Below are positions 1 through 64,000 of a stretch of DNA of 64,000 bases, piece after piece (the first letter of the stretch is position 1; each line of letters opens with the position of its first letter). Under the pieces are notes generated by a model. It saw only the letters and a program-made list of their open reading frames with translations, searched no databases and had not been told where the DNA came from. Origin of the DNA: Marsupella aquatica (Eukaryota > Plantae > Marchantiophyta); the NCBI GenBank assembly GCA_973895155.1, contig OZ316896.1, positions 22,463,722 to 22,527,721 of the forward strand, given 5' to 3'. The position numbers and the translations under genes were made by a program.

Positions 1-116
1 CCTCTCCCTTTAGAGCAAAAACATCGAAAGCTTGATGAAATATTTGCAACCCCCTCCCCTTAAAGTGAAGTTACGATTTTTAGATAAGGCGGGAAGCTGC
101 AAAATTGAATTAATGT

Positions 117-212
117 GGCTAAGCCTGGTAATTGGCCATTTAGGACCAATTACCAGTACGATGTGCTAAGCCTGGTAATTGGCCATTTAGGACCAATTAC
201 CAGTACGATGTG
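117..212. repeat. Tandem duplication of a ~48-bp unit (intronic)
   Basis: gctaagcctggtaattggccatttaggaccaattaccagtacgatgt occurs twice head to tail. Confidence 0.85.
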
Positions 213-347
213 CTACAACACTCAGAGCACAGGAAATGGTAGCAGAACAGAGGGACCCAACAGGCAAGGACATGAAGCGCTTTCGTTCTGAAGGTAACTT
301 TTGTTTAAACCACGAATCCCTTCGCAAGAAGCCAAGGACTGACTTAC

Positions 348-1639
348 CTTGCATAACGGATAGTGTTGCCACAGGATCAATTGCTGATATCAAGGAACCA
401 AACATCAAGGACTCCAGAAGTGGAGAGTCGGGGCTCATGTGTGTGATGAGACCCGCCAGGTGTAGAAAGTATGTGCATAGTCCGTACACAAGAGAGGATA
501 CAACGGTCCCCACCACGGCAAACAACAGAATTGAAGTGAAGTTGCGGAAAAAATCCTGCGGTGTAACAAAGAAAGTTCCCGTCAACAATATAAGTCGCAC
601 CAAATCATTAATTCATGTAATTCAGCCACTGCTCAGCATCTTCCGTCCTCTGCAGTTATCTACCATCGTCCAATCCCATTCAGAATATAAGAATTCGGAC
701 CACCAACAACCTCAGGTCTCCGTGGCGATACGCATTAATTAAGGATTGGCAAGCTGCAAACCTTCTTCTTCAACGAGTAACCAGCGTTGAATATTATGAT
801 TGGCAATAACCCGTAGAAAAAAACTTGGGGGTCGAATCTCAAATGTCGTCCATCAAGGAAGATCGTAGAAACCACTCCAAAACCCATTCCCAGAAGCATT
901 GCCGATGCTGCATCCACCGACAGTTTGACTCACTTTGACTCTTGTTTGGAACTAAATAGAGAACCAAAAAATATATATAGCATTTCAGGGTACCACCCTC
1001 CTATGGCTTGGCCAGAGATTTCAACGATCCACAACTTCACAACAGATATGAATTCCCCGAGTTTAGCTAAGGAATTCCAAAAGACGAATGACTGGCCATT
1101 CTTGAAAGGTTGCATGGCCCATACGATAGTCCTGCATTCTCTGCCTACAAAGGAATGAAGCTAAGGTTCTCTGAAACTGCAGTGGGTCTTCCATGATTCG
1201 CCAAAACATAGGATGACAATGTATCATATCCCCAATTTACAAGGTCAAACTCGTAGACACTACAGTGATACTGTAGATTACTGGCCAACCCTGACGAGAT
1301 TAAGACCAAGCAACGATCACGCCATAGCGGCCTCGAGATCTTATCCTCCATCTGCTATTCTCAACATCTATATGTGCGCAACACCATGATTTCTACATAC
1401 CACAAACACCTGGTAGATAGAACATGTGCACGAACGGAATTAGAAGGACGGATAGAGCGTTACTTACCTGATTCCGGCAAGTAAATAAAGTGGTACTTCT
1501 TCGTGATGTAGGCAATGAACAACGCAATCAAGAGGAGAAAGCAACAGAGCAAGACATCCACAGAAGTTGCCATTGCTTCTGCTGCTTTCGCGTCCAGAAT
1601 GCTGCTCGTTGGAGAGTCCACAGAAGGCACAAGATCCAT
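348..1639 (-). CDS. NHX: CPA1-family Na+/H+ exchanger (NHX/NHE8-like), first three exons; the gene continues past the window start
   Basis: Exons 1639-1468 (MDLVPS...[11 protein letters not shown]), 907-762 (ASAMLLG...[20 protein letters not shown]) and 555-348 ([17 protein letters not shown]...[16 protein letters not shown]). All have GT-AG borders and join in frame. YLPE, LLP-IIF-AG and FGSLISA-DPV are CPA1 motifs. Confidence 0.92.
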
Positions 1640-1829
1640 CGGTGCTGCTCCTGGAGCTCAATCCCGACGCCCAACAAGCAAGCAGTAAAGAATCTGCACC
1701 ACCTCACCTCCTGCCCTAAATCACCTCTACCATTTCCAATTAAAGCGGCAAGTATAACACCGGACCGGAACCTGATCCACAAATCATCCTCATCACAAGC
1801 GTCCAATTGTCTCGCCAGTCGCCACTGTA

Positions 1830-3400
1830 CTCACCGACCTAGTGACAGCACCTCCTCTTTTATTTCTTGTAACTTTCGGTACGGAATTCCCACCTGCTCT
1901 TGATGACGACGCCTTCCACTCATAGCCAACTGATTACCACTGGATCCGTTCCGTTCTAACGTCCAACCCTGACCGAGGCACGTACAATAATGCACAAGCG
2001 GAGCCTCCAGTTGATGGACCCAAGGTAACATTCGGGGCTCAATTCCTACGACAGGGTATCCCTTTGAGGACGTGGTGTCGGTTTGTCTGTTTGTTCCACC
2101 TTGAGGTACTCGATCTGGACAGAAAGGACGGTGTCTCGCTCCCTTGTAAAATTGGTAATCTGCTCCGCCCGGTCACTCAATCTAGCGTGTGAAACTACAG
2201 GGTGTAGAAATGATAATAACCCTTGCCCACCTCGTGGTAGTCGATCTAATAATGCACCTGGTATGTCTCTCTAACTCTATACCCTGTGTAGTCTGTCCCA
2301 CCTCGTACAATTGGGTCGAGCAAAAACGCACGTTGTGTCGCTACTGCCCTTGCAGAAATGCTACTGTCCACACTCGTGACACTGGGTCTAGAGAGAAGCC
2401 TCGAGTCTCTAATGGCCTTGTAGAACTTCAAATCTCGTCCAATCTCGCGCTGGTGAGTCTAGAGAGAAGGCAACTTTTGCCTCTGTAGCCCTTGGAAAAT
2501 GGACAACCTCGTCCAACCTCGTGCCGGTGACTCCAAAGAGGATGCAATTTGCGTCCCTTTTCCTTGTATAAAAGACCAATCTGCTATCTATCAAACTGAA
2601 GGACGATATTCAAGTGGACAGATGGCGTCAAGATCCCACCTCGTGCCGGCGGTGGGTCTGAGAGAATGCAGCAATGTCTCTCCCACTTGTAGAAATTATA
2701 TTCTGCTGCAGAACCCACAAATCGAGGAAGAACAGGGCTCTAAAAAGCATCAAGAAGACGAGAAGCCATCTCGTGCTGGAGCATCTGGAGATCCCATTTG
2801 TCGAAATAATGAATTGCTCCAGTGCCCACAAGCGTGAAGGACTGTACTTACTGTGACAAATGACACTGAAAGGTCGCCAGATGCCCCACTCTTACTGGGA
2901 GCAGAGGAGGCCCTGACTAGGTGACTAGCAGGTGTCCAGATTGATGATTCATTCATCAACAACTATGCCAGTACATTCGTCCACCATGAACTCATAATCC
3001 CCACAAGCAAATGATGCTGCTGCTTGGCATTGGTGAGGCTGCTTTGGCAGCTTTGCTGGATGCCCATTCTTTCTCTCGTTCTCTTTGCCCCAAGGAGAGC
3101 TATAACTCACTTCCATCTTTCAAGAAGAGGACAACAACCCGTGGACAGACACCGACTGAAGCTGACATCACCATTGCACCTCGCGCTTCTTGCTCGATGA
3201 ATCATCCATCACTACCGGCGTGCATGACGACTCCACGGTTGTACCACACACACAGAACACTGCTGAAAATTGTTCTGAGTCACCGCCATTCAGAGTATCG
3301 AGCATCCTTCCATCGAAGTTTGGGCGTTTAATGATTGTCTCTAAACCTTCAACTCCAAGCAACTCTCAAACCTCCCCCACCTACACTAAAGTAGTACAAC
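1830..3400 (-). other. Degenerate coding-like block upstream of NHX, possibly a TE accessory-gene relic
   Basis: Many short interrupted ORFs with coding-like composition and no motif I recognise. Confidence 0.25.
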
Positions 3401-4104
3401 AGCACCACTATAAAGCTGCCTAAGGTAGTAACGGATTTGGGATCCAAATTCAAGCCCAGCACTAAATGGACCACAGTAGCCTGAGTGCCTGAGTACCTTT
3501 CCTTGAGCCCTGCAATTTGATGTACCTTAACTCCCTAGTTATCTATTATGGACACAAAAAGTTATGGACCACAAAATTTATAATCCATAACTTTTTGCCA
3601 TAAGGATTGGTCTTATGTCATAACCATTTAGTCACTATATAGGCTCGTAACAGAAAAACCAAAAAAACTTTTACATAGTCTTGTGAAAAAGTTATGATCT
3701 ATTGTTTATGACCAAATGCCATCATCTCTGTAATTTCCAAGCTTTGAGATGCCCTAATAATAGAGATGACAAGAAGAAAACCATTATAAAGCTGCCTATG
3801 GTAGTAAGGATCCATCTTCAAGCCCAGCACTAAATGGACTACAGTAGCCTGATTACCCCTTTCTTGAGCCCAATAGAGATGAGGAGGAAAAAAACCTTGT
3901 TGATAAAGGGATTCCATGGTATTTCATGTTCATCTTGGCCCTCTCACTTATGCCCTCAGTTAGAGTCACGGACTAGAGACTTCACTTTTGACAGTAGACC
4001 CAAGGAGTAACTTTTGATGTGCTTTATTAGTTAGACTGCCAGCCATGAATAGGATTCTCCTATAGGGCACTGTCCCATCATTGCCAAAAGCACCCTTAAA
4101 AATT

Positions 4105-4520
4105 CATATATCAAATTGCCACAGAACAAAAGAGCCCATACAGGATCACAAAAGCAAGAGACCTAATAAAGGGGGGGGGGGGGGGGGGGCAAATGGACCC
4201 CCCCCCCCCCACAAACAAAAACAAAAACAAAAACCAGAGAAATAATAATGTCAGTGAGTTGAGGACACCAAAAGTAGAGTGGAAGGCTCTGCTGGCCACC
4301 CACTCCCTATTACAAATTTGAGGGTTGCCTTGAAATAACAATTGATTTAAATCTTGCCCAAGATTCTTGGAGATTAAACGACTAACCTGTGCGAGGACTG
4401 CTGGAAGGGTGCCCTTACACTCGTTTCCAATTTGCCCCCTTTCCCTGTACCATATTCTTGCAACAAGGGTGACATGGACATGCAGTACAGTTTGGATGCA
4501 CTGCCCCTGTTGCAAGAACC
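4105..4520 (-). mobile_element. 3'-terminal fragment of a CRE-type non-LTR retrotransposon family
   Basis: End sequence atatatcaaattgcca...ggatcac...gcaagagacctaat..ggggg resembles the CRE 3' end at 46205-46300; the adjacent degenerate ORF may be its C-terminus. Confidence 0.45.
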
Positions 4521-5264
4521 CAGGTAGGGGCTAATGAAAACACCCCTTAAGGCTAGTGTTCCATCCGAGGGGTGATGGATTACTAAGAACATTCTGATCT
4601 ACAGTGTAGGAGACGGAAATGACAGTTTAGGGTATATATAATATATAATAGAGATCATTTAATAGTTTCTGTATTGGTCATTTGTGTACTCTATTCTCCT
4701 TTTGTACAATGCCTTTGATGTGGCAAAAGGGGAAGGTAGAAGTGTATTATGCCAGGAGAGGAATGGTATACTTTCTCTGTGCTGCCCCCCTTCATAAGAT
4801 AAAAACGAGGTCGAGTTTAATGGAAATCAGCCCCAAGGATATCTTTTGCATTCACCCCCTCTGTTGCTCAAGTGGTACACTTCATGGGTCTACCCCATTT
4901 GTCACATGAGGGGTGGGCAGCAGGTGTCTGGGGGTTGAATGGCAGCAGGTGTCTTATCAGAGCAAGCTTTGTGGGTAACGATGCAAGCTATCCCCTAATA
5001 AGTATGGAGATCACTTTGTTAGCACTTTTCTATTCTCACTCCTGGTCCATTCTAGTTTGAGGACTTGGACATTTAATTACTGATGGCAAGTATATCCGTT
5101 TGTTCTCTATACCATAATCTCAATTCTTAGAAAACCATGACATATGCTTCTTCATTCGTTTTCATCTACGAGCTGTTGATACATTCTTCACAATGATAAC
5201 CTGTAACTTCTCAAGTCGTTGCGAGTCAAATTTCATTAATCAAGAATTAAGGAAATCCTGTGCT

Positions 5265-8200
5265 GATTTTCTGCACCAGTGCAAGGCTCTGTTTCCAATC
5301 AATCCTCTTGCTTGTCCCTAGAAAAGAGAGGAGAGGGAAATACCCTAGTGATGCAAAAAACGAAACACAGAATTTAGATGGAGGATATAATTAAAACACT
5401 GGGACAGGATCAAAGAAAATATACTTTACTGTACTGTACTGCCTCTGAACAGCAATTAGCATAACCCATAAACTTCGTATGAGAATTCGAAGGGCTGTGA
5501 AGTGCCCACCGTGAAGCCATTCGTTAAGTATTGCATTAGCTTGGAATTCTTAGACTAGAATGAGTTCATTGCCTTCATTCCCATTAGCTTGGAATTGTTA
5601 GATTAGAATGAGTTCATTGCCTTCATTCCAACAACCGACGAGAGGCACCAAGTTCTTGTGGTGCACCCTTCAAGAATGTCAACCTGAGTAAAGCTGTAAA
5701 CAATCATTCCTGCAATTGATTATGAATTAATTAGTAAAAGTGGCGTTTGTGGTCGAATTGGTCAAATTTCATTATTTATCAAGTGGTTTCCAGTCCTTTG
5801 GAGTAAGGGTGCCCCTGATTGTGCTTGATCTATTGTGGGATATATATTACTGACAGTACTAGAGCAATCATTGCAATGTGGACCATTAACCCTCACTAGA
5901 GCATTTGAAGAGACCGAGGGCCTGTGGGGTGGGGTGGTGGGGGGGGGGGGAGACCATCCTAAATACTCACGAAGTACCCACCGTGAAGCCATTCGTGAAG
6001 TATTGCCTTCGTAGTTTTACACTATTTCTGATTATTTTCTGTTCTCTCGAATGAGATTTATACACCTTACGCACCTTATTGGAGATATCCAATGATTGCC
6101 GTCAAAGACTTTCAACCACATAACACTCATCTTTAGGTTCATACAATTATTAGATTAAAGAACTCGCAAACGCAGTACTGTATAAACACTAGATTGAAAC
6201 TGCTCAAGCTGAATACCTCAGTGATGAACTGCTTGCGACCTTGTGGAGATTGAATGGTGTTCACCTTGACGACCTCCCTATAAATGAGGAGTCCACGATA
6301 CACTGGCCCAACAATCCCTGCCCAATTCTTGTTTGGAAATATTTAATTGCAATTTTGACGTCTACTTCTAGATGTCTAAGTTTCAATTGGGTAAATGGCA
6401 ACTTGCGTCGTGTGTGGTCCTATAGAGTAACAACGTTTTTTATGAGTATCCTGGGAACGTTTTTCACAAAGGGTTTCCACTCCAAAGCTGCACACTAGAG
6501 AACCAGAATTCAATATCTTCATACAGTCGCTCCATTTGTAAAGCAGCTACTGTACATGCATTGGTTCCTTCGATATGCAAATTATTCATACTCTCTTAAC
6601 GCCAGCTCCATCTCTTTCGGGGAGAGAGAAAGACATGGAGCGAGAGACTGTTTTGCACCGTAAGGTGACAAGGGACTTCACCATTCAAAATATCCAACGT
6701 ACTCAAAAACTGCATCCACCTCAACACAGGTATGTTTGTACAGCTTTTATGCAGAGTCCACTCAGTGTATAGGTACCCAAGTCCTTACCAGTTGTAGGTC
6801 TTTTTCCCTTGGAGCGTATGAACCAAATGGTGAGCACAATTCCAAGCCCAAGTACTGCACCAACTATAGCAGCCACAAGAACGCCAATGCTTGATGACTT
6901 TTTCTTTTCGATTGAAGGCAATCCGGGAGCCAATGCCGCAGCCAATCCAGCCAGTCCCGCAGCCAGTCCTGGAGCTAGCCAACCCCGGAGCCAATCCCAA
7001 GAACCTATTACCAGAATATCTGTGAATCAAAGTAGCTATCGCATTCTGATAAGGTGTACGTTATTGAAAGATAACCAACTGTACTGAAAGTCTTCATTGA
7101 GACAACTAGCTTTGATTATCCAATTCAAGAGCAGAAATTAATGTTCGCTTGATAATTGACGCCCTAAGTACTTGGCTCTGCGATGTTGTGATCCTTAACA
7201 GCCGTGCCTTGGAAGAATCGTAGGAAGAGAGTAGTGGGAAGCAAGTATTGTTAAGTTATCTTGAATTCAGCTCGATAAATATGTCAGTGACTGATCTAAA
7301 GATGATGGTACATACTCAAAATTTGATCCCAACTCTGCTACAGATCAGGTGGTACTTCACCGGATAACTCGTTGATCCATATATACGATCAGCAACGAGA
7401 ACTTGACTGTGAGCATGACCACAGATCAAATTGAACAAAATCTTGTGGTGATCAGCAAACGACAGTGAAAACCATCTAGCGACATGCGTACAATCAACTC
7501 ATTCATTTGAATAGTTTTTGTGCACATATAAAGAAGTCATTGCGAAGCTGCATACTCAATGTTAAATCTCCCCAAAGGCCGCTGACTGGAGACAAGTGCA
7601 GGTCAAAAATATTGCGCGGGTGGGTGCCCCCCTCCCGGATGTTTGGGACACACCTCTGGAACTTTGGCATACTTTGAGGGCCATTGTTTCCTGGATCCTC
7701 TGGAAGGACAAAAGTCCACAATTCATTGAGCATACTCGTTCGTGTGACAGTGTGATGGGGCTTCCAACAATTGTCCAGAAGTTTGCATCGACGGGGACTT
7801 CGGGGTATTTGGAATTGTCCTTTCACCATGGAGAAAGTGCAATTTGTGAAGTATCACTTGGGGAACGAATCCTTATTAGTAAGAAAGACCACGGCCGTTT
7901 TTTCCGAGCGAGTCTAAAGAAGAATTCTTACGATCGTTGCTCATGGGTTTATGCAAGATGACAGGAATTGAGTGGTCAGCATTTCACAGAAGCCGTCACA
8001 AATCTGCAAGTTCCTTGTGGGATTGGCTTGAGTTGAGACCAAAAATTAAAATGTACAGAAACTTGGCATTGTTTACAAACAGAGAGGTAGGGCTGCATTG
8101 TGAACCAATTCATCAGCCACTTTGGGCTCTGCGCAGTGAGCTTTATTGCGACTATTCTTCTCGACATAGTTTTGGACACTGATTGACATAATATCCTGCA

Positions 8201-8640
8201 CAGTTGATTTGTGACTGGTGAGCAACAGAAATTCCAAGAATCCCAAGACAACACACGAGAAAGCATCCGTTGGTGGTAGATGAAGTTATGGCTGTCCAAG
8301 ATTTTATGATTTGTTCAGATTTCTATGTCGGTTCCTGAAGCGAGCCGAATCAAGCCATACCAGGGCACTCTGCAATTACAAACAAAGAGGATTTGCGGGA
8401 TAGCAATTATGAGAGGAAAGAAGGCAAGAAAACTTGATGTGGGGAGGGGAAGAGTACTTTTGAAAATGAACGACACCCGAACCAGCGATGGAACAGGCAC
8501 TTCGATATACACAGGAGATCCAAGGTGAGAAAGCCGAACCAAAGATGGAACAGGGCTGTAACTCACTGGTAAGGCACTTCGACATACACAGGAGGTCCAA
8601 GGTCCAATTTCCTAATCAATCCATGCTGTTGAAATTCCAG
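5265..8640 (-). pseudogene. LRR receptor-like kinase pseudogene (LRR-I / malectin-LRR type)
   Basis: Minus-strand relics in the expected order: NW..D..C / VPYQ*VT (W.GDPC.P..W cap, ~8560-8610); LRR NELSGEVPPDL* (~7340-7375); TM IGVLVAAIVGAVLGLGIVLTIWF-RSK (6800-6900); kinase I-III IGQG/frameshift/GPVYRG...SPQGRKQFITE (6220-6350); RVHHKNLVPLVGC..EGNELILV*EF.AN..L.EWLHG (5510-5680); IDWKQ (~5300). Multiple stops and frameshifts. Confidence 0.8.
7500..7800 (+). mobile_element. Possible LINE 3' remnant inside the RLK pseudogene
   Basis: LELWHTLRAIVSWILWK resembles the W..lr..i.W.lWk.RN motif at the end of plant L1 ORF2; short and degenerate. Confidence 0.3.
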
Positions 8641-10024
8641 ACAAGGACAGAGAGCAGGGAAAGAGAGCTATGAGAGGAGCATAGCGTTCCCCCTGACCAT
8701 GACCATATGGTTACTAGAACAACCTCTAAACCCGCAGCTTCAAGGCTCCCCAAATGTTATCTCCGCCACCCTCACAATACTCTTGACTTGACTTTCTTCC
8801 CCACTAGCACTCGGACATATCTTGATTATCCAGGGAGCGCAGAGGCGGGTGCACAGCTAGTACGTAGCAAAGAGAAAAGCTGCGAGCCAACAAAGACTAA
8901 GGGATCACAGAGATTCCAAAATTGGTAAGAAACATGACTGCCCAACGTTTAAACGCTTCCCATCACATTAACAAAACCATTTCGAGAAAAACTGCACGGA
9001 ACCATAGATACGCAAACGTAACAAGGTGCTCATAGATTTGATAATCCACTAGATTTGGAGAGTCGGGAAAAGCCGTACGAAGATCGAAGTACGAAGATAT
9101 TTGCTAGACACACATGGCGAACCCCAATATTGGAAACGCTGTGCTTGAATACGTGACAGAAAGTCACTTCTCTATTATTCTCTCGAAATGGTGCATGGTG
9201 GATATGACGGTCGCAAATTTCCCCAAGCCAAGCTGTACTACGTTGCTCGAACAGTGAAGCTGAACCTGCAACTATACTTTTAAGTTCATCTCAAATTATA
9301 CCATACAGGGTGCATCAGCAGCACAGTGCGTTGCTGTGCCGCCGGAAATTATACAGACCATAAACTATACTACAAAAAATCACCTACAACTACCCGATGA
9401 GCCACCACCAGCTACCAACCTCCTTGAATGGTTGGTTACAAGAAGATATTACGTGAGCTTGGCGGGTCAGCTACAAGAAGATGTAAGGCAAGCTTCGCAT
9501 CTAAAATAAGGTCATATCGGTCACTAGAATACTAACCAGTAACTGTAAGTTACAATTGCACTCCAGCAAGGTGTAGAGTACATAAACGTCACGTTTCTCA
9601 ATGCGCTGCTACGGAGGCTGCCGCTGCCTAACTTATAGTAATCCACTCTAGTAAATTAGAGTGACGAGCAGACCAGAGCGGCCACTCGCCGGTAAGCACA
9701 AATTGCTACGGCATGCCCACTACGTAGACAGCAATCTCAACTATGTTGAGGTTTTGATAATTTGCCTTGACAGGCGTTTGGCGCCACATTTCAAGGCGAA
9801 ATCGTCAGAGGTGTACTTAGAACCAAGTGTACACAATTCATACACAAGCTTCCAATTTCCGTCTGCGAAACACCCTCAGCGCTGAGCTGAGCTTTCAAGT
9901 TGCTCTTCGCATTCAGGAAGTCGTAGACCGGTGAATAAGTCGAGCTTCACGCAGATTAAATCTCTGCGAAAATGCTTATACTTAAAAAGTACGGAGCAAG
10001 ATGTCCGACTCTTCAAAATATTCC

Positions 10025-13000
10025 TCACAGCGAGGTCATCGTAACTGTGCCCATCTTGTAAACATCCACGCGCTTGACGTTCACCGGAGTGGTACCATTG
10101 TTGAAGAGGAACACACCCGCGTTACTGTTCAAGGCGATCTGTGGGTATACTCGTGCTGTGATTGCAAATCTACCCCCTTGCACAAATGTTTCTACCATCG
10201 AGTGATCGACCTGCATTCATAGGTATAGCAGAGAATTGTGAGCGTGGCAATACTGATAAAGACAATCGTTATCAAATTTGATGGAGGTACTTACTATCGA
10301 TATTTGGAGAGCCATTTTCAGCAACAAACACTTATGCCAGTGGTAATGGACACTTACAAGGATACGAAGAGAGAGCTCAGTTTCTTGCGGCATAACCGTC
10401 AAGTAGCTTCCATAGACGGTTTTGTCGAGGCCCTTCGCCTGCGAGGACTTGCTCTGATCGCTGCACACCCTTGTGCTCCATTCTCCATTCTTTCCATGAG
10501 AGATGAAGAAGAAAATGCCTGTGTGCTCGATGAGCTTCTCATCCGCAAGGACGAGGACACCAAAAGGACCAAACGTGCCTCTCTGTGCAGATCCTCCTTG
10601 ACTGCAGTCGAATTCTTCCATAAGATCGGGATTGAATTCGCCAACGGCGCTCACATTGGGCCTCTCAAATGTGACCAATATATCTAACTGTTAACAAAAA
10701 CAAGTCAATCGTTAGGTAGTGTTCAAACTGATTGCAGAAAGCTTTAACTATACCAGTTTTCAGCGCAAACAAGAATCGCAGTTTCTGAGGCATAGCCCGT
10801 AACTAGGAATCAACGACCCGATAAATAGTTTATCAGTACGACACAGTCTGATAGGCAGACCCATGGCCCACCAGTAAACTCCCTTCCGACTACCTCTCAA
10901 CAAATTCATGCATACTCCGACAATTAAGATTGAAGACGAATGAAACCTACGACAGAAGCTATAACCCCACCAATCCCTTAGATGCAAATCGGAGGCCTGT
11001 CGAAGAGCACAATTAGATTGGAAACATACGAGGAGTCCCAACAACACAGCAACACGGGGAGAGTACCTAACCCATTGGGACGTTGCGGACGATTCCGCTA
11101 CGCTGATACGCGAATAAACAAAGAAAAGAACTTCTAATCGAAGGCAGAACATGCAGATACGTAAACGACATAATCATTAGCCTACAGTCACGCTGACGTA
11201 AGGTTCAACCTATCCCACGGACGCATGAAAAAAGCCTACTGGAAGATCCGACGAACGCAAACTCGTACCCCTACTTGAGAGACTTGGAGAGGAGATCGAC
11301 CTCTAAATAAATGAGCAAGTACCACTGACGGGTATATTCAACACAGAAACAAGAAGCTTTGTGTGAAGAGTGGCTACTACATACCTGGTTACCGTCGCCC
11401 CCCTTCACTTTCCATGTCTCTGCGGGCTTCAGTGCGATGTTCGTGTGACTGGTGTGGGAACTGCGCAGTTCCTCCACTTCCTCGACAGGCCAGATGAGCA
11501 AATTCGATTTGGTCATTGGGTCGAGCCATATAGCCCTGGGAATAGCCTGTTAAACACAACACGAAACTATCCATCAACAATGCAATTCTGATGAAAGATC
11601 ACAGCATTAGGAAGTGTGAAATGAAACATCTTGAGCAACGAATAATCCGAGGAATAAAAACAGGAGAAGGCAAGGCCGCCTACCATAGCACAGGCCCAGC
11701 CTTTTGACACATCATCTGTTTCGCTGTCGGACTCATTGACGTAACCCCAAAGAATACGTCTGCGAGTGGTTGGGTCGAAGAAAGTCTTGGAGGCGTAGAA
11801 TTTTCCCCAATCATAACGGAGACCAATACCCACGTCAATCGACTTGTCGTCGGGAGTGAACTGGTGTGTCTCCAAAGAGTAGGTACCAATAGCATAATGA
11901 TCGTGCCTGAGTTCGTCCATGCTTGCCTTCAACACGTACTTGATGTCATTATGGTAATGCTCAGCATGATTCTCGGTATCGGGCCAATACCCTTTCCGCA
12001 GAACAGAGTGATTCGCTCCAATTTGACCTTCACTGAGAATTGGGTATAGATCGAGGCACTCCCACATCCCAGTTCCGGCCACTCTGTCCAGGATGGTACC
12101 AGTCAAGTTCCAATGATAGAAATCAGTGCTCGTGTACATCAAGGCAGCGCCATCTCTTGATCCGTCAGGATTGTCGATCCTCGACCCAAGGGCCACTCTC
12201 CACAAACCGTCGTCCTCGAGCCAAGCTGTGGTAGGATCTCTGAAGTCCTGAGGACGGATGAATTCGGGGTTCAGCATGATCGGATTCTGTTCTACCTTGT
12301 ACCATTTCCTTAGTAGTGGATCGGAAGGATCCTCAGGTAGAGCCATGTTCTGAGATTGCTCAGCCAAGCTGCTGAATGCAGTTCGTCCGCCGGTGTAAAG
12401 GATGACTGGGGTCCCGTCTTCGCGAATGGATGCATAGCCAGACCAAACACCAAAAACGTCGTACCATTCAGTGGGCCTCAGGATCTCCTCCAGATATATC
12501 CAGTGAACCAAGTCTTTGGAGACGGTGTGACCCCATCCAATATCTCCCCAGCTGGCGCCATTGGGGTTGTACTGGTAGAAGAGATGATACCATCCTTTGT
12601 AGTACAGAGGAGCTGTCAAATTCAATGAAAATGTTGTTAGAGGAGCGCAAAGAGCCTTCAAAAGGTATTGCCAGATTACTCAATTCGACAAGTCTACACC
12701 AAGGCAGATGTAGAGGAACGTCTGCCTACTGAATAAAGTTCACTGACGTGAGCCCCTCATTTCGGCTTCCCTTGAGCCGGTTACTTATGACAGCCAGGAT
12801 CACACTTCCACACTGGTCACGACCACTTATTGCTCATGTGTACGGAATGGAGGGAAACGAAAAGAGGAACGCTCGCGCATGCAAATACACTTCAGCATTC
12901 CAGACCCCTTCTACCGATTTCGTACACCCTGGTTTAAATTAAGTTCCCCCTGGCCGTTGATACAACCTTACAGGAGGCAGTTCTTCAACGCATGTTTGAA

Positions 13001-14004
13001 CGAGTCAGGGCACTTTCACAAGTGATCGAACATGGATGCTAACTCGGTGATCTACCTACAGTAGACTTAGAAGGTGATGGTACAGAAGGAGCTCAAATCA
13101 GAGACTGTTGGACTGTCATCTCCATAACGTGAGGGTTGGTTCTAGAAACAAAGTCTCTCCGACTCTACAGAACACCAAACGACTTCAAAGCTGTTCAATT
13201 GTTACAGATAAGTAACTCGGAGGATCAATGTATCTCCCCTGCTGTACAAGCTCGGAGGATCCATCTATCTCTCCTGGAAATGGGAGAGCCTACAGGACTC
13301 GGTGTAGGCACAACAGAATGGAGGGAAGATTCAAACAAACCAGAGTAGGGACACAGAGCGAGAGAGGGAACTCACCGCAAGGGTCTGTTGGCAAAAGCAG
13401 TCGATAGAGAGTCGATCAAACAGACAAGCGACAAATACACATGTTAGAGACTCCTCGATGAAGCTCAAGACTACAAGAGAAGTCTAATTGAAAAACTCAA
13501 GCTGCTATAGTCCAACGAGAAGTAAAATGACGAAGAAAACCAGGACTAATATGCCAGTATATATAGAGAGCAATAAAATAACCTTAGAACGACTATTTCT
13601 CGAACATGGACAGGAGGGAAGGGAATGGACGAGGAGACCATACCACTCATGTAATTCCGCTCGGGTTGGAAGTGAAAGGACAGGCGTTGTGATTTGAGGA
13701 ACTCGGCATTGTCGGCAGGCGAGTTCGCACCATCCCCGTCAAGGCCCTCAGTCTGCAAGTTGTAAGAGACGAAAACGGCGCTAGCGAGCAAAATGGCTGC
13801 AATGCAGCAAATCCCCACTACGAGGAGAGTGTTCCGGCCCTTCTGTGGAAGAAAGCCCCCTCCAACCGCCTGTCTCTCTTCACCACCAGCCTCTGCTTCG
13901 GGGAGTGCAACGTAGTCGCCATTCACACGGGAAATCCTATCATTCACTTGACTCTCAGGATCTACCTCCCTCAACAACGGCGACTCGATCTCAGAAGTCC
14001 CCAT
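10025..14004 (-). CDS. GH32 vacuolar-invertase-type enzyme with fructosyltransferase-like active site (candidate 1-SST/6-SFT-like)
   Basis: Exons 14004-13644, 13384-13376 (9-nt mini-exon), 12612-11684, 11546-11385, 10687-10358, 10210-10025, all GT-AG and in frame. N-terminal YVALP motif plus TM anchor, FHFQP, YMSDPCAP, HLFYQYNP, WSGYA, DFRDP, WECLD, GKFYASKTFFD, and a C-terminal beta-sandwich with LVDHSMVETF. Confidence 0.95.
13376..13384 (-). other. 9-nt mini-exon of the GH32 gene (ACCCTTGCG, encoding D-P-C of the sucrose-binding box)
   Basis: Minus strand reads ttttgccaacag|ACCCTTGCG|gtgag; it joins ...TAC ATG AGT G to CT CCT CTG TAC in frame. Confidence 0.93.
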
Positions 14005-15007
14005 CCTCCCCGCACTCACTTCGTCTCGTGGTCTTCAAGACAGACGATTCTTCTTTCAACCCCGACAAGAGATTGCTGTTCACGTGCAGAACTCGTTCTC
14101 GCTCACTCTTTCCCTCTATTGATCTCCTCCCTTTACAACAAACTGAGACCACACTACTCAATCCCTTGGCTGAAATACAGAGCTGCGCAGAGCTCGCTCC
14201 CACCCGCACAGCAATCCATCCAGCACAATGAGTGACTGATATGCCACGAAAGGAGTTTCCACTACTCCACTGTCTGCTGTCAATCAGTCCCTCTGGAGGC
14301 AGCGAGCTGCCAGTCTGGAAAATTATGAGAGGCACGAGAAATGTACGTCTCGGGAATTCGGAGCTCCCCTCCTCTCAACTCCGCAGAATCCCACTCAACC
14401 CACCGCACACTTGAATGTGCTACTACTCAAGCGAGAGATGTTGTCGACGAATTGAGTTGGAATATAGCGGAATCGCATGGAGAGTCGAGCGCCTCGAAGA
14501 GACGAAGACTGCCTTCGACTGCGGCTGCTGAGGGACGAGCGCCGTATTTATGCCCCGAGCAGGAAAATTCTGGCCGTCCAAACAAAACGACGAAACAAAA
14601 ATAAAATACTCTCACCACCGAACAGCTGTCACGTTCTTTCTCCGCGTAGTACGGGGTTCGAACCCAGGACAGCTGCTTGTTAACCAGGCGTTCTTCCCCA
14701 TCTAACGGCTGGCGCGCTTCTGGGGGAAGATCTCGACCGTTGGAACACTTGTATTTGAAATTGAGAGGTCGAGGATTTTAGTGTCGCGGTCAGGCTGGCT
14801 GGCGTAGACTGGCTCTCAGCGCGGGCAAAGGAGAGGAGGGAAATCAAAGACCTCCTCTGGTGTGGGACAGAAGCGAAAGGACGGACGGTCGGGGGCGCAT
14901 CGGGCAGAGGGCCAGGGTGTCCCGAGTGTTACTTTTGGAGAATCAACGTCGCCCATGTACAGTCCCCTGTCTAAGTGCAGTGCAGGCTCCCGGGAAGGAA
15001 CCCCAAA

Positions 15008-15165
15008 CATGCACTTATAGGCCTTCTGCACTATGTCATAAGTGCATGGGATATAATTTCTTGTTTCTCTACACGTGCATGTTGCGAGGTAATGCATATT
15101 TGTTTGGGTCATGTCATGCACTAGGTCATAAGTGCATGGGATATAATTTCTGTATATGTGCATGT
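15008..15165. repeat. Two-copy ~90-bp tandem repeat
   Basis: gcacta(t/g)gtcataagtgcatgggatataatttc at ~15028 and ~15118. Confidence 0.7.
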
Positions 15166-16079
15166 TGCTAGCTCATGCATTTTCGCATGTCTTGTCATGT
15201 CATACACATTGGACTACAAATACCCAGGGCCCTCATGGTGCACAATTTCAACTGGATAAGTGCATGAAACCACAATGTGTAATTGTTTATTGCTACCATC
15301 TAAAGAAATTTTGTAATATTAGGGGACTCCATGACCTACCTGCAGTTACAATAGCTACAGAATGCATTTATGCATGGTGCACTTATGCAACTGTAGCTTA
15401 ATTTTCAAGGTTTTTTCATTTTCAATCTTTAAAGGTTTGTTCTTTTGGCCAGGAACCTTGCGTGAAAGAGAAGGTCCTTATTTAATTTTTGTACATTAGT
15501 CCCTAAACCCTACATATATTTCAGTCAAGTGTATTTAATAGTGTTATCTGAGTCCGTATTAATGTTCTGAGCAAGACCATCCAAGCTTTGCTAGTTCATC
15601 TGGGCTTCATAGACAAAATGGAGGTCCATCCAAGCTTTGCCAGTCCATCTAGGCTTCATAGGCAAAGTGGGGGTCCATCTGAGCTTAGTTTCCGGATCTC
15701 CCTTAATAAACTTTTGCAACCCTTTTTACGGACCCCATGGGAAGCTCTTTCCAAAATCTCTAGCACCACGTTGAGCCACATCATCAAGTTCACTCCCAAA
15801 CAGGAACAATGATGTTCACTACAAGAAACAAACAGAATTATTTGTGTTTGATGCAAGGCAAGGAAAACGAATTGTACTCAGAAACAGTAAAAAAATAAAA
15901 TTTAGAACAACAAAAATTGGGTAAAACATAGTTACCATTTTGATGTCAGTATTGTCAGTGATATTTCAGTGTTTCACATCAAAATACTTGTATTTTTCAA
16001 TTTTTTGCAAGCTCTTGAAAAAACCAACCAACAAACATATAGATAGTTAGGACCTCTTGGATTTCAGAATGTAAAGCAA

Positions 16080-16780
16080 AGCAAATAATCAATCTTCTTA
16101 GTACTTGATGAAATTTGTCAATGTTAGATTCATTGGAAAGCTAGCCAAAGAAATTTAGAAACTCATCACCTCTTTAATACTTGATAATATCTCCCAATGT
16201 CACACTCATTGAAAAGCTAGAGAAATTACAAATTATTATCTTCTTAGTACTCGAAGAAATCTATTAATCTTAAATTTGTTAGAAAGCTAGAGAAATTCAG
16301 AAACTCCTAATCTCAAAACCTCATAATCTCCTTGGTACTCTACAAAATCTATAAATGTTGGATTCATTGGAAAGCTAGAGAAAATTAGAAACTCATGATC
16401 TCTTTAGTACTTGACAAAAAACTCTCAAATGTCACCCTCTAGAAAGCTAGAGAGATTTATGACCTCCTCAGTATCTACTTGACAAAATCTAACATGAAAT
16501 TTGTCAATGTTGGACTCAATGTTGAAAAGCAAGACGAATTCATGAACTCATGATCAGGAATCTCTAAATGTCACACTCATGGGAAAAGAAGAAAATTTCA
16601 GAAATTCATTTGGTACTTTATTAAATCTATCAATGTGAGACAATTATTGAAAAGAGAGAAATTGATAAACTCGTGATCTCCTTGGTACTTGACTAAATCT
16701 GCCAATGTGATGCTCATTGAAAACCAAAAAAAGTAATTCAATAAATCATGATCTCTTTTATTACTCAACTCCCAATGAAA
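16080..16780. repeat. Degenerate minisatellite with a ~60-70-bp unit
   Basis: Recurring ...gaaagctagagaaatt.agaaactcatgatctc.ttagtacttgac.aaatct..caatgt...actcatt... about 9-10 times. Confidence 0.75.
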
Positions 16781-19700
16781 CCTTTTGTGCATTCAAAACA
16801 TTGAGAATGAGTCTAACATTGGCAGATTTTGTTATTACTAAGAAGATCATGGGCTCTCAACCAATTTAGTTTTCATGAGTTTGATAAACAGGTTGAGGGC
16901 CATTTGAACTCAAACTTCCAAATATCTGGACAGATACATAATGAGTGGAGACGACTCCAATTTGCCTTAAATATTCAAACTCAGGGTCCCATTCAGGTAT
17001 GGAGTGGACCCAAGTATATGCTGAGATGGAATGATTATTTTGTCTAGAATTTTAGAATTGTTGAGTCTCATTCATTGTAGGGAGTTTCTTAATTAATTAA
17101 TTTCATGTCATTTCAAAGTATTATTGGTCGAGAGTCTATGTAGAAATTGGCCCTCCAGATTTGCTTTGGTGAAGATGTGCCCCCAACCTCTGGTAAAGCC
17201 ATTGTTAGTAGTCAGCATTTTCTGGGGTTATATTAACAAAATGTAGATGTACCCTGATAGCAACACGAGTGAGGATGCTCTGACTGCCAGACTGCAATCT
17301 GTTTATTTAGTCCACACCAGAATTACGGAAGGTCCAAACTAGATTGAACAAATCAAAGTCAATGGTATGGTACCATGGACACATCACACATGATGATGAT
17401 GATGTTTGCCCACTTGGTTCTAGCCTCTTGGAAGATATCATCAAACAGTATAATACCCTATCTCGTCAAAATGTTCATTGATCCGTTTACAAAACAAAAA
17501 AAAGTATGGGTTAATACTCGCCCTTCATAAAAACCTGGTCTATTTTGCACCGCAAGATGCCCCCATACACTCCTCCTGTCTCTAATCTCTGCCCAATAGT
17601 CTAAAATCATTACAAGACCATTGCAAAATCATTTTTTTGATCTGCAAGTTTCCACTCCACCTCTCACTCCATGTGATGTCTGTCTACAACATGTGCTCTG
17701 TCAATGCCAAATTCTTCCTATGATCTTGGTATTCCTTGAAAGGTCTGGAATTGGTTTGTGATTGCATAGCTAAGGAGAATGGCGTCCAATTGTGAGAGAC
17801 CCAGATTTATTTTCAGATCGTGTGAAGTCAATATTGGACAGAAATGACATGTGATAATTTAAACTTTTTAGATCTACAAAATAATGTTGGAGGTGGATAG
17901 TCTGTCTGCCATTGGGAGAGCTCAGTTCTTGGATCTTTCCAGCTTGGACTAACCACAATATTGTTCACTAGTTCTTGGGTTGTGATCATTCAACTCATAC
18001 CTATGAAACTAACTAGCTTAGTTAGGTCAGTTGGCCAGGGGATGAACCTGGAACTGAAAGGTATATGTGTGCGTGTGGGGTGGGTTTTGTGGGTAGTGGA
18101 TGGGAGTTTTGATTATCTACTCGGCCCCTGGTTGTCCTCTTTGTGGCCTTGCTTGAACCCTCTCTCCTTCCTGGTGCAGGTCACTGTTGGATCTGTGGGG
18201 GCTCACCCTTAACTGGGTTCTCTACAATGAATGTACGTCACTATCGGGGTGGGAGAAACTACTAAGTGTTCTTACTCATTTCAGTTCAAGACACACAGAC
18301 AAAAACCTCATACTTGTGAAGTTTCTATGGCTTGCCTTTGCTTGGAAGACTTCTTTTGACAGTATGGGGTTCATTTCCCCATGAGAGATTAGAGGAATAG
18401 AGCTCTATGAAGAGAGCTACAACACAAGAGCCTCACAGAGCAACAACATTGGTGACTTGTGCGGATCTAAGTAGGGAAATAACCGCATGGCCATAAATTA
18501 AATATCTCATGTGTTTAAAAGGGGGTAATTAATGAAAGTGGATACAATTTTTCTTTGCCATGTTAAGGGGGTTGAGCTTAAGAGCAGCATTGAGTGATGT
18601 GCAATTGACTACTCATAGACAACATGCACACATGAAACATTCAATGAGCAATTACTTAACACAAAAGATACTTAGTTCACCTCTCCATAGGCTACGTCAG
18701 TTGGAACACACAAGAGAGTTTCATTGCATTCTAGGCCCAGAAGCAATACCAAATCTTTACATCACTAAGTACCATATCTAACCTTGATCAAGGACCTAAC
18801 TATATGTTTACTAACTATGGTTACCAACTCTACACTCAAGGGTAAATGCCTACTGTAAATGATACAATTTTCTTATAAAACTTTTTCTTATGGCATAAGG
18901 CCCGAGACGTCAAAAAATAGTGTTAGGAGAATCGATCATGCCCACTTGCCTACCTACTTCCCTCACAAGTTGTAACGGCCAGCACTCAAAACGAATGAAT
19001 GTATTTTCTTGAAGAACTAAATTTTCAGTGATAAACTGTCACCCATACAATTCCTGCAACGCCTAGCCCACTAAAGTATCAAAAAAGGTGCGCTAATGTC
19101 CAGATTACAAAGCATCTTTCATCTAAGCTCATGACGAAGGAGTTACCTTAGGTTCTCAAACAAGGAGGACTGGGTTTTTACTGGTCACGACTGCATGCAC
19201 CCAAAACAAAAAAGGAACTAAATATACTAAGGGAAAAAGGACCACATGGTCTACTTGCAAAAAAGAAACTAACAGGGTAGAGGAAAAGTGAATCCCACAT
19301 GGTCTACTTTGAGCAAAGGCTGCCAATGCAAACGATGAACAACCAATACCTACGGCTAAATTAATATTTACTCTGCCTTGCATCGTGCAGCCTGTATAAG
19401 TGCATTTCGTGGCCATGTAGTCCCCAATATTAGAGCAATATCCCCTATCAATGCAGCAAAAAATTGCAGTTTGCATAAGTGCAAGTCAATCCTCAGTAAA
19501 CAGCAAATACTGATAGGGATAAATACATAACTGCATCTTTGTCTATAAGTTTACACATGCAATTGTCATTTACTTCAACTCATACATAAGTCACATTTAT
19601 TGATAAGTGAAACAAACAGCCGCATAAGTAGTTCCATGGATCCAGCTGAAATTTGCAATATGCAAGTTAGGGGTATGAGGGGTCTGATACATGTGTGTGA

Positions 19701-20319
19701 TCTGACAACACATATGAGTAAGTACATTACTCAATTTCCCTATCACTTACTAGTTAGTGCAAAATTGCACATATGGATAAGTGCATAAACAATATTTCAT
19801 GCACTTAACATAGTTCACTAGCTCAATGCTCTTGCATTGTACAATATTGTCAATAATAAATGATGTTGAGTTTAAGTGTTGTGGAGCATTAGTGAAATGG
19901 GGAGGCAGTTGGACACAGAGGGAGGGAGTCTATGAGCCGGTCTGGCAAATGCATTTCAATGATTGTACCAACTATCCAGGGAGTGATGATTTGGGTGTCA
20001 AAAGCTTGGCAATGACACTTTTGGGTCCATCTCATAGTGAAGAAAAAATAATGCCATAATCCAAGGGCTAGGGAGGCTTTCCAACATAACTACATTTGGT
20101 AAATAGAACATGAGAAAGAGCAGGATCACATATTACAGTGTTTTTGATCGATACATGTTTAGATATTGTGGATAAGTGCAGGCCCAGTCACAGTCCCAAG
20201 AGCATGCACTTATACAGGTAGGGGCACAAAATGGCTTCACAGTTGGGACTCAAACTCTGGAGATTTTGGCTGTCATCATGCAACACAGGGAATATCATTT
20301 GTGGCCCATATTTAAAAGA

Positions 20320-20712
20320 CTGGTTGAGAAAGAAGAGAACCAAAGTGAAGTCTCTGGGATCGAGAACAGTTGGACACTTCTGGTAGCCTTCAATCAAATA
20401 CTCCAATTACACGACAAGCTACAGATCAAATCTTTGAACCACCGAAACCTACGGCGAAAGTAATCTACACTGTGGCACAAACTACCGCCACCGTTGGACT
20501 GCAGTTCTGGGGAGTCTGGCACTCGTCATACAACACACGCAGCATCGTTTTTTTGGCTCATTCTTAAATTCTTAAAGAACTGGTTCTTGAGATTTGAGAA
20601 CGAAGCAAACCAAGTGGAGTCTCTGGGATCGAGAACAGTTGGACACTTCTGGTCGTCTTCAACCGAATACTCCAATTACACCGACAACCTGCAGATCAAA
20701 TCATAAACCACC
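20320..20712. repeat. Local direct duplication (~120 bp)
   Basis: accaa.gtg.agtctctgggatcgagaacagttggacacttctggt...atactccaattaca...cagatcaaatc at ~20340 and ~20610. Confidence 0.8.
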
Positions 20713-21584
20713 ACTAGCCGCATCCCTGGAGGCTGGAGACATCAGGCAGAGAAAGTTGAGAGAGATCGAGTCCACCCCTTAATATGGGACGATGTACAGA
20801 ACATTTGAATCTGTACTCTCTTGGAACTCCCGTCCCAAAAGTTGCGGTCCAGAGCTCGACAGATGCATACTCTCCACTTGGGAGGTGGAAATCTGTAGAA
20901 AAGGACTTTATTTTAAACTCCACTCTCAGACGGCCAGAGTGACTTGGGGCTGTTGGGCACGTCTTGGCTCTTTGCCAGAATGTGGTCAGCAACGAAGAAA
21001 ACTTGTGACCAGGAACGCTTCAGTCTACCATAGACCATAGCTTGATGAGTGATGATAGTGGGCTTAGCTCAGCAGCTTCCGTACTTGGAAGAGGACCAAA
21101 TCAATGTTGCTCAGCGATTCTTAGTTGCTGAAAGCTACTTTTACTTGCTTCGAAACTTTCACAGGTGGTACTTACACAATTTCCCAACCAAACCGTTCTT
21201 GGGGCAATTAAGGCATGGTCGCTAGCAATCCTACATGGCAAGTGCTATATTGAGCCCAACTAAGGGCGGCCTTGCATGTTCAAGGTCCATAGTTTTTCGG
21301 CCCTCAAGTAATCCCATGGCATTTCAAAACTCAGCGACAGTGGTGTATTTGGTGGAGAACAAAACTAGGGACTCATCCTGCCCTGTAGAATGAGGGGTGG
21401 AAACAACAAGAAAGACATGGGAGTGAGTGGGCGCATTACACCTATTTCCTTTGCTGATTATGTGCAAATTTCCCCACAATTCTGGGCTAGTAAGGACAGC
21501 TTTTTTGAAGACCTCACAATCTAATGTCTTCACAAATCTAATGTCTTCAAGGCTAATGTTAGACCTAGAGAGTCTATTTTTAAG

Positions 21585-22992
21585 ACTTGGCTCCTTTGGC
21601 ATTTGTATTTATTGAACTTCATTTCAAACTAAGTTTCAGAAAAGAGTATCAGAATTTATAAATCAGAGAGAAAAATAAAGTACAATGAAGGGAAAGAGTT
21701 CCAAAGAGGACAAACGAATTGTTTAGTTTGGAGTGTCCTTCGATTTCTTTGGTGCAATAAAGTCACAACTGTCCTGGGATCGTGTAAAGCCACCCCTGAG
21801 AGGGTTATGAAGGGGATAACAAGGCTCCTTAAATCTAGGGAAATAAATGGTCTCACTTGCATCCCCTGAAATGTTTGGTGACATAATTCTATTTCCCAAG
21901 GAAAGAAGGTAATCAATGTAGCTCCTGAGATGATTCTCAAACTTTGGCTCCTTGGTTCAAGGGATTTGCATTTATTAAACTTCACACACTTTTTGATCTT
22001 TAACCTCTCGTTAGAGCAAGAAGTGACCCTCTCTGCTCGTATCGTAAAGGCAGTAAGGCACTGTATGGGCGTTATTCCGCGGATCCCAATTGGGCTCCCT
22101 AAACTAGTGAAATAATAAGTCTCACGTGCTTGCATCCAATTTACAATATCTATTTCCCAAGGAAAGGTGAAAATAAATGAGCTCCAAAGCTGTTTTCCCA
22201 ACTTTGGCCCCTTCATTCAAGGGATTTGCATATATTGAACTCCATTTCAAATGATTTAAATTTTGGTCTGGAGTTTGGAGGATCTTCCTGACAAGAAGTG
22301 ACCATCCATTTTGCTTTGGTGAAGAAAAGTCATAAATGGTACTGGGCATTTAGTAAAGCCAGCCCTAAGAGTGTTATTGAGTGTATCTCAATGGGTTTCC
22401 TTAAATCCAGTGACCTAAAAGTGTCTCTCATTCATGTATCAGATATTCTATGACATAATGCTAGCCATTTACTCTTAGGTTTAGAGTTACTATGTAATCT
22501 CAGTTAGCCAAGCTACAATAGCATTTGGTTAAGGTTAGATGCGAACCTACTAGTTTCATTAGCATAACCTAGCCAGAGTGAAACCAGGCTCATTGTTATA
22601 GATCCGGAAGAGATCTGGAGAGTTTACTCTATGGAGACTTGGCATGACTAGTCTTGTAATTGAGTAAGTGTCTCTTCTATGTTCTTGTGGACATAACTTC
22701 TGGTGAGATGAATCACATATACTTGGTGTCGATTACTTGTGTGTTTGTTGGATGTTGTGCATGCGCATGCAATGTCCTCTTTGAAAAGCAATCTTTTTCT
22801 CAGCATGTACATAATTTATTTCCCACAGAAAGGAGGGTATAAATCTAGCTCCACAGTTGATTTCCAAAGTTTGGCTCAAGGGATTTGCATTTATTAAACT
22901 TCTTTTCTAAAGAGTTTTGGTTTGGCTTATCTTACTAACAAGGAGTCACCCTCCAAATTTGGTTTGGTGAGAAAAGTCACTAGTGTCCCCTT
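21585..22992. repeat. Degenerate tandem array (~260-350-bp unit) interrupted by the copia element; continues at 29547-29900
   Basis: Recurring ttggctc..caagggatttgcatttatt.aactt and ccttaaatctag.gaaataaa..gtctcac.tgcat at ~21590, 21945, 22205 and 22870; resumes after the right TSD. Confidence 0.65.
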
Positions 22993-23449
22993 TGTTGAGC
23001 ATAGACGACGATCGCAACGGCAAGCCCATGAACCATCCAACGCACAATAGTCGACACAAGAGATACGTGGTTCACCTCCTTGAGGCTACGTCCACGGGAA
23101 CACACAAGAGAGCTTTATTGAACTCTAAGCCCGTCGGCTATACCGAGTCTCCACAGTGTAAGCTCTCCCTATCTCTCAAGTGGCTCCATAACAATGAGCC
23201 TTGGTTCTACCTCTCCAAGCACACATGCCTCTTATGATATAGTGTGCAACTTAGTTGTACCTAACCACATAGTTGTACCTAATCACGTAGTTGTACCTAA
23301 CCACATAGTTGTACCTAATCACGTAGTTGTACCTAACCACATAGTTGTACCTAATCACGTAGTTGTACCTAACCACGTAGTTGTACCAACCCACGTTGTT
23401 GTACCAACCATGTCATACCTAACCTAGACGTAAGAGTAAATACCCAACA
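22993..23449 (-). repeat. 3' LTR (457 bp) containing an 18-bp tandem array
   Basis: Matches 29103-29541 apart from about 4 transitions and one extra tagttgtacctaa(c/t)cac(a/g) unit. Confidence 0.97.
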
Positions 23450-23640
23450 ATCTTCCCCTTGACTCTGGTCTAGGGGAGAGTAATACTGCCAATGTATATG
23501 ATCCCTCAGCGGGAAGTTCTGGACAGAAACCAAACCGGTTTCCCTCTCTAACTAGAGCAAACCAGAACTAAGCCGTAGCCTAATACATAGGAATGAGAAA
23601 GAGCATATATCAGTAATTACAATGAATGTTTAAGAAAACT

Positions 23641-26600
23641 CTACTTGTGATGCAATTGCAAAACCTGCAATACGTCACGGTGTCTAGAGAAACTCTCCAA
23701 AGGAATCACTTTGGTAAATGCGTCAGCCGGGTTGAGTTTACCATCAATCTTGACTAGCTCAAACAAATTATCAGACACAGCCTGCCTGATAAAATGGTAC
23801 CTGACGTCAATGTGCTTCACTCTGCTGTCCATCACCTGGTTCACAGCAAGGTGGAGCGCACTTTGACTATCACAATGGAGCTTCACATTCCCCTGTGGCA
23901 ATCCCATTTCAGTGATAAGTCTATCCAACCAAATCGCTTCCTTTGCTGCTTCCGCAGCTGCAACATACTCCGCTTCTGTAGTAGACTGAGCAATACACTT
24001 CTGCAAAGTAGACCTCCAACTTATGCATCCACCGCCAAGTGTGAACACGTATCCTGTTGTTGATCTCCTTCGGTCCAAATCTTGTCCATAGTCAGAATCT
24101 ACATAGCCAATCAATGATCTAGCATTCTTTGCATTCGCATCAAATAAAAGACCATGATCCACGGTACCCTTCAAGTACCTGATAATCCACTTCACTGCTT
24201 CCCAGTGTACCTTCCCTGGATTCGACATGTACCTGCTCACCTTGCCCATAGCCATGGCAAGATCAGGTCTAGTGCAAGTCATCAAATACATGAGACTCCC
24301 CACTGCCTTGTCATATGGAACCTTTGACATCAACCCCTTCTCTGTGTCATCCGTAGGACAGAACGCTGATGATAACTTGAAGTGTGGAGCCAACGGGGTA
24401 CTTACTGGCTTGCTATTCTCCATGTTGAACCTTGCAATTACCTTCCTCGCATAACTGCTCTGCGTCAACCATAGCTTGCCAGCCTCCAAGTCCCTAGTGA
24501 TCTCCATACCCAAAATCCTCTTAGCTGGCCCTAAGTTCTTCATCTTAAACTCTGCACTAAGCAGTGCCTTGAGCTTAACAATCTCAGACCTATCCTTGGC
24601 TGCAATTAGCATGTCATCCACATAAAGTACTAAAACAATGAACCCAAAGACAACATTCTTCACCGGTTTCAAATACACACAAGGGTCAAATACACTTCTG
24701 TGAAAACCTTGTGACCGAATCCAATCGTCAAACCGCTTGTTCCACTGTCTTGGTGACTGCTTCAACCCATACAAGGATTTCAGCAATCTGCAAACCAATT
24801 CCTCCTGTCCTCTCTTCACAAAACCTAGCGGTTGTCTCATGAAGATCACCTCTTCCAATGTGCCATAGAGGAAAGCTGTGACAACATCCATCTGATCTAG
24901 GAGCAGACCAAACATTACAACAAGTACACACAATAGTCGTATTGTAGAGTACTTAGCAACTGGTGAGAAGACCTCATTATAATCCACATCTTTCTCTTGT
25001 GTGAATCCCTTTGCTACCAATCTAGCCTTGTAGACCTTCGATCCACCTCCTATGGAATTATCCTTCAGCTTGTAAATCCACTTGCTGTCCACCACTTGCT
25101 GACCCTTAGGCAGCTTAACAAGCTCCCAAGTTTTGTTATCCTTTAGTGACTGCATCTCCGTTTGCATTGCTGCAGTCCACTTCTGCTTCTCTTTTGAAGC
25201 ACTTGCCTCATGAAATGAAGAAGGTTCTCCTTCTTCCAAAATTAACGCATCACCCTCATCATCACCTGTAAAATCATCCTCTTGCAGTTGAGATGAATCA
25301 ACCCATTGTCCATACCTTGATGGAGCGCGTACAGTGCGACCAGATGTTCTTCTAGCCGATGACTCCGGTTGATCTGCGTGTGCTGGTATAATTTGAAGCT
25401 CAACAACATCCACTTGCTGCTCACCAGCATCAACAAACTTCTCTGGTTCCTCTGGCACAGGAACCAGCTCCATAATTGGAGCAACTCCTTCTCTCCGGTC
25501 ATGCACCTCATAACCAATCTCCCCCTCAACGAGATCCAGGATAGGAGATTTTCCTTTGTTAGTATGGGAGACCTGAGTATTCTCCCCCTCCTTCAATAAT
25601 CTGGATTCATTGAAGGAAACATCCCTACTGACAACGAGCTTACAGGCAATAGGATCCCATAGCCTATAGGCTTTCACACCACTCTGGTACCCAAGAAAAA
25701 CACATTTCCTGGAGGTAGGATCCAACTTGGTCCTATTCTGCTTTGGTGTGAGAGCATATGCATCACTTCCAAAAATTACCAAGCCATGATAGTCTGCTTG
25801 CCGCTTATAGCGCATCTCAAACGGCGTTTTGAAATTGATAGCACTAGAAGGAGAAAGATTTACCAAATAAGCTGCGGTATTGACAGCTTCTGCCCAAAAT
25901 TCTTGTGGTAAACCTGATTGGCTCAACATACTCCGTGACCGCTCCAACAGTGTCCGATTGAGCCTCTCAGCGACACCATTCTGCTGCGGAGTATAAACTG
26001 TGGTGAGATGGCGAGTTATCCCCTGTTCTGAACAGTACTCTTCAAATTCCATTGAAGTGTACTCCCCGCCGTTGTCTGACCTCAGACTCTTCACCCTTGT
26101 ATCCAAACACTTGATCGTGTTTCCAGTCTGATTCTCCACCTGGGCCTTCCACTTCTTAAAAATGGACAAGACATCAGACTTATGTGTCATGAAATAAATC
26201 CACACAAATCTTGAGTAATCATCAATAAATGATACATAGTACAACTTTCCAGAGTGTGAGGGAGTCGGGGATGGACCCCACACGTCACTATGTATGTACT
26301 CAAGAACCGCTTTGGAACGATGAGTTCCAACACCAAAAGCACGACGATGCTGCTTTCCAAGAATGCAATGCTCACAAAACTCTAATTTACAAGATTGCAA
26401 ATCAGAAATGAGTCCATTCTTCCGTAAGATAGCCAAACCCTTCTCACTCATGTGGCCTAGCCGTGAATGCCACAGTTGAGTCATCTCCTCGTGAGACTTG
26501 GTTACATTGGCCTCTCCACATACAGTATTGCCCTGTAACACATACAAATTCTTTTGTCTACTCCCCTTCAAAATCACTGTCTCTCCCGACCTGACTTGAA

Positions 26601-26868
26601 GTTCACCATCAATAACGCTCCATTGATGACCATTTGAATCCAACACACCGAGTGAAATCAGATTCTTACGCATGCCAGGTACATACCTGACTCCGGACAC
26701 TATGCGCACAGCGCCATCAAACATTTGAATCTTCACTGACCCAATTCCCTCAATTTGACAGGAGTGATCATTTCCCATCAGAACTGAACCGTTTGAAACA
26801 GAGTAAGAACTGAAAAACTCACGAATATAACAAATATGAAAAGAGCAAGCACAATCAAGAATCCACAC
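23641..26868 (-). CDS. pol: Copia pol: protease, integrase, reverse transcriptase, RNase H
   Basis: WILDCACSFH (PR); HSRLGH..CEHC, DVWGP, RSDNGGEY, AERLNRT (INT); KARLVAKG, QMDVVTAFL, LYGLKQ, YVDD (RT); TEAEY, CDSQSA, ADAFTK (RH). Confidence 0.97.
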   Translation of the reverse strand: MWILDCACSFHICYIREFFSSYSVSNGSVLMGNDHSCQIEGIGSVKIQMFDGAVRIVSGVRYVPGMRKNLISLGVLDSNGHQWSVIDGELQVRSGETVILKGSRQKNLYVLQGNTVCGEANVTKSHEEMTQLWHSRLGHMSEKGLAILRKNGLISDLQSCKLEFCEHCILGKQHRRAFGVGTHRSKAVLEYIHSDVWGPSPTPSHSGKLYYVSFIDDYSRFVWIYFMTHKSDVLSIFKKWKAQVENQTGNTIKCLDTRVKSLRSDNGGEYTSMEFEEYCSEQGITRHLTTVYTPQQNGVAERLNRTLLERSRSMLSQSGLPQEFWAEAVNTAAYLVNLSPSSAINFKTPFEMRYKRQADYHGLVIFGSDAYALTPKQNRTKLDPTSRKCVFLGYQSGVKAYRLWDPIACKLVVSRDVSFNESRLLKEGENTQVSHTNKGKSPILDLVEGEIGYEVHDRREGVAPIMELVPVPEEPEKFVDAGEQQVDVVELQIIPAHADQPESSARRTSGRTVRAPSRYGQWVDSSQLQEDDFTGDDEGDALILEEGEPSSFHEASASKEKQKWTAAMQTEMQSLKDNKTWELVKLPKGQQVVDSKWIYKLKDNSIGGGSKVYKARLVAKGFTQEKDVDYNEVFSPVAKYSTIRLLCVLVVMFGLLLDQMDVVTAFLYGTLEEVIFMRQPLGFVKRGQEELVCRLLKSLYGLKQSPRQWNKRFDDWIRSQGFHRSVFDPCVYLKPVKNVVFGFIVLVLYVDDMLIAAKDRSEIVKLKALLSAEFKMKNLGPAKRILGMEITRDLEAGKLWLTQSSYARKVIARFNMENSKPVSTPLAPHFKLSSAFCPTDDTEKGLMSKVPYDKAVGSLMYLMTCTRPDLAMAMGKVSRYMSNPGKVHWEAVKWIIRYLKGTVDHGLLFDANAKNARSLIGYVDSDYGQDLDRRRSTTGYVFTLGGGCISWRSTLQKCIAQSTTEAEYVAAAEAAKEAIWLDRLITEMGLPQGNVKLHCDSQSALHLAVNQVMDSRVKHIDVRYHFIRQAVSDNLFELVKIDGKLNPADAFTKVIPLESFSRHRDVLQVLQLHHK

Positions 26869-26913
26869 ATCATCTGCTCTCCTAGATGACGTGCATAGGG
26901 CATACCCCCGACT

Positions 26914-27948
26914 TCATAAAACATACTCATCATTGAGTAAATCAGCTTCTCCATCAGCCCTAGCCACATTTGCCGATGAAGTTTCCGCTGCCTTTCCCTT
27001 ACAGTCTCGCTTGAAGTGTCCAACTTGGTTGCACTTCCAACATGTCACCTGCCTCCTCTGAGGGGATTTACCCTTGGACTTAGATCTGGATTTAGATCTA
27101 AACTGGGTTCTACGGTCCCCAGTTGGTCGCTGCATACTCTTCCCACGGTTAACATTGAGGGCAGCACCAGATGATGAAGGCTGTGACGTGATGTGCATCT
27201 TCTGCTGAAGATCATCATTAAGCAGAGAACTTACCACGTCATTGTATGAAATGGTATCCCTATCACGATGCAACAACACTCGTGATAGGGACTGGTAAGA
27301 TGGAGGCAATGAACTAAGAAGCTGCAGAGCCTTCGTCTCATCATTCAAAGTCTCCCCAAGGTTTTCCAAGTCAACGACCATGTCGTTGAAAGCATCCACA
27401 TGGTCTTGCAACTTCGTACCAGATTCCTTCATCCTGAAACTCATCAGTTTGTAAGAAGTGTAGAGCCGGTTCGACAACTCCTTGCGGTGATACTTGCTCT
27501 GCAATTCCGCAAACAAGGACATGCAATCCTTATGTGCACCCAACTGCTTGATGATGGGAGGCATGAGATAGAGTGTAACACACCACACTCCCTGCTCCTG
27601 CATGCGGTCCCATTGTTTCTCATCAACATCGTCTTCACGAGGGCTCAGCAGTTGGCCCATCCCTGACGCATAAAGCACTCCCTTCACTTGCTTCTCCCAT
27701 AGCAAGTAGTCAGAGCGCCCATCATACTTTGTCACTTCATACTTGGGTCCCCCAAGCTTGAAAGTCCCCATCTTCTTCTTTACCGTGAGCTCCGGTAGTA
27801 CTACTGCTTCCTCCACCACACGCCGCACCGGTGATGGTATCGGTGTCACGTGCTCTTCCTCCTGCTCCTCTCTCTGCCCCTGAAACCTCCGCGGTGATCC
27901 TCGTGCTTCAAGTTCCACGTCTTCGAAAAACTCCTCCGAATCACTCAT
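26914..27948 (-). CDS. gag: Copia gag
   Basis: KYDGRSDYLLW, LLSSLPPSY and the zinc knuckle CWKCNQVGHFKRDC. Confidence 0.95.
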   Translation of the reverse strand: MSDSEEFFEDVELEARGSPRRFQGQREEQEEEHVTPIPSPVRRVVEEAVVLPELTVKKKMGTFKLGGPKYEVTKYDGRSDYLLWEKQVKGVLYASGMGQLLSPREDDVDEKQWDRMQEQGVWCVTLYLMPPIIKQLGAHKDCMSLFAELQSKYHRKELSNRLYTSYKLMSFRMKESGTKLQDHVDAFNDMVVDLENLGETLNDETKALQLLSSLPPSYQSLSRVLLHRDRDTISYNDVVSSLLNDDLQQKMHITSQPSSSGAALNVNRGKSMQRPTGDRRTQFRSKSRSKSKGKSPQRRQVTCWKCNQVGHFKRDCKGKAAETSSANVARADGEADLLNDEYVL

Positions 27949-29102
27949 ATGAGAAAGTCACAAAAAATGTTGTTTTTCACAACTTCTCAAAAAACTCAAA
28001 ACTCAACACCGCCGCGTAGCCCACAAAGCTAGGAGTCCAATACTGAAAACCGAAATCAAAATCGAAATTTGACGGAAAAGTTATTCAAATTTCGGTCGAG
28101 GTGGGTAAAACCTTGGGAAACTCCCCCGTTTTGACCACCTCAGGGAATAACCGAAATACCAAGTACAACCCGTTGTCGGAATTGCGATGTGATTGGTGCG
28201 CTGCATTGCCAACTTCAATGGCTACGACCTCGCCGAAAAATAACCAAAAAAGTTACCGTTCGGCGGATGAAATCTTTGTCGGACGGTCAAAAAATAGCTC
28301 TCTGGTTTTTTAGAATATTCTATGACCCTTGTACAGGCCCTGTGGGAATTTTGGAAGAACAATCGAGGGGCTGACATGTGTCCTCGAACCCCCAAAACCC
28401 CCTACCACCCTTCGTCGTCGAAATCTGGTCGCGCGCGCAGAAAATACACACGGCAGAATGTACCCCTCGACACCAAACGCAAGATATCTCACTCGGGTTT
28501 TGACAAAATCAAGATCCGATTTCAGATTTGGAAACTAGACTCCGAGGCGATGAAGATCGATATAAGAAGCACCCAAAACGAGGAAAGAACGAGGGAGAAA
28601 AAAATTGGTAAAGATGACAGATTTCTCTCAATTGCCATAGCCAATTTCGAATCAGTTTTTCAAAGAGAAAAAAATGGTACCTTGTCAACAACGAATGTTG
28701 ATCAATTGCACTTGGTGCCGTCACCAAGTCCAACAAGGTAATTGATTTTGCTTAGCCTTCCTCTTTGCATCAAAGAGCCAATCCCGGACTCAAAAACAAT
28801 CGTCTTGCCTCAATCTCTTCGTTGAGTCAAAACACTTGACGCTTCTCCCTCCGAGTTGATTGCCAACTTTCTTCACAAAATCCAGAACGACGAAAACTTA
28901 GATCTCTCTGCACCACGAGCTCCGTTCAATGATTTCTTCACACCGTTAGAAAGCTCTTGCCCTGATCTATCCGTTGAGCCCATAAACTCCAAGTTCCATG
29001 CGATGGAACTCTGGAAAATCCACCAACACTCAACGCTGGAAAAACCGTCATGAAATCCCGTCACGAACACACGTCACCTCCCAAGCATGCTCTGATACCA
29101 AT

Positions 29103-29541
29103 TGTTGAGCATAGACGACGATCGCAACGGCAAGCCCATGAACCATCCAACGCACAATAGTCGACACAAGAGATACGTGGTTCACCTCCTTGAGGCTACG
29201 TCCACGGGAACACACAAGAGAGCTTTACTGAACTCTAAGCCCGTCGGCTATACCGAGTCTCCACAGTGTAAGCTCTCCCTATCTCTCAAGTGGCTCCATA
29301 ACAATGAGCCTTGGTTCTACCTCTCCAAGCACACATGCCTCTTATGATATAGTGTGCAACTTAGTTGTACCTAACCACATAGTTGTACCTAATCACGTAG
29401 TTGTACCTAACCACATAATTGTACCTAATCACGTAGTTGTACCTAACCACATAGTTGTACCTAATCACGTAGTTGTACCAACCCACATTGTTGTACCAAC
29501 CACGTCATACCTAACCTAGACGTAAGAGTAAATACCCAACA
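29103..29541 (-). repeat. 5' LTR (439 bp)
   Basis: Adjacent to the PBS; direct repeat of 22993-23449. Confidence 0.97.
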
Positions 29542-32500
29542 CCCTTATCTAGAACAGCCATCCTAAGACGGTTAGTCAGGGGATAGTCAGGGGATAGGTT
29601 CCTTAAATCTAGAGAAATAAAATGGTGTCACATGCATGTATCATATGTAAATCTACTGAGAAATACGATGGTTTTCACATGGTTGCATGCATCAAATGCT
29701 AGATGACATAATCTATCTGTATTCTCAAGGAAAGAAGAGAGTAAACCACCACAGGTGATTCAAGAGCTTTACATATGTCCCACATTCTTAAACAGCCACT
29801 CGAAGAAGGTTAATCAGCCATCTCAACTACAGTAATCTAGTGAATAAAATGGTTTCAAATGCATGCATGCATCAATTTTTTTTTATGGCATAAACTGTTT
29901 CCAGAGAAAAGAAGAGAAGTCCAACTCACACTCCTTCACCACAATGAAAAAACCATGGCTGATAGGCCGTGGGCCAAGATCCAAAGCAGCCGCCACGATG
30001 TAGACAAAGAGCCATTACGTCATGGGAAATCTGTGGGGCAGAGGTTGTGAGATTTTGCCTCAAGCTCACATCACATTCAGGAAATCGCCCGCCCACATGC
30101 CATGCTTCAGACGACCCTACCTTAGAAACGACGATATCCCATCGAAGAAATAGTCTCAAGTCCTGTACCTCCCGATCTCCCATCGAAGAAATAGTATCAG
30201 GTCCTATACCTCCCAACTCGCTCGTTTCTTTCATTCATAGTCCTTTCGAGTGGCAATGCGTCATGGGAAATATGAGAGACACAGGCCCTTCGGAAACTGT
30301 GAATCAAATTCGCCAAATCGTCCACATGCTCAAGGCTTCACACGACTAGAACGGGGACTAGAAACGATTATCTCCCTTGGAAGAACTCCTGTAGTCCCTT
30401 GCCTCCAACCAGCCATGCAGCAGAACTCCTTTCGCGGAAAGTCTCTGGAAAAGCAGCTTTCCGATCCCTTTCATTTCATTCACGCGACGGAATGAACGAA
30501 CAGCAGCAGTTAAGAGAGCTGAAAAGGACAATAGTATTTGTGGCCGCAGCTTGCCACAGTCCAAAACAGTTATTCTTTTGATTCATCGTCACGTTAATAA
30601 TGAATGGGAAGTGCAGGGAAACCTGCAGAGTCCAGATATTTAGTATGCCCGCCGTCAATTTATGAACAGTACTCCGGGCGTAGCAGCGGAAGGTGCAGCT
30701 TCGCAAGCGCCAACCACTAAAGTGAAGTGGGGACTGGCGAGAGATGGAGAGAAGAGAGCAATCGTCACAGCTACTGCATGGCTTTCGGTGATTTTTTCCC
30801 CAGCGATTCGCTGCGTTGTGGTACCTTGCAATATCAAGTGGTACATGATCGTCCGTCCCGGGTTTACTGTGACCCAACATGAGCTCACATTTGGTCATTT
30901 GCTGCAACCCTCAGCCGCTGAGCTCATCATGATTTTGTCGTCCAAACGCGGTACCTGTGTGCCTGTGAGTAGCCAGAATAGGCCGTGAAGATTCTGCGAA
31001 CCTCTTCTTTCAGTCAATTGCTTTTCCCAAGTTGCCTCTGATGAACTCGGTTCGATTCTCTCAGAACAAAAGCTTCCCCAAAGTACCATTTCCGTACAGT
31101 CAGAGGGAAGCCGGAAAAGAAAATTTTCCACACTAGAGATCTGTACTTCTAGACCTACACTTCCCTAAGATACAGATTCAGGGGATCCTATTTGTCTTGT
31201 TGGTTCAGGCTCCGGAAGCCAGAGTCTTGTGAGGTGTCGACTGTCACTGCAAGTGCACTAAAGTAAGTGCGCGTTAGTTCAAGACAGATCCGCCCTGCTT
31301 TTCTCGGCCAGTCTCATTTCCAGAGCCAACTCATTACAGTGACTTTACGACAATCAGTACCTTTAATCGGTGTTGTACAGAACACAACTGGGCTCCAGAG
31401 CTCACTTTTGCCCATTCACTCAGTGCATTGCCTGAGCCAACTCCAATTGTTTACACCTTCTAGTACGATAGAAGTGGGTGACTGTTGTCCAGTACAGAAC
31501 TCTCCCCTTAAATTCTGCAGTTGGGGATTCAGGATTTGGTCGGCAAAGCTTTGCAGGGGAGCTACAACGGTAATTTTAACGGTGTTGAGATCCTAGAGCT
31601 GCTTCCCGAGCGATAGTCCTTCGGTGAGTATTTTTTAGTGAGAAATTTATACTGGTCGATCCGGATGTCAGTGCAAGCTTCAGTCCTCAATGCTATTGAA
31701 GTAAAATCCTAAATCTCTTGCAGCCAGTCCCATTTCGATCTGTTTGATCCTCGTCTTTTTCCCTTTCAATTTGCCGCAAGGGAGTATGTAAGGAAATCCT
31801 GGCCCCATTTCTCCTCATTCTAACTCTCTTTCTCCGTCCCTCCCTCGTGGCCACTTGCCCTGAGTCAGCTTGCGTTGAGAGCACTGAGAATCACGTGGTC
31901 TCCCACGAAGCTGTCGTGACTGTTCTAGCTTCGAGCTTGATTTTCGTTCGTGTTCAGGTCTGGCCTGGAACTCGCACAAACAGAAAGGCTCGAACCTTAC
32001 TAGTGGACCAGCGCGACTTGTTGATATGCATCAAAACTGAAATTCTGGGAAGAATTTTGCTATTCCCATTGGCCCGCACTGACCCCCCCTAATTGCTCAG
32101 AGTGGATTCGTTCTTCCTTTCGGCCCTGCTTTGAATTTCGTCGCTGTAGTCTGAGTGCAAGACCAACCAGTCATTGCGGAACGTTGTCTGTCCACACAGC
32201 TGCTGCCATTCACATGAGATTGGCAAATCTTACTTACTCATTTTCTGGGTTTTCATTGATATACAAACGGCCTTACTGTGGTCGACTTGAGCGTCTTCAT
32301 ATTTGTTTTGTAGACAATTTGAGATTCACAAGTACAGTTTTCTGTGTCGTGACCACTGGAAGAGAGGAAGTTCTGCATTCAGTGCTGGAAAGTTCTCACT
32401 CCTGAGCAGTGGTCCTGCAGTGGTTCTGCACGATTATAATTTTACGTGCCTAAAACTTTGTTTGGAAATGAACTATGTAGATGAAAAGTTAGGACTGGAG

Positions 32501-34734
32501 ACGACTGACAGAAACTTACGAGGAACAGAAAAGATAAGTAGAGAGAATTAAAGAAGCACTGGGAGGGATAGTGGACGGATATCTTGCGCCTCTGTTTCAC
32601 TTCAATAGATTCTGTGATCCGAGTAGACTTACATCGTTTAGAACCAGATTGGAAGAATTCTTGCATTCCAATTACAATCACCCACTCGTTTGCTTCAGTA
32701 GTACCACAGCTGTTCTTCACAGTGAGCAACTTACAAACGAGGTGGAGCCGACAGAATCACAAATGGTGGAGGTTCCTTCAAACTTCCCACGGAGGCCGGG
32801 GATTTTCCTATCCATGCAACGATGGTTTTTTGGTAATAGTAACTGATGTATATCGCTTAATCTCTTTGAGAAATTGGAAGCTAGTGTTTTCTAGAAGGGA
32901 TTCAACCAGATGTTCCGTCCAGGCTGAAATGAATCAACTTTCAGTTCCAGGAATTCAACGTGCGGACTCAAACACACAAACAGCGTGAAGTTATAACATC
33001 TGATTGCACCCACGCAAACCAATTCTGGGTGTCTGAGGGTGAATTTTTCCTTCTCAGATTCTCAAAACTGTCAAATTAATTTCATTATGTGCATTCTATT
33101 GCTTCAACGCTCCACCTATTTATAACTTGAATACATTTACTGTAGGTTTGGGATGAAAGAAGTTAAAACATCACAAACAGAACACTCCAATCACTGCAAC
33201 ATTGTCTCCATTGAGGACTTTCCATCAACAAATTTTAAGTGTTTTGCTCATACGTTTTGCAAGTGATAGAAACTACGATAGTTCAGTAGATGCATAAGTG
33301 ATGCTCGACTTGTCTGTGATGGCCTCGAGCAACAAAAAGCAACAGCACATTATCAGAGTCAGCCAAGCATATCAACGGATCTACTAGCTACTCTAGTTCA
33401 GAAATGGAGCTACTCATTTTCCAGCCGTTCAGGAAACGATCTACTTGCAGAGGAGACGTAGGCACTAGAACTCTTTTCCTCAGTCCCCACCATCTTCATG
33501 TCCAGGTTTCCAGGAGTCCAGGGGGTCCTCTATTTCAACGAGGCTGGTAAATGGCCTAGGGACCTCTCATGTTGGACATGCATGATCAGCTTTCTAGTTT
33601 TAGTACTTCTTTGGTGGTCTAGGATTTGCAATGTAGGCTACAGTAGTACCTTGGCCTGCTGAGATTCGGATTCCATTGGGACACTGATTTTGTTCTGCAG
33701 ACAACTTTGTCAGTTTCTGAATATAAAATTCATCCCCTGGATTTGGACATGGGCGAACATTTAGGATGCTCGTATATACTAAGAACAGCAGGCATCATGA
33801 TTGCGGTATTATTTGTCCAGTTGTGTGATTCTGCAACAATCATTATTTTTTCTTGCTTCCGTTTTGATTTTCCTCACAATCATGACAAGATTTGGCAGAT
33901 GGTAAAAGATTTGGCAGATGGGAAAAGCTTCTGAAGCTAGGGCTGAAAGAAATTGAAAGAAGATCTAGCAGAAGCTTCACCCCTGGCCCCGTTCTCCTGA
34001 TTCTACTAGGCGTTGACAGTACAGTGTATTTTTTAAGGATTTCACTTTTTGCTCATAGTGGCGAATATAAAGTGTCCCAAGGAGAAGATGCTCAAAAAAT
34101 TCACTATTCAATTATTTTCTTGACCCTCAGATCTCCCTAGATTTAAGGCTGACCATTAGACTCTGGCTAACTTGGGATTAAGTGGAACACTGGCTAATGA
34201 GACAGCAAAAAAGTAACTAATTTTAGCCCAAAGTGGAGAAAGATTTTTGGGGAGGTGAAATCTAGTTAATTTTCGCCACTAAAAAATAATAAAAAATAAT
34301 AAAAATATATCAAGGCATTTGCGTGTCTGTAAAACCGGCGATCTATATATTCGTGCATGAACCAGTCCAGGCGATTCCAAGGTGTATGAAAGGAGAAGAG
34401 TAATGCTTTTGGAATTTGGGTCCGTGACAAGCATAGCTTGTTGAAATATATAAACAACGTTGATTATGTTCTTTACACTGTTCCAAAGCTGATTGTTATT
34501 CACATGGCCAGCATGACTGTGGAATCATTGTCTCGTTGACTCCTTTATACAATTCATACAATTCAACAATAAAGTGTAACAAGACGCTTATTTTCACACA
34601 GCCTACAAGTAGAGTGTGGTGGTTGGTTTCTCTGGCCACTTGGGTTTGCTTTTTTTTTTTTGCGCCTTACTGGTTGGTCTGGTTTTATCAGTGGCGATCT
34701 TTGAATTCATATGGCCTGGGCACCTTCGCCTTCA

Positions 34735-35070
34735 CTAAAAAAGAGAAAATAAATAAATTAGAAAACCTACCCTTGAGTAGCGGTCCTAATTTACAAAAAG
34801 GGCCAATAAAAGTACAATGAAGAGAAAGAGTCCCAAAGAGGACAAACACCAAATACTAAAGAAGAGGCAAATATATTTCAAACTGCAAAAGGACAAGGGG
34901 CGCCCAACTGGGAGACATGATCCCTCAGGCAAAAAACCCAATCACGGGAAAAAACCAAAGGGCCAAGAAAGACCAATGCAAAGAGGAAAATCTGGAAAGG
35001 GGAAAAGAAAAAAGGGGAGAAAGAGCTACCGTTGCCATAGTGTGATGAGCTATGGTCCACACCTAACATA
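34735..35070 (-). mobile_element. Short dispersed copy of the CRE-family 3' end
   Basis: gagacatgatccctcaggcaaaa.acccaatca matches 46250-46282. Confidence 0.6.
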
Positions 35071-36597
35071 AGAGCATCATGAGCTAATAGTTTGAATCTA
35101 GTGTGTCCCTAAAATGCAAGTGGGACATGGCTGTTCGCAAGCCTCTGCAGAGGCACATGAGTACCCACGGCAAAAGATTTACAATAGATCTTGAGTGTCA
35201 ACTTCCTCTCCGATTTTAATTTGATATATTTTCCTGAGTAGGTTTCATAAGGACTGCGAATTGATAATTCATTTCAGGAAATTGCTCAAACTCACAATTT
35301 TTTAAAATTTAAAAACAATGTAAACATTGACAAGCCAGTGTTTTACACTAGGATGCTTAAAATATTAAAAAATTTACAGGACACAATTATTTGAAGGTTT
35401 CACCAGAACCCCAAATTATTAATCATGCAAAGAAAATGGCACTAAGGTAGTGTTGGTGGTGGAGCGACACCAGCTCATTTTTCAATGGCAAAGAGTCACC
35501 AGATTCCATCTCTCTGAAAAAACCCCACTAGCTGGTCATCCTTGAATCTCAAGAGATCTAACGGTACAAAGTAATTTTTCCTGGAAAATTAGGTAAGAAA
35601 TATTATCAGCATCATCTGCTCCTTCACACATGGAAGGAGACATTGGCCACCTTGGCAAAAAATGAAAAAGGAAGAGATATTTGTCACCTTGGCAAAAATA
35701 AAAGCACTAACAATTATGTATGCTTTTTGTCCAATGATACTGAAGCCAGGGATGGACCACCATGTTGGACATAGTGCTCAAGTGGACCACATTTTGGTGG
35801 TCCATGAGAGTTTGGGGCCCATAACTTATGACTACGAGTCCAAAAATCATTCTTAATTTTGCACCCGCACGACAACTAGGGAAGGAGGAGACTTTAAAAA
35901 CTGCGAGCACAAATGTTTGATATTAACACCATCAAAATTATTGTAGTAAAATTTACCCCTCCGCATTCTATCATGAAAAACTCAACCAAAATGGCCAAAA
36001 AATCACTGTCACTTTGATGGAAGTGTAGCGTACCTACTCTTGTAACATATCTAAAAAACTAAAAAATATTTCAATTTATGAATATCAAGCTATTACCATA
36101 ATGCTCAAATTTTGCTAAATGTGGTCCTTGGGGGCTTGGGGCTTCAGATTCCTTGCTCAATAGATCATTGTTTGTTTGTAACTGAATGTCATGATGTGGT
36201 TGCACAGTTCAGTACTCAACCAGAGGTGACCCATAGGGTGGGAAATTTTAATAAATTAATTAATTTTAATTACTCTATTCGTTTGCAACTGCACCGGTAC
36301 AATGCTACATTGTGTTGAAGCTACTCACAGCAATCTTAGTTCTGGTTACACACCGTGTCTTGTCAAATTGTTTGCAACCAGCTCAAAGCATTTTCTCTAG
36401 CTCCCGCAAAGAAATCGTAGCTCGATGTGCTCACACTCTGTATGGGTTTTGTTCTCTACTCCCTTAAGTTTAAGCATTTTGTCGAAACTCAGCACAGACA
36501 TGTTGGGTTACAATCACTCTATCTGTGCACAGACGTTTCTAGCATTCAGTGATCTTTGTATTCAGTGGTCTTTGAATTTGACGTAGTGAAATTTGTG

Positions 36598-36881
36598 CGA
36601 TGATGGCTCCTGCAATTTTCCTCGGTTTCCACGGGAAGGACCAAACTGATCCTCATCTGTCCACTTGGACAACTACAGATGGTTCTTGTCTATGGCCAGA
36701 AACCTGGGTGCTGGAGGACTTTGGTGATGCTCATGTCTTGTGTGTCTCCTATAGAGGCTTATCAAATATGATTGTTGGAGAATGTTTGTTACATGATATC
36801 ATATCACATGGGATTGGACAAACACCTGATTGCCCAGTCATCTTAGTGGGCCACTCCTTTGGTAGCCATGTGATGAAGTAA
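36598..36881 (+). pseudogene. Alpha/beta-hydrolase (SERAC1-like) fragment resembling the N-terminal domain of liverwort hydrolase-NB-ARC-LRR proteins
   Basis: FHG...TW......WP..W..EDF..A.VL.VSY...IGQ...CPVILVGHSFG, then an early stop; internally shortened with no NB-ARC downstream. Confidence 0.7.
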
Positions 36882-38892
36882 ATGTGTCGACCCAAAGCTT
36901 CATAGCTACAAGAGCTCATGAGGGAGTCCCAAAGCTTTCACAGTTACAAGAGCCCATCAGGGCGTCCCAAAGCTTTGTCATGGCTGAAGTTTCAAGACTT
37001 TAAAACGGTATGTTCCACTCCCCAGATAAGCTTCTCTAGCTGCTTCACAGCTCGACCGAGCTTCTCTGCTAGTCTGCACTTGCCAGTGATCACTCATTCC
37101 TTTTAGTAAATTATGTGCAAATGGAACCCCATTGTGATCTATTACTCAGTCGGGGCAAGCCCATACACAGGGTTTACTCAATGTTTACTCTCCACAACTC
37201 TCATGCCCCGCCCAACCAATGGGAGGAGGCTGAACTTAGAGGAATGAGATCTCGATGTCCATTGTTCCCAAGTATCTTTGTCACTCAATGGCACACGAAG
37301 AGACATCCTGTACTGTGACAGCAGATTTTACAGTAGGCAACCATGCCGGAAGTCTACTTTGGTCTTGTTCTATAGGTTGTTTGTCACAGTTGGGTAGCTT
37401 TTTTCATGTCCTGATTGTGTGTCAGGCGGATCTTTACTACTTCTGAACTCCAGCGGTCTTTGTTGTGTGTAGTTGTTGTTTCTTCGGTGGATCCTGTAGG
37501 GACACCTTGTTGGCTGGTACCGTCTTTGGCTTGGCCTGCGGCCGTTCCTGTGTCTTGGGGCCCTTTCCCCTTTTTACCTCCCCTTCATTGGGTAGCTTTG
37601 CCTCTGGGATCATAACTCCCTGGCGTTTTTTTGAACTTGGGCACTGTGATATATAGATTATCCACTGTCTACTTTACTTGTTTAAATAGAATATGTTTCG
37701 AGGCCAAATGCAACATGATATCCTGGGTGACATGTTGTAGTTAACATGACCTCTGCTAGGAGGTTCCTCCTAAAAAAGGAACAAATAAAGTTAAACGGCA
37801 ACATGGTTTAAATGGTTTAGTTGTTGTCCCTAACTATGAAGCTTTGGGACTCTCTGATGGGTTCTTGTTAACTATGGAACTTGATTGAGTTCATTTGTTG
37901 CTGATCGTTGAGTGTTGATTTGCCCATTGTCAACTGCCTCTGTGGCGGTCAACTGCTCAAGGCTGCAAGTGGCTGCAAATAGTGAGCTTGCTTGGGGTAG
38001 AGGCACTGAAATGTTCTGATCTTTGTCTACTATTCTATATACTAAATTAGAACTAAATTGACTTCAAGAGCGTTACGTCTATGCTCAAAGCTCAAATTGT
38101 GGAAAATGTTTTAGGACGAGAAACTGCCCGAAAGAGCGAAAGAAAGAGCACCTAAGGAAGGAGTTCGACATTCAAGTTGTAGACATGAATATCCTCGCTC
38201 CGAAAATTGACAACCATGTGCTTCTTTTTGACGGTTCCCAAATGAATGGGCACAAGTACAGTAAGGTTTCATTTTCATCAGCTAGACCTACACTTGTTCC
38301 TAGAATAATATCTGGTTGGAAGACAGTCTGCCGAACCACAAAAATCCAATTTAATCCAAGGCCCACTTGACAGCCTTTCAGCTCAGAGGTCCTTCAATTG
38401 ATTAGACTTCGTTTGGAACTTCCGAAGTCCCAGTTCAAGAGCTGTCTAGTCCACATCCACATGATCAGCCCTATCCTTATTACCCACAGGGCATGCTCTG
38501 CTGAAGTCCCACAAGTCTCTCTTCACGGCTCACACAAACGTCCAGAGTTGGATTGTAGATAAAGTACATCTTCATATAGAGATCGGTAAGATAAATCGCC
38601 AGTGATGTCTCTTCCAACAGAACTGAATCAACTGAATTGCTCGAGGACACTGCCTGTCACTTTCATAGATCTTCCCAGGAAATGTTACAACTGAAACAAA
38701 TCGCCAATTGGTATACTGGAAATACTACTTTTTTCCTTCAATAGTACAATCAAGCCCACAAGCACTAACGTCCTTCAAAGCCCTTTCAGAAACAAGGTGA
38801 CCGGCTGAAAGGCATTATTCTCAATGCTCTATAAAAAAGGAATCTTTCCTTGTTTGAATGTACAAAGTATACACCAGAGGACCTTCCTATCT

Positions 38893-41101
<2,209 letters not shown>

Positions 41102-41359
41102 CTCGCTGCTCGCGATAGAGCAGGCGACCGATCGAATTGCTCGATGTGGAGGATTTGAGGCTCCGCTTCCCACGCTGAGAAAAACTGGAATCGATCCGTG
41201 GAACGAACACTACGATAGAATCGATGAATACGTGAGGCGATAGAACAATGCAAAGAGTACTTTGCTTCAAAGGCAATAAAACTGGAGGCGGTAATAAGGG
41301 TCGTTTTACAGCATCTGGAGATCCTTATTTTAGGGATGAGGGCTAAAATAAGGGTGGTT

Positions 41360-42240
41360 TTAAAGCATCTCCAACCCAATGGGGGTTATCCTATACAATA
41401 TGGCTTATTGTATAGGATAACCCTCTTTTAGTCTGGGGTCAGTGGGCCCTAACCTGGCTGACCAGGTTACTACCAAATCCTGACAGGAGGGAGCTGGGAA
41501 GGATTTGGAAGGAACCAAGGAAACCCGGTTAGGCCTTGTAATAGCCATCAAAAAATGGATTGACGTTTGTAACGGGTGATCCCCGGTTCAGCCACAGGTG
41601 AAGTGACATTGGTTTCAAGGTTCCAATTAGAGAGTAGGAGCCCTAGGAATCTGTGGAATGTGTAGGGTAACCCATCCCCAAGAGGGGGTAATGGGATGTA
41701 ATGCCAGAGGGCGCTGAGCTCGAGGGGGTTACATCCATTATCCCCAAGTGGGAATGAGTTACCGAGCATAAAGCCTGAGTAAATCTTTACAGAACATTCA
41801 GTTCAATTTGACACACTAAAAGTTTGATCTATCATTGTCTACCACTTGCAGTTACCTTATTTCTCATTCAAATTTCATAATCCCCAGGCCAAGCTGGCCC
41901 AGGGGTTCAGTGGCTTCACCTGGGGGTAATGTCTCATAACCTGGTACACAGAAAGAAAGAAAAAAATTCACGAGGGGTTTATGAGGACTAGTAAGGGTGG
42001 CTTTAGAGCATCTGCAACCCTAAGTGCTTTCTCTTATAGGGTATTATTAGGGGATTAACTTTCATAACCCGGTGATTGCCGGTTCAGCAACTGGTGAAAT
42101 GACACGAGTTTCAAGTGTCTAATCAGAGAGTAGGAGGCCTAGGCGTCTGCGGAATGGGGACTAGTAAGGGTGGTTTTAGAGCATCTGCAACCCTACATGG
42201 TTTCTCTTATAGGGTATTATTAAATACCCAATGTTATATA
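41360..42240. mobile_element. Non-autonomous DNA-transposon-like repeat (PIF/Harbinger-Tourist-like) with internal duplication; related copy at 57930-58200 plus 59190-59470
   Basis: AGCATCT(C/G)CAA terminus at ~41366, 42006 and 42180; 41441-41660 matches 57930-58150 and 41665-41940 matches 59195-59470. Confidence 0.65.
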
Positions 42241-42367
42241 TTGAAAACCATTCTTTCATTACTGGGTCCCAAGAGCTAAATAGAAAGTTATTTCATTTCC
42301 TTGCCTCCTAGGCCAGCCCACATGCCTCTATGGGGCGCCCTTGGATGGGGGGGGGGGGGATGTTTGG

Positions 42368-42830
42368 GGCAAGGAGCCTTCTCATTATAATGTGTCCGTT
42401 TGCACCATGGGAGTCTGAAGTTTGGTCTAACTTATTCTTTTTGGTATGTACCGTACACCCAGAACATCAAGATCATCCATTTTTTACAAGCAATTTAATC
42501 TAAAGTGAAAAAAATTGATTTTGAAAACCTACAAAAATTAGTGTTAGGGAACACTCATTCTTGCATAACTTCAATCAGGGTGAACAGTGTAGGTGATCAT
42601 CTAATCTCCTGTCAATTGTGGAAGCCCAAAGAACTGTGGAATTCATTGTTTAAGCTTGTGATTGAGAGTAGATGGCAGGGTTCAACCGAGGCTTAACATG
42701 CAACAAAAGTGGAGTCGTTGGAAGAGGCAAGGAGCCTTCTGATTATAATGTGTCCCTTTGTATCATGGGAGTCTGAAGTTTGGTCTAACTTATTCTTTTT
42801 GGTATGCACTGTACACCCAGAACATCAACT
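42368..42830. repeat. Segmental duplication including the last ~23 codons and 3' UTR of the P450
   Basis: 42468-42722 copies 43100-43365 (...PLLL.VKPRLNPAIYSQSQA*); 42368-42468 is repeated at 42727-42828. Confidence 0.85.
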
Positions 42831-42875
42831 TATTTGGAAAGGTGCGAATTGAATTCCATTTTGGAGACTCATCTA

Positions 42876-43221
42876 CACTGTTCACCGTAATTAGTGTGAC
42901 TAACACTAATTCAAGAGCACCCATTTTTAGGGTCTATTTGCAAATTAAATGTTAGTCACACTAATTTTGTGCTAACATTATTTTTGCGCACATGTATTAG
43001 TGTTATAGTGGTCTTAAGAGTGTAAAAAATAGAAGGAAGAAAACTATGTAGAAAAAATACATTAGTGTTACTTTGGAGTCAAGATCATCCATTTGGAGTC
43101 AAGATCATCCATTTTTTACAAGCAACTTAAACTAAAGTGAAAAAAAATTATTTTGTAAACCTACAAAAATTAGTGTTAGGGAACACTCATTCTTGCATAA
43201 CTTCAATTAGGGTGAACAGTG
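42876..43221. mobile_element. MITE with a TA target duplication (Tc1/mariner-Stowaway-like) about 70 bp downstream of the P450 stop
   Basis: TA-CACTGTTCACC.TAATT ... AATTA.GGTGAACAGTG-TA terminal inverted repeats around an AT-rich interior. Confidence 0.8.
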
Positions 43222-43292
43222 TAGGTGATAATTAGGTGATAATCTAATCTCCTGTCAATTGTGGAAGCCCAAAGAACTGTGGAATTCATTGT

Positions 43293-45665
43293 TTAAGCTT
43301 GTGATTGAGAGTAGATAGCAGGGTTCAACCGAGGCTTAGCACGCAACAAAAGTGGAGTCGCTGGACGAGACAAGGTAGTAATCACCTCCGCCTTGTCAAT
43401 GTCGTCGATTGTCTTCCCAGGTAGCGGACTCCAATCAAAGGCATGAGCGAGAGTGGCAATCACTCTCTGAACCGTCAGCAGCCCCATCGGAGCCGCTGGA
43501 CACTTCCGCCTCCCACTTCCGAATGGAAGCAAGCTGAAGAGATTCCCCTCTGTGATATTGATCTTTTCCTTCGAGTTCATGAACCTCTCAGGATTGAACT
43601 TCTCAGGGTCTTCCCAGTTAAGAGGGTCCCGAGCAATGAGTTCAACGTACACAAAGACAGTTGTGTTGGCAGGGACGAAGAACCCTTGCACGGTCGTTGC
43701 TTCTGCGGAGAAGTGGGAGACCAAGAGAGGAACAGGAGGGTGCAACCGAAGGGTCTCATGAATAACAGCTTGAAAATATGGCAGCTTGGGGTAATCAGAC
43801 TCCTCCACGGGTCGCTCTTTGCCAACTACTTCGTCCATCTCCTTTTGCAGCTTGGTGAGACAATCTGAGCAAAAATTGGCAAGGCATCTTAAATGTCAAC
43901 AACTATTTTACAGCTTCGAAAGGGTCTCTCTCTACGCATCAGAATACGTGAGTCGATTGGATTTCTAGTTGTTCTCTTCATTTTGTTGCGAGCCTGGTTG
44001 CGAGCATGTTGTGTCGTGTTGTATTGTGTGACTTATTGCACGTGATTAATTGGATACCGTCATGGACTTAGCGAGTCATGGTCCGAAAGCTTTCTTGTAC
44101 TCAGGGGGCGGCAAGATGTACGGTACAACGAAAAGGAAGTGATCACAACAATTTTCCAGATTCCCTTTTACCTGGATTTGTGACGAGCTCCAGGATACCC
44201 CACTCTGCAGTGATAGCACTACTGTCCGTTCCTCCAACTAGCATGTCGAAAAGAGAGCCCAAAACAGCGTTCTCAGAAATTTTCCCCTCGTCATGAAGTT
44301 TCAGCATAGTGTCCAGAAAGTCTGTGTCTGTGGAGCGCTTATTGGTCCTCCTCGCTTCTCTGTGATCCTGAAATCACAATTCCAACGATCGCAATTCCTA
44401 AGAAACACATATCTTCAATATATTCTATTCTCTGCATGTCAGCATGTCGACACAGGATCCAAACTTGATCCAAAATTAGTGCTGCTTTCCTGCAACGCTT
44501 CAGTTCCGTGAACTGTACCTCAATACTCTGCCCGAACACCCTACGACAGAGCTGGTTGTACTCCTTAAACTCTTTGGTGCATCCTTGATAATTCACCAAA
44601 GCAAGCCATGGGAATATGTCCCCGAGATTCAGTTTCAAAATGAGATCAGTGGCGCTGCGGATAATGTCAGGGCAGTGCTTGAGCTGGTCCGTTTCGGAGG
44701 TCAGTGAATCAGAGTACCGCCTTCCGAAGATGAGCGAGCAGAGCAAGTTGACGGTCAGGTCGAGGGTCGACTTGCCCACGTTTATGATACCTTCTGAGTT
44801 TATCTGCCTTTGGATGTCCTCCGCCAGAAACATACCTGCAACAAGTTTGTTAACAATGAGTGCACCTTGAAACACAGTTTGTATCTGTTGTGGTCGTCCA
44901 TCCGAAACAAGAGATGTGGCACAAGTTATGATTCCAAACTCGAGGAGAACCTACTACTCAAATCTCCATGAATCAGAAAAACGAGTGTTACACCATGAAA
45001 ACACTGTATCTTGATGAATTACACCATCCAGCAACCGTCCGAGTGTTGGCATCCAGTCTCTAAATTAATAAAAGATCAAATTATCATGGAATTCACGGCA
45101 ACGACGTGAGAAGACTCGGTTGATCCAAATTAAAGCAAGAATTGTCCAGATAGCTCGTACCTTCACGCCTCCTCATGTTCACAAAACGGTGCTGCGCAGA
45201 GAGATTGAATACATTCACAGTGAGCAACTTCTTCAAGTTCTTGTGTGCCTCGTCATAATTGGCCAACAGAATGTCTTCGCAGTCAAACGCCATGTACTTG
45301 GCAGCGGATTTCAAGATTGCATTGATTGGTCTATTTGCGAATACAACATCCTTTGTCTTCAGAACTTCCTCGGCTCCCTCCGCTGTACCCACAATGAGTA
45401 TCCCATGCGAACCGAGACGGAAATAGAAGATCTTCCCAAACTTTTTGGCCATTTTTTTGTACCACTCGCCAATGTTTGCCTCTACTGAGAACATGGCACC
45501 GACCACTGGCAGATTGAGAGGACCTGGCGGTAGATTGGCCCTAGATTTGGATCCCGGGAAGGTCTTGATTACGATCAGCCCGAGAACGACTGTCACAGTG
45601 ACCGCAGCTAAAATCTTCGTCTCCAATTCATTTTCGAAGAAGATTTTCTCCACCCACTTGCCCAT
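43293..45665 (-). CDS. Cytochrome P450, CYP71 clan, 4 exons, apparently intact
   Basis: Exons 45665-45161, 44835-44519, 44367-44172, 43864-43293 join in frame. TM anchor, LPPGP, I-helix GGTDSS, ETLR, PERF and heme motif PFGSGRRKCPA are present. Confidence 0.95.
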
Positions 45666-47089
45666 GATGGCTGTTGAAGTCGTAGATCCCGTTGCCGTCC
45701 ACAAGCCCTTAGCGAAAATGAGATTTGTGAGGTTTCGCAGCATCAGGCCACAAAGTAGAATGGAAATGCATACTACTTGTGATTGCAAGTGTTCGAGTCT
45801 TCAATAGTTTCTATATGGAATGAATGAAATGGAATGTGCATGTTACTCTTCACCGGAAAAGCTACAGTTACTGATGGACAGAGTAGGTGCCTGATTTTAA
45901 CAGCCTCATGTGATGCCTGATGCTTTACTTTTTGTCGGGTAGTGATGTGTAAGTGGATAAAATTAGAGAGTAAAACTAGAATACATATTAAATGTGAATT
46001 GGATAAAATAATATAAGCAAAGCACATGCAAATAAAAGCACATAGTGACCCATGAAAAGTAAAATTAAAATTTTATGACACAAAGTTAAAAGCACATAGT
46101 GACCCATGAAAAGTAAAATTAAATTTTAAGACACAAAGTTATTAGTAGTTGTGCACTTATTTCAATGTGCCTTATTCATGACACTCATTTCAATAAAAAC
46201 CATAAACTATATATATCAAATTGCCAAAAAATAGAGGGTGCCGAACCGAGAGACATGATCCCTCAGGCAAAAGACCCAATCAAGGGGGGGACCACCAAGG
46301 GGCCAAGAAAAGCAAGACACCACATAACAAAAGCAAACCCAAAGACGAGGACCTAAACGCCTACCTATCAACAAACAGGAGAGCCTGGTATAGCTTTGGT
46401 GTGAACAGCATGGGAGGGTCTAAGCAAAGGAATCCTACTAGAGGCCCTAAGACCAACAGCCTCCCCCCTACGAAGAATAGTGAATGTGTGTGCCCGCTGA
46501 AGCGCAACAGACACCCTCTGTCTAAAGAATGTGGTGATGACAAACACTGGGGGATGACAAACACGGTGGCTGACCCATGAGGCAAGGGTGAGGAAGACCC
46601 AATCAAAGGCGCATGGATGTGGTAAATATAACAGAACTCATGTACGAAAGGGGGCCCAAAGAGGACTTACCGATAGCCAAGCCCCCAACCAACGCCCAAA
46701 CCGGATAAGAGAGTGCCCGTACCGAATCTGAGAGTGCCTCAGATAGCATGTTGGAAAGGGTATGTCGGTGCATGCGATCAGAAATCACCTGTTGGACTTG
46801 ATCTGGGCTGTCCAAAACAACTCCCTCAAATGCAGGGACCACGCTCTACATGTCCTCCGGCAATAATGACCGTGCATGACAAAGCTGGACCTGAAACAGG
46901 AGAGCTCCGTTCTCCACTCCCATGACTGAGTCAGAGAGGATAGACCGAAGGTGTTGAGCTATGACGTCTTCCTTTATGACAATACAATCGTGACTCATAC
47001 CATGCTCACGTCCAGTCGACACAATCCATACAAGAGGAAAAGAAAAGCAAAGATAAGAAGGAAGCATGACAACGAATGAAGCTTTGTAG

Positions 47090-47661
47090 CGAGTGTCAAG
47101 GCGTGACTATCGACGACTGACCTGACGGCCTGAGCTGAACCTGAGCTTAAGAGATCTGAGTCAAGAGACATGGAAACCTAGAGTTAAAGAAGGCTACACA
47201 AGAAAATTGATGTAACTTTTACCCCCAAAAAATTATTGAAATAAAGTGAAGATGTTTTAAATTCTTTTAAGTTGAGTGCAAGAACTGTGAATTTCCCAAG
47301 TAATTAAGAACTTAAGTGCAAGCAAAAAGAAGTATAAAAGAGTGAGTTGAATTAAAAGGATGTGTTAAATTAGGATTAAGTATGGAATAAAAATGAAAGT
47401 TGATTATGAATTTAAAAAAGCACTAAGTTAGATTTAGGTTAAGAGAAAGGACCACCTTCAACCTTGATTGAAACAAAAATAAATTAAATAAATAAATGAA
47501 ACCCTTGTTTAATGATTGAGTATGAAAGATGAAAACTAAGTGAATTTTAATATGTGGTTTGGATATAAGTATCTATTAATATGAAATGGGAAGCGATATA
47601 GAGGGTCCCTAGAATATTAGTAAAACCCTTTTCTACATCACAATAAATGGTTTCCCGGACA
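47090..47661. mobile_element. AT-rich insertion (LTR-like fragment) interrupting the CRE element
   Basis: Non-coding block between two colinear CRE pieces; boundaries approximate and no clear TSD. Confidence 0.4.
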
Positions 47662-48149
47662 ACGGTAGGAGGGACTGTCTGGAGAAGATAGGAAGGATGT
47701 TGAATAAAACACAGGACCAGGATCAAAAAGGAGATCTAGGCATCCCCCAAGGCCACCAACTGGTCAATATGCAATAAGTCCTGGGATAGGGCAGCCTGAA
47801 AAAAATCATGCTCAAAGACAGCTCCCCCCAATGGCACCCCAAGGACTCTAATGCACTTGAGCCGAATGAGTATACCAAGAGGTGGAGTGAAGGAGTTGGG
47901 GAGGGGGAGACAAGACTAAACCCCACACTTCCTAGGCTAAACTGAAAGACCAATGAGGGTAAGCTGGTCCACAAAGTGGGAATAGGCATCCCCAACAAGC
48001 GAGACCGGGACAACAATGTGAGTATTGTCCGCAACAGAAAGAAACCAGCAGCCCGGGAAAGCAGCCAAAGAGGCTTGAATAGCACAAAGATGCGCCACAA
48101 CAAACAATGCCTAGTCCTAGACTCGGAGGAAATGGTCAAGTAGGACCTA

Positions 48150-48432
48150 GAAACAAGCTTGGGGGTTTGACTATAAAAAATTTTAGGAACCACATGCGAT
48201 CCAAAATAGGTATTTTTCATAGAAATTAGCTAAATTTTTAAAAAATGTATGAAACAAAAGAAGGTATTATAAACCCATATTTGTAGAATATTCTCTAATA
48301 TATACCTTTTATAAAGTAAAATAGGTCATTAATATTGGAAGTTGAGAATATTTTTGGAATATTCATGTTATAAAATAGGTGTGTTTATATTAGGCTAGGA
48401 TCGCACGTGGTACCCCAAAATATACACTAAGT
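48150..48432. mobile_element. MITE-like insertion in the CRE RT domain
   Basis: Inverted repeats accacatgcgatcc (~48189) and ggatcgcacgtggt (~48398) flank an AT-rich core. Confidence 0.6.
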
Positions 48433-50565
48433 TAACCCCCCGAGGAAACAAGATGGTCAGGGTAAACCAAGGGGGTTGGGGCCCCATAGAAGGCCCAGGC
48501 AAAGGGGATGCATGAGGGATGCAATCTCCCCTCCAGCGGCCCACAACTCCTCAAACATGATCCAAAGGGATACGGAGTTGAATGCGTTAGCCACATCCAC
48601 CTAAATACCCACCCAGTCGAGGTGGATATCCAAGATGGCACGAAGGCCATGCACCGCAATCTTGCAACCGCCAGGGTGGCCACACCAAACTGGTGAGGAA
48701 AAAAATGAGATGAAAATGGAGCCCGAGTCTGAGACAAATACAACAGCTCACCAATCAAAACAAGACCTCCCCGATGGCCAAGGGCCTGACACCCCCAGTC
48801 TCTTTGGCCATAGCCAAAAGCCAACAGGCCCCCAAAAGCCAAGCGACCATAGGAGGAATACTCCCTGCAACATGGGCACAAACTTAGAACAACTCAAAAA
48901 AACCAGATGTTGAGTCGTCACATGTTGATCTTGTAGGTGCTTGAATCTCATCACAGAAACCCTGCCCGTTGTCGCAAGGACTGAATGTAGGGGTCACCTC
49001 GGGAAAATGGATTGTTTCTGGCTGCGATCCAGACAAGTGATAAACACAATTTGGGGCCCAAACTCAAACACTTTACTTTCTGAAAACTTTGTGATCAATA
49101 CAATGGGTGCCCTCGAGCGGGTCACTCATGAAAGCCTGGTGTCTAACCCTTCGGCGGGCTGCTATCTATCTTCCATTGAGCTATCGTCCTCTGGAAAGCT
49201 ATCAAGTCAGAAATCCACGAAAATCCAATTCTTCAAGTGCTCAAGCTCAGAACTTCGATCCTACTCAAATTCTATCAGTTTGCATCACCAACGATCCAAC
49301 TCTCAAGCTCGCTGGTTCACAATCGATAACACCTTGTCGCGCCAATAACCCGGGCCTTAATCCGAGTCTCGGGGGTCCACTATATGGGGACCTCCCCATC
49401 GCCTGCGACGTTTTTAGGCCTCGGACCCCCTAAAATGTAAGAATTTTTTTTTATTTTTTAACCCCTATAAAGTTGGAATATTCTTGGAATATTCCAAAAA
49501 TTGGATTAAAAAGACCCTAATGTTCTTATAAGTGTCAAAATTAAATTTAAAAAACCCTATTGTTCTTCTACAAAAATTCTTAAGTCTTCCCTTAGAACCA
49601 ATAAAATGACCCTATCCTTCGTCGCACGTGATATGTCATTTTTGTGGAAGTGAAACCCCCGAGATCCGAGTTAGTTCCTTGGCGCGCGCACGACCACCAG
49701 TAGAGGTAAGGTTTTGCGCAAGGAGGTGTGTAGTGGCCCTAGTTAGCCCAAGTCGGACTATATTGATATACGTACCGGTATAATATTACATGACAATCAC
49801 TGATATCATAGGTATTTTTTATTTCCACCTCTGGAAGACTCCCATAGTTAGTGACTCGAACTAACTCCTGGCTTGGGGACTTTCAAGCCATTGACGCGAC
49901 TTAGAACTTTGCAACATGCACTTCTTCAACAATCCCAACCATTTAGTTCGCACCCCGTGCGTCCCTTAAAATGGCGCCTTTGCCCAGGCAAGGCATGCAT
50001 ACAACACCAGTTACTCGTGAGAGATCAAAGGGAAAAGACTTGTTTTACTCAGATAAGAGGAACTAGTTTACATAGTTGACTTGACTTCTAAGGGATCAGC
50101 AGGCCTAATGGCAGTCGATGTCTAGTCTCTACGAGGTCCTGCCCCGCACTTGCCGAGCAAGCTCGACTTTGGCTCTTACTCCTTAGTGCTCTCTGATCCT
50201 ACTCAAGCCGGGACTCCCTGTGCCTCACCTGTCCTTATACTAAGATAAAACCAAGCCTCTCCCCCTCCCTTAGCGGAAGGGGGAACCTAAATACTACTTT
50301 GCGGAAAGGAACCGGAAGATACTACCTCCCGGGGTGATGCCTAACTGACTAACTACCTTCTGACTAGTTGGCCGTATTTCCCCTGACCGGTTGACCATCA
50401 GTGGCAAGGGGCGCTGACCGGGGCGTCAGTAGCTAAGTCTATTGCTCACAATTCTAGTCCGTCAATGGACTCTATCCTACATCGGCTGGCCCTAACTGAC
50501 CCTGCCCTAATCCTTTCTACTTCGCTGCTAATCGGCGCCTAATGACAACTATTCTATCGTTAAGT

Positions 50566-52465
50566 CTAATAAAAAAGATGTCGCTGACCCAACTGCATCG
50601 AGCGGCGCCTGCCCGCTTCTCCACTAACCACCCCTTGCGCGTGTGTTGCCGTTGGTCCAGGGTTTGTCCTCTTGTCGGGACGAGACCTCGAGCCACCTTG
50701 ATCAGAGGTGGTTCCAGGTCCATCCCGCTGACATACGAGTAGGGTAATGCGCTCTTGCAAGGCCTTGTTATCCCGTACCGCCTCCTCCGCCTCGTTTGCG
50801 GCTTTGTCGGCCTCAGCCTGGAGCCGTGCCACCTCTAGGCTGAGCTGGCCGATGGTGTCACCATGGGTCTGGTTCTGCATCAACTGTTTGTCTCGCTCGG
50901 TGGAGAGACTAGTTACCTGTTGGGCTGCCTTTGTGAATTGGTCGTTGAGGTCGGTCAGGTTGGTAACCCGAGCCGAGGACTCCGAGCGCAACTGAAGTAC
51001 AGTATCCTCTAGTTTCTCGAGGTCCGCTTGAGTCGGGAGCAACTCTTGGTTGAGTCCTTCTTGCTGGTTGGTGGTGCGGACTAACTCGTCACGGCGTGCA
51101 GTGGTCTCCTCCTCCGGATGCTCCACTACCATCTGGAGTCGTCCGATCTTGTTTCCCTTTGCCATGAGTTCTTCCTCCAGGCGGTTTACGATTCAAGGTT
51201 GATACTCTAACATGAAGGAAGTTGGTTGGAAGTATTGTGCGACTTGTTGCCCGATATACGTCGCCAGTTCCTCCGATAGGTTCTGGCTAAACTTCTGGAC
51301 CAGGTTGTGGGCTACGGTACCCGGGACTACCTGGCAGAGGTGCGTCCTCAGGCGGGGCGACCACTTCCTCCGTAGTCCGTAATGGGGAGGGAATGGTTTC
51401 TTCAGGCGGCGGAGGAATGGGAGGTGGTTGTGTTGGGGGTAGCGAAGGAGGTGGCGGAGGTGTAGTCCGCGGTGCTGCAGGTTCGGGATTTACCCGAGGT
51501 GTGGTAGTCCGCTCAATCAATGCAGTCTCTTCAGGAGCGGGGGCGACGCTAGTCGGGCCCGAGGTGGCCATATTCTTTCCCTTGGCCTTCCGCCGTGCCT
51601 TGTACCAAGCTAGGATGATGGCGATTTGACTTCCTAGATAGGTCTTTCCCCCGATGACATACCTGCTTGAGCCCGCTTAAGCTCCCCCAAGAACATGCGG
51701 CTAAAGAATTGGGCCCAGTTCCGCCGTTTGTACTGCTCCACTTGTACAATCGTACAGAGGGAGATCTCGGATCATTGCTAGATCATGTGTAAGGTAGTCC
51801 GTATGAAGTTAAGCCGCTCCATACAGACTAAGTTGGTACATGACCCCTGCTTATACCCGTTGTCCGTCTTACCCTCGGGTTTGAAGTGTTGGGGTCTATA
51901 CTCCTTATCCCAAATTTGGAGTTCAACCGACATGGGCCCGGTTGGTAGACAAGATTTGTGCCAACCGATACTCCGTAAGCAATAGGGTCTGCCCTGAGAC
52001 CTTGGTGGCAGCCGCATCAATGTCAAAGTTGGAGATGAACTCATAAACATCCTTTGCCCCGGATGCGCTAGGCCTCCATAGCAAATGAGCAAACTGCTCC
52101 AACTGATGCTCCTTAAGGTAGCTCGCGTGGTCTGGTTTCTTGATGGCGGTCTAGACTACCTCGGGGACACAGATTACCTACAGCAGGTCCGGCTGTCGGT
52201 GGTCGGAGGGCCATTGGGATTGGTTGTTGGATGGCGGGTTGGCCGGGGCAACAACAGGTACGAGGGCGGCATTAGTCCATGCAGTTGGTTCTGGACCCGG
52301 CATATTCCTTGCTCGCTTACGGGAGCATTGCTCTAGTTGCGGACTAACTGGTCCGTCAGAACCTAAAGAGCACTCAGTGTTGTTCACTGGACGGACTTGG
52401 GTTCGGTTTGGGGGTACGCCGGTAGTCATAGGCCGAGTGGCTAGGGGTGCCGTCGGAGTAGCCAT
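50566..52465 (-). pseudogene. Interrupted accessory ORF in the 4-kb element: N-terminal region, Pro-rich linker, long coiled coil
   Basis: ORF pieces 52465-52178, 52092-51778, 51571-51287 (PPPPPSLPP) and 51165-50566 (heptad-rich LEKLEDTVLQL...) appear connectable across stops and frameshifts. Confidence 0.55.
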
Positions 52466-52468
52466 ATC

Positions 52469-52954
52469 CTAGTCGAAGGTGTTGGAGCTTTCCTCGAGAA
52501 ACATGAGATTACGTGCCGCTTCCTGTTGTCTGCTGATGTCCTCTTTGCGCTTTTTGGCTGCAATTTGCTGGTCGATGTAACCCGGGATCATGTCAAACTC
52601 CGCCTGAGTCAGCTTCTGGCCGCCCTTCAGCCTAAAGAACTTTGTGGGGACTTCAAGAATTGTCTCTGCTATCGATCTAAGTCCCTCCTCGCTAAGGTAT
52701 AGCTCGGTAATGTAGTCTCGTAGCTCATTGTAGCTGGAATCCCTGGTGATTGTTGTCTTCTCACAGTTAACCTGTGCTACCTTGGCCACCAACTTCGCGT
52801 ATCTTTGTTCGTAGGCAACTTTCTCGGGGCAAGAGTACCAATAAGTCTTGGAGAACTTAGCACCTACCTCGCCAAACAAGGTCATACTAACCTTTGCAGT
52901 CCTTTTTTTGAGTCTGCCTCCCCCGCCCTGACTAAATCTTGTCACAATACGCAC
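52469..52954 (-). CDS. Uninterrupted ORF of unknown function in the 4-kb element (first ATG at 52885)
   Basis: 161-codon open frame with globular, helical composition; its stop lies 3 nt before the next ATG (52465). Confidence 0.45.
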   Translation of the reverse strand: MRIVTRFSQGGGGRLKKRTAKVSMTLFGEVGAKFSKTYWYSCPEKVAYEQRYAKLVAKVAQVNCEKTTITRDSSYNELRDYITELYLSEEGLRSIAETILEVPTKFFRLKGGQKLTQAEFDMIPGYIDQQIAAKKRKEDISRQQEAARNLMFLEESSNTFD

Positions 52955-54034
52955 TTAACCCTTGATATTTTTTTATAAAAATTAGCTCAATCCAAGAAAA
53001 ATGCAAGAGCGACCGGTAGCGTCCACTAATCCTGAAAAGTGTGAAAGAGCAAATGGGCTGCAGCGCCATCGACTGGGCTCTTATGGGGGCGCCAGGGCAA
53101 GCTCGAGCGTGAGAATGTGAGGTTGTTAGTCGTCATTAATGGCTCAAATTTGGACGTCTCGGTCCAAGCGTGATCCCCCTAACAGATTTTTACTCCGCCG
53201 TTGCCACCGTACTGCGGGCGATCGTAATAACTTGCCCGTAATTCCTAATTATTAAGTCAACTAACCTATTCCTAGTCTATTCATAATTGCAAAGATGGCT
53301 ATATGCTCTACTCTACCCTGTGGCTACGGTCCTAATGATCATATATATCCTAATCTATGACTTGTGTCCTGTTTAGTTACCCGTGTCACACACCTCAATC
53401 CTCAATCCAAATCTCCATAAAATGATCGACTCCCCTAGACTGAGCCAAAGCCCAGGCCTCAAATACACCTCAGAATCAGCATCCCCGCCCGACAAGCCAC
53501 CACCAGGCAGGTTCAGATCTCAACAGCCAGACTCTTGGTTGCTCGAAGACGAACCAATAGCCCTTTGTAGTCCATTTGCATCCAACTTCCAACTCCTTAG
53601 CTTTCGAATGCTCGAAACTCATCAGAAACGGAACACCAATCATCACTCAGAGTCAAGCCCAAAGCCAAAACGATTCGACTCCTTGGTACTCACAGCTCAC
53701 TGAAAATGGAACATCAATCGACTCTCAGAGTCAAGCTCAAAGCTGAAACGATTTGACTCCTCGACACTCGCAACTCACTGGAAATGGAACACCAATTGAC
53801 TTCCTCATCCCTGGTCTCAGTGCTGAAACTGTTCGTCACGACACTATGGATAGGCAAGGTAGATGAAGGAAGACAAAGGTGAATACCTCACGGGATAGGG
53901 AGAACTTGGTCTCTAGGGTAAAGCTCCCAAGAAAACAAGGAACCTCGGAGGCAACCGGGGGATGGAGGGACCAAAGGGCAAGAATGGTCTTGGCTGATGT
54001 AGGAGGGGGAGAGGGGGACCAAGGAGCGGGCATG

Positions 54035-56162
54035 TGAGATAAGGATGTTTATGAAAGAAGGGTTAACTAACCATAAATTTTAGAATTTTTACGTTTAAGA
54101 TCTCAAATGAGGCTGAAGAGGGACCTGAAGACTACTTTGAAGTGGTATGAGACTTTCAAGCCCATCTCAGGTCACCCCGGATTGATATTAGAGAAGGAGG
54201 ATCGACCCGGAACTTTTTACTATAAGCCGTGATGAGATATAAAAGCTTACAACGCGACTCTACTGAACAACAGCTGTCCATTGCCAAAGTTTTTAAAACC
54301 ATAAGTCAAACACAGGCACGATCACAGCAGAATCCGGATATAAGGAAGGAGAGTCGATCCGGCCTCTCACACCTCTCAAAGCCAAACTTAGTAGGTTTTG
54401 AGCTCCCGAGCGCATTAGGCTGTTTAAGCGATAGAGTGAGGAGGCTCTACCCTTTTGGTAGAGGATCTTGGGTCCGGATTATAGGACCAATCTTGCATTG
54501 CATGATGAGAGCCTAGATATGAGGGTACTGACTGATTCGTTGTGAGGGGAATGCCTACTCCACCGCTAGAAGGGAAGGCAGGAAGTTTGAGATCCTGATC
54601 GTGGATACATCGGTTGTGAGAAGGGACACCAGGTCAACCCGGACATCACCATTGCAGGCCCGATTGAGTCTAGCTTTTCCCCAAGTTCGATGCACCTATA
54701 TTTTGGTTGACGGAATCTTGATACACTTCTCCAGAAAAGCTTGTCAGTTGATCAGAAACGTTGCGGCCAGGTCGACCCGGACATTTGTACCATTGGTTGA
54801 CACTGAAGCGATTGAACATTCTGAAGTCGCAGAATTGTAGAGCTTACCGTAGAGGAGGCAGACCATTTATTGGAAATCAATTTGTTGCTTCCAGCAATCC
54901 TATGGAACAAGGGGCCTCAACCCGGCCTCAACGGTTGAGGAAACCAGGAGGGTTGAGGACCCGGCCTCCGTCGACCTCCTGGTTTCCCCACTCCCAGTAC
55001 ACACTTCCACTCCCATTCTTACACTTATTCTCATGACCCAAGTGCCCATCAGGAGAACATGGATATTGACCCGTCCATCCCTTTTACCACTGGCCAGCAG
55101 GGAGTTTTCCTTCGACCAGAACCCCTTGCCATGGCTAACCCTGAGGAGGTTCCTTCCCAAAAGCTAGGACCAGAATAGAGTTATATTTAGAGAGTTAGAG
55201 CCACATTAGTTTAGACCTAGAAATAGCTATATAGACTAGTACATGAGTAAGTAGACTCCAGTATTTTGTTGGTGTATCCATTGGAGACTCTACTCCATTT
55301 TTGACTAGGATAGTTCACTTTTATTTACATATTTCTTTAGACAAGTTGGGTTTTGAAGAGGCATGTCTTTTCATAATCTCCACTTTTAGTACAAAAGGAG
55401 GAGAACCCAAAGTCAACCCCGGGAGAGAGAGATGCATTTGATTTCTCCATTTTGATTTTGGAGAAATCTATGTCTTTTCTTCCCTTCTTTTTACCATGGT
55501 TAAGTAAAGAGAAGTTTCAAGATTAGCAACCCTTTGAGTTGTTGTGCAATATTCAATGAATACTAGCGTGTGCCTATGATGATATTGAAAGATCAGCAAG
55601 GTCTGTGACCAATTCATATAGAAGATTCACCAAAGAGAAATTGGAATTTACGTGAAACTCAAATAAGCAATCTTAAGGATAGTAGGAGAAGTAAACCAAT
55701 TCGAGTATCCTAGTACCGTCTTAAGCAAGACCAGAAAAGTGTCCAGGGTTGATTTACATTGTTGTCTTCTAAATTCAAGAGATGGAGAAGAGTTGCTATG
55801 AGAAATCAAAAAGCATATACAATGTTGATTTCCAAATCTTAAATTAGGCCATAATCCTTATTGAAGGAGTGGTGATGGTCGGAATTCAATTTCCTTGCGC
55901 TTTGAAACCTCCTACCTACTCTCTCTAGTTTTTTATCTTTGTTAATTCTAGCGTTTATTTCCGCACTGTGAATCCTGTGGATTACCCACTTGAGTTTGTG
56001 GTTAAACACTTATGTTAAGGAGATCATTAGAAATCTCTCCAACCTAAGAATGTTGGTGTAAACTTCTCAAATTGTGTTAATTCAGTATTTTTGATCTTAT
56101 CCACTCCTAACGGGAATGAAATTGAGTTATTAAGGAGTAAATAGTCATTTATCTCTTTATCA
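54035..56162. mobile_element. Solo LTR (~2.1 kb), probably Ty3/gypsy type, inserted in the CRE element
   Basis: TGAGATAAG...CTTTATCA termini where CRE coding breaks; TSD degenerate (gcatg/ccttg); non-coding interior. Confidence 0.6.
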
Positions 56163-59100
56163 CCTTGCTACAGGGCAGCCCAAGAAAGCTCCCCAGCCTG
56201 CCCCAACACAAGGCACTGGCAAAGCCTGCGTTGCATAGGAGGGACAGATGGCTCCTCGATAGGCTCAGAGGTCCAAGAGGCCATCGCTAACAACCGATGG
56301 TAATACTCCTCATGAAGAGAAGCCCAATCCCCAGACAGGAACCGTTGCAACGGGACAATGGTCTCCCTATGCCCAGACACCCCCTCGGACACCCCCCCCC
56401 CCCCCGGAGGAAGAACCAGTACCCAATGAGGGAGCATGAGGAGCAAGGACCAGGCCCCAACATCCAAACTTCACAAGCCAAGCGGTTGAAGGGAAGATGA
56501 AAGGCTCTCTGAAGGGGAGGCCTCAAAGGTACGGGAATCCTAGTAAACAAACGGGGATGCCAAAAACCGGGATAGAGGGCAACAAGGACATGCATCAAGG
56601 TGAACCAACCAATCCCAAGAAGAGGGAGGAGGCCCAGACAGAGGTGGGCGGAGGGGGGGAGGTGGAGGAGGAAGCACAAAGGGCTGGACAAGAACGACGG
56701 TGGCGTGTCAAACCTGACGGCCGGTACCAACTATGACAAGCATCGCATTGGACAGGGGGATCAGAAGGGGAAGTGGGAGGGGAGGAGGGACGATGGTGAC
56801 GGATGGAAAGAGGGGAGGAGTAGGGGGAAGCCGGTGGGTGTGGAGTGGGGGAGGGGAACTCAGAATGGGAAGAGGCTCCATGAGAAAATGAAAATATGAA
56901 ACAAGGATAAAGAGGAAACATAGAGAATAGGAAAGTCAAACAAAAAGAAAAAGAAAATAATAAATTAGTGACAACAAAAACAAAAACAAAGGATGGATGT
57001 CCAAAGCAAAGAACCTCGACCCAATAGTGACAACACCCCCACGACAAAAATGCCCGCCGCTGCCCAGCGCAAAGGGTGCTGCCGCAGAGGCACCCCATCT
57101 GGTCAGATCACCAAGAAAGCACACCACAACATGCTCCCCCAGGTCACGATCCAATCCCAGCTCAGAGCCAGGAGTACGTAAGAGCACCAGACCCCGGACC
57201 AGGCCAGGGCTGGTCACCAGCCGGAGCAGAAATCCAACCAGTTGAGCAGGCTCCCAGGCACCAAAACCTTCCCGCCAAACAGAGCCAAGGAGCCAGGAAA
57301 CCAGCCCCCAAAGGACCAAATTAAAGTCAGCAGCCCAAGATGCCGTTCGAAGAGCACCAAAAGAGGAGAACCAAAGTTCAAAAGCCCCGGGCCGGCAGCC
57401 CGCACAATACTCCTGGTGTCAAGGAGGGGGGGGGGACCCGAGGGTCACCCTGGCGGAACGACCTCCTCACCGAGGGGCCAGGGATCTCTCATAATGAGGC
57501 CCCCCATAATGGGGCCCCTGCACATGCCCCTCCCATCCGCCACCGCACGTCAGCGGCTTGCAGCCCTTCAGCACCCTGCCATGCACCTCCGCTCGCTCTT
57601 GCCGCGCTCGACCTCCGCTCGCCCGACATCCTCCGCTCACCCGGCCGCAGCTCCGCCTCCGACCTCCGCTCCGCTCATCAGATCCATCAGATCCTAGGAA
57701 AGAAAGCCATGAGGGGAAGTTAAGACACGATGTGTTGACATTACTTAGAATCATTCCTCTCACTCATGAGAATACTTAAAAGTGGTAGAAAATGAAGCCC
57801 TTAGTTTCTCTCTCTAGTAGATAACAAAGTTTCAAAATTAAGGGGGCTGCCAAAATAAAATCAAAATACTATAGGATACCAAACTTTAAAGGGGTCCAAA
57901 AATGAATTAAAAGTCTCTATGATACTTAGAGTGGGCCCTAACCTGGCTGACCAGGTTACTACCAACTCCTGACCGGAGGAAGCTGGGAAGGATTTGGAAG
58001 GAACCGAGGAAACCCAGTTAGGCCTTGTAATAGCCATCAAAAAATGGATTGACTTTTGTAACCGGTGATTGCCGGTTCAGCCACTGGTGAAGTGAGACTA
58101 GTTTCAAGGGTCCAATCAGAGAGTAGGAGCCCTAGGAATATGTGGAATGAGGACTACTAAGGGTGGCTTTAGAGCATTTCTTAGCGGGTATTATCAAATA
58201 CCCAATCTTATATATATATAGGATTGCAAAGGAACAAAAAAGTCTTACCAGGGGACAAGATCCCAAAGACCAAAACCCAATAAACTTAAGGGGGAAAACA
58301 GAAGATAACCCGGGAAAACCCAAGCTTAAAAGCCCAAACAACAATAGAACCTGAGCTACAAACTGAAATGTCTGGGAAAACTCTGGGGTGAACTGCATAG
58401 GAAGGTCCCAAAGAGGGATTTGACTAGGCATTCATTTTTTGGTTAACTCTACCTATCTAGCTCTCATGGTCAACCAAAAAGTACCCCCATCCTGGAATTT
58501 CCCTCAACACTAGGTATTAGCATCGGACAACCAACAGTAGATTGAAATCGTAGAATCCCAACAACAAACCCAATAGTCAATAATTGTATAATTTCTTCCA
58601 TATGAACCTGAGTTCCAGTAGCCTGCCACAAAACTTCCCGAGAGCAAACAAAAACAGGGTGAGGGTGAAAATTCACGAAGTTACCAGAAAACTGTACTAC
58701 TTTAAATCATAAGTCAACAACAATCAGCTTGTAACTCAATTTGTATCCCGGTGAATAGGAATTCTTGATGGGAGCCCACAACCCCCCCTTCAAATATCGA
58801 GAGAAATCTCTGATTCCTGTGCCAGAAATTATTATTTCAACCCTTTTGATTATAGGAAACCGTGGCAGGAATGCTAATGGTTTCCTATGTAAATCTAGTC
58901 ACCAAAAAACCCCCCTCCTGACAACCCAACAACGTTTCAGTGAGTGAGTTTGACCTGACCTTTTGCATTTTCTTTATTGGGTTTGGTCAACCCCCTTATA
59001 TAGTAACAAAACCCAGTTGGGTCTTACAAGAAGTAGTGGGCACTTGTGACAAGACAATGGGCCCTCAATGTCTTGTATAGCCACCCTAAAGTGAGACCAA

Positions 59101-59794
59101 TTGAAATAATGTACTTGGACAGAACATGAAGAGAATATGAGAGACACATTGTAATGCAGGTTATTGGTGGTGTGGTTGACGTGTTGTTGTTTAGGATAAC
59201 CCATCCCCAAGGGGGGCTTATGGGATGTAATCCCCAAGGACAGTGACCTTGAGGGGGTTACAGCCCATTATCCTCAAGTGGGGATGAGTTAGTTACCAAG
59301 TGTAAGCCCCAATTAAATTTTTGAAATATTCGCTTCACTTTTACATTGCAAAACTGTCATTTGTCACTCTGCCACTTGCACTTTACCTATATTCTCATTC
59401 AAATTAGAGAATCCCCCTGCTTGGCTGGCACATGGGATTTGTGGCTCACCCACAGGGTAATGTCTCATAATAGTCTCTAGAAATACAAGGAGAAAATACA
59501 CGACTGGTTTACAACGAAAGTAACATGATGAGTGCCCTGTCACCCTGGGAGCTTTTTTTTCTCTTTTTTTCCCCTTTTTTCTAAACCAACGGGCATAGCC
59601 CAACGCTTTATTCCGGAAGCCAAGGGGAAAACAACATCTGCCTGAGGACCCGCCTGAGGAGAGGGAGGCAGGGAGAAAAACTGACCAATTAACTAAGGGG
59701 GGCTAGGAGAAGGAGCACCCCCATCGAGAAGAGAGTGAGCCCCACCACCCAAAACTGCCAATATGAGGGGGAAGAAAAGGAAGGATGAGGAGCT

Positions 59795-59975
59795 GCTTTC
59801 TTGACTTTGCTTCTTCCACATATAAAATTTAGATCGGATTCTTAAGAGTTGCCTCTTGAAATGGAATCTCAGATGGACACAAGATGCTTTCTTGACTTTG
59901 CTTCTTCCACATACACATTTTAGATTGTATTCTTAAGAGTTGAGTCTTGAAATAGAATCTCAGATGGACACAAGA
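59795..59975. repeat. Two-copy ~90-bp tandem duplication
   Basis: tgctttcttgactttgcttcttccacata...tctcagatggacacaagat occurs twice. Confidence 0.85.
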
Positions 59976-61899
59976 TTGGACGCGGTGCACTTCTGGACAC
60001 ATGAAACCCTGATGGACACAAATGAGATGTGCAAATTTACTTACATAACATATTTAATATTTATGTCTTCAAAATAAACTGATAGTAAAGCTTGAGGTGT
60101 CCAAAAAATGACAAATCGCTCTTGGACAATTCCTCGAATTTAGACCCTTCATTCTGAAAACCTTAGATCTTCTCCACGGGTCTCTACAAAGTGGCCAACT
60201 TCTCAAGGTTGTGGTGGGGCCAGCTGATGGCTTCAGCAGCCCACAAAAGCCTTGTATCGCCAAATGCTTTTCCGGACCTGTACTTTGTGATTACCATGCC
60301 AAACATATGGGTGAGAAGTGTACCCTCTTTTGTTATTTTTGTTTATAGTGAAGTACTGTATACAGGCATTGTGTGTGATAATGCTCTAGTAACATGACCT
60401 CTGAGAGATTTTTATTTCTACTAGTTTAGTAAAAGTAGAGGAGAATCTTCATAATGAGTTCATCCAAACTATACCCTGCATTCTTCTCCAATATGCCCTG
60501 AAAATTACAATGAGAAAAATCACTAAGGGCATTGAGATACAAAAATGCATATATCCTTTTCATTTGGAGAACATTTTACTCTGCCAATAGAGGTATTGTA
60601 TGATGCAAGCAGACAGGAATTTTTGCTAGCAAGGAGAGTATTGCTAGCTAGTCATAGGAGGGGTTCTTAATGTCTTTTGATTTTTGCTAGGTTTGTATTT
60701 CTAGTGCATTCTGAGACTCCATATGGCTTGCAAGTTTGCTAGCCAAAAGAGGAATCCCAAAATTGGGTTTTACTAAAACATGACACAAAAGCTAAGAAAC
60801 TTGAAACCAAGTTTTAGCTAGCTAGGGACTACATTTTGTAGCCAAGTGATGTACATTAAGGGTTTCTTCCTCCTATGAGAAAAAAGTCTGCTATTGGGAA
60901 GACAAGAGGAATTTTTTCTTTGTTTGCCCGCACACAACAACTACCCCTGCCAGTATAGCAAAGAGAGACTGGTGAATCTAAAAGCCAACTTTAAGAGACC
61001 ACTTGGAGGCCCATGCGCTTTTCAATTTTTTTGATACAAACAGTGCACGGCACCACCCACATCATGTTGCAGGGCTGTTTCCCAGCTGGTGTCCCGGCAT
61101 TTTGGTGGGCAGTGTAGTGGCTACCCGTGGAGATGTTCTTACTAGGTGACAGGGAAGGAAAACAAGAGATGAAACCCCTTGAGTGAGACTTGGTCTACCT
61201 AAGTTGACGAGGAGATTGGTTTTGTGATTGAAAGGTCTTAGGTTCAATTCCCGCTCCTTGATCTGGGGTTTGAAGAGGAGTGGGTGTGTGGGGTGTGTAT
61301 TGGAGAAGGTATGTTGGATCCTCAGGCTAGGTTCATGTTTGAGTGGAGCCTGGGTCAATCTTAATTTGCATTCTCTCAGTACAGGGCTATGTGTTGGGCT
61401 AGAGTGCCGGCAAGGGTTCCCTGCAGGTCTGCAGGCTCTCTTCAGGTGTAGTTTGCCCAACGTGTATGTAAGTTAAACAAGGACCAGTTTGAAAATTTTC
61501 ACTGGTCTCACTGGTCCTTAAGCAGCATCTGAGTAACTTTATCTCCAAAATATGTATCTTTTTGGGAGTTGAACTTTCTATTCTGTTTACCTGAGTTAGT
61601 GTTACTACGAAAATAGTGTAACACTGCAAATAATGAGTAACCCTAATATTTGAGTACATGAGTTTTGGAGCTCAAATAAACCTATTTGTGAAACATTGTC
61701 ACATAAAATCAATGATTCTCTCGATTTAACCTATTCTTGGTCTTTGCTAGTGTCCAAACCTTCCTGATTTCCATAACATCTTTAATTCATATTTTCCACA
61801 CCCAAATAGTGAAAAATATTACTACACCTCGACAAGATTCATGGTTTCATGCAACATTTTTGGTATCAATAGTCACACTGCAAATAATGTGAGCTGATT

Positions 61900-62175
61900 T
61901 ACACAATTTGTATTATCTGTAACACTAATTGAATCCAGCAATCACTATTAGTAAGACTACTTCAAGAGGGATTCAAATCTCTGTGACCTACACAATTATT
62001 GTACTTCTGTGAGCTACGCAATTAGTGTTACTAACACTACCTCCGGTAAGCAGTTTAGTTCTAAATTCTAGGACGCAATCAAAATCCACGGGCATGTCTA
62101 TCCTATCGGAGACCACAACCATATTATCAGTTATTCGATAGCAAGGTTTGTTGTAAGAAATTACAAGCTGATTTC
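61900..62175. repeat. Partial duplicate of the 3' end of the 62339-63277 ORF
   Basis: 61900-62175 matches 62250-62520 (aagactacttcaagagggattcaaatctctgtgacc...gttgtaagaaattacaagctgat) with small deletions. Confidence 0.85.
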
Positions 62176-62338
62176 ATGCAAATCAAATGGTAATCATGCA
62201 AATCAAATGTTTTGATTACCATGCGCCGGCTTACAAAACTCAAGCTGATTTCAACAATTTGTATTATTGGTAACACTAATTTAATCACTATTAGTAAGAC
62301 TACTTCAAGAGGGATTCAAATCTCTGTGACCTACACAA

Positions 62339-63277
62339 TTAGTGTACTCTGTGAGCTACGCAATTAGTGTTACTATCACTAACTCCAGTAAGCAGTTTAG
62401 TTCTAAACTCCAGTGCGCAATCAAAATCCACGGGGGCCATGTCTCCCCTCTTGGAGACCACAACCATATCATCGGCTATTCGATCGCAAGGGTTGTTGTA
62501 AGAAATTACAAGCTGATATCGAACGTTCAATTCTAAAAGCATATCGGGCTCACAATCTTCATGAATATCTCCCTCAAAAATCACCGGATCCTCAGTGTCT
62601 GCAAAGTGAAGACCAAGGGCATCCTCTAAATCATAGAAGATACGATTATTTACATCACACCGTAACTCTAAAGTTGTACTGAATCCACGTTCAGCACCTT
62701 TGGGATAATTTGGCGAGACTGCCATCCACACAAGGTCATCCTGCCTTCCTGGTTGACCATTTTCGGCAAGCAACTCACAAGTTTCAAGTACTCGACGACA
62801 TTCGCGCCAATTGTCTGACTTTCGAACGAACAGGCTTATCGGTTCGGCAGAATCCTCTGTGCCTTCGCTATGTTTGATACATGCATCCACATTGACGCGC
62901 ACACATCTCAAAACCGCTGTATTGGTTTGTGGATGCGCGTCTCCTCCCATGCTTACCGCTCCTTCGATCTTTGAAAATTTAATACATACTGTCTGGTGGC
63001 CATTATCACTTTTGTGGCAACAGCTGAAAGTGGTATTTACACTTACAGTTAGGGAGACATCGCTAGATTCACTCGGGGCAGGAAACTGGTCAACTGTTGG
63101 CATTGAGATACTTTTGTCAGCTCCGGTTCGCATACATAGTCCTTCACGTTTCTTTGGCATGGTGATGTAGGAGTCCCCAACTGCTCGCCTTGTTGAAAAC
63201 GAAGATGTAGATGGCTCGTGTGTACCGGGGGGTGAACAAGAAACCTTTAAATGTTGCGGACGGCACGGACACTTCAC
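62339..63277 (-). CDS. Unknown protein, long open frame, probably the 3' part of a gene starting beyond the window end
   Basis: 312 codons without a stop; another minus-strand ORF upstream (63635-63937); no recognised domain. Confidence 0.5.
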   Translation of the reverse strand: MKCPCRPQHLKVSCSPPGTHEPSTSSFSTRRAVGDSYITMPKKREGLCMRTGADKSISMPTVDQFPAPSESSDVSLTVSVNTTFSCCHKSDNGHQTVCIKFSKIEGAVSMGGDAHPQTNTAVLRCVRVNVDACIKHSEGTEDSAEPISLFVRKSDNWRECRRVLETCELLAENGQPGRQDDLVWMAVSPNYPKGAERGFSTTLELRCDVNNRIFYDLEDALGLHFADTEDPVIFEGDIHEDCEPDMLLELNVRYQLVISYNNPCDRIADDMVVVSKRGDMAPVDFDCALEFRTKLLTGVSDSNTNCVAHRVH

Positions 63278-64000
63278 ATCTCGATTCTGGCCTGCAACAT
63301 CCGAATTCGCATCTTCATGTTATTACTACCAATTCTTACGTTCAAGTCTCTATAACCAATAACAGTCAATGGCCAAGTTCTCCGGTCCAAGTAACATGTC
63401 AATCTCTTGTTTATCCTCAGATGAGAGCAGGGTTCGGAACTTCCCGATACTAACTGAGGTCTCCAAGCACACTGAACAGTTGTAACAATCCCAAGGTTGG
63501 TTGACTTTGGTGGAACTTACAAATGATCATATCCTCACGACCTTACAGCATACTACGATATTCAACTTGAGAAATTCTGAGCAGTTGGAAGGTAATTTAG
63601 AGTAGATTGGCATCTTATTCGCACAGGATTATTCTCAAACCGAACATAGATAGGCTGACTTACTTTCTTGAATCGTACTTGTCACAGCAGAAGTTTTATT
63701 GCCATCGACAGTCGAGCCATGCAGGTTATCTGCAGAGGAACTCCCACTTATTTGAAATGTCTTTGAGCTTTCCACACCACCGACAATACCCTTCTTCTGA
63801 CATGAGCTCGAGCTTTCACTCCGATTACTTGGATTGTTATGAACATGACCTCGTAGCCTCTCATAGTAAGTTTCTGTGCTTGTCTGGTGTATTTGTGAGT
63901 ACCCAGCTTTTGAAAGGACAGACCGCAGATCCTCCATTTCGTGATCAGATAGTGTAGAAATCCACTGGGTGCTTACAGAATAGTTGCCCGTGCTAGTATC

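Follow-up and report, generated by a model that had tools for sequence, protein, structure and literature searches.

The window analysed here, a 64-kb stretch of Marsupella aquatica DNA, carries on its minus strand a GH32 gene that runs from position 14004 to 10025. Spliced by coordinates, its six exons give a coding sequence of 1977 nt that encodes 658 amino acids with no internal stop codon, and all five introns, 2003 nt in total, begin with GT and end with AG. No further GH32 gene was found within the window. The exons and the motifs of the predicted product are as follows.

13644..14004, minus strand: exon 1, 361 nt, from the start codon to the Y-M-S of the sucrose-binding box
13768..13827, minus strand: predicted membrane anchor/signal segment (amino acids ~60-79), as in vacuolar invertases
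13376..13384, minus strand: exon 2, a mini-exon of 9 nt that completes the nucleophile Asp121 and encodes Pro-Cys (DPC replacing DPN)
Amino acids 118-124, minus strand: YMSDPCA (canonical WMNDPNG), split over exon 1, the mini-exon and exon 3
11684..12612, minus strand: exon 3, 929 nt, the bulk of the GH32 beta-propeller (PF00251, E 6.5e-75)
12431..12445, minus strand: WSGYA (canonical W[ST]GSA); its Tyr183 is common to onion and Agave 1-SST
12233..12244, minus strand: FRDP, the transition-state stabiliser, intact
12056..12064, minus strand: WEC with the acid/base Glu309, intact
11900..11923, minus strand: SMDELRHD (DELR core 11906..11917), whose Asp/Arg couple sits in the flexible loop and is intact
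11741..11749, minus strand: WGY (canonical WGW), read in the spliced protein
11385..11546, minus strand: exon 4, 162 nt
10358..10687, minus strand: exon 5, 330 nt, beta-sandwich domain, aligning over its full length to orthologues
10025..10210, minus strand: exon 6, 186 nt including the stop codon (PF08244, E 1e-11)

The product of exon 1 consists of a cytosolic N-terminus (with EIESPLL and DYVALP), a basic stretch, a hydrophobic anchor, FHFQP and the Y-M-S of the box, and these N-terminal motifs are common to the liverwort paralogues. Skipping of the mini-exon would remove the nucleophile Asp. Seven candidates of the form AG-(9 nt)-GT/GC lie between exons 1 and 3, and 13384-13376 is the only one that supplies D-P-x-x. 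The same junction recurs in independently annotated orthologues, both in Calypogeia fissa (P0004 and P0209) and in two JGI/IMG proteins (P0210 and P0220), confirming the proposal of the initial annotation that a 9-nt mini-exon splits the key motif over exons 1, 2 and 3. The two JGI/IMG proteins, of 661 and 658 amino acids respectively, are encoded whole on contigs no longer than 3402 and 4125 nt, and JGI/IMG gene calling does not splice. Because whole proteins fit on such short contigs while the introns of the window gene alone span 2003 nt, the likeliest source of P0210 and P0220 is spliced mRNA from orthologous genes, a reading that says nothing about expression of the window copy. Contigs from four sequencing runs span the introns and, in the rows listed, have no joint where exons meet, so they too are uninformative about expression.

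By its domains, a five-blade propeller (PF00251) followed by a beta-sandwich (PF08244), the protein belongs to GH32, and the catalytic triad of nucleophile Asp, RDP Asp and EC Glu is complete. Enzymes of this kind act by a retaining double displacement in which these residues serve as nucleophile, stabiliser and acid/base (PMC3360783 and PMC3713406, excerpts of both). A long anchored N-terminus, an acidic pI (4.9 for the whole protein and 5.1 for the mature part) and grouping apart from cell-wall invertases place it in the lineage of vacuolar-type acid invertases. Hydropathy over 19 residues peaks at 2.9 in segments starting at amino acids 59-61, and a structure model of the C. fissa orthologue P0004 (mean pLDDT 84) has a helix at 58-79; an anchor at about residues 60-79 together with a pI near 5 fits a protein of vacuolar type. 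The best fold match of the model is 3ugf (target TM-score 0.95), the Pachysandra terminalis 6-SST/6-SFT, which is also the best sequence match among solved structures (E 3.8e-147, 42% identity) and the top structural match of exon 3. This modelled likeness confirms the fold only; 3ugf shares the N to S change in the box but otherwise reads WMSDPDG (with the W kept), WAW, FSGSA and a D/Q couple. Its top rank may reflect vacuolar-type ancestry alone, the other plant chains listed being a cell-wall invertase and an FEH. Judging from a transferase that departs from them at WMSDPDG, WAW and D/Q, the motif rules for this family are loose. In the window protein, Cys123 and Cys431 might conceivably form a disulfide.

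Every motif on which the initial annotation relied, namely YMSDPCA, WSGYA, WGY, an intact D-x-x-R and the catalytic Asp, RDP and EC, is present in the spliced protein. WGY lies where it was placed, and positions 11906-11917, given for SMDELRHD, hold the DELR core alone, the full motif running from 11923 to 11900. A canonical hydrolytic vacuolar invertase keeps WMNDPNG and W(G/A/S)W intact, whereas the window protein has YMSDPCA and WGY. Changes of W to Y/F and N to S in the box and of WGW to WGY/F are described as marks of transfer ability (excerpts of PMC4600902, PMC3713406 and PMC3487962), and by the criteria of the first of these sources, as excerpted, the protein has the motifs of a fructosyltransferase. 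It also carries, as DELR, the couple of S-type (sucrose-donor) enzymes, which is Asp/Arg or Asp/Lys, and thus differs from fructan exohydrolases and Asparagales-type FFTs, in which the couple is lost or reads Asn/Trp. The couple is necessary and not sufficient: excerpts of PMC4600902 show DDDR kept in wheat 1-FFTs, though these are listed as fructan-donor enzymes, and right geometry is needed as well (PMC3713406, excerpt). The earlier suggestion that an intact D/R pair marks sucrose as donor therefore holds for the presence of the pair and falls short as proof.

An obvious concern is that YMS and WGY might simply be the normal state of bryophyte invertases. This is not the case. The WMN box and a WG/A W motif are kept in C. 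fissa P0214, Logan P0015 and the Physcomitrium, Ceratodon, Sphagnum and lycophyte proteins, Marchantia combines FMNDPNG with WSGSA and WGW, and the named moss, lycophyte, fern and gymnosperm proteins have WMN and the terminal W, save one fern model from which the box is absent. The remaining bryophyte matches read WGW, WSW or WAW with WSGS, the exception being one moss-clade cluster with WGF. In a comparison sample of 278 full-length proteins (500-730 amino acids), which includes near-duplicates, is biased to best matches and holds no named Asteraceae or grass transferase, the first box position is W in 255 and Y or F in 19. The box Asn is replaced by S or A in 17 of the 278, with 33 gapped there; WG[YF] or its equivalent occurs in 21, against 257 with W at that column; and WSGY occurs in 12, eight from liverworts and four 1-SST-like proteins of Asparagales. 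Given the rarity of WSGY and WG[YF], the motif set of the window protein is, on this comparison, no chance occurrence. By itself, W to F in the box is not diagnostic in these sequences, as FMN sits with WGW in Marchantia. Four further features, weighed as additional signatures, were set aside as non-diagnostic: F312L (34 of 278, 16 of these otherwise canonical), GWAC (20 of 278), the G-to-A change that makes DPCA a DPxA (non-diagnostic, DPNA being common) and Y392W (likewise non-diagnostic).

The motif set is shared across a family of liverwort proteins. The C. fissa orthologue (CAM6116621.1) is 86% identical to the window protein overall and 93% over exon 3, and P0220, a liverwort-clade protein, is 77% identical. 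P0004, P0209, P0210 and P0220 all have YMSDPCAP, WSGYA, MDELRHD, WGYV and GWACA, so that conservation of the motifs spans three liverwort-clade lineages. C. fissa has at least seven GH32 clusters. Among these, besides the orthologue, P0024 and P0026 (CAM6115791.1 and CAM6104416.1) are paralogues with FMSDPCA, WSGY and WGY or WGF, P0020/P0214 (CAM6104512.1) is a canonical paralogue, and P0021, P0028 and P0039 have a WMN box and lack the D/R couple. The window gene thus belongs to a set of at least three such liverwort paralogues. A search of 50% representatives returned no more liverwort transferase-like proteins among 144 new rows. Nearest outside the clade, at 53-59% identity, are liverwort vacuolar-invertase-like proteins (C. 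fissa P0214, Logan P0015 and Marchantia P0023/P0222), which share the N-terminal layout and low pI of the window protein but, unlike it, retain [WF]MNDPN, WSGSA and WGW. That C. fissa keeps the canonical P0214 is what a duplication would lead one to expect.

Phylogeny supports the same descent. A maximum-likelihood tree was built from 60 selected proteins over 504 columns, with the five motif blocks removed. In it, the window protein groups with P0004 and P0220 at 100/100 support on a terminal branch of 0.06, P0024 and P0026 join them at 100/99, and the resulting five-protein clade sits within a larger liverwort group (100/100) that also takes in Marchantia and the remaining C. fissa paralogues. 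In the same tree the transferases of Asparagales fall among the angiosperm proteins. The window protein falls outside their clade, which comprises the onion, Agave and Asparagus enzymes, and a union of the liverwort clade with them was rejected at a cost of 315 log-likelihood units (p-AU 2.3e-44). Placement was the same in a 43-row mixture-model tree and in a 64-row tree to which four unnamed transferase-like representatives were added; all four fell inside angiosperms, the two grass-like ones with a wheat invertase. The clade may have arisen after the Marchantia split, with support of 88/93 in the main tree and 95 in the mixture-model tree, the 64-row tree deciding neither way. The predicted nesting among bryophyte vacuolar invertases, apart from angiosperm fructosyltransferases, is thus borne out for Asparagales by trees that left out the named Asteraceae, grass and Pachysandra enzymes. 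Those enzymes are derived from angiosperm invertases according to excerpts of PMC3713406, which, with the window protein placed inside liverworts, speaks indirectly against descent in common with them. By these trees, the liverwort lineage is separate in origin from the angiosperm enzymes tested. A shared origin with P0132, a moss-clade protein with WISDPCG and WGF, was also rejected (p-AU 0.0015).

Which known enzymes the liverwort proteins most resemble bears on what they may make. A query with an Agave invertase yielded seven Asparagales proteins named as fructosyltransferases. The 1-SSTs of onion (P0250) and Agave (P0257) read F[MQ]ADPNA, WSGY, DDER and WGY, and the 6G-FFTs and 1-FFT of this order read NDEW and WTGS. 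Like the liverwort proteins, the two 1-SSTs descend from a vacuolar invertase and show the aromatic swap, loss of the box Asn, WSGY, D-x-x-R, WGY and a Leu after the EC motif. They differ in overall identity to P0004 (45-46%) and in that the liverwort proteins have DPCA, WGD for WDY and GWAC for GWAS; in garlic 1-SST, WSGY is absent. On a five-site score, 12 of the 278 proteins reach 5/5: the eight of the liverwort clade and four 1-SST-like ones from Asparagales (onion 1-SST, Agave 1-SST, an Asparagus '6G-FT-like' protein clustering with the Agave enzyme, and an unnamed protein outside the tree). Scores of 4 (two proteins) and 3 (three) belong to five further Asparagales-type transferases, and the rest score 2 (four), 1 (18) or 0 (239). 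The 1-SSTs and 1-FFTs of Asteraceae and Poaceae likewise have a [FY]xSD or YxND box and W[GA]Y, with D/R in the 1-SSTs, but [ML]TGS or LSGS replaces WSGY and GWAN or GWAT is found (PMC4600902, excerpts).

Convergence at conserved sites points the same way. At 164 columns conserved in at least 90% of the background, eight changed in the liverwort clade and 12 in three Asparagales 1-SST-like proteins. Five of the eight (118, 120, 183, 312 and 414) coincide with the 1-SST-like changes (hypergeometric p 4.3e-5) and four with those altered in the FFTs of Asparagales (p 2.7e-4), p-values that assume an equal probability of change at every column, compare groups that were named in knowledge of the motifs, and count position 312, where Leu also occurs in 16 proteins that are canonical elsewhere. 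There was no coincidence with Asparagales invertases, and six control clades shared 0-1 columns with the 1-SST set, though with 2-9 columns changed the controls have low power. For the moss-clade P0132 the overlap was 2 of 25, not above chance (p 0.57).

Taken together, motifs and trees suggest that this liverwort gene, intact and derived from a vacuolar invertase of GH32, probably encodes a sucrose-donor fructosyltransferase that most resembles 1-SST, an activity that its lineage would have gained independently of flowering plants. We are less sure of the product type than of transfer activity. A 1-SST-like product has chances a little short of even, and a 6-SFT-like or multifunctional enzyme is rather unlikely. 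The liverwort set matches the Asparagales 1-SST pattern better than that of 6-SFT. The D/R couple and WSGY occur in 1-SST, and the FFTs of that order have NDEW and WTGS. The sucrose-donor 1-SST/6-SFT-like enzyme proposed in the initial annotation is thus supported by motifs and tree, with a lean to 1-SST, its catalysis being predicted. According to this view, the N-terminus would anchor the protein on its way to the vacuole, where sucrose would bind with its glucose gripped by the Asp356/Arg359 couple. Glu309 would protonate the glycosidic oxygen and Asp121 would form the fructosyl-enzyme intermediate. The substitutions W118Y, N120S, N123C, S183Y and W414Y would then make water a poorer acceptor, so that a second sucrose or kestose could take up the fructose to give 1-kestose and longer fructans. 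In wheat and onion invertase mutants, altered hydrogen bonds reportedly explain the effect of the W to Y and N to S changes in the box and of W to Y in WGW.

Alternatively, the protein may be a vacuolar invertase with altered kinetics that is mainly hydrolytic, with raised transfer perhaps as a side activity. The intact triad and D/R couple would suit such an enzyme, W to F already exists in Marchantia, and one change of this sort is carried by 18 of the 278 proteins that are otherwise invertase-like. What makes this reading improbable is that four diagnostic sites change jointly, a combination otherwise confined in the sample to named transferases and close look-alikes, and that the canonical paralogue P0214 is available for hydrolysis; the source names of the orthologues, beta-fructofuranosidase or SacC, also favour an invertase but are automatic. 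A transferase of other specificity, elongating from a fructan donor (1-FFT/6G-FFT-like) or using a non-sucrose acceptor such as a polyol or specialised metabolite, seems less probable again. The DPC of the liverwort box agrees with DPCG in Agave 6G-FFT-1 (PMC3340406, excerpt), the four-of-eight coincidence with FFT-changed columns (p 2.7e-4) fits it, as does the D/R retained in wheat 1-FFT (PMC4600902, excerpts), and three paralogues suggest labour divided among them, but the FFTs of Asparagales show N/W in place of the couple and WTGS in place of WSGY, and the window protein agrees with 1-SST in having D/R and WSGY. A decaying or non-catalytic duplicate under relaxed selection, or a wrong splice, is very improbable: although the mini-exon junction of the window copy is known from genomic DNA alone, the 658-aa frame is open, the motif states are identical across orthologues at 86% and 77% identity, only 8 of the 164 conserved columns are changed across the whole clade, and the terminal branch is short (0.06).

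There are older reports of fructan in Jungermanniales, and Porella belongs to a different order. The initial annotation held that some liverworts accumulate fructans, and the literature agrees: fructans are reported from liverworts and Sphagnum (excerpts of PMC4771763 and bioRxiv 10.1101/2021.03.19.436135), and in hydrated Porella platyphylla they make up 59.0% of sugars (PMC5260972, excerpt). The literature searched, which covers few subscription journals, yielded neither a fructan paper for Calypogeia or Jungermanniales nor a fructosyltransferase from a liverwort or other bryophyte. At least four origins of plant fructosyltransferases are listed in the excerpted part of PMC3713406, all in flowering plants.

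One tentative possibility is that leafy liverworts assembled an entire fructan pathway out of the duplicates of one vacuolar invertase, and that mosses did so separately (P0132). Three xMSDPCA transferases would then share the work, with the window gene as a 1-SST-like starter and the FMSDPCA pair as further transferases, and the paralogues without the D/R couple might be exohydrolases or fructan-donor enzymes. If true, fructan synthesis would have arisen two more times, both outside the flowering plants, and the liverwort enzyme and onion 1-SST would have converged on the same residues, including the Tyr of WSGY. Confirmation of the transferase activity would place the origin of a fructosyltransferase in a land-plant lineage more distant than any so far, and would be a strong case of repeatable active-site evolution. 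With named genes for expression, liverwort fructan synthesis becomes directly testable, and the Tyr of WSGY and the Cys of DPC are candidate specificity residues for engineering fructan synthesis. The finding also bears on sugar storage and on drying and cold tolerance in bryophytes.

Nothing among the genes of the 64,000-nt window points to a clustering of fructan genes; the other features of the window are as follows.

190-612, minus strand: Na+/H+ exchanger, one exon
23644-27957, minus strand: Copia-type LTR retrotransposon with Pfam matches to gag, integrase and RVT_2; its gag frame is divided from its pol frame by a single in-frame stop
40094-41209, minus strand: NKAP-like gene
43296-45800, minus strand: cytochrome P450 gene

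Across window positions 10000-14100, which span the GH32 gene, the aligned DNA runs X1-X4 carry a near-identical copy together with further copies of ~90% identity, as might be expected from a second subgenome or a close paralogue. Scored singly, 22 of 33 exon differences are synonymous among the differences listed (40 of 315 rows). Intron 1 contains a short high-copy repeat at about 13421-13538, just upstream of the 9-nt mini-exon, over which depth in run X1 reaches up to ~50x that of the flanks. In exon 3, a loop at about 12010-11960 (residues about 325-347) is ~15 residues longer than its counterpart in the Pachysandra terminalis 6-SST/6-SFT structure (3ugf). This loop lies shortly before the D/R loop and is modeled with low confidence in the predicted structure of the orthologue P0004; it could affect acceptor binding or processing.

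Several vacuolar-type bryophyte proteins have a WMN box but a changed D/R couple, which reads, for instance, DTWA, QVWE, FMYW or IENG. They are P0021, P0028 and P0039/P0218/P0219 of Calypogeia fissa, P0100 and P0101 of Sphagnum, and P0328 of Physcomitrium. The onion 1-FEH P0229 likewise has an altered couple and is placed among vacuolar invertases in the tree. We consider the bryophyte proteins candidate exohydrolases or fructan-donor enzymes.

The vacuolar-invertase-like P0114 of Cinnamomum micranthum (WAY, DDER, GWAC), whose sister in the tree is a canonical Persea protein, is possibly an early transferase in Lauraceae.

The 662-aa protein P0132, with the motifs WISDPCG, DDER, WGF and GWNT, is a candidate second bryophyte transferase. 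It falls within the moss clade with support of 100/97 in the tree built with motif blocks dropped, and shares a cluster with P0290, P0291 and P0293 (sources JGI/IMG and Logan). Grouping P0132 with the liverwort transferase-like clade was rejected (p-AU 0.0015). Fructan storage is known in Sphagnum, according to a preprint (bioRxiv 10.1101/2021.03.19.436135).
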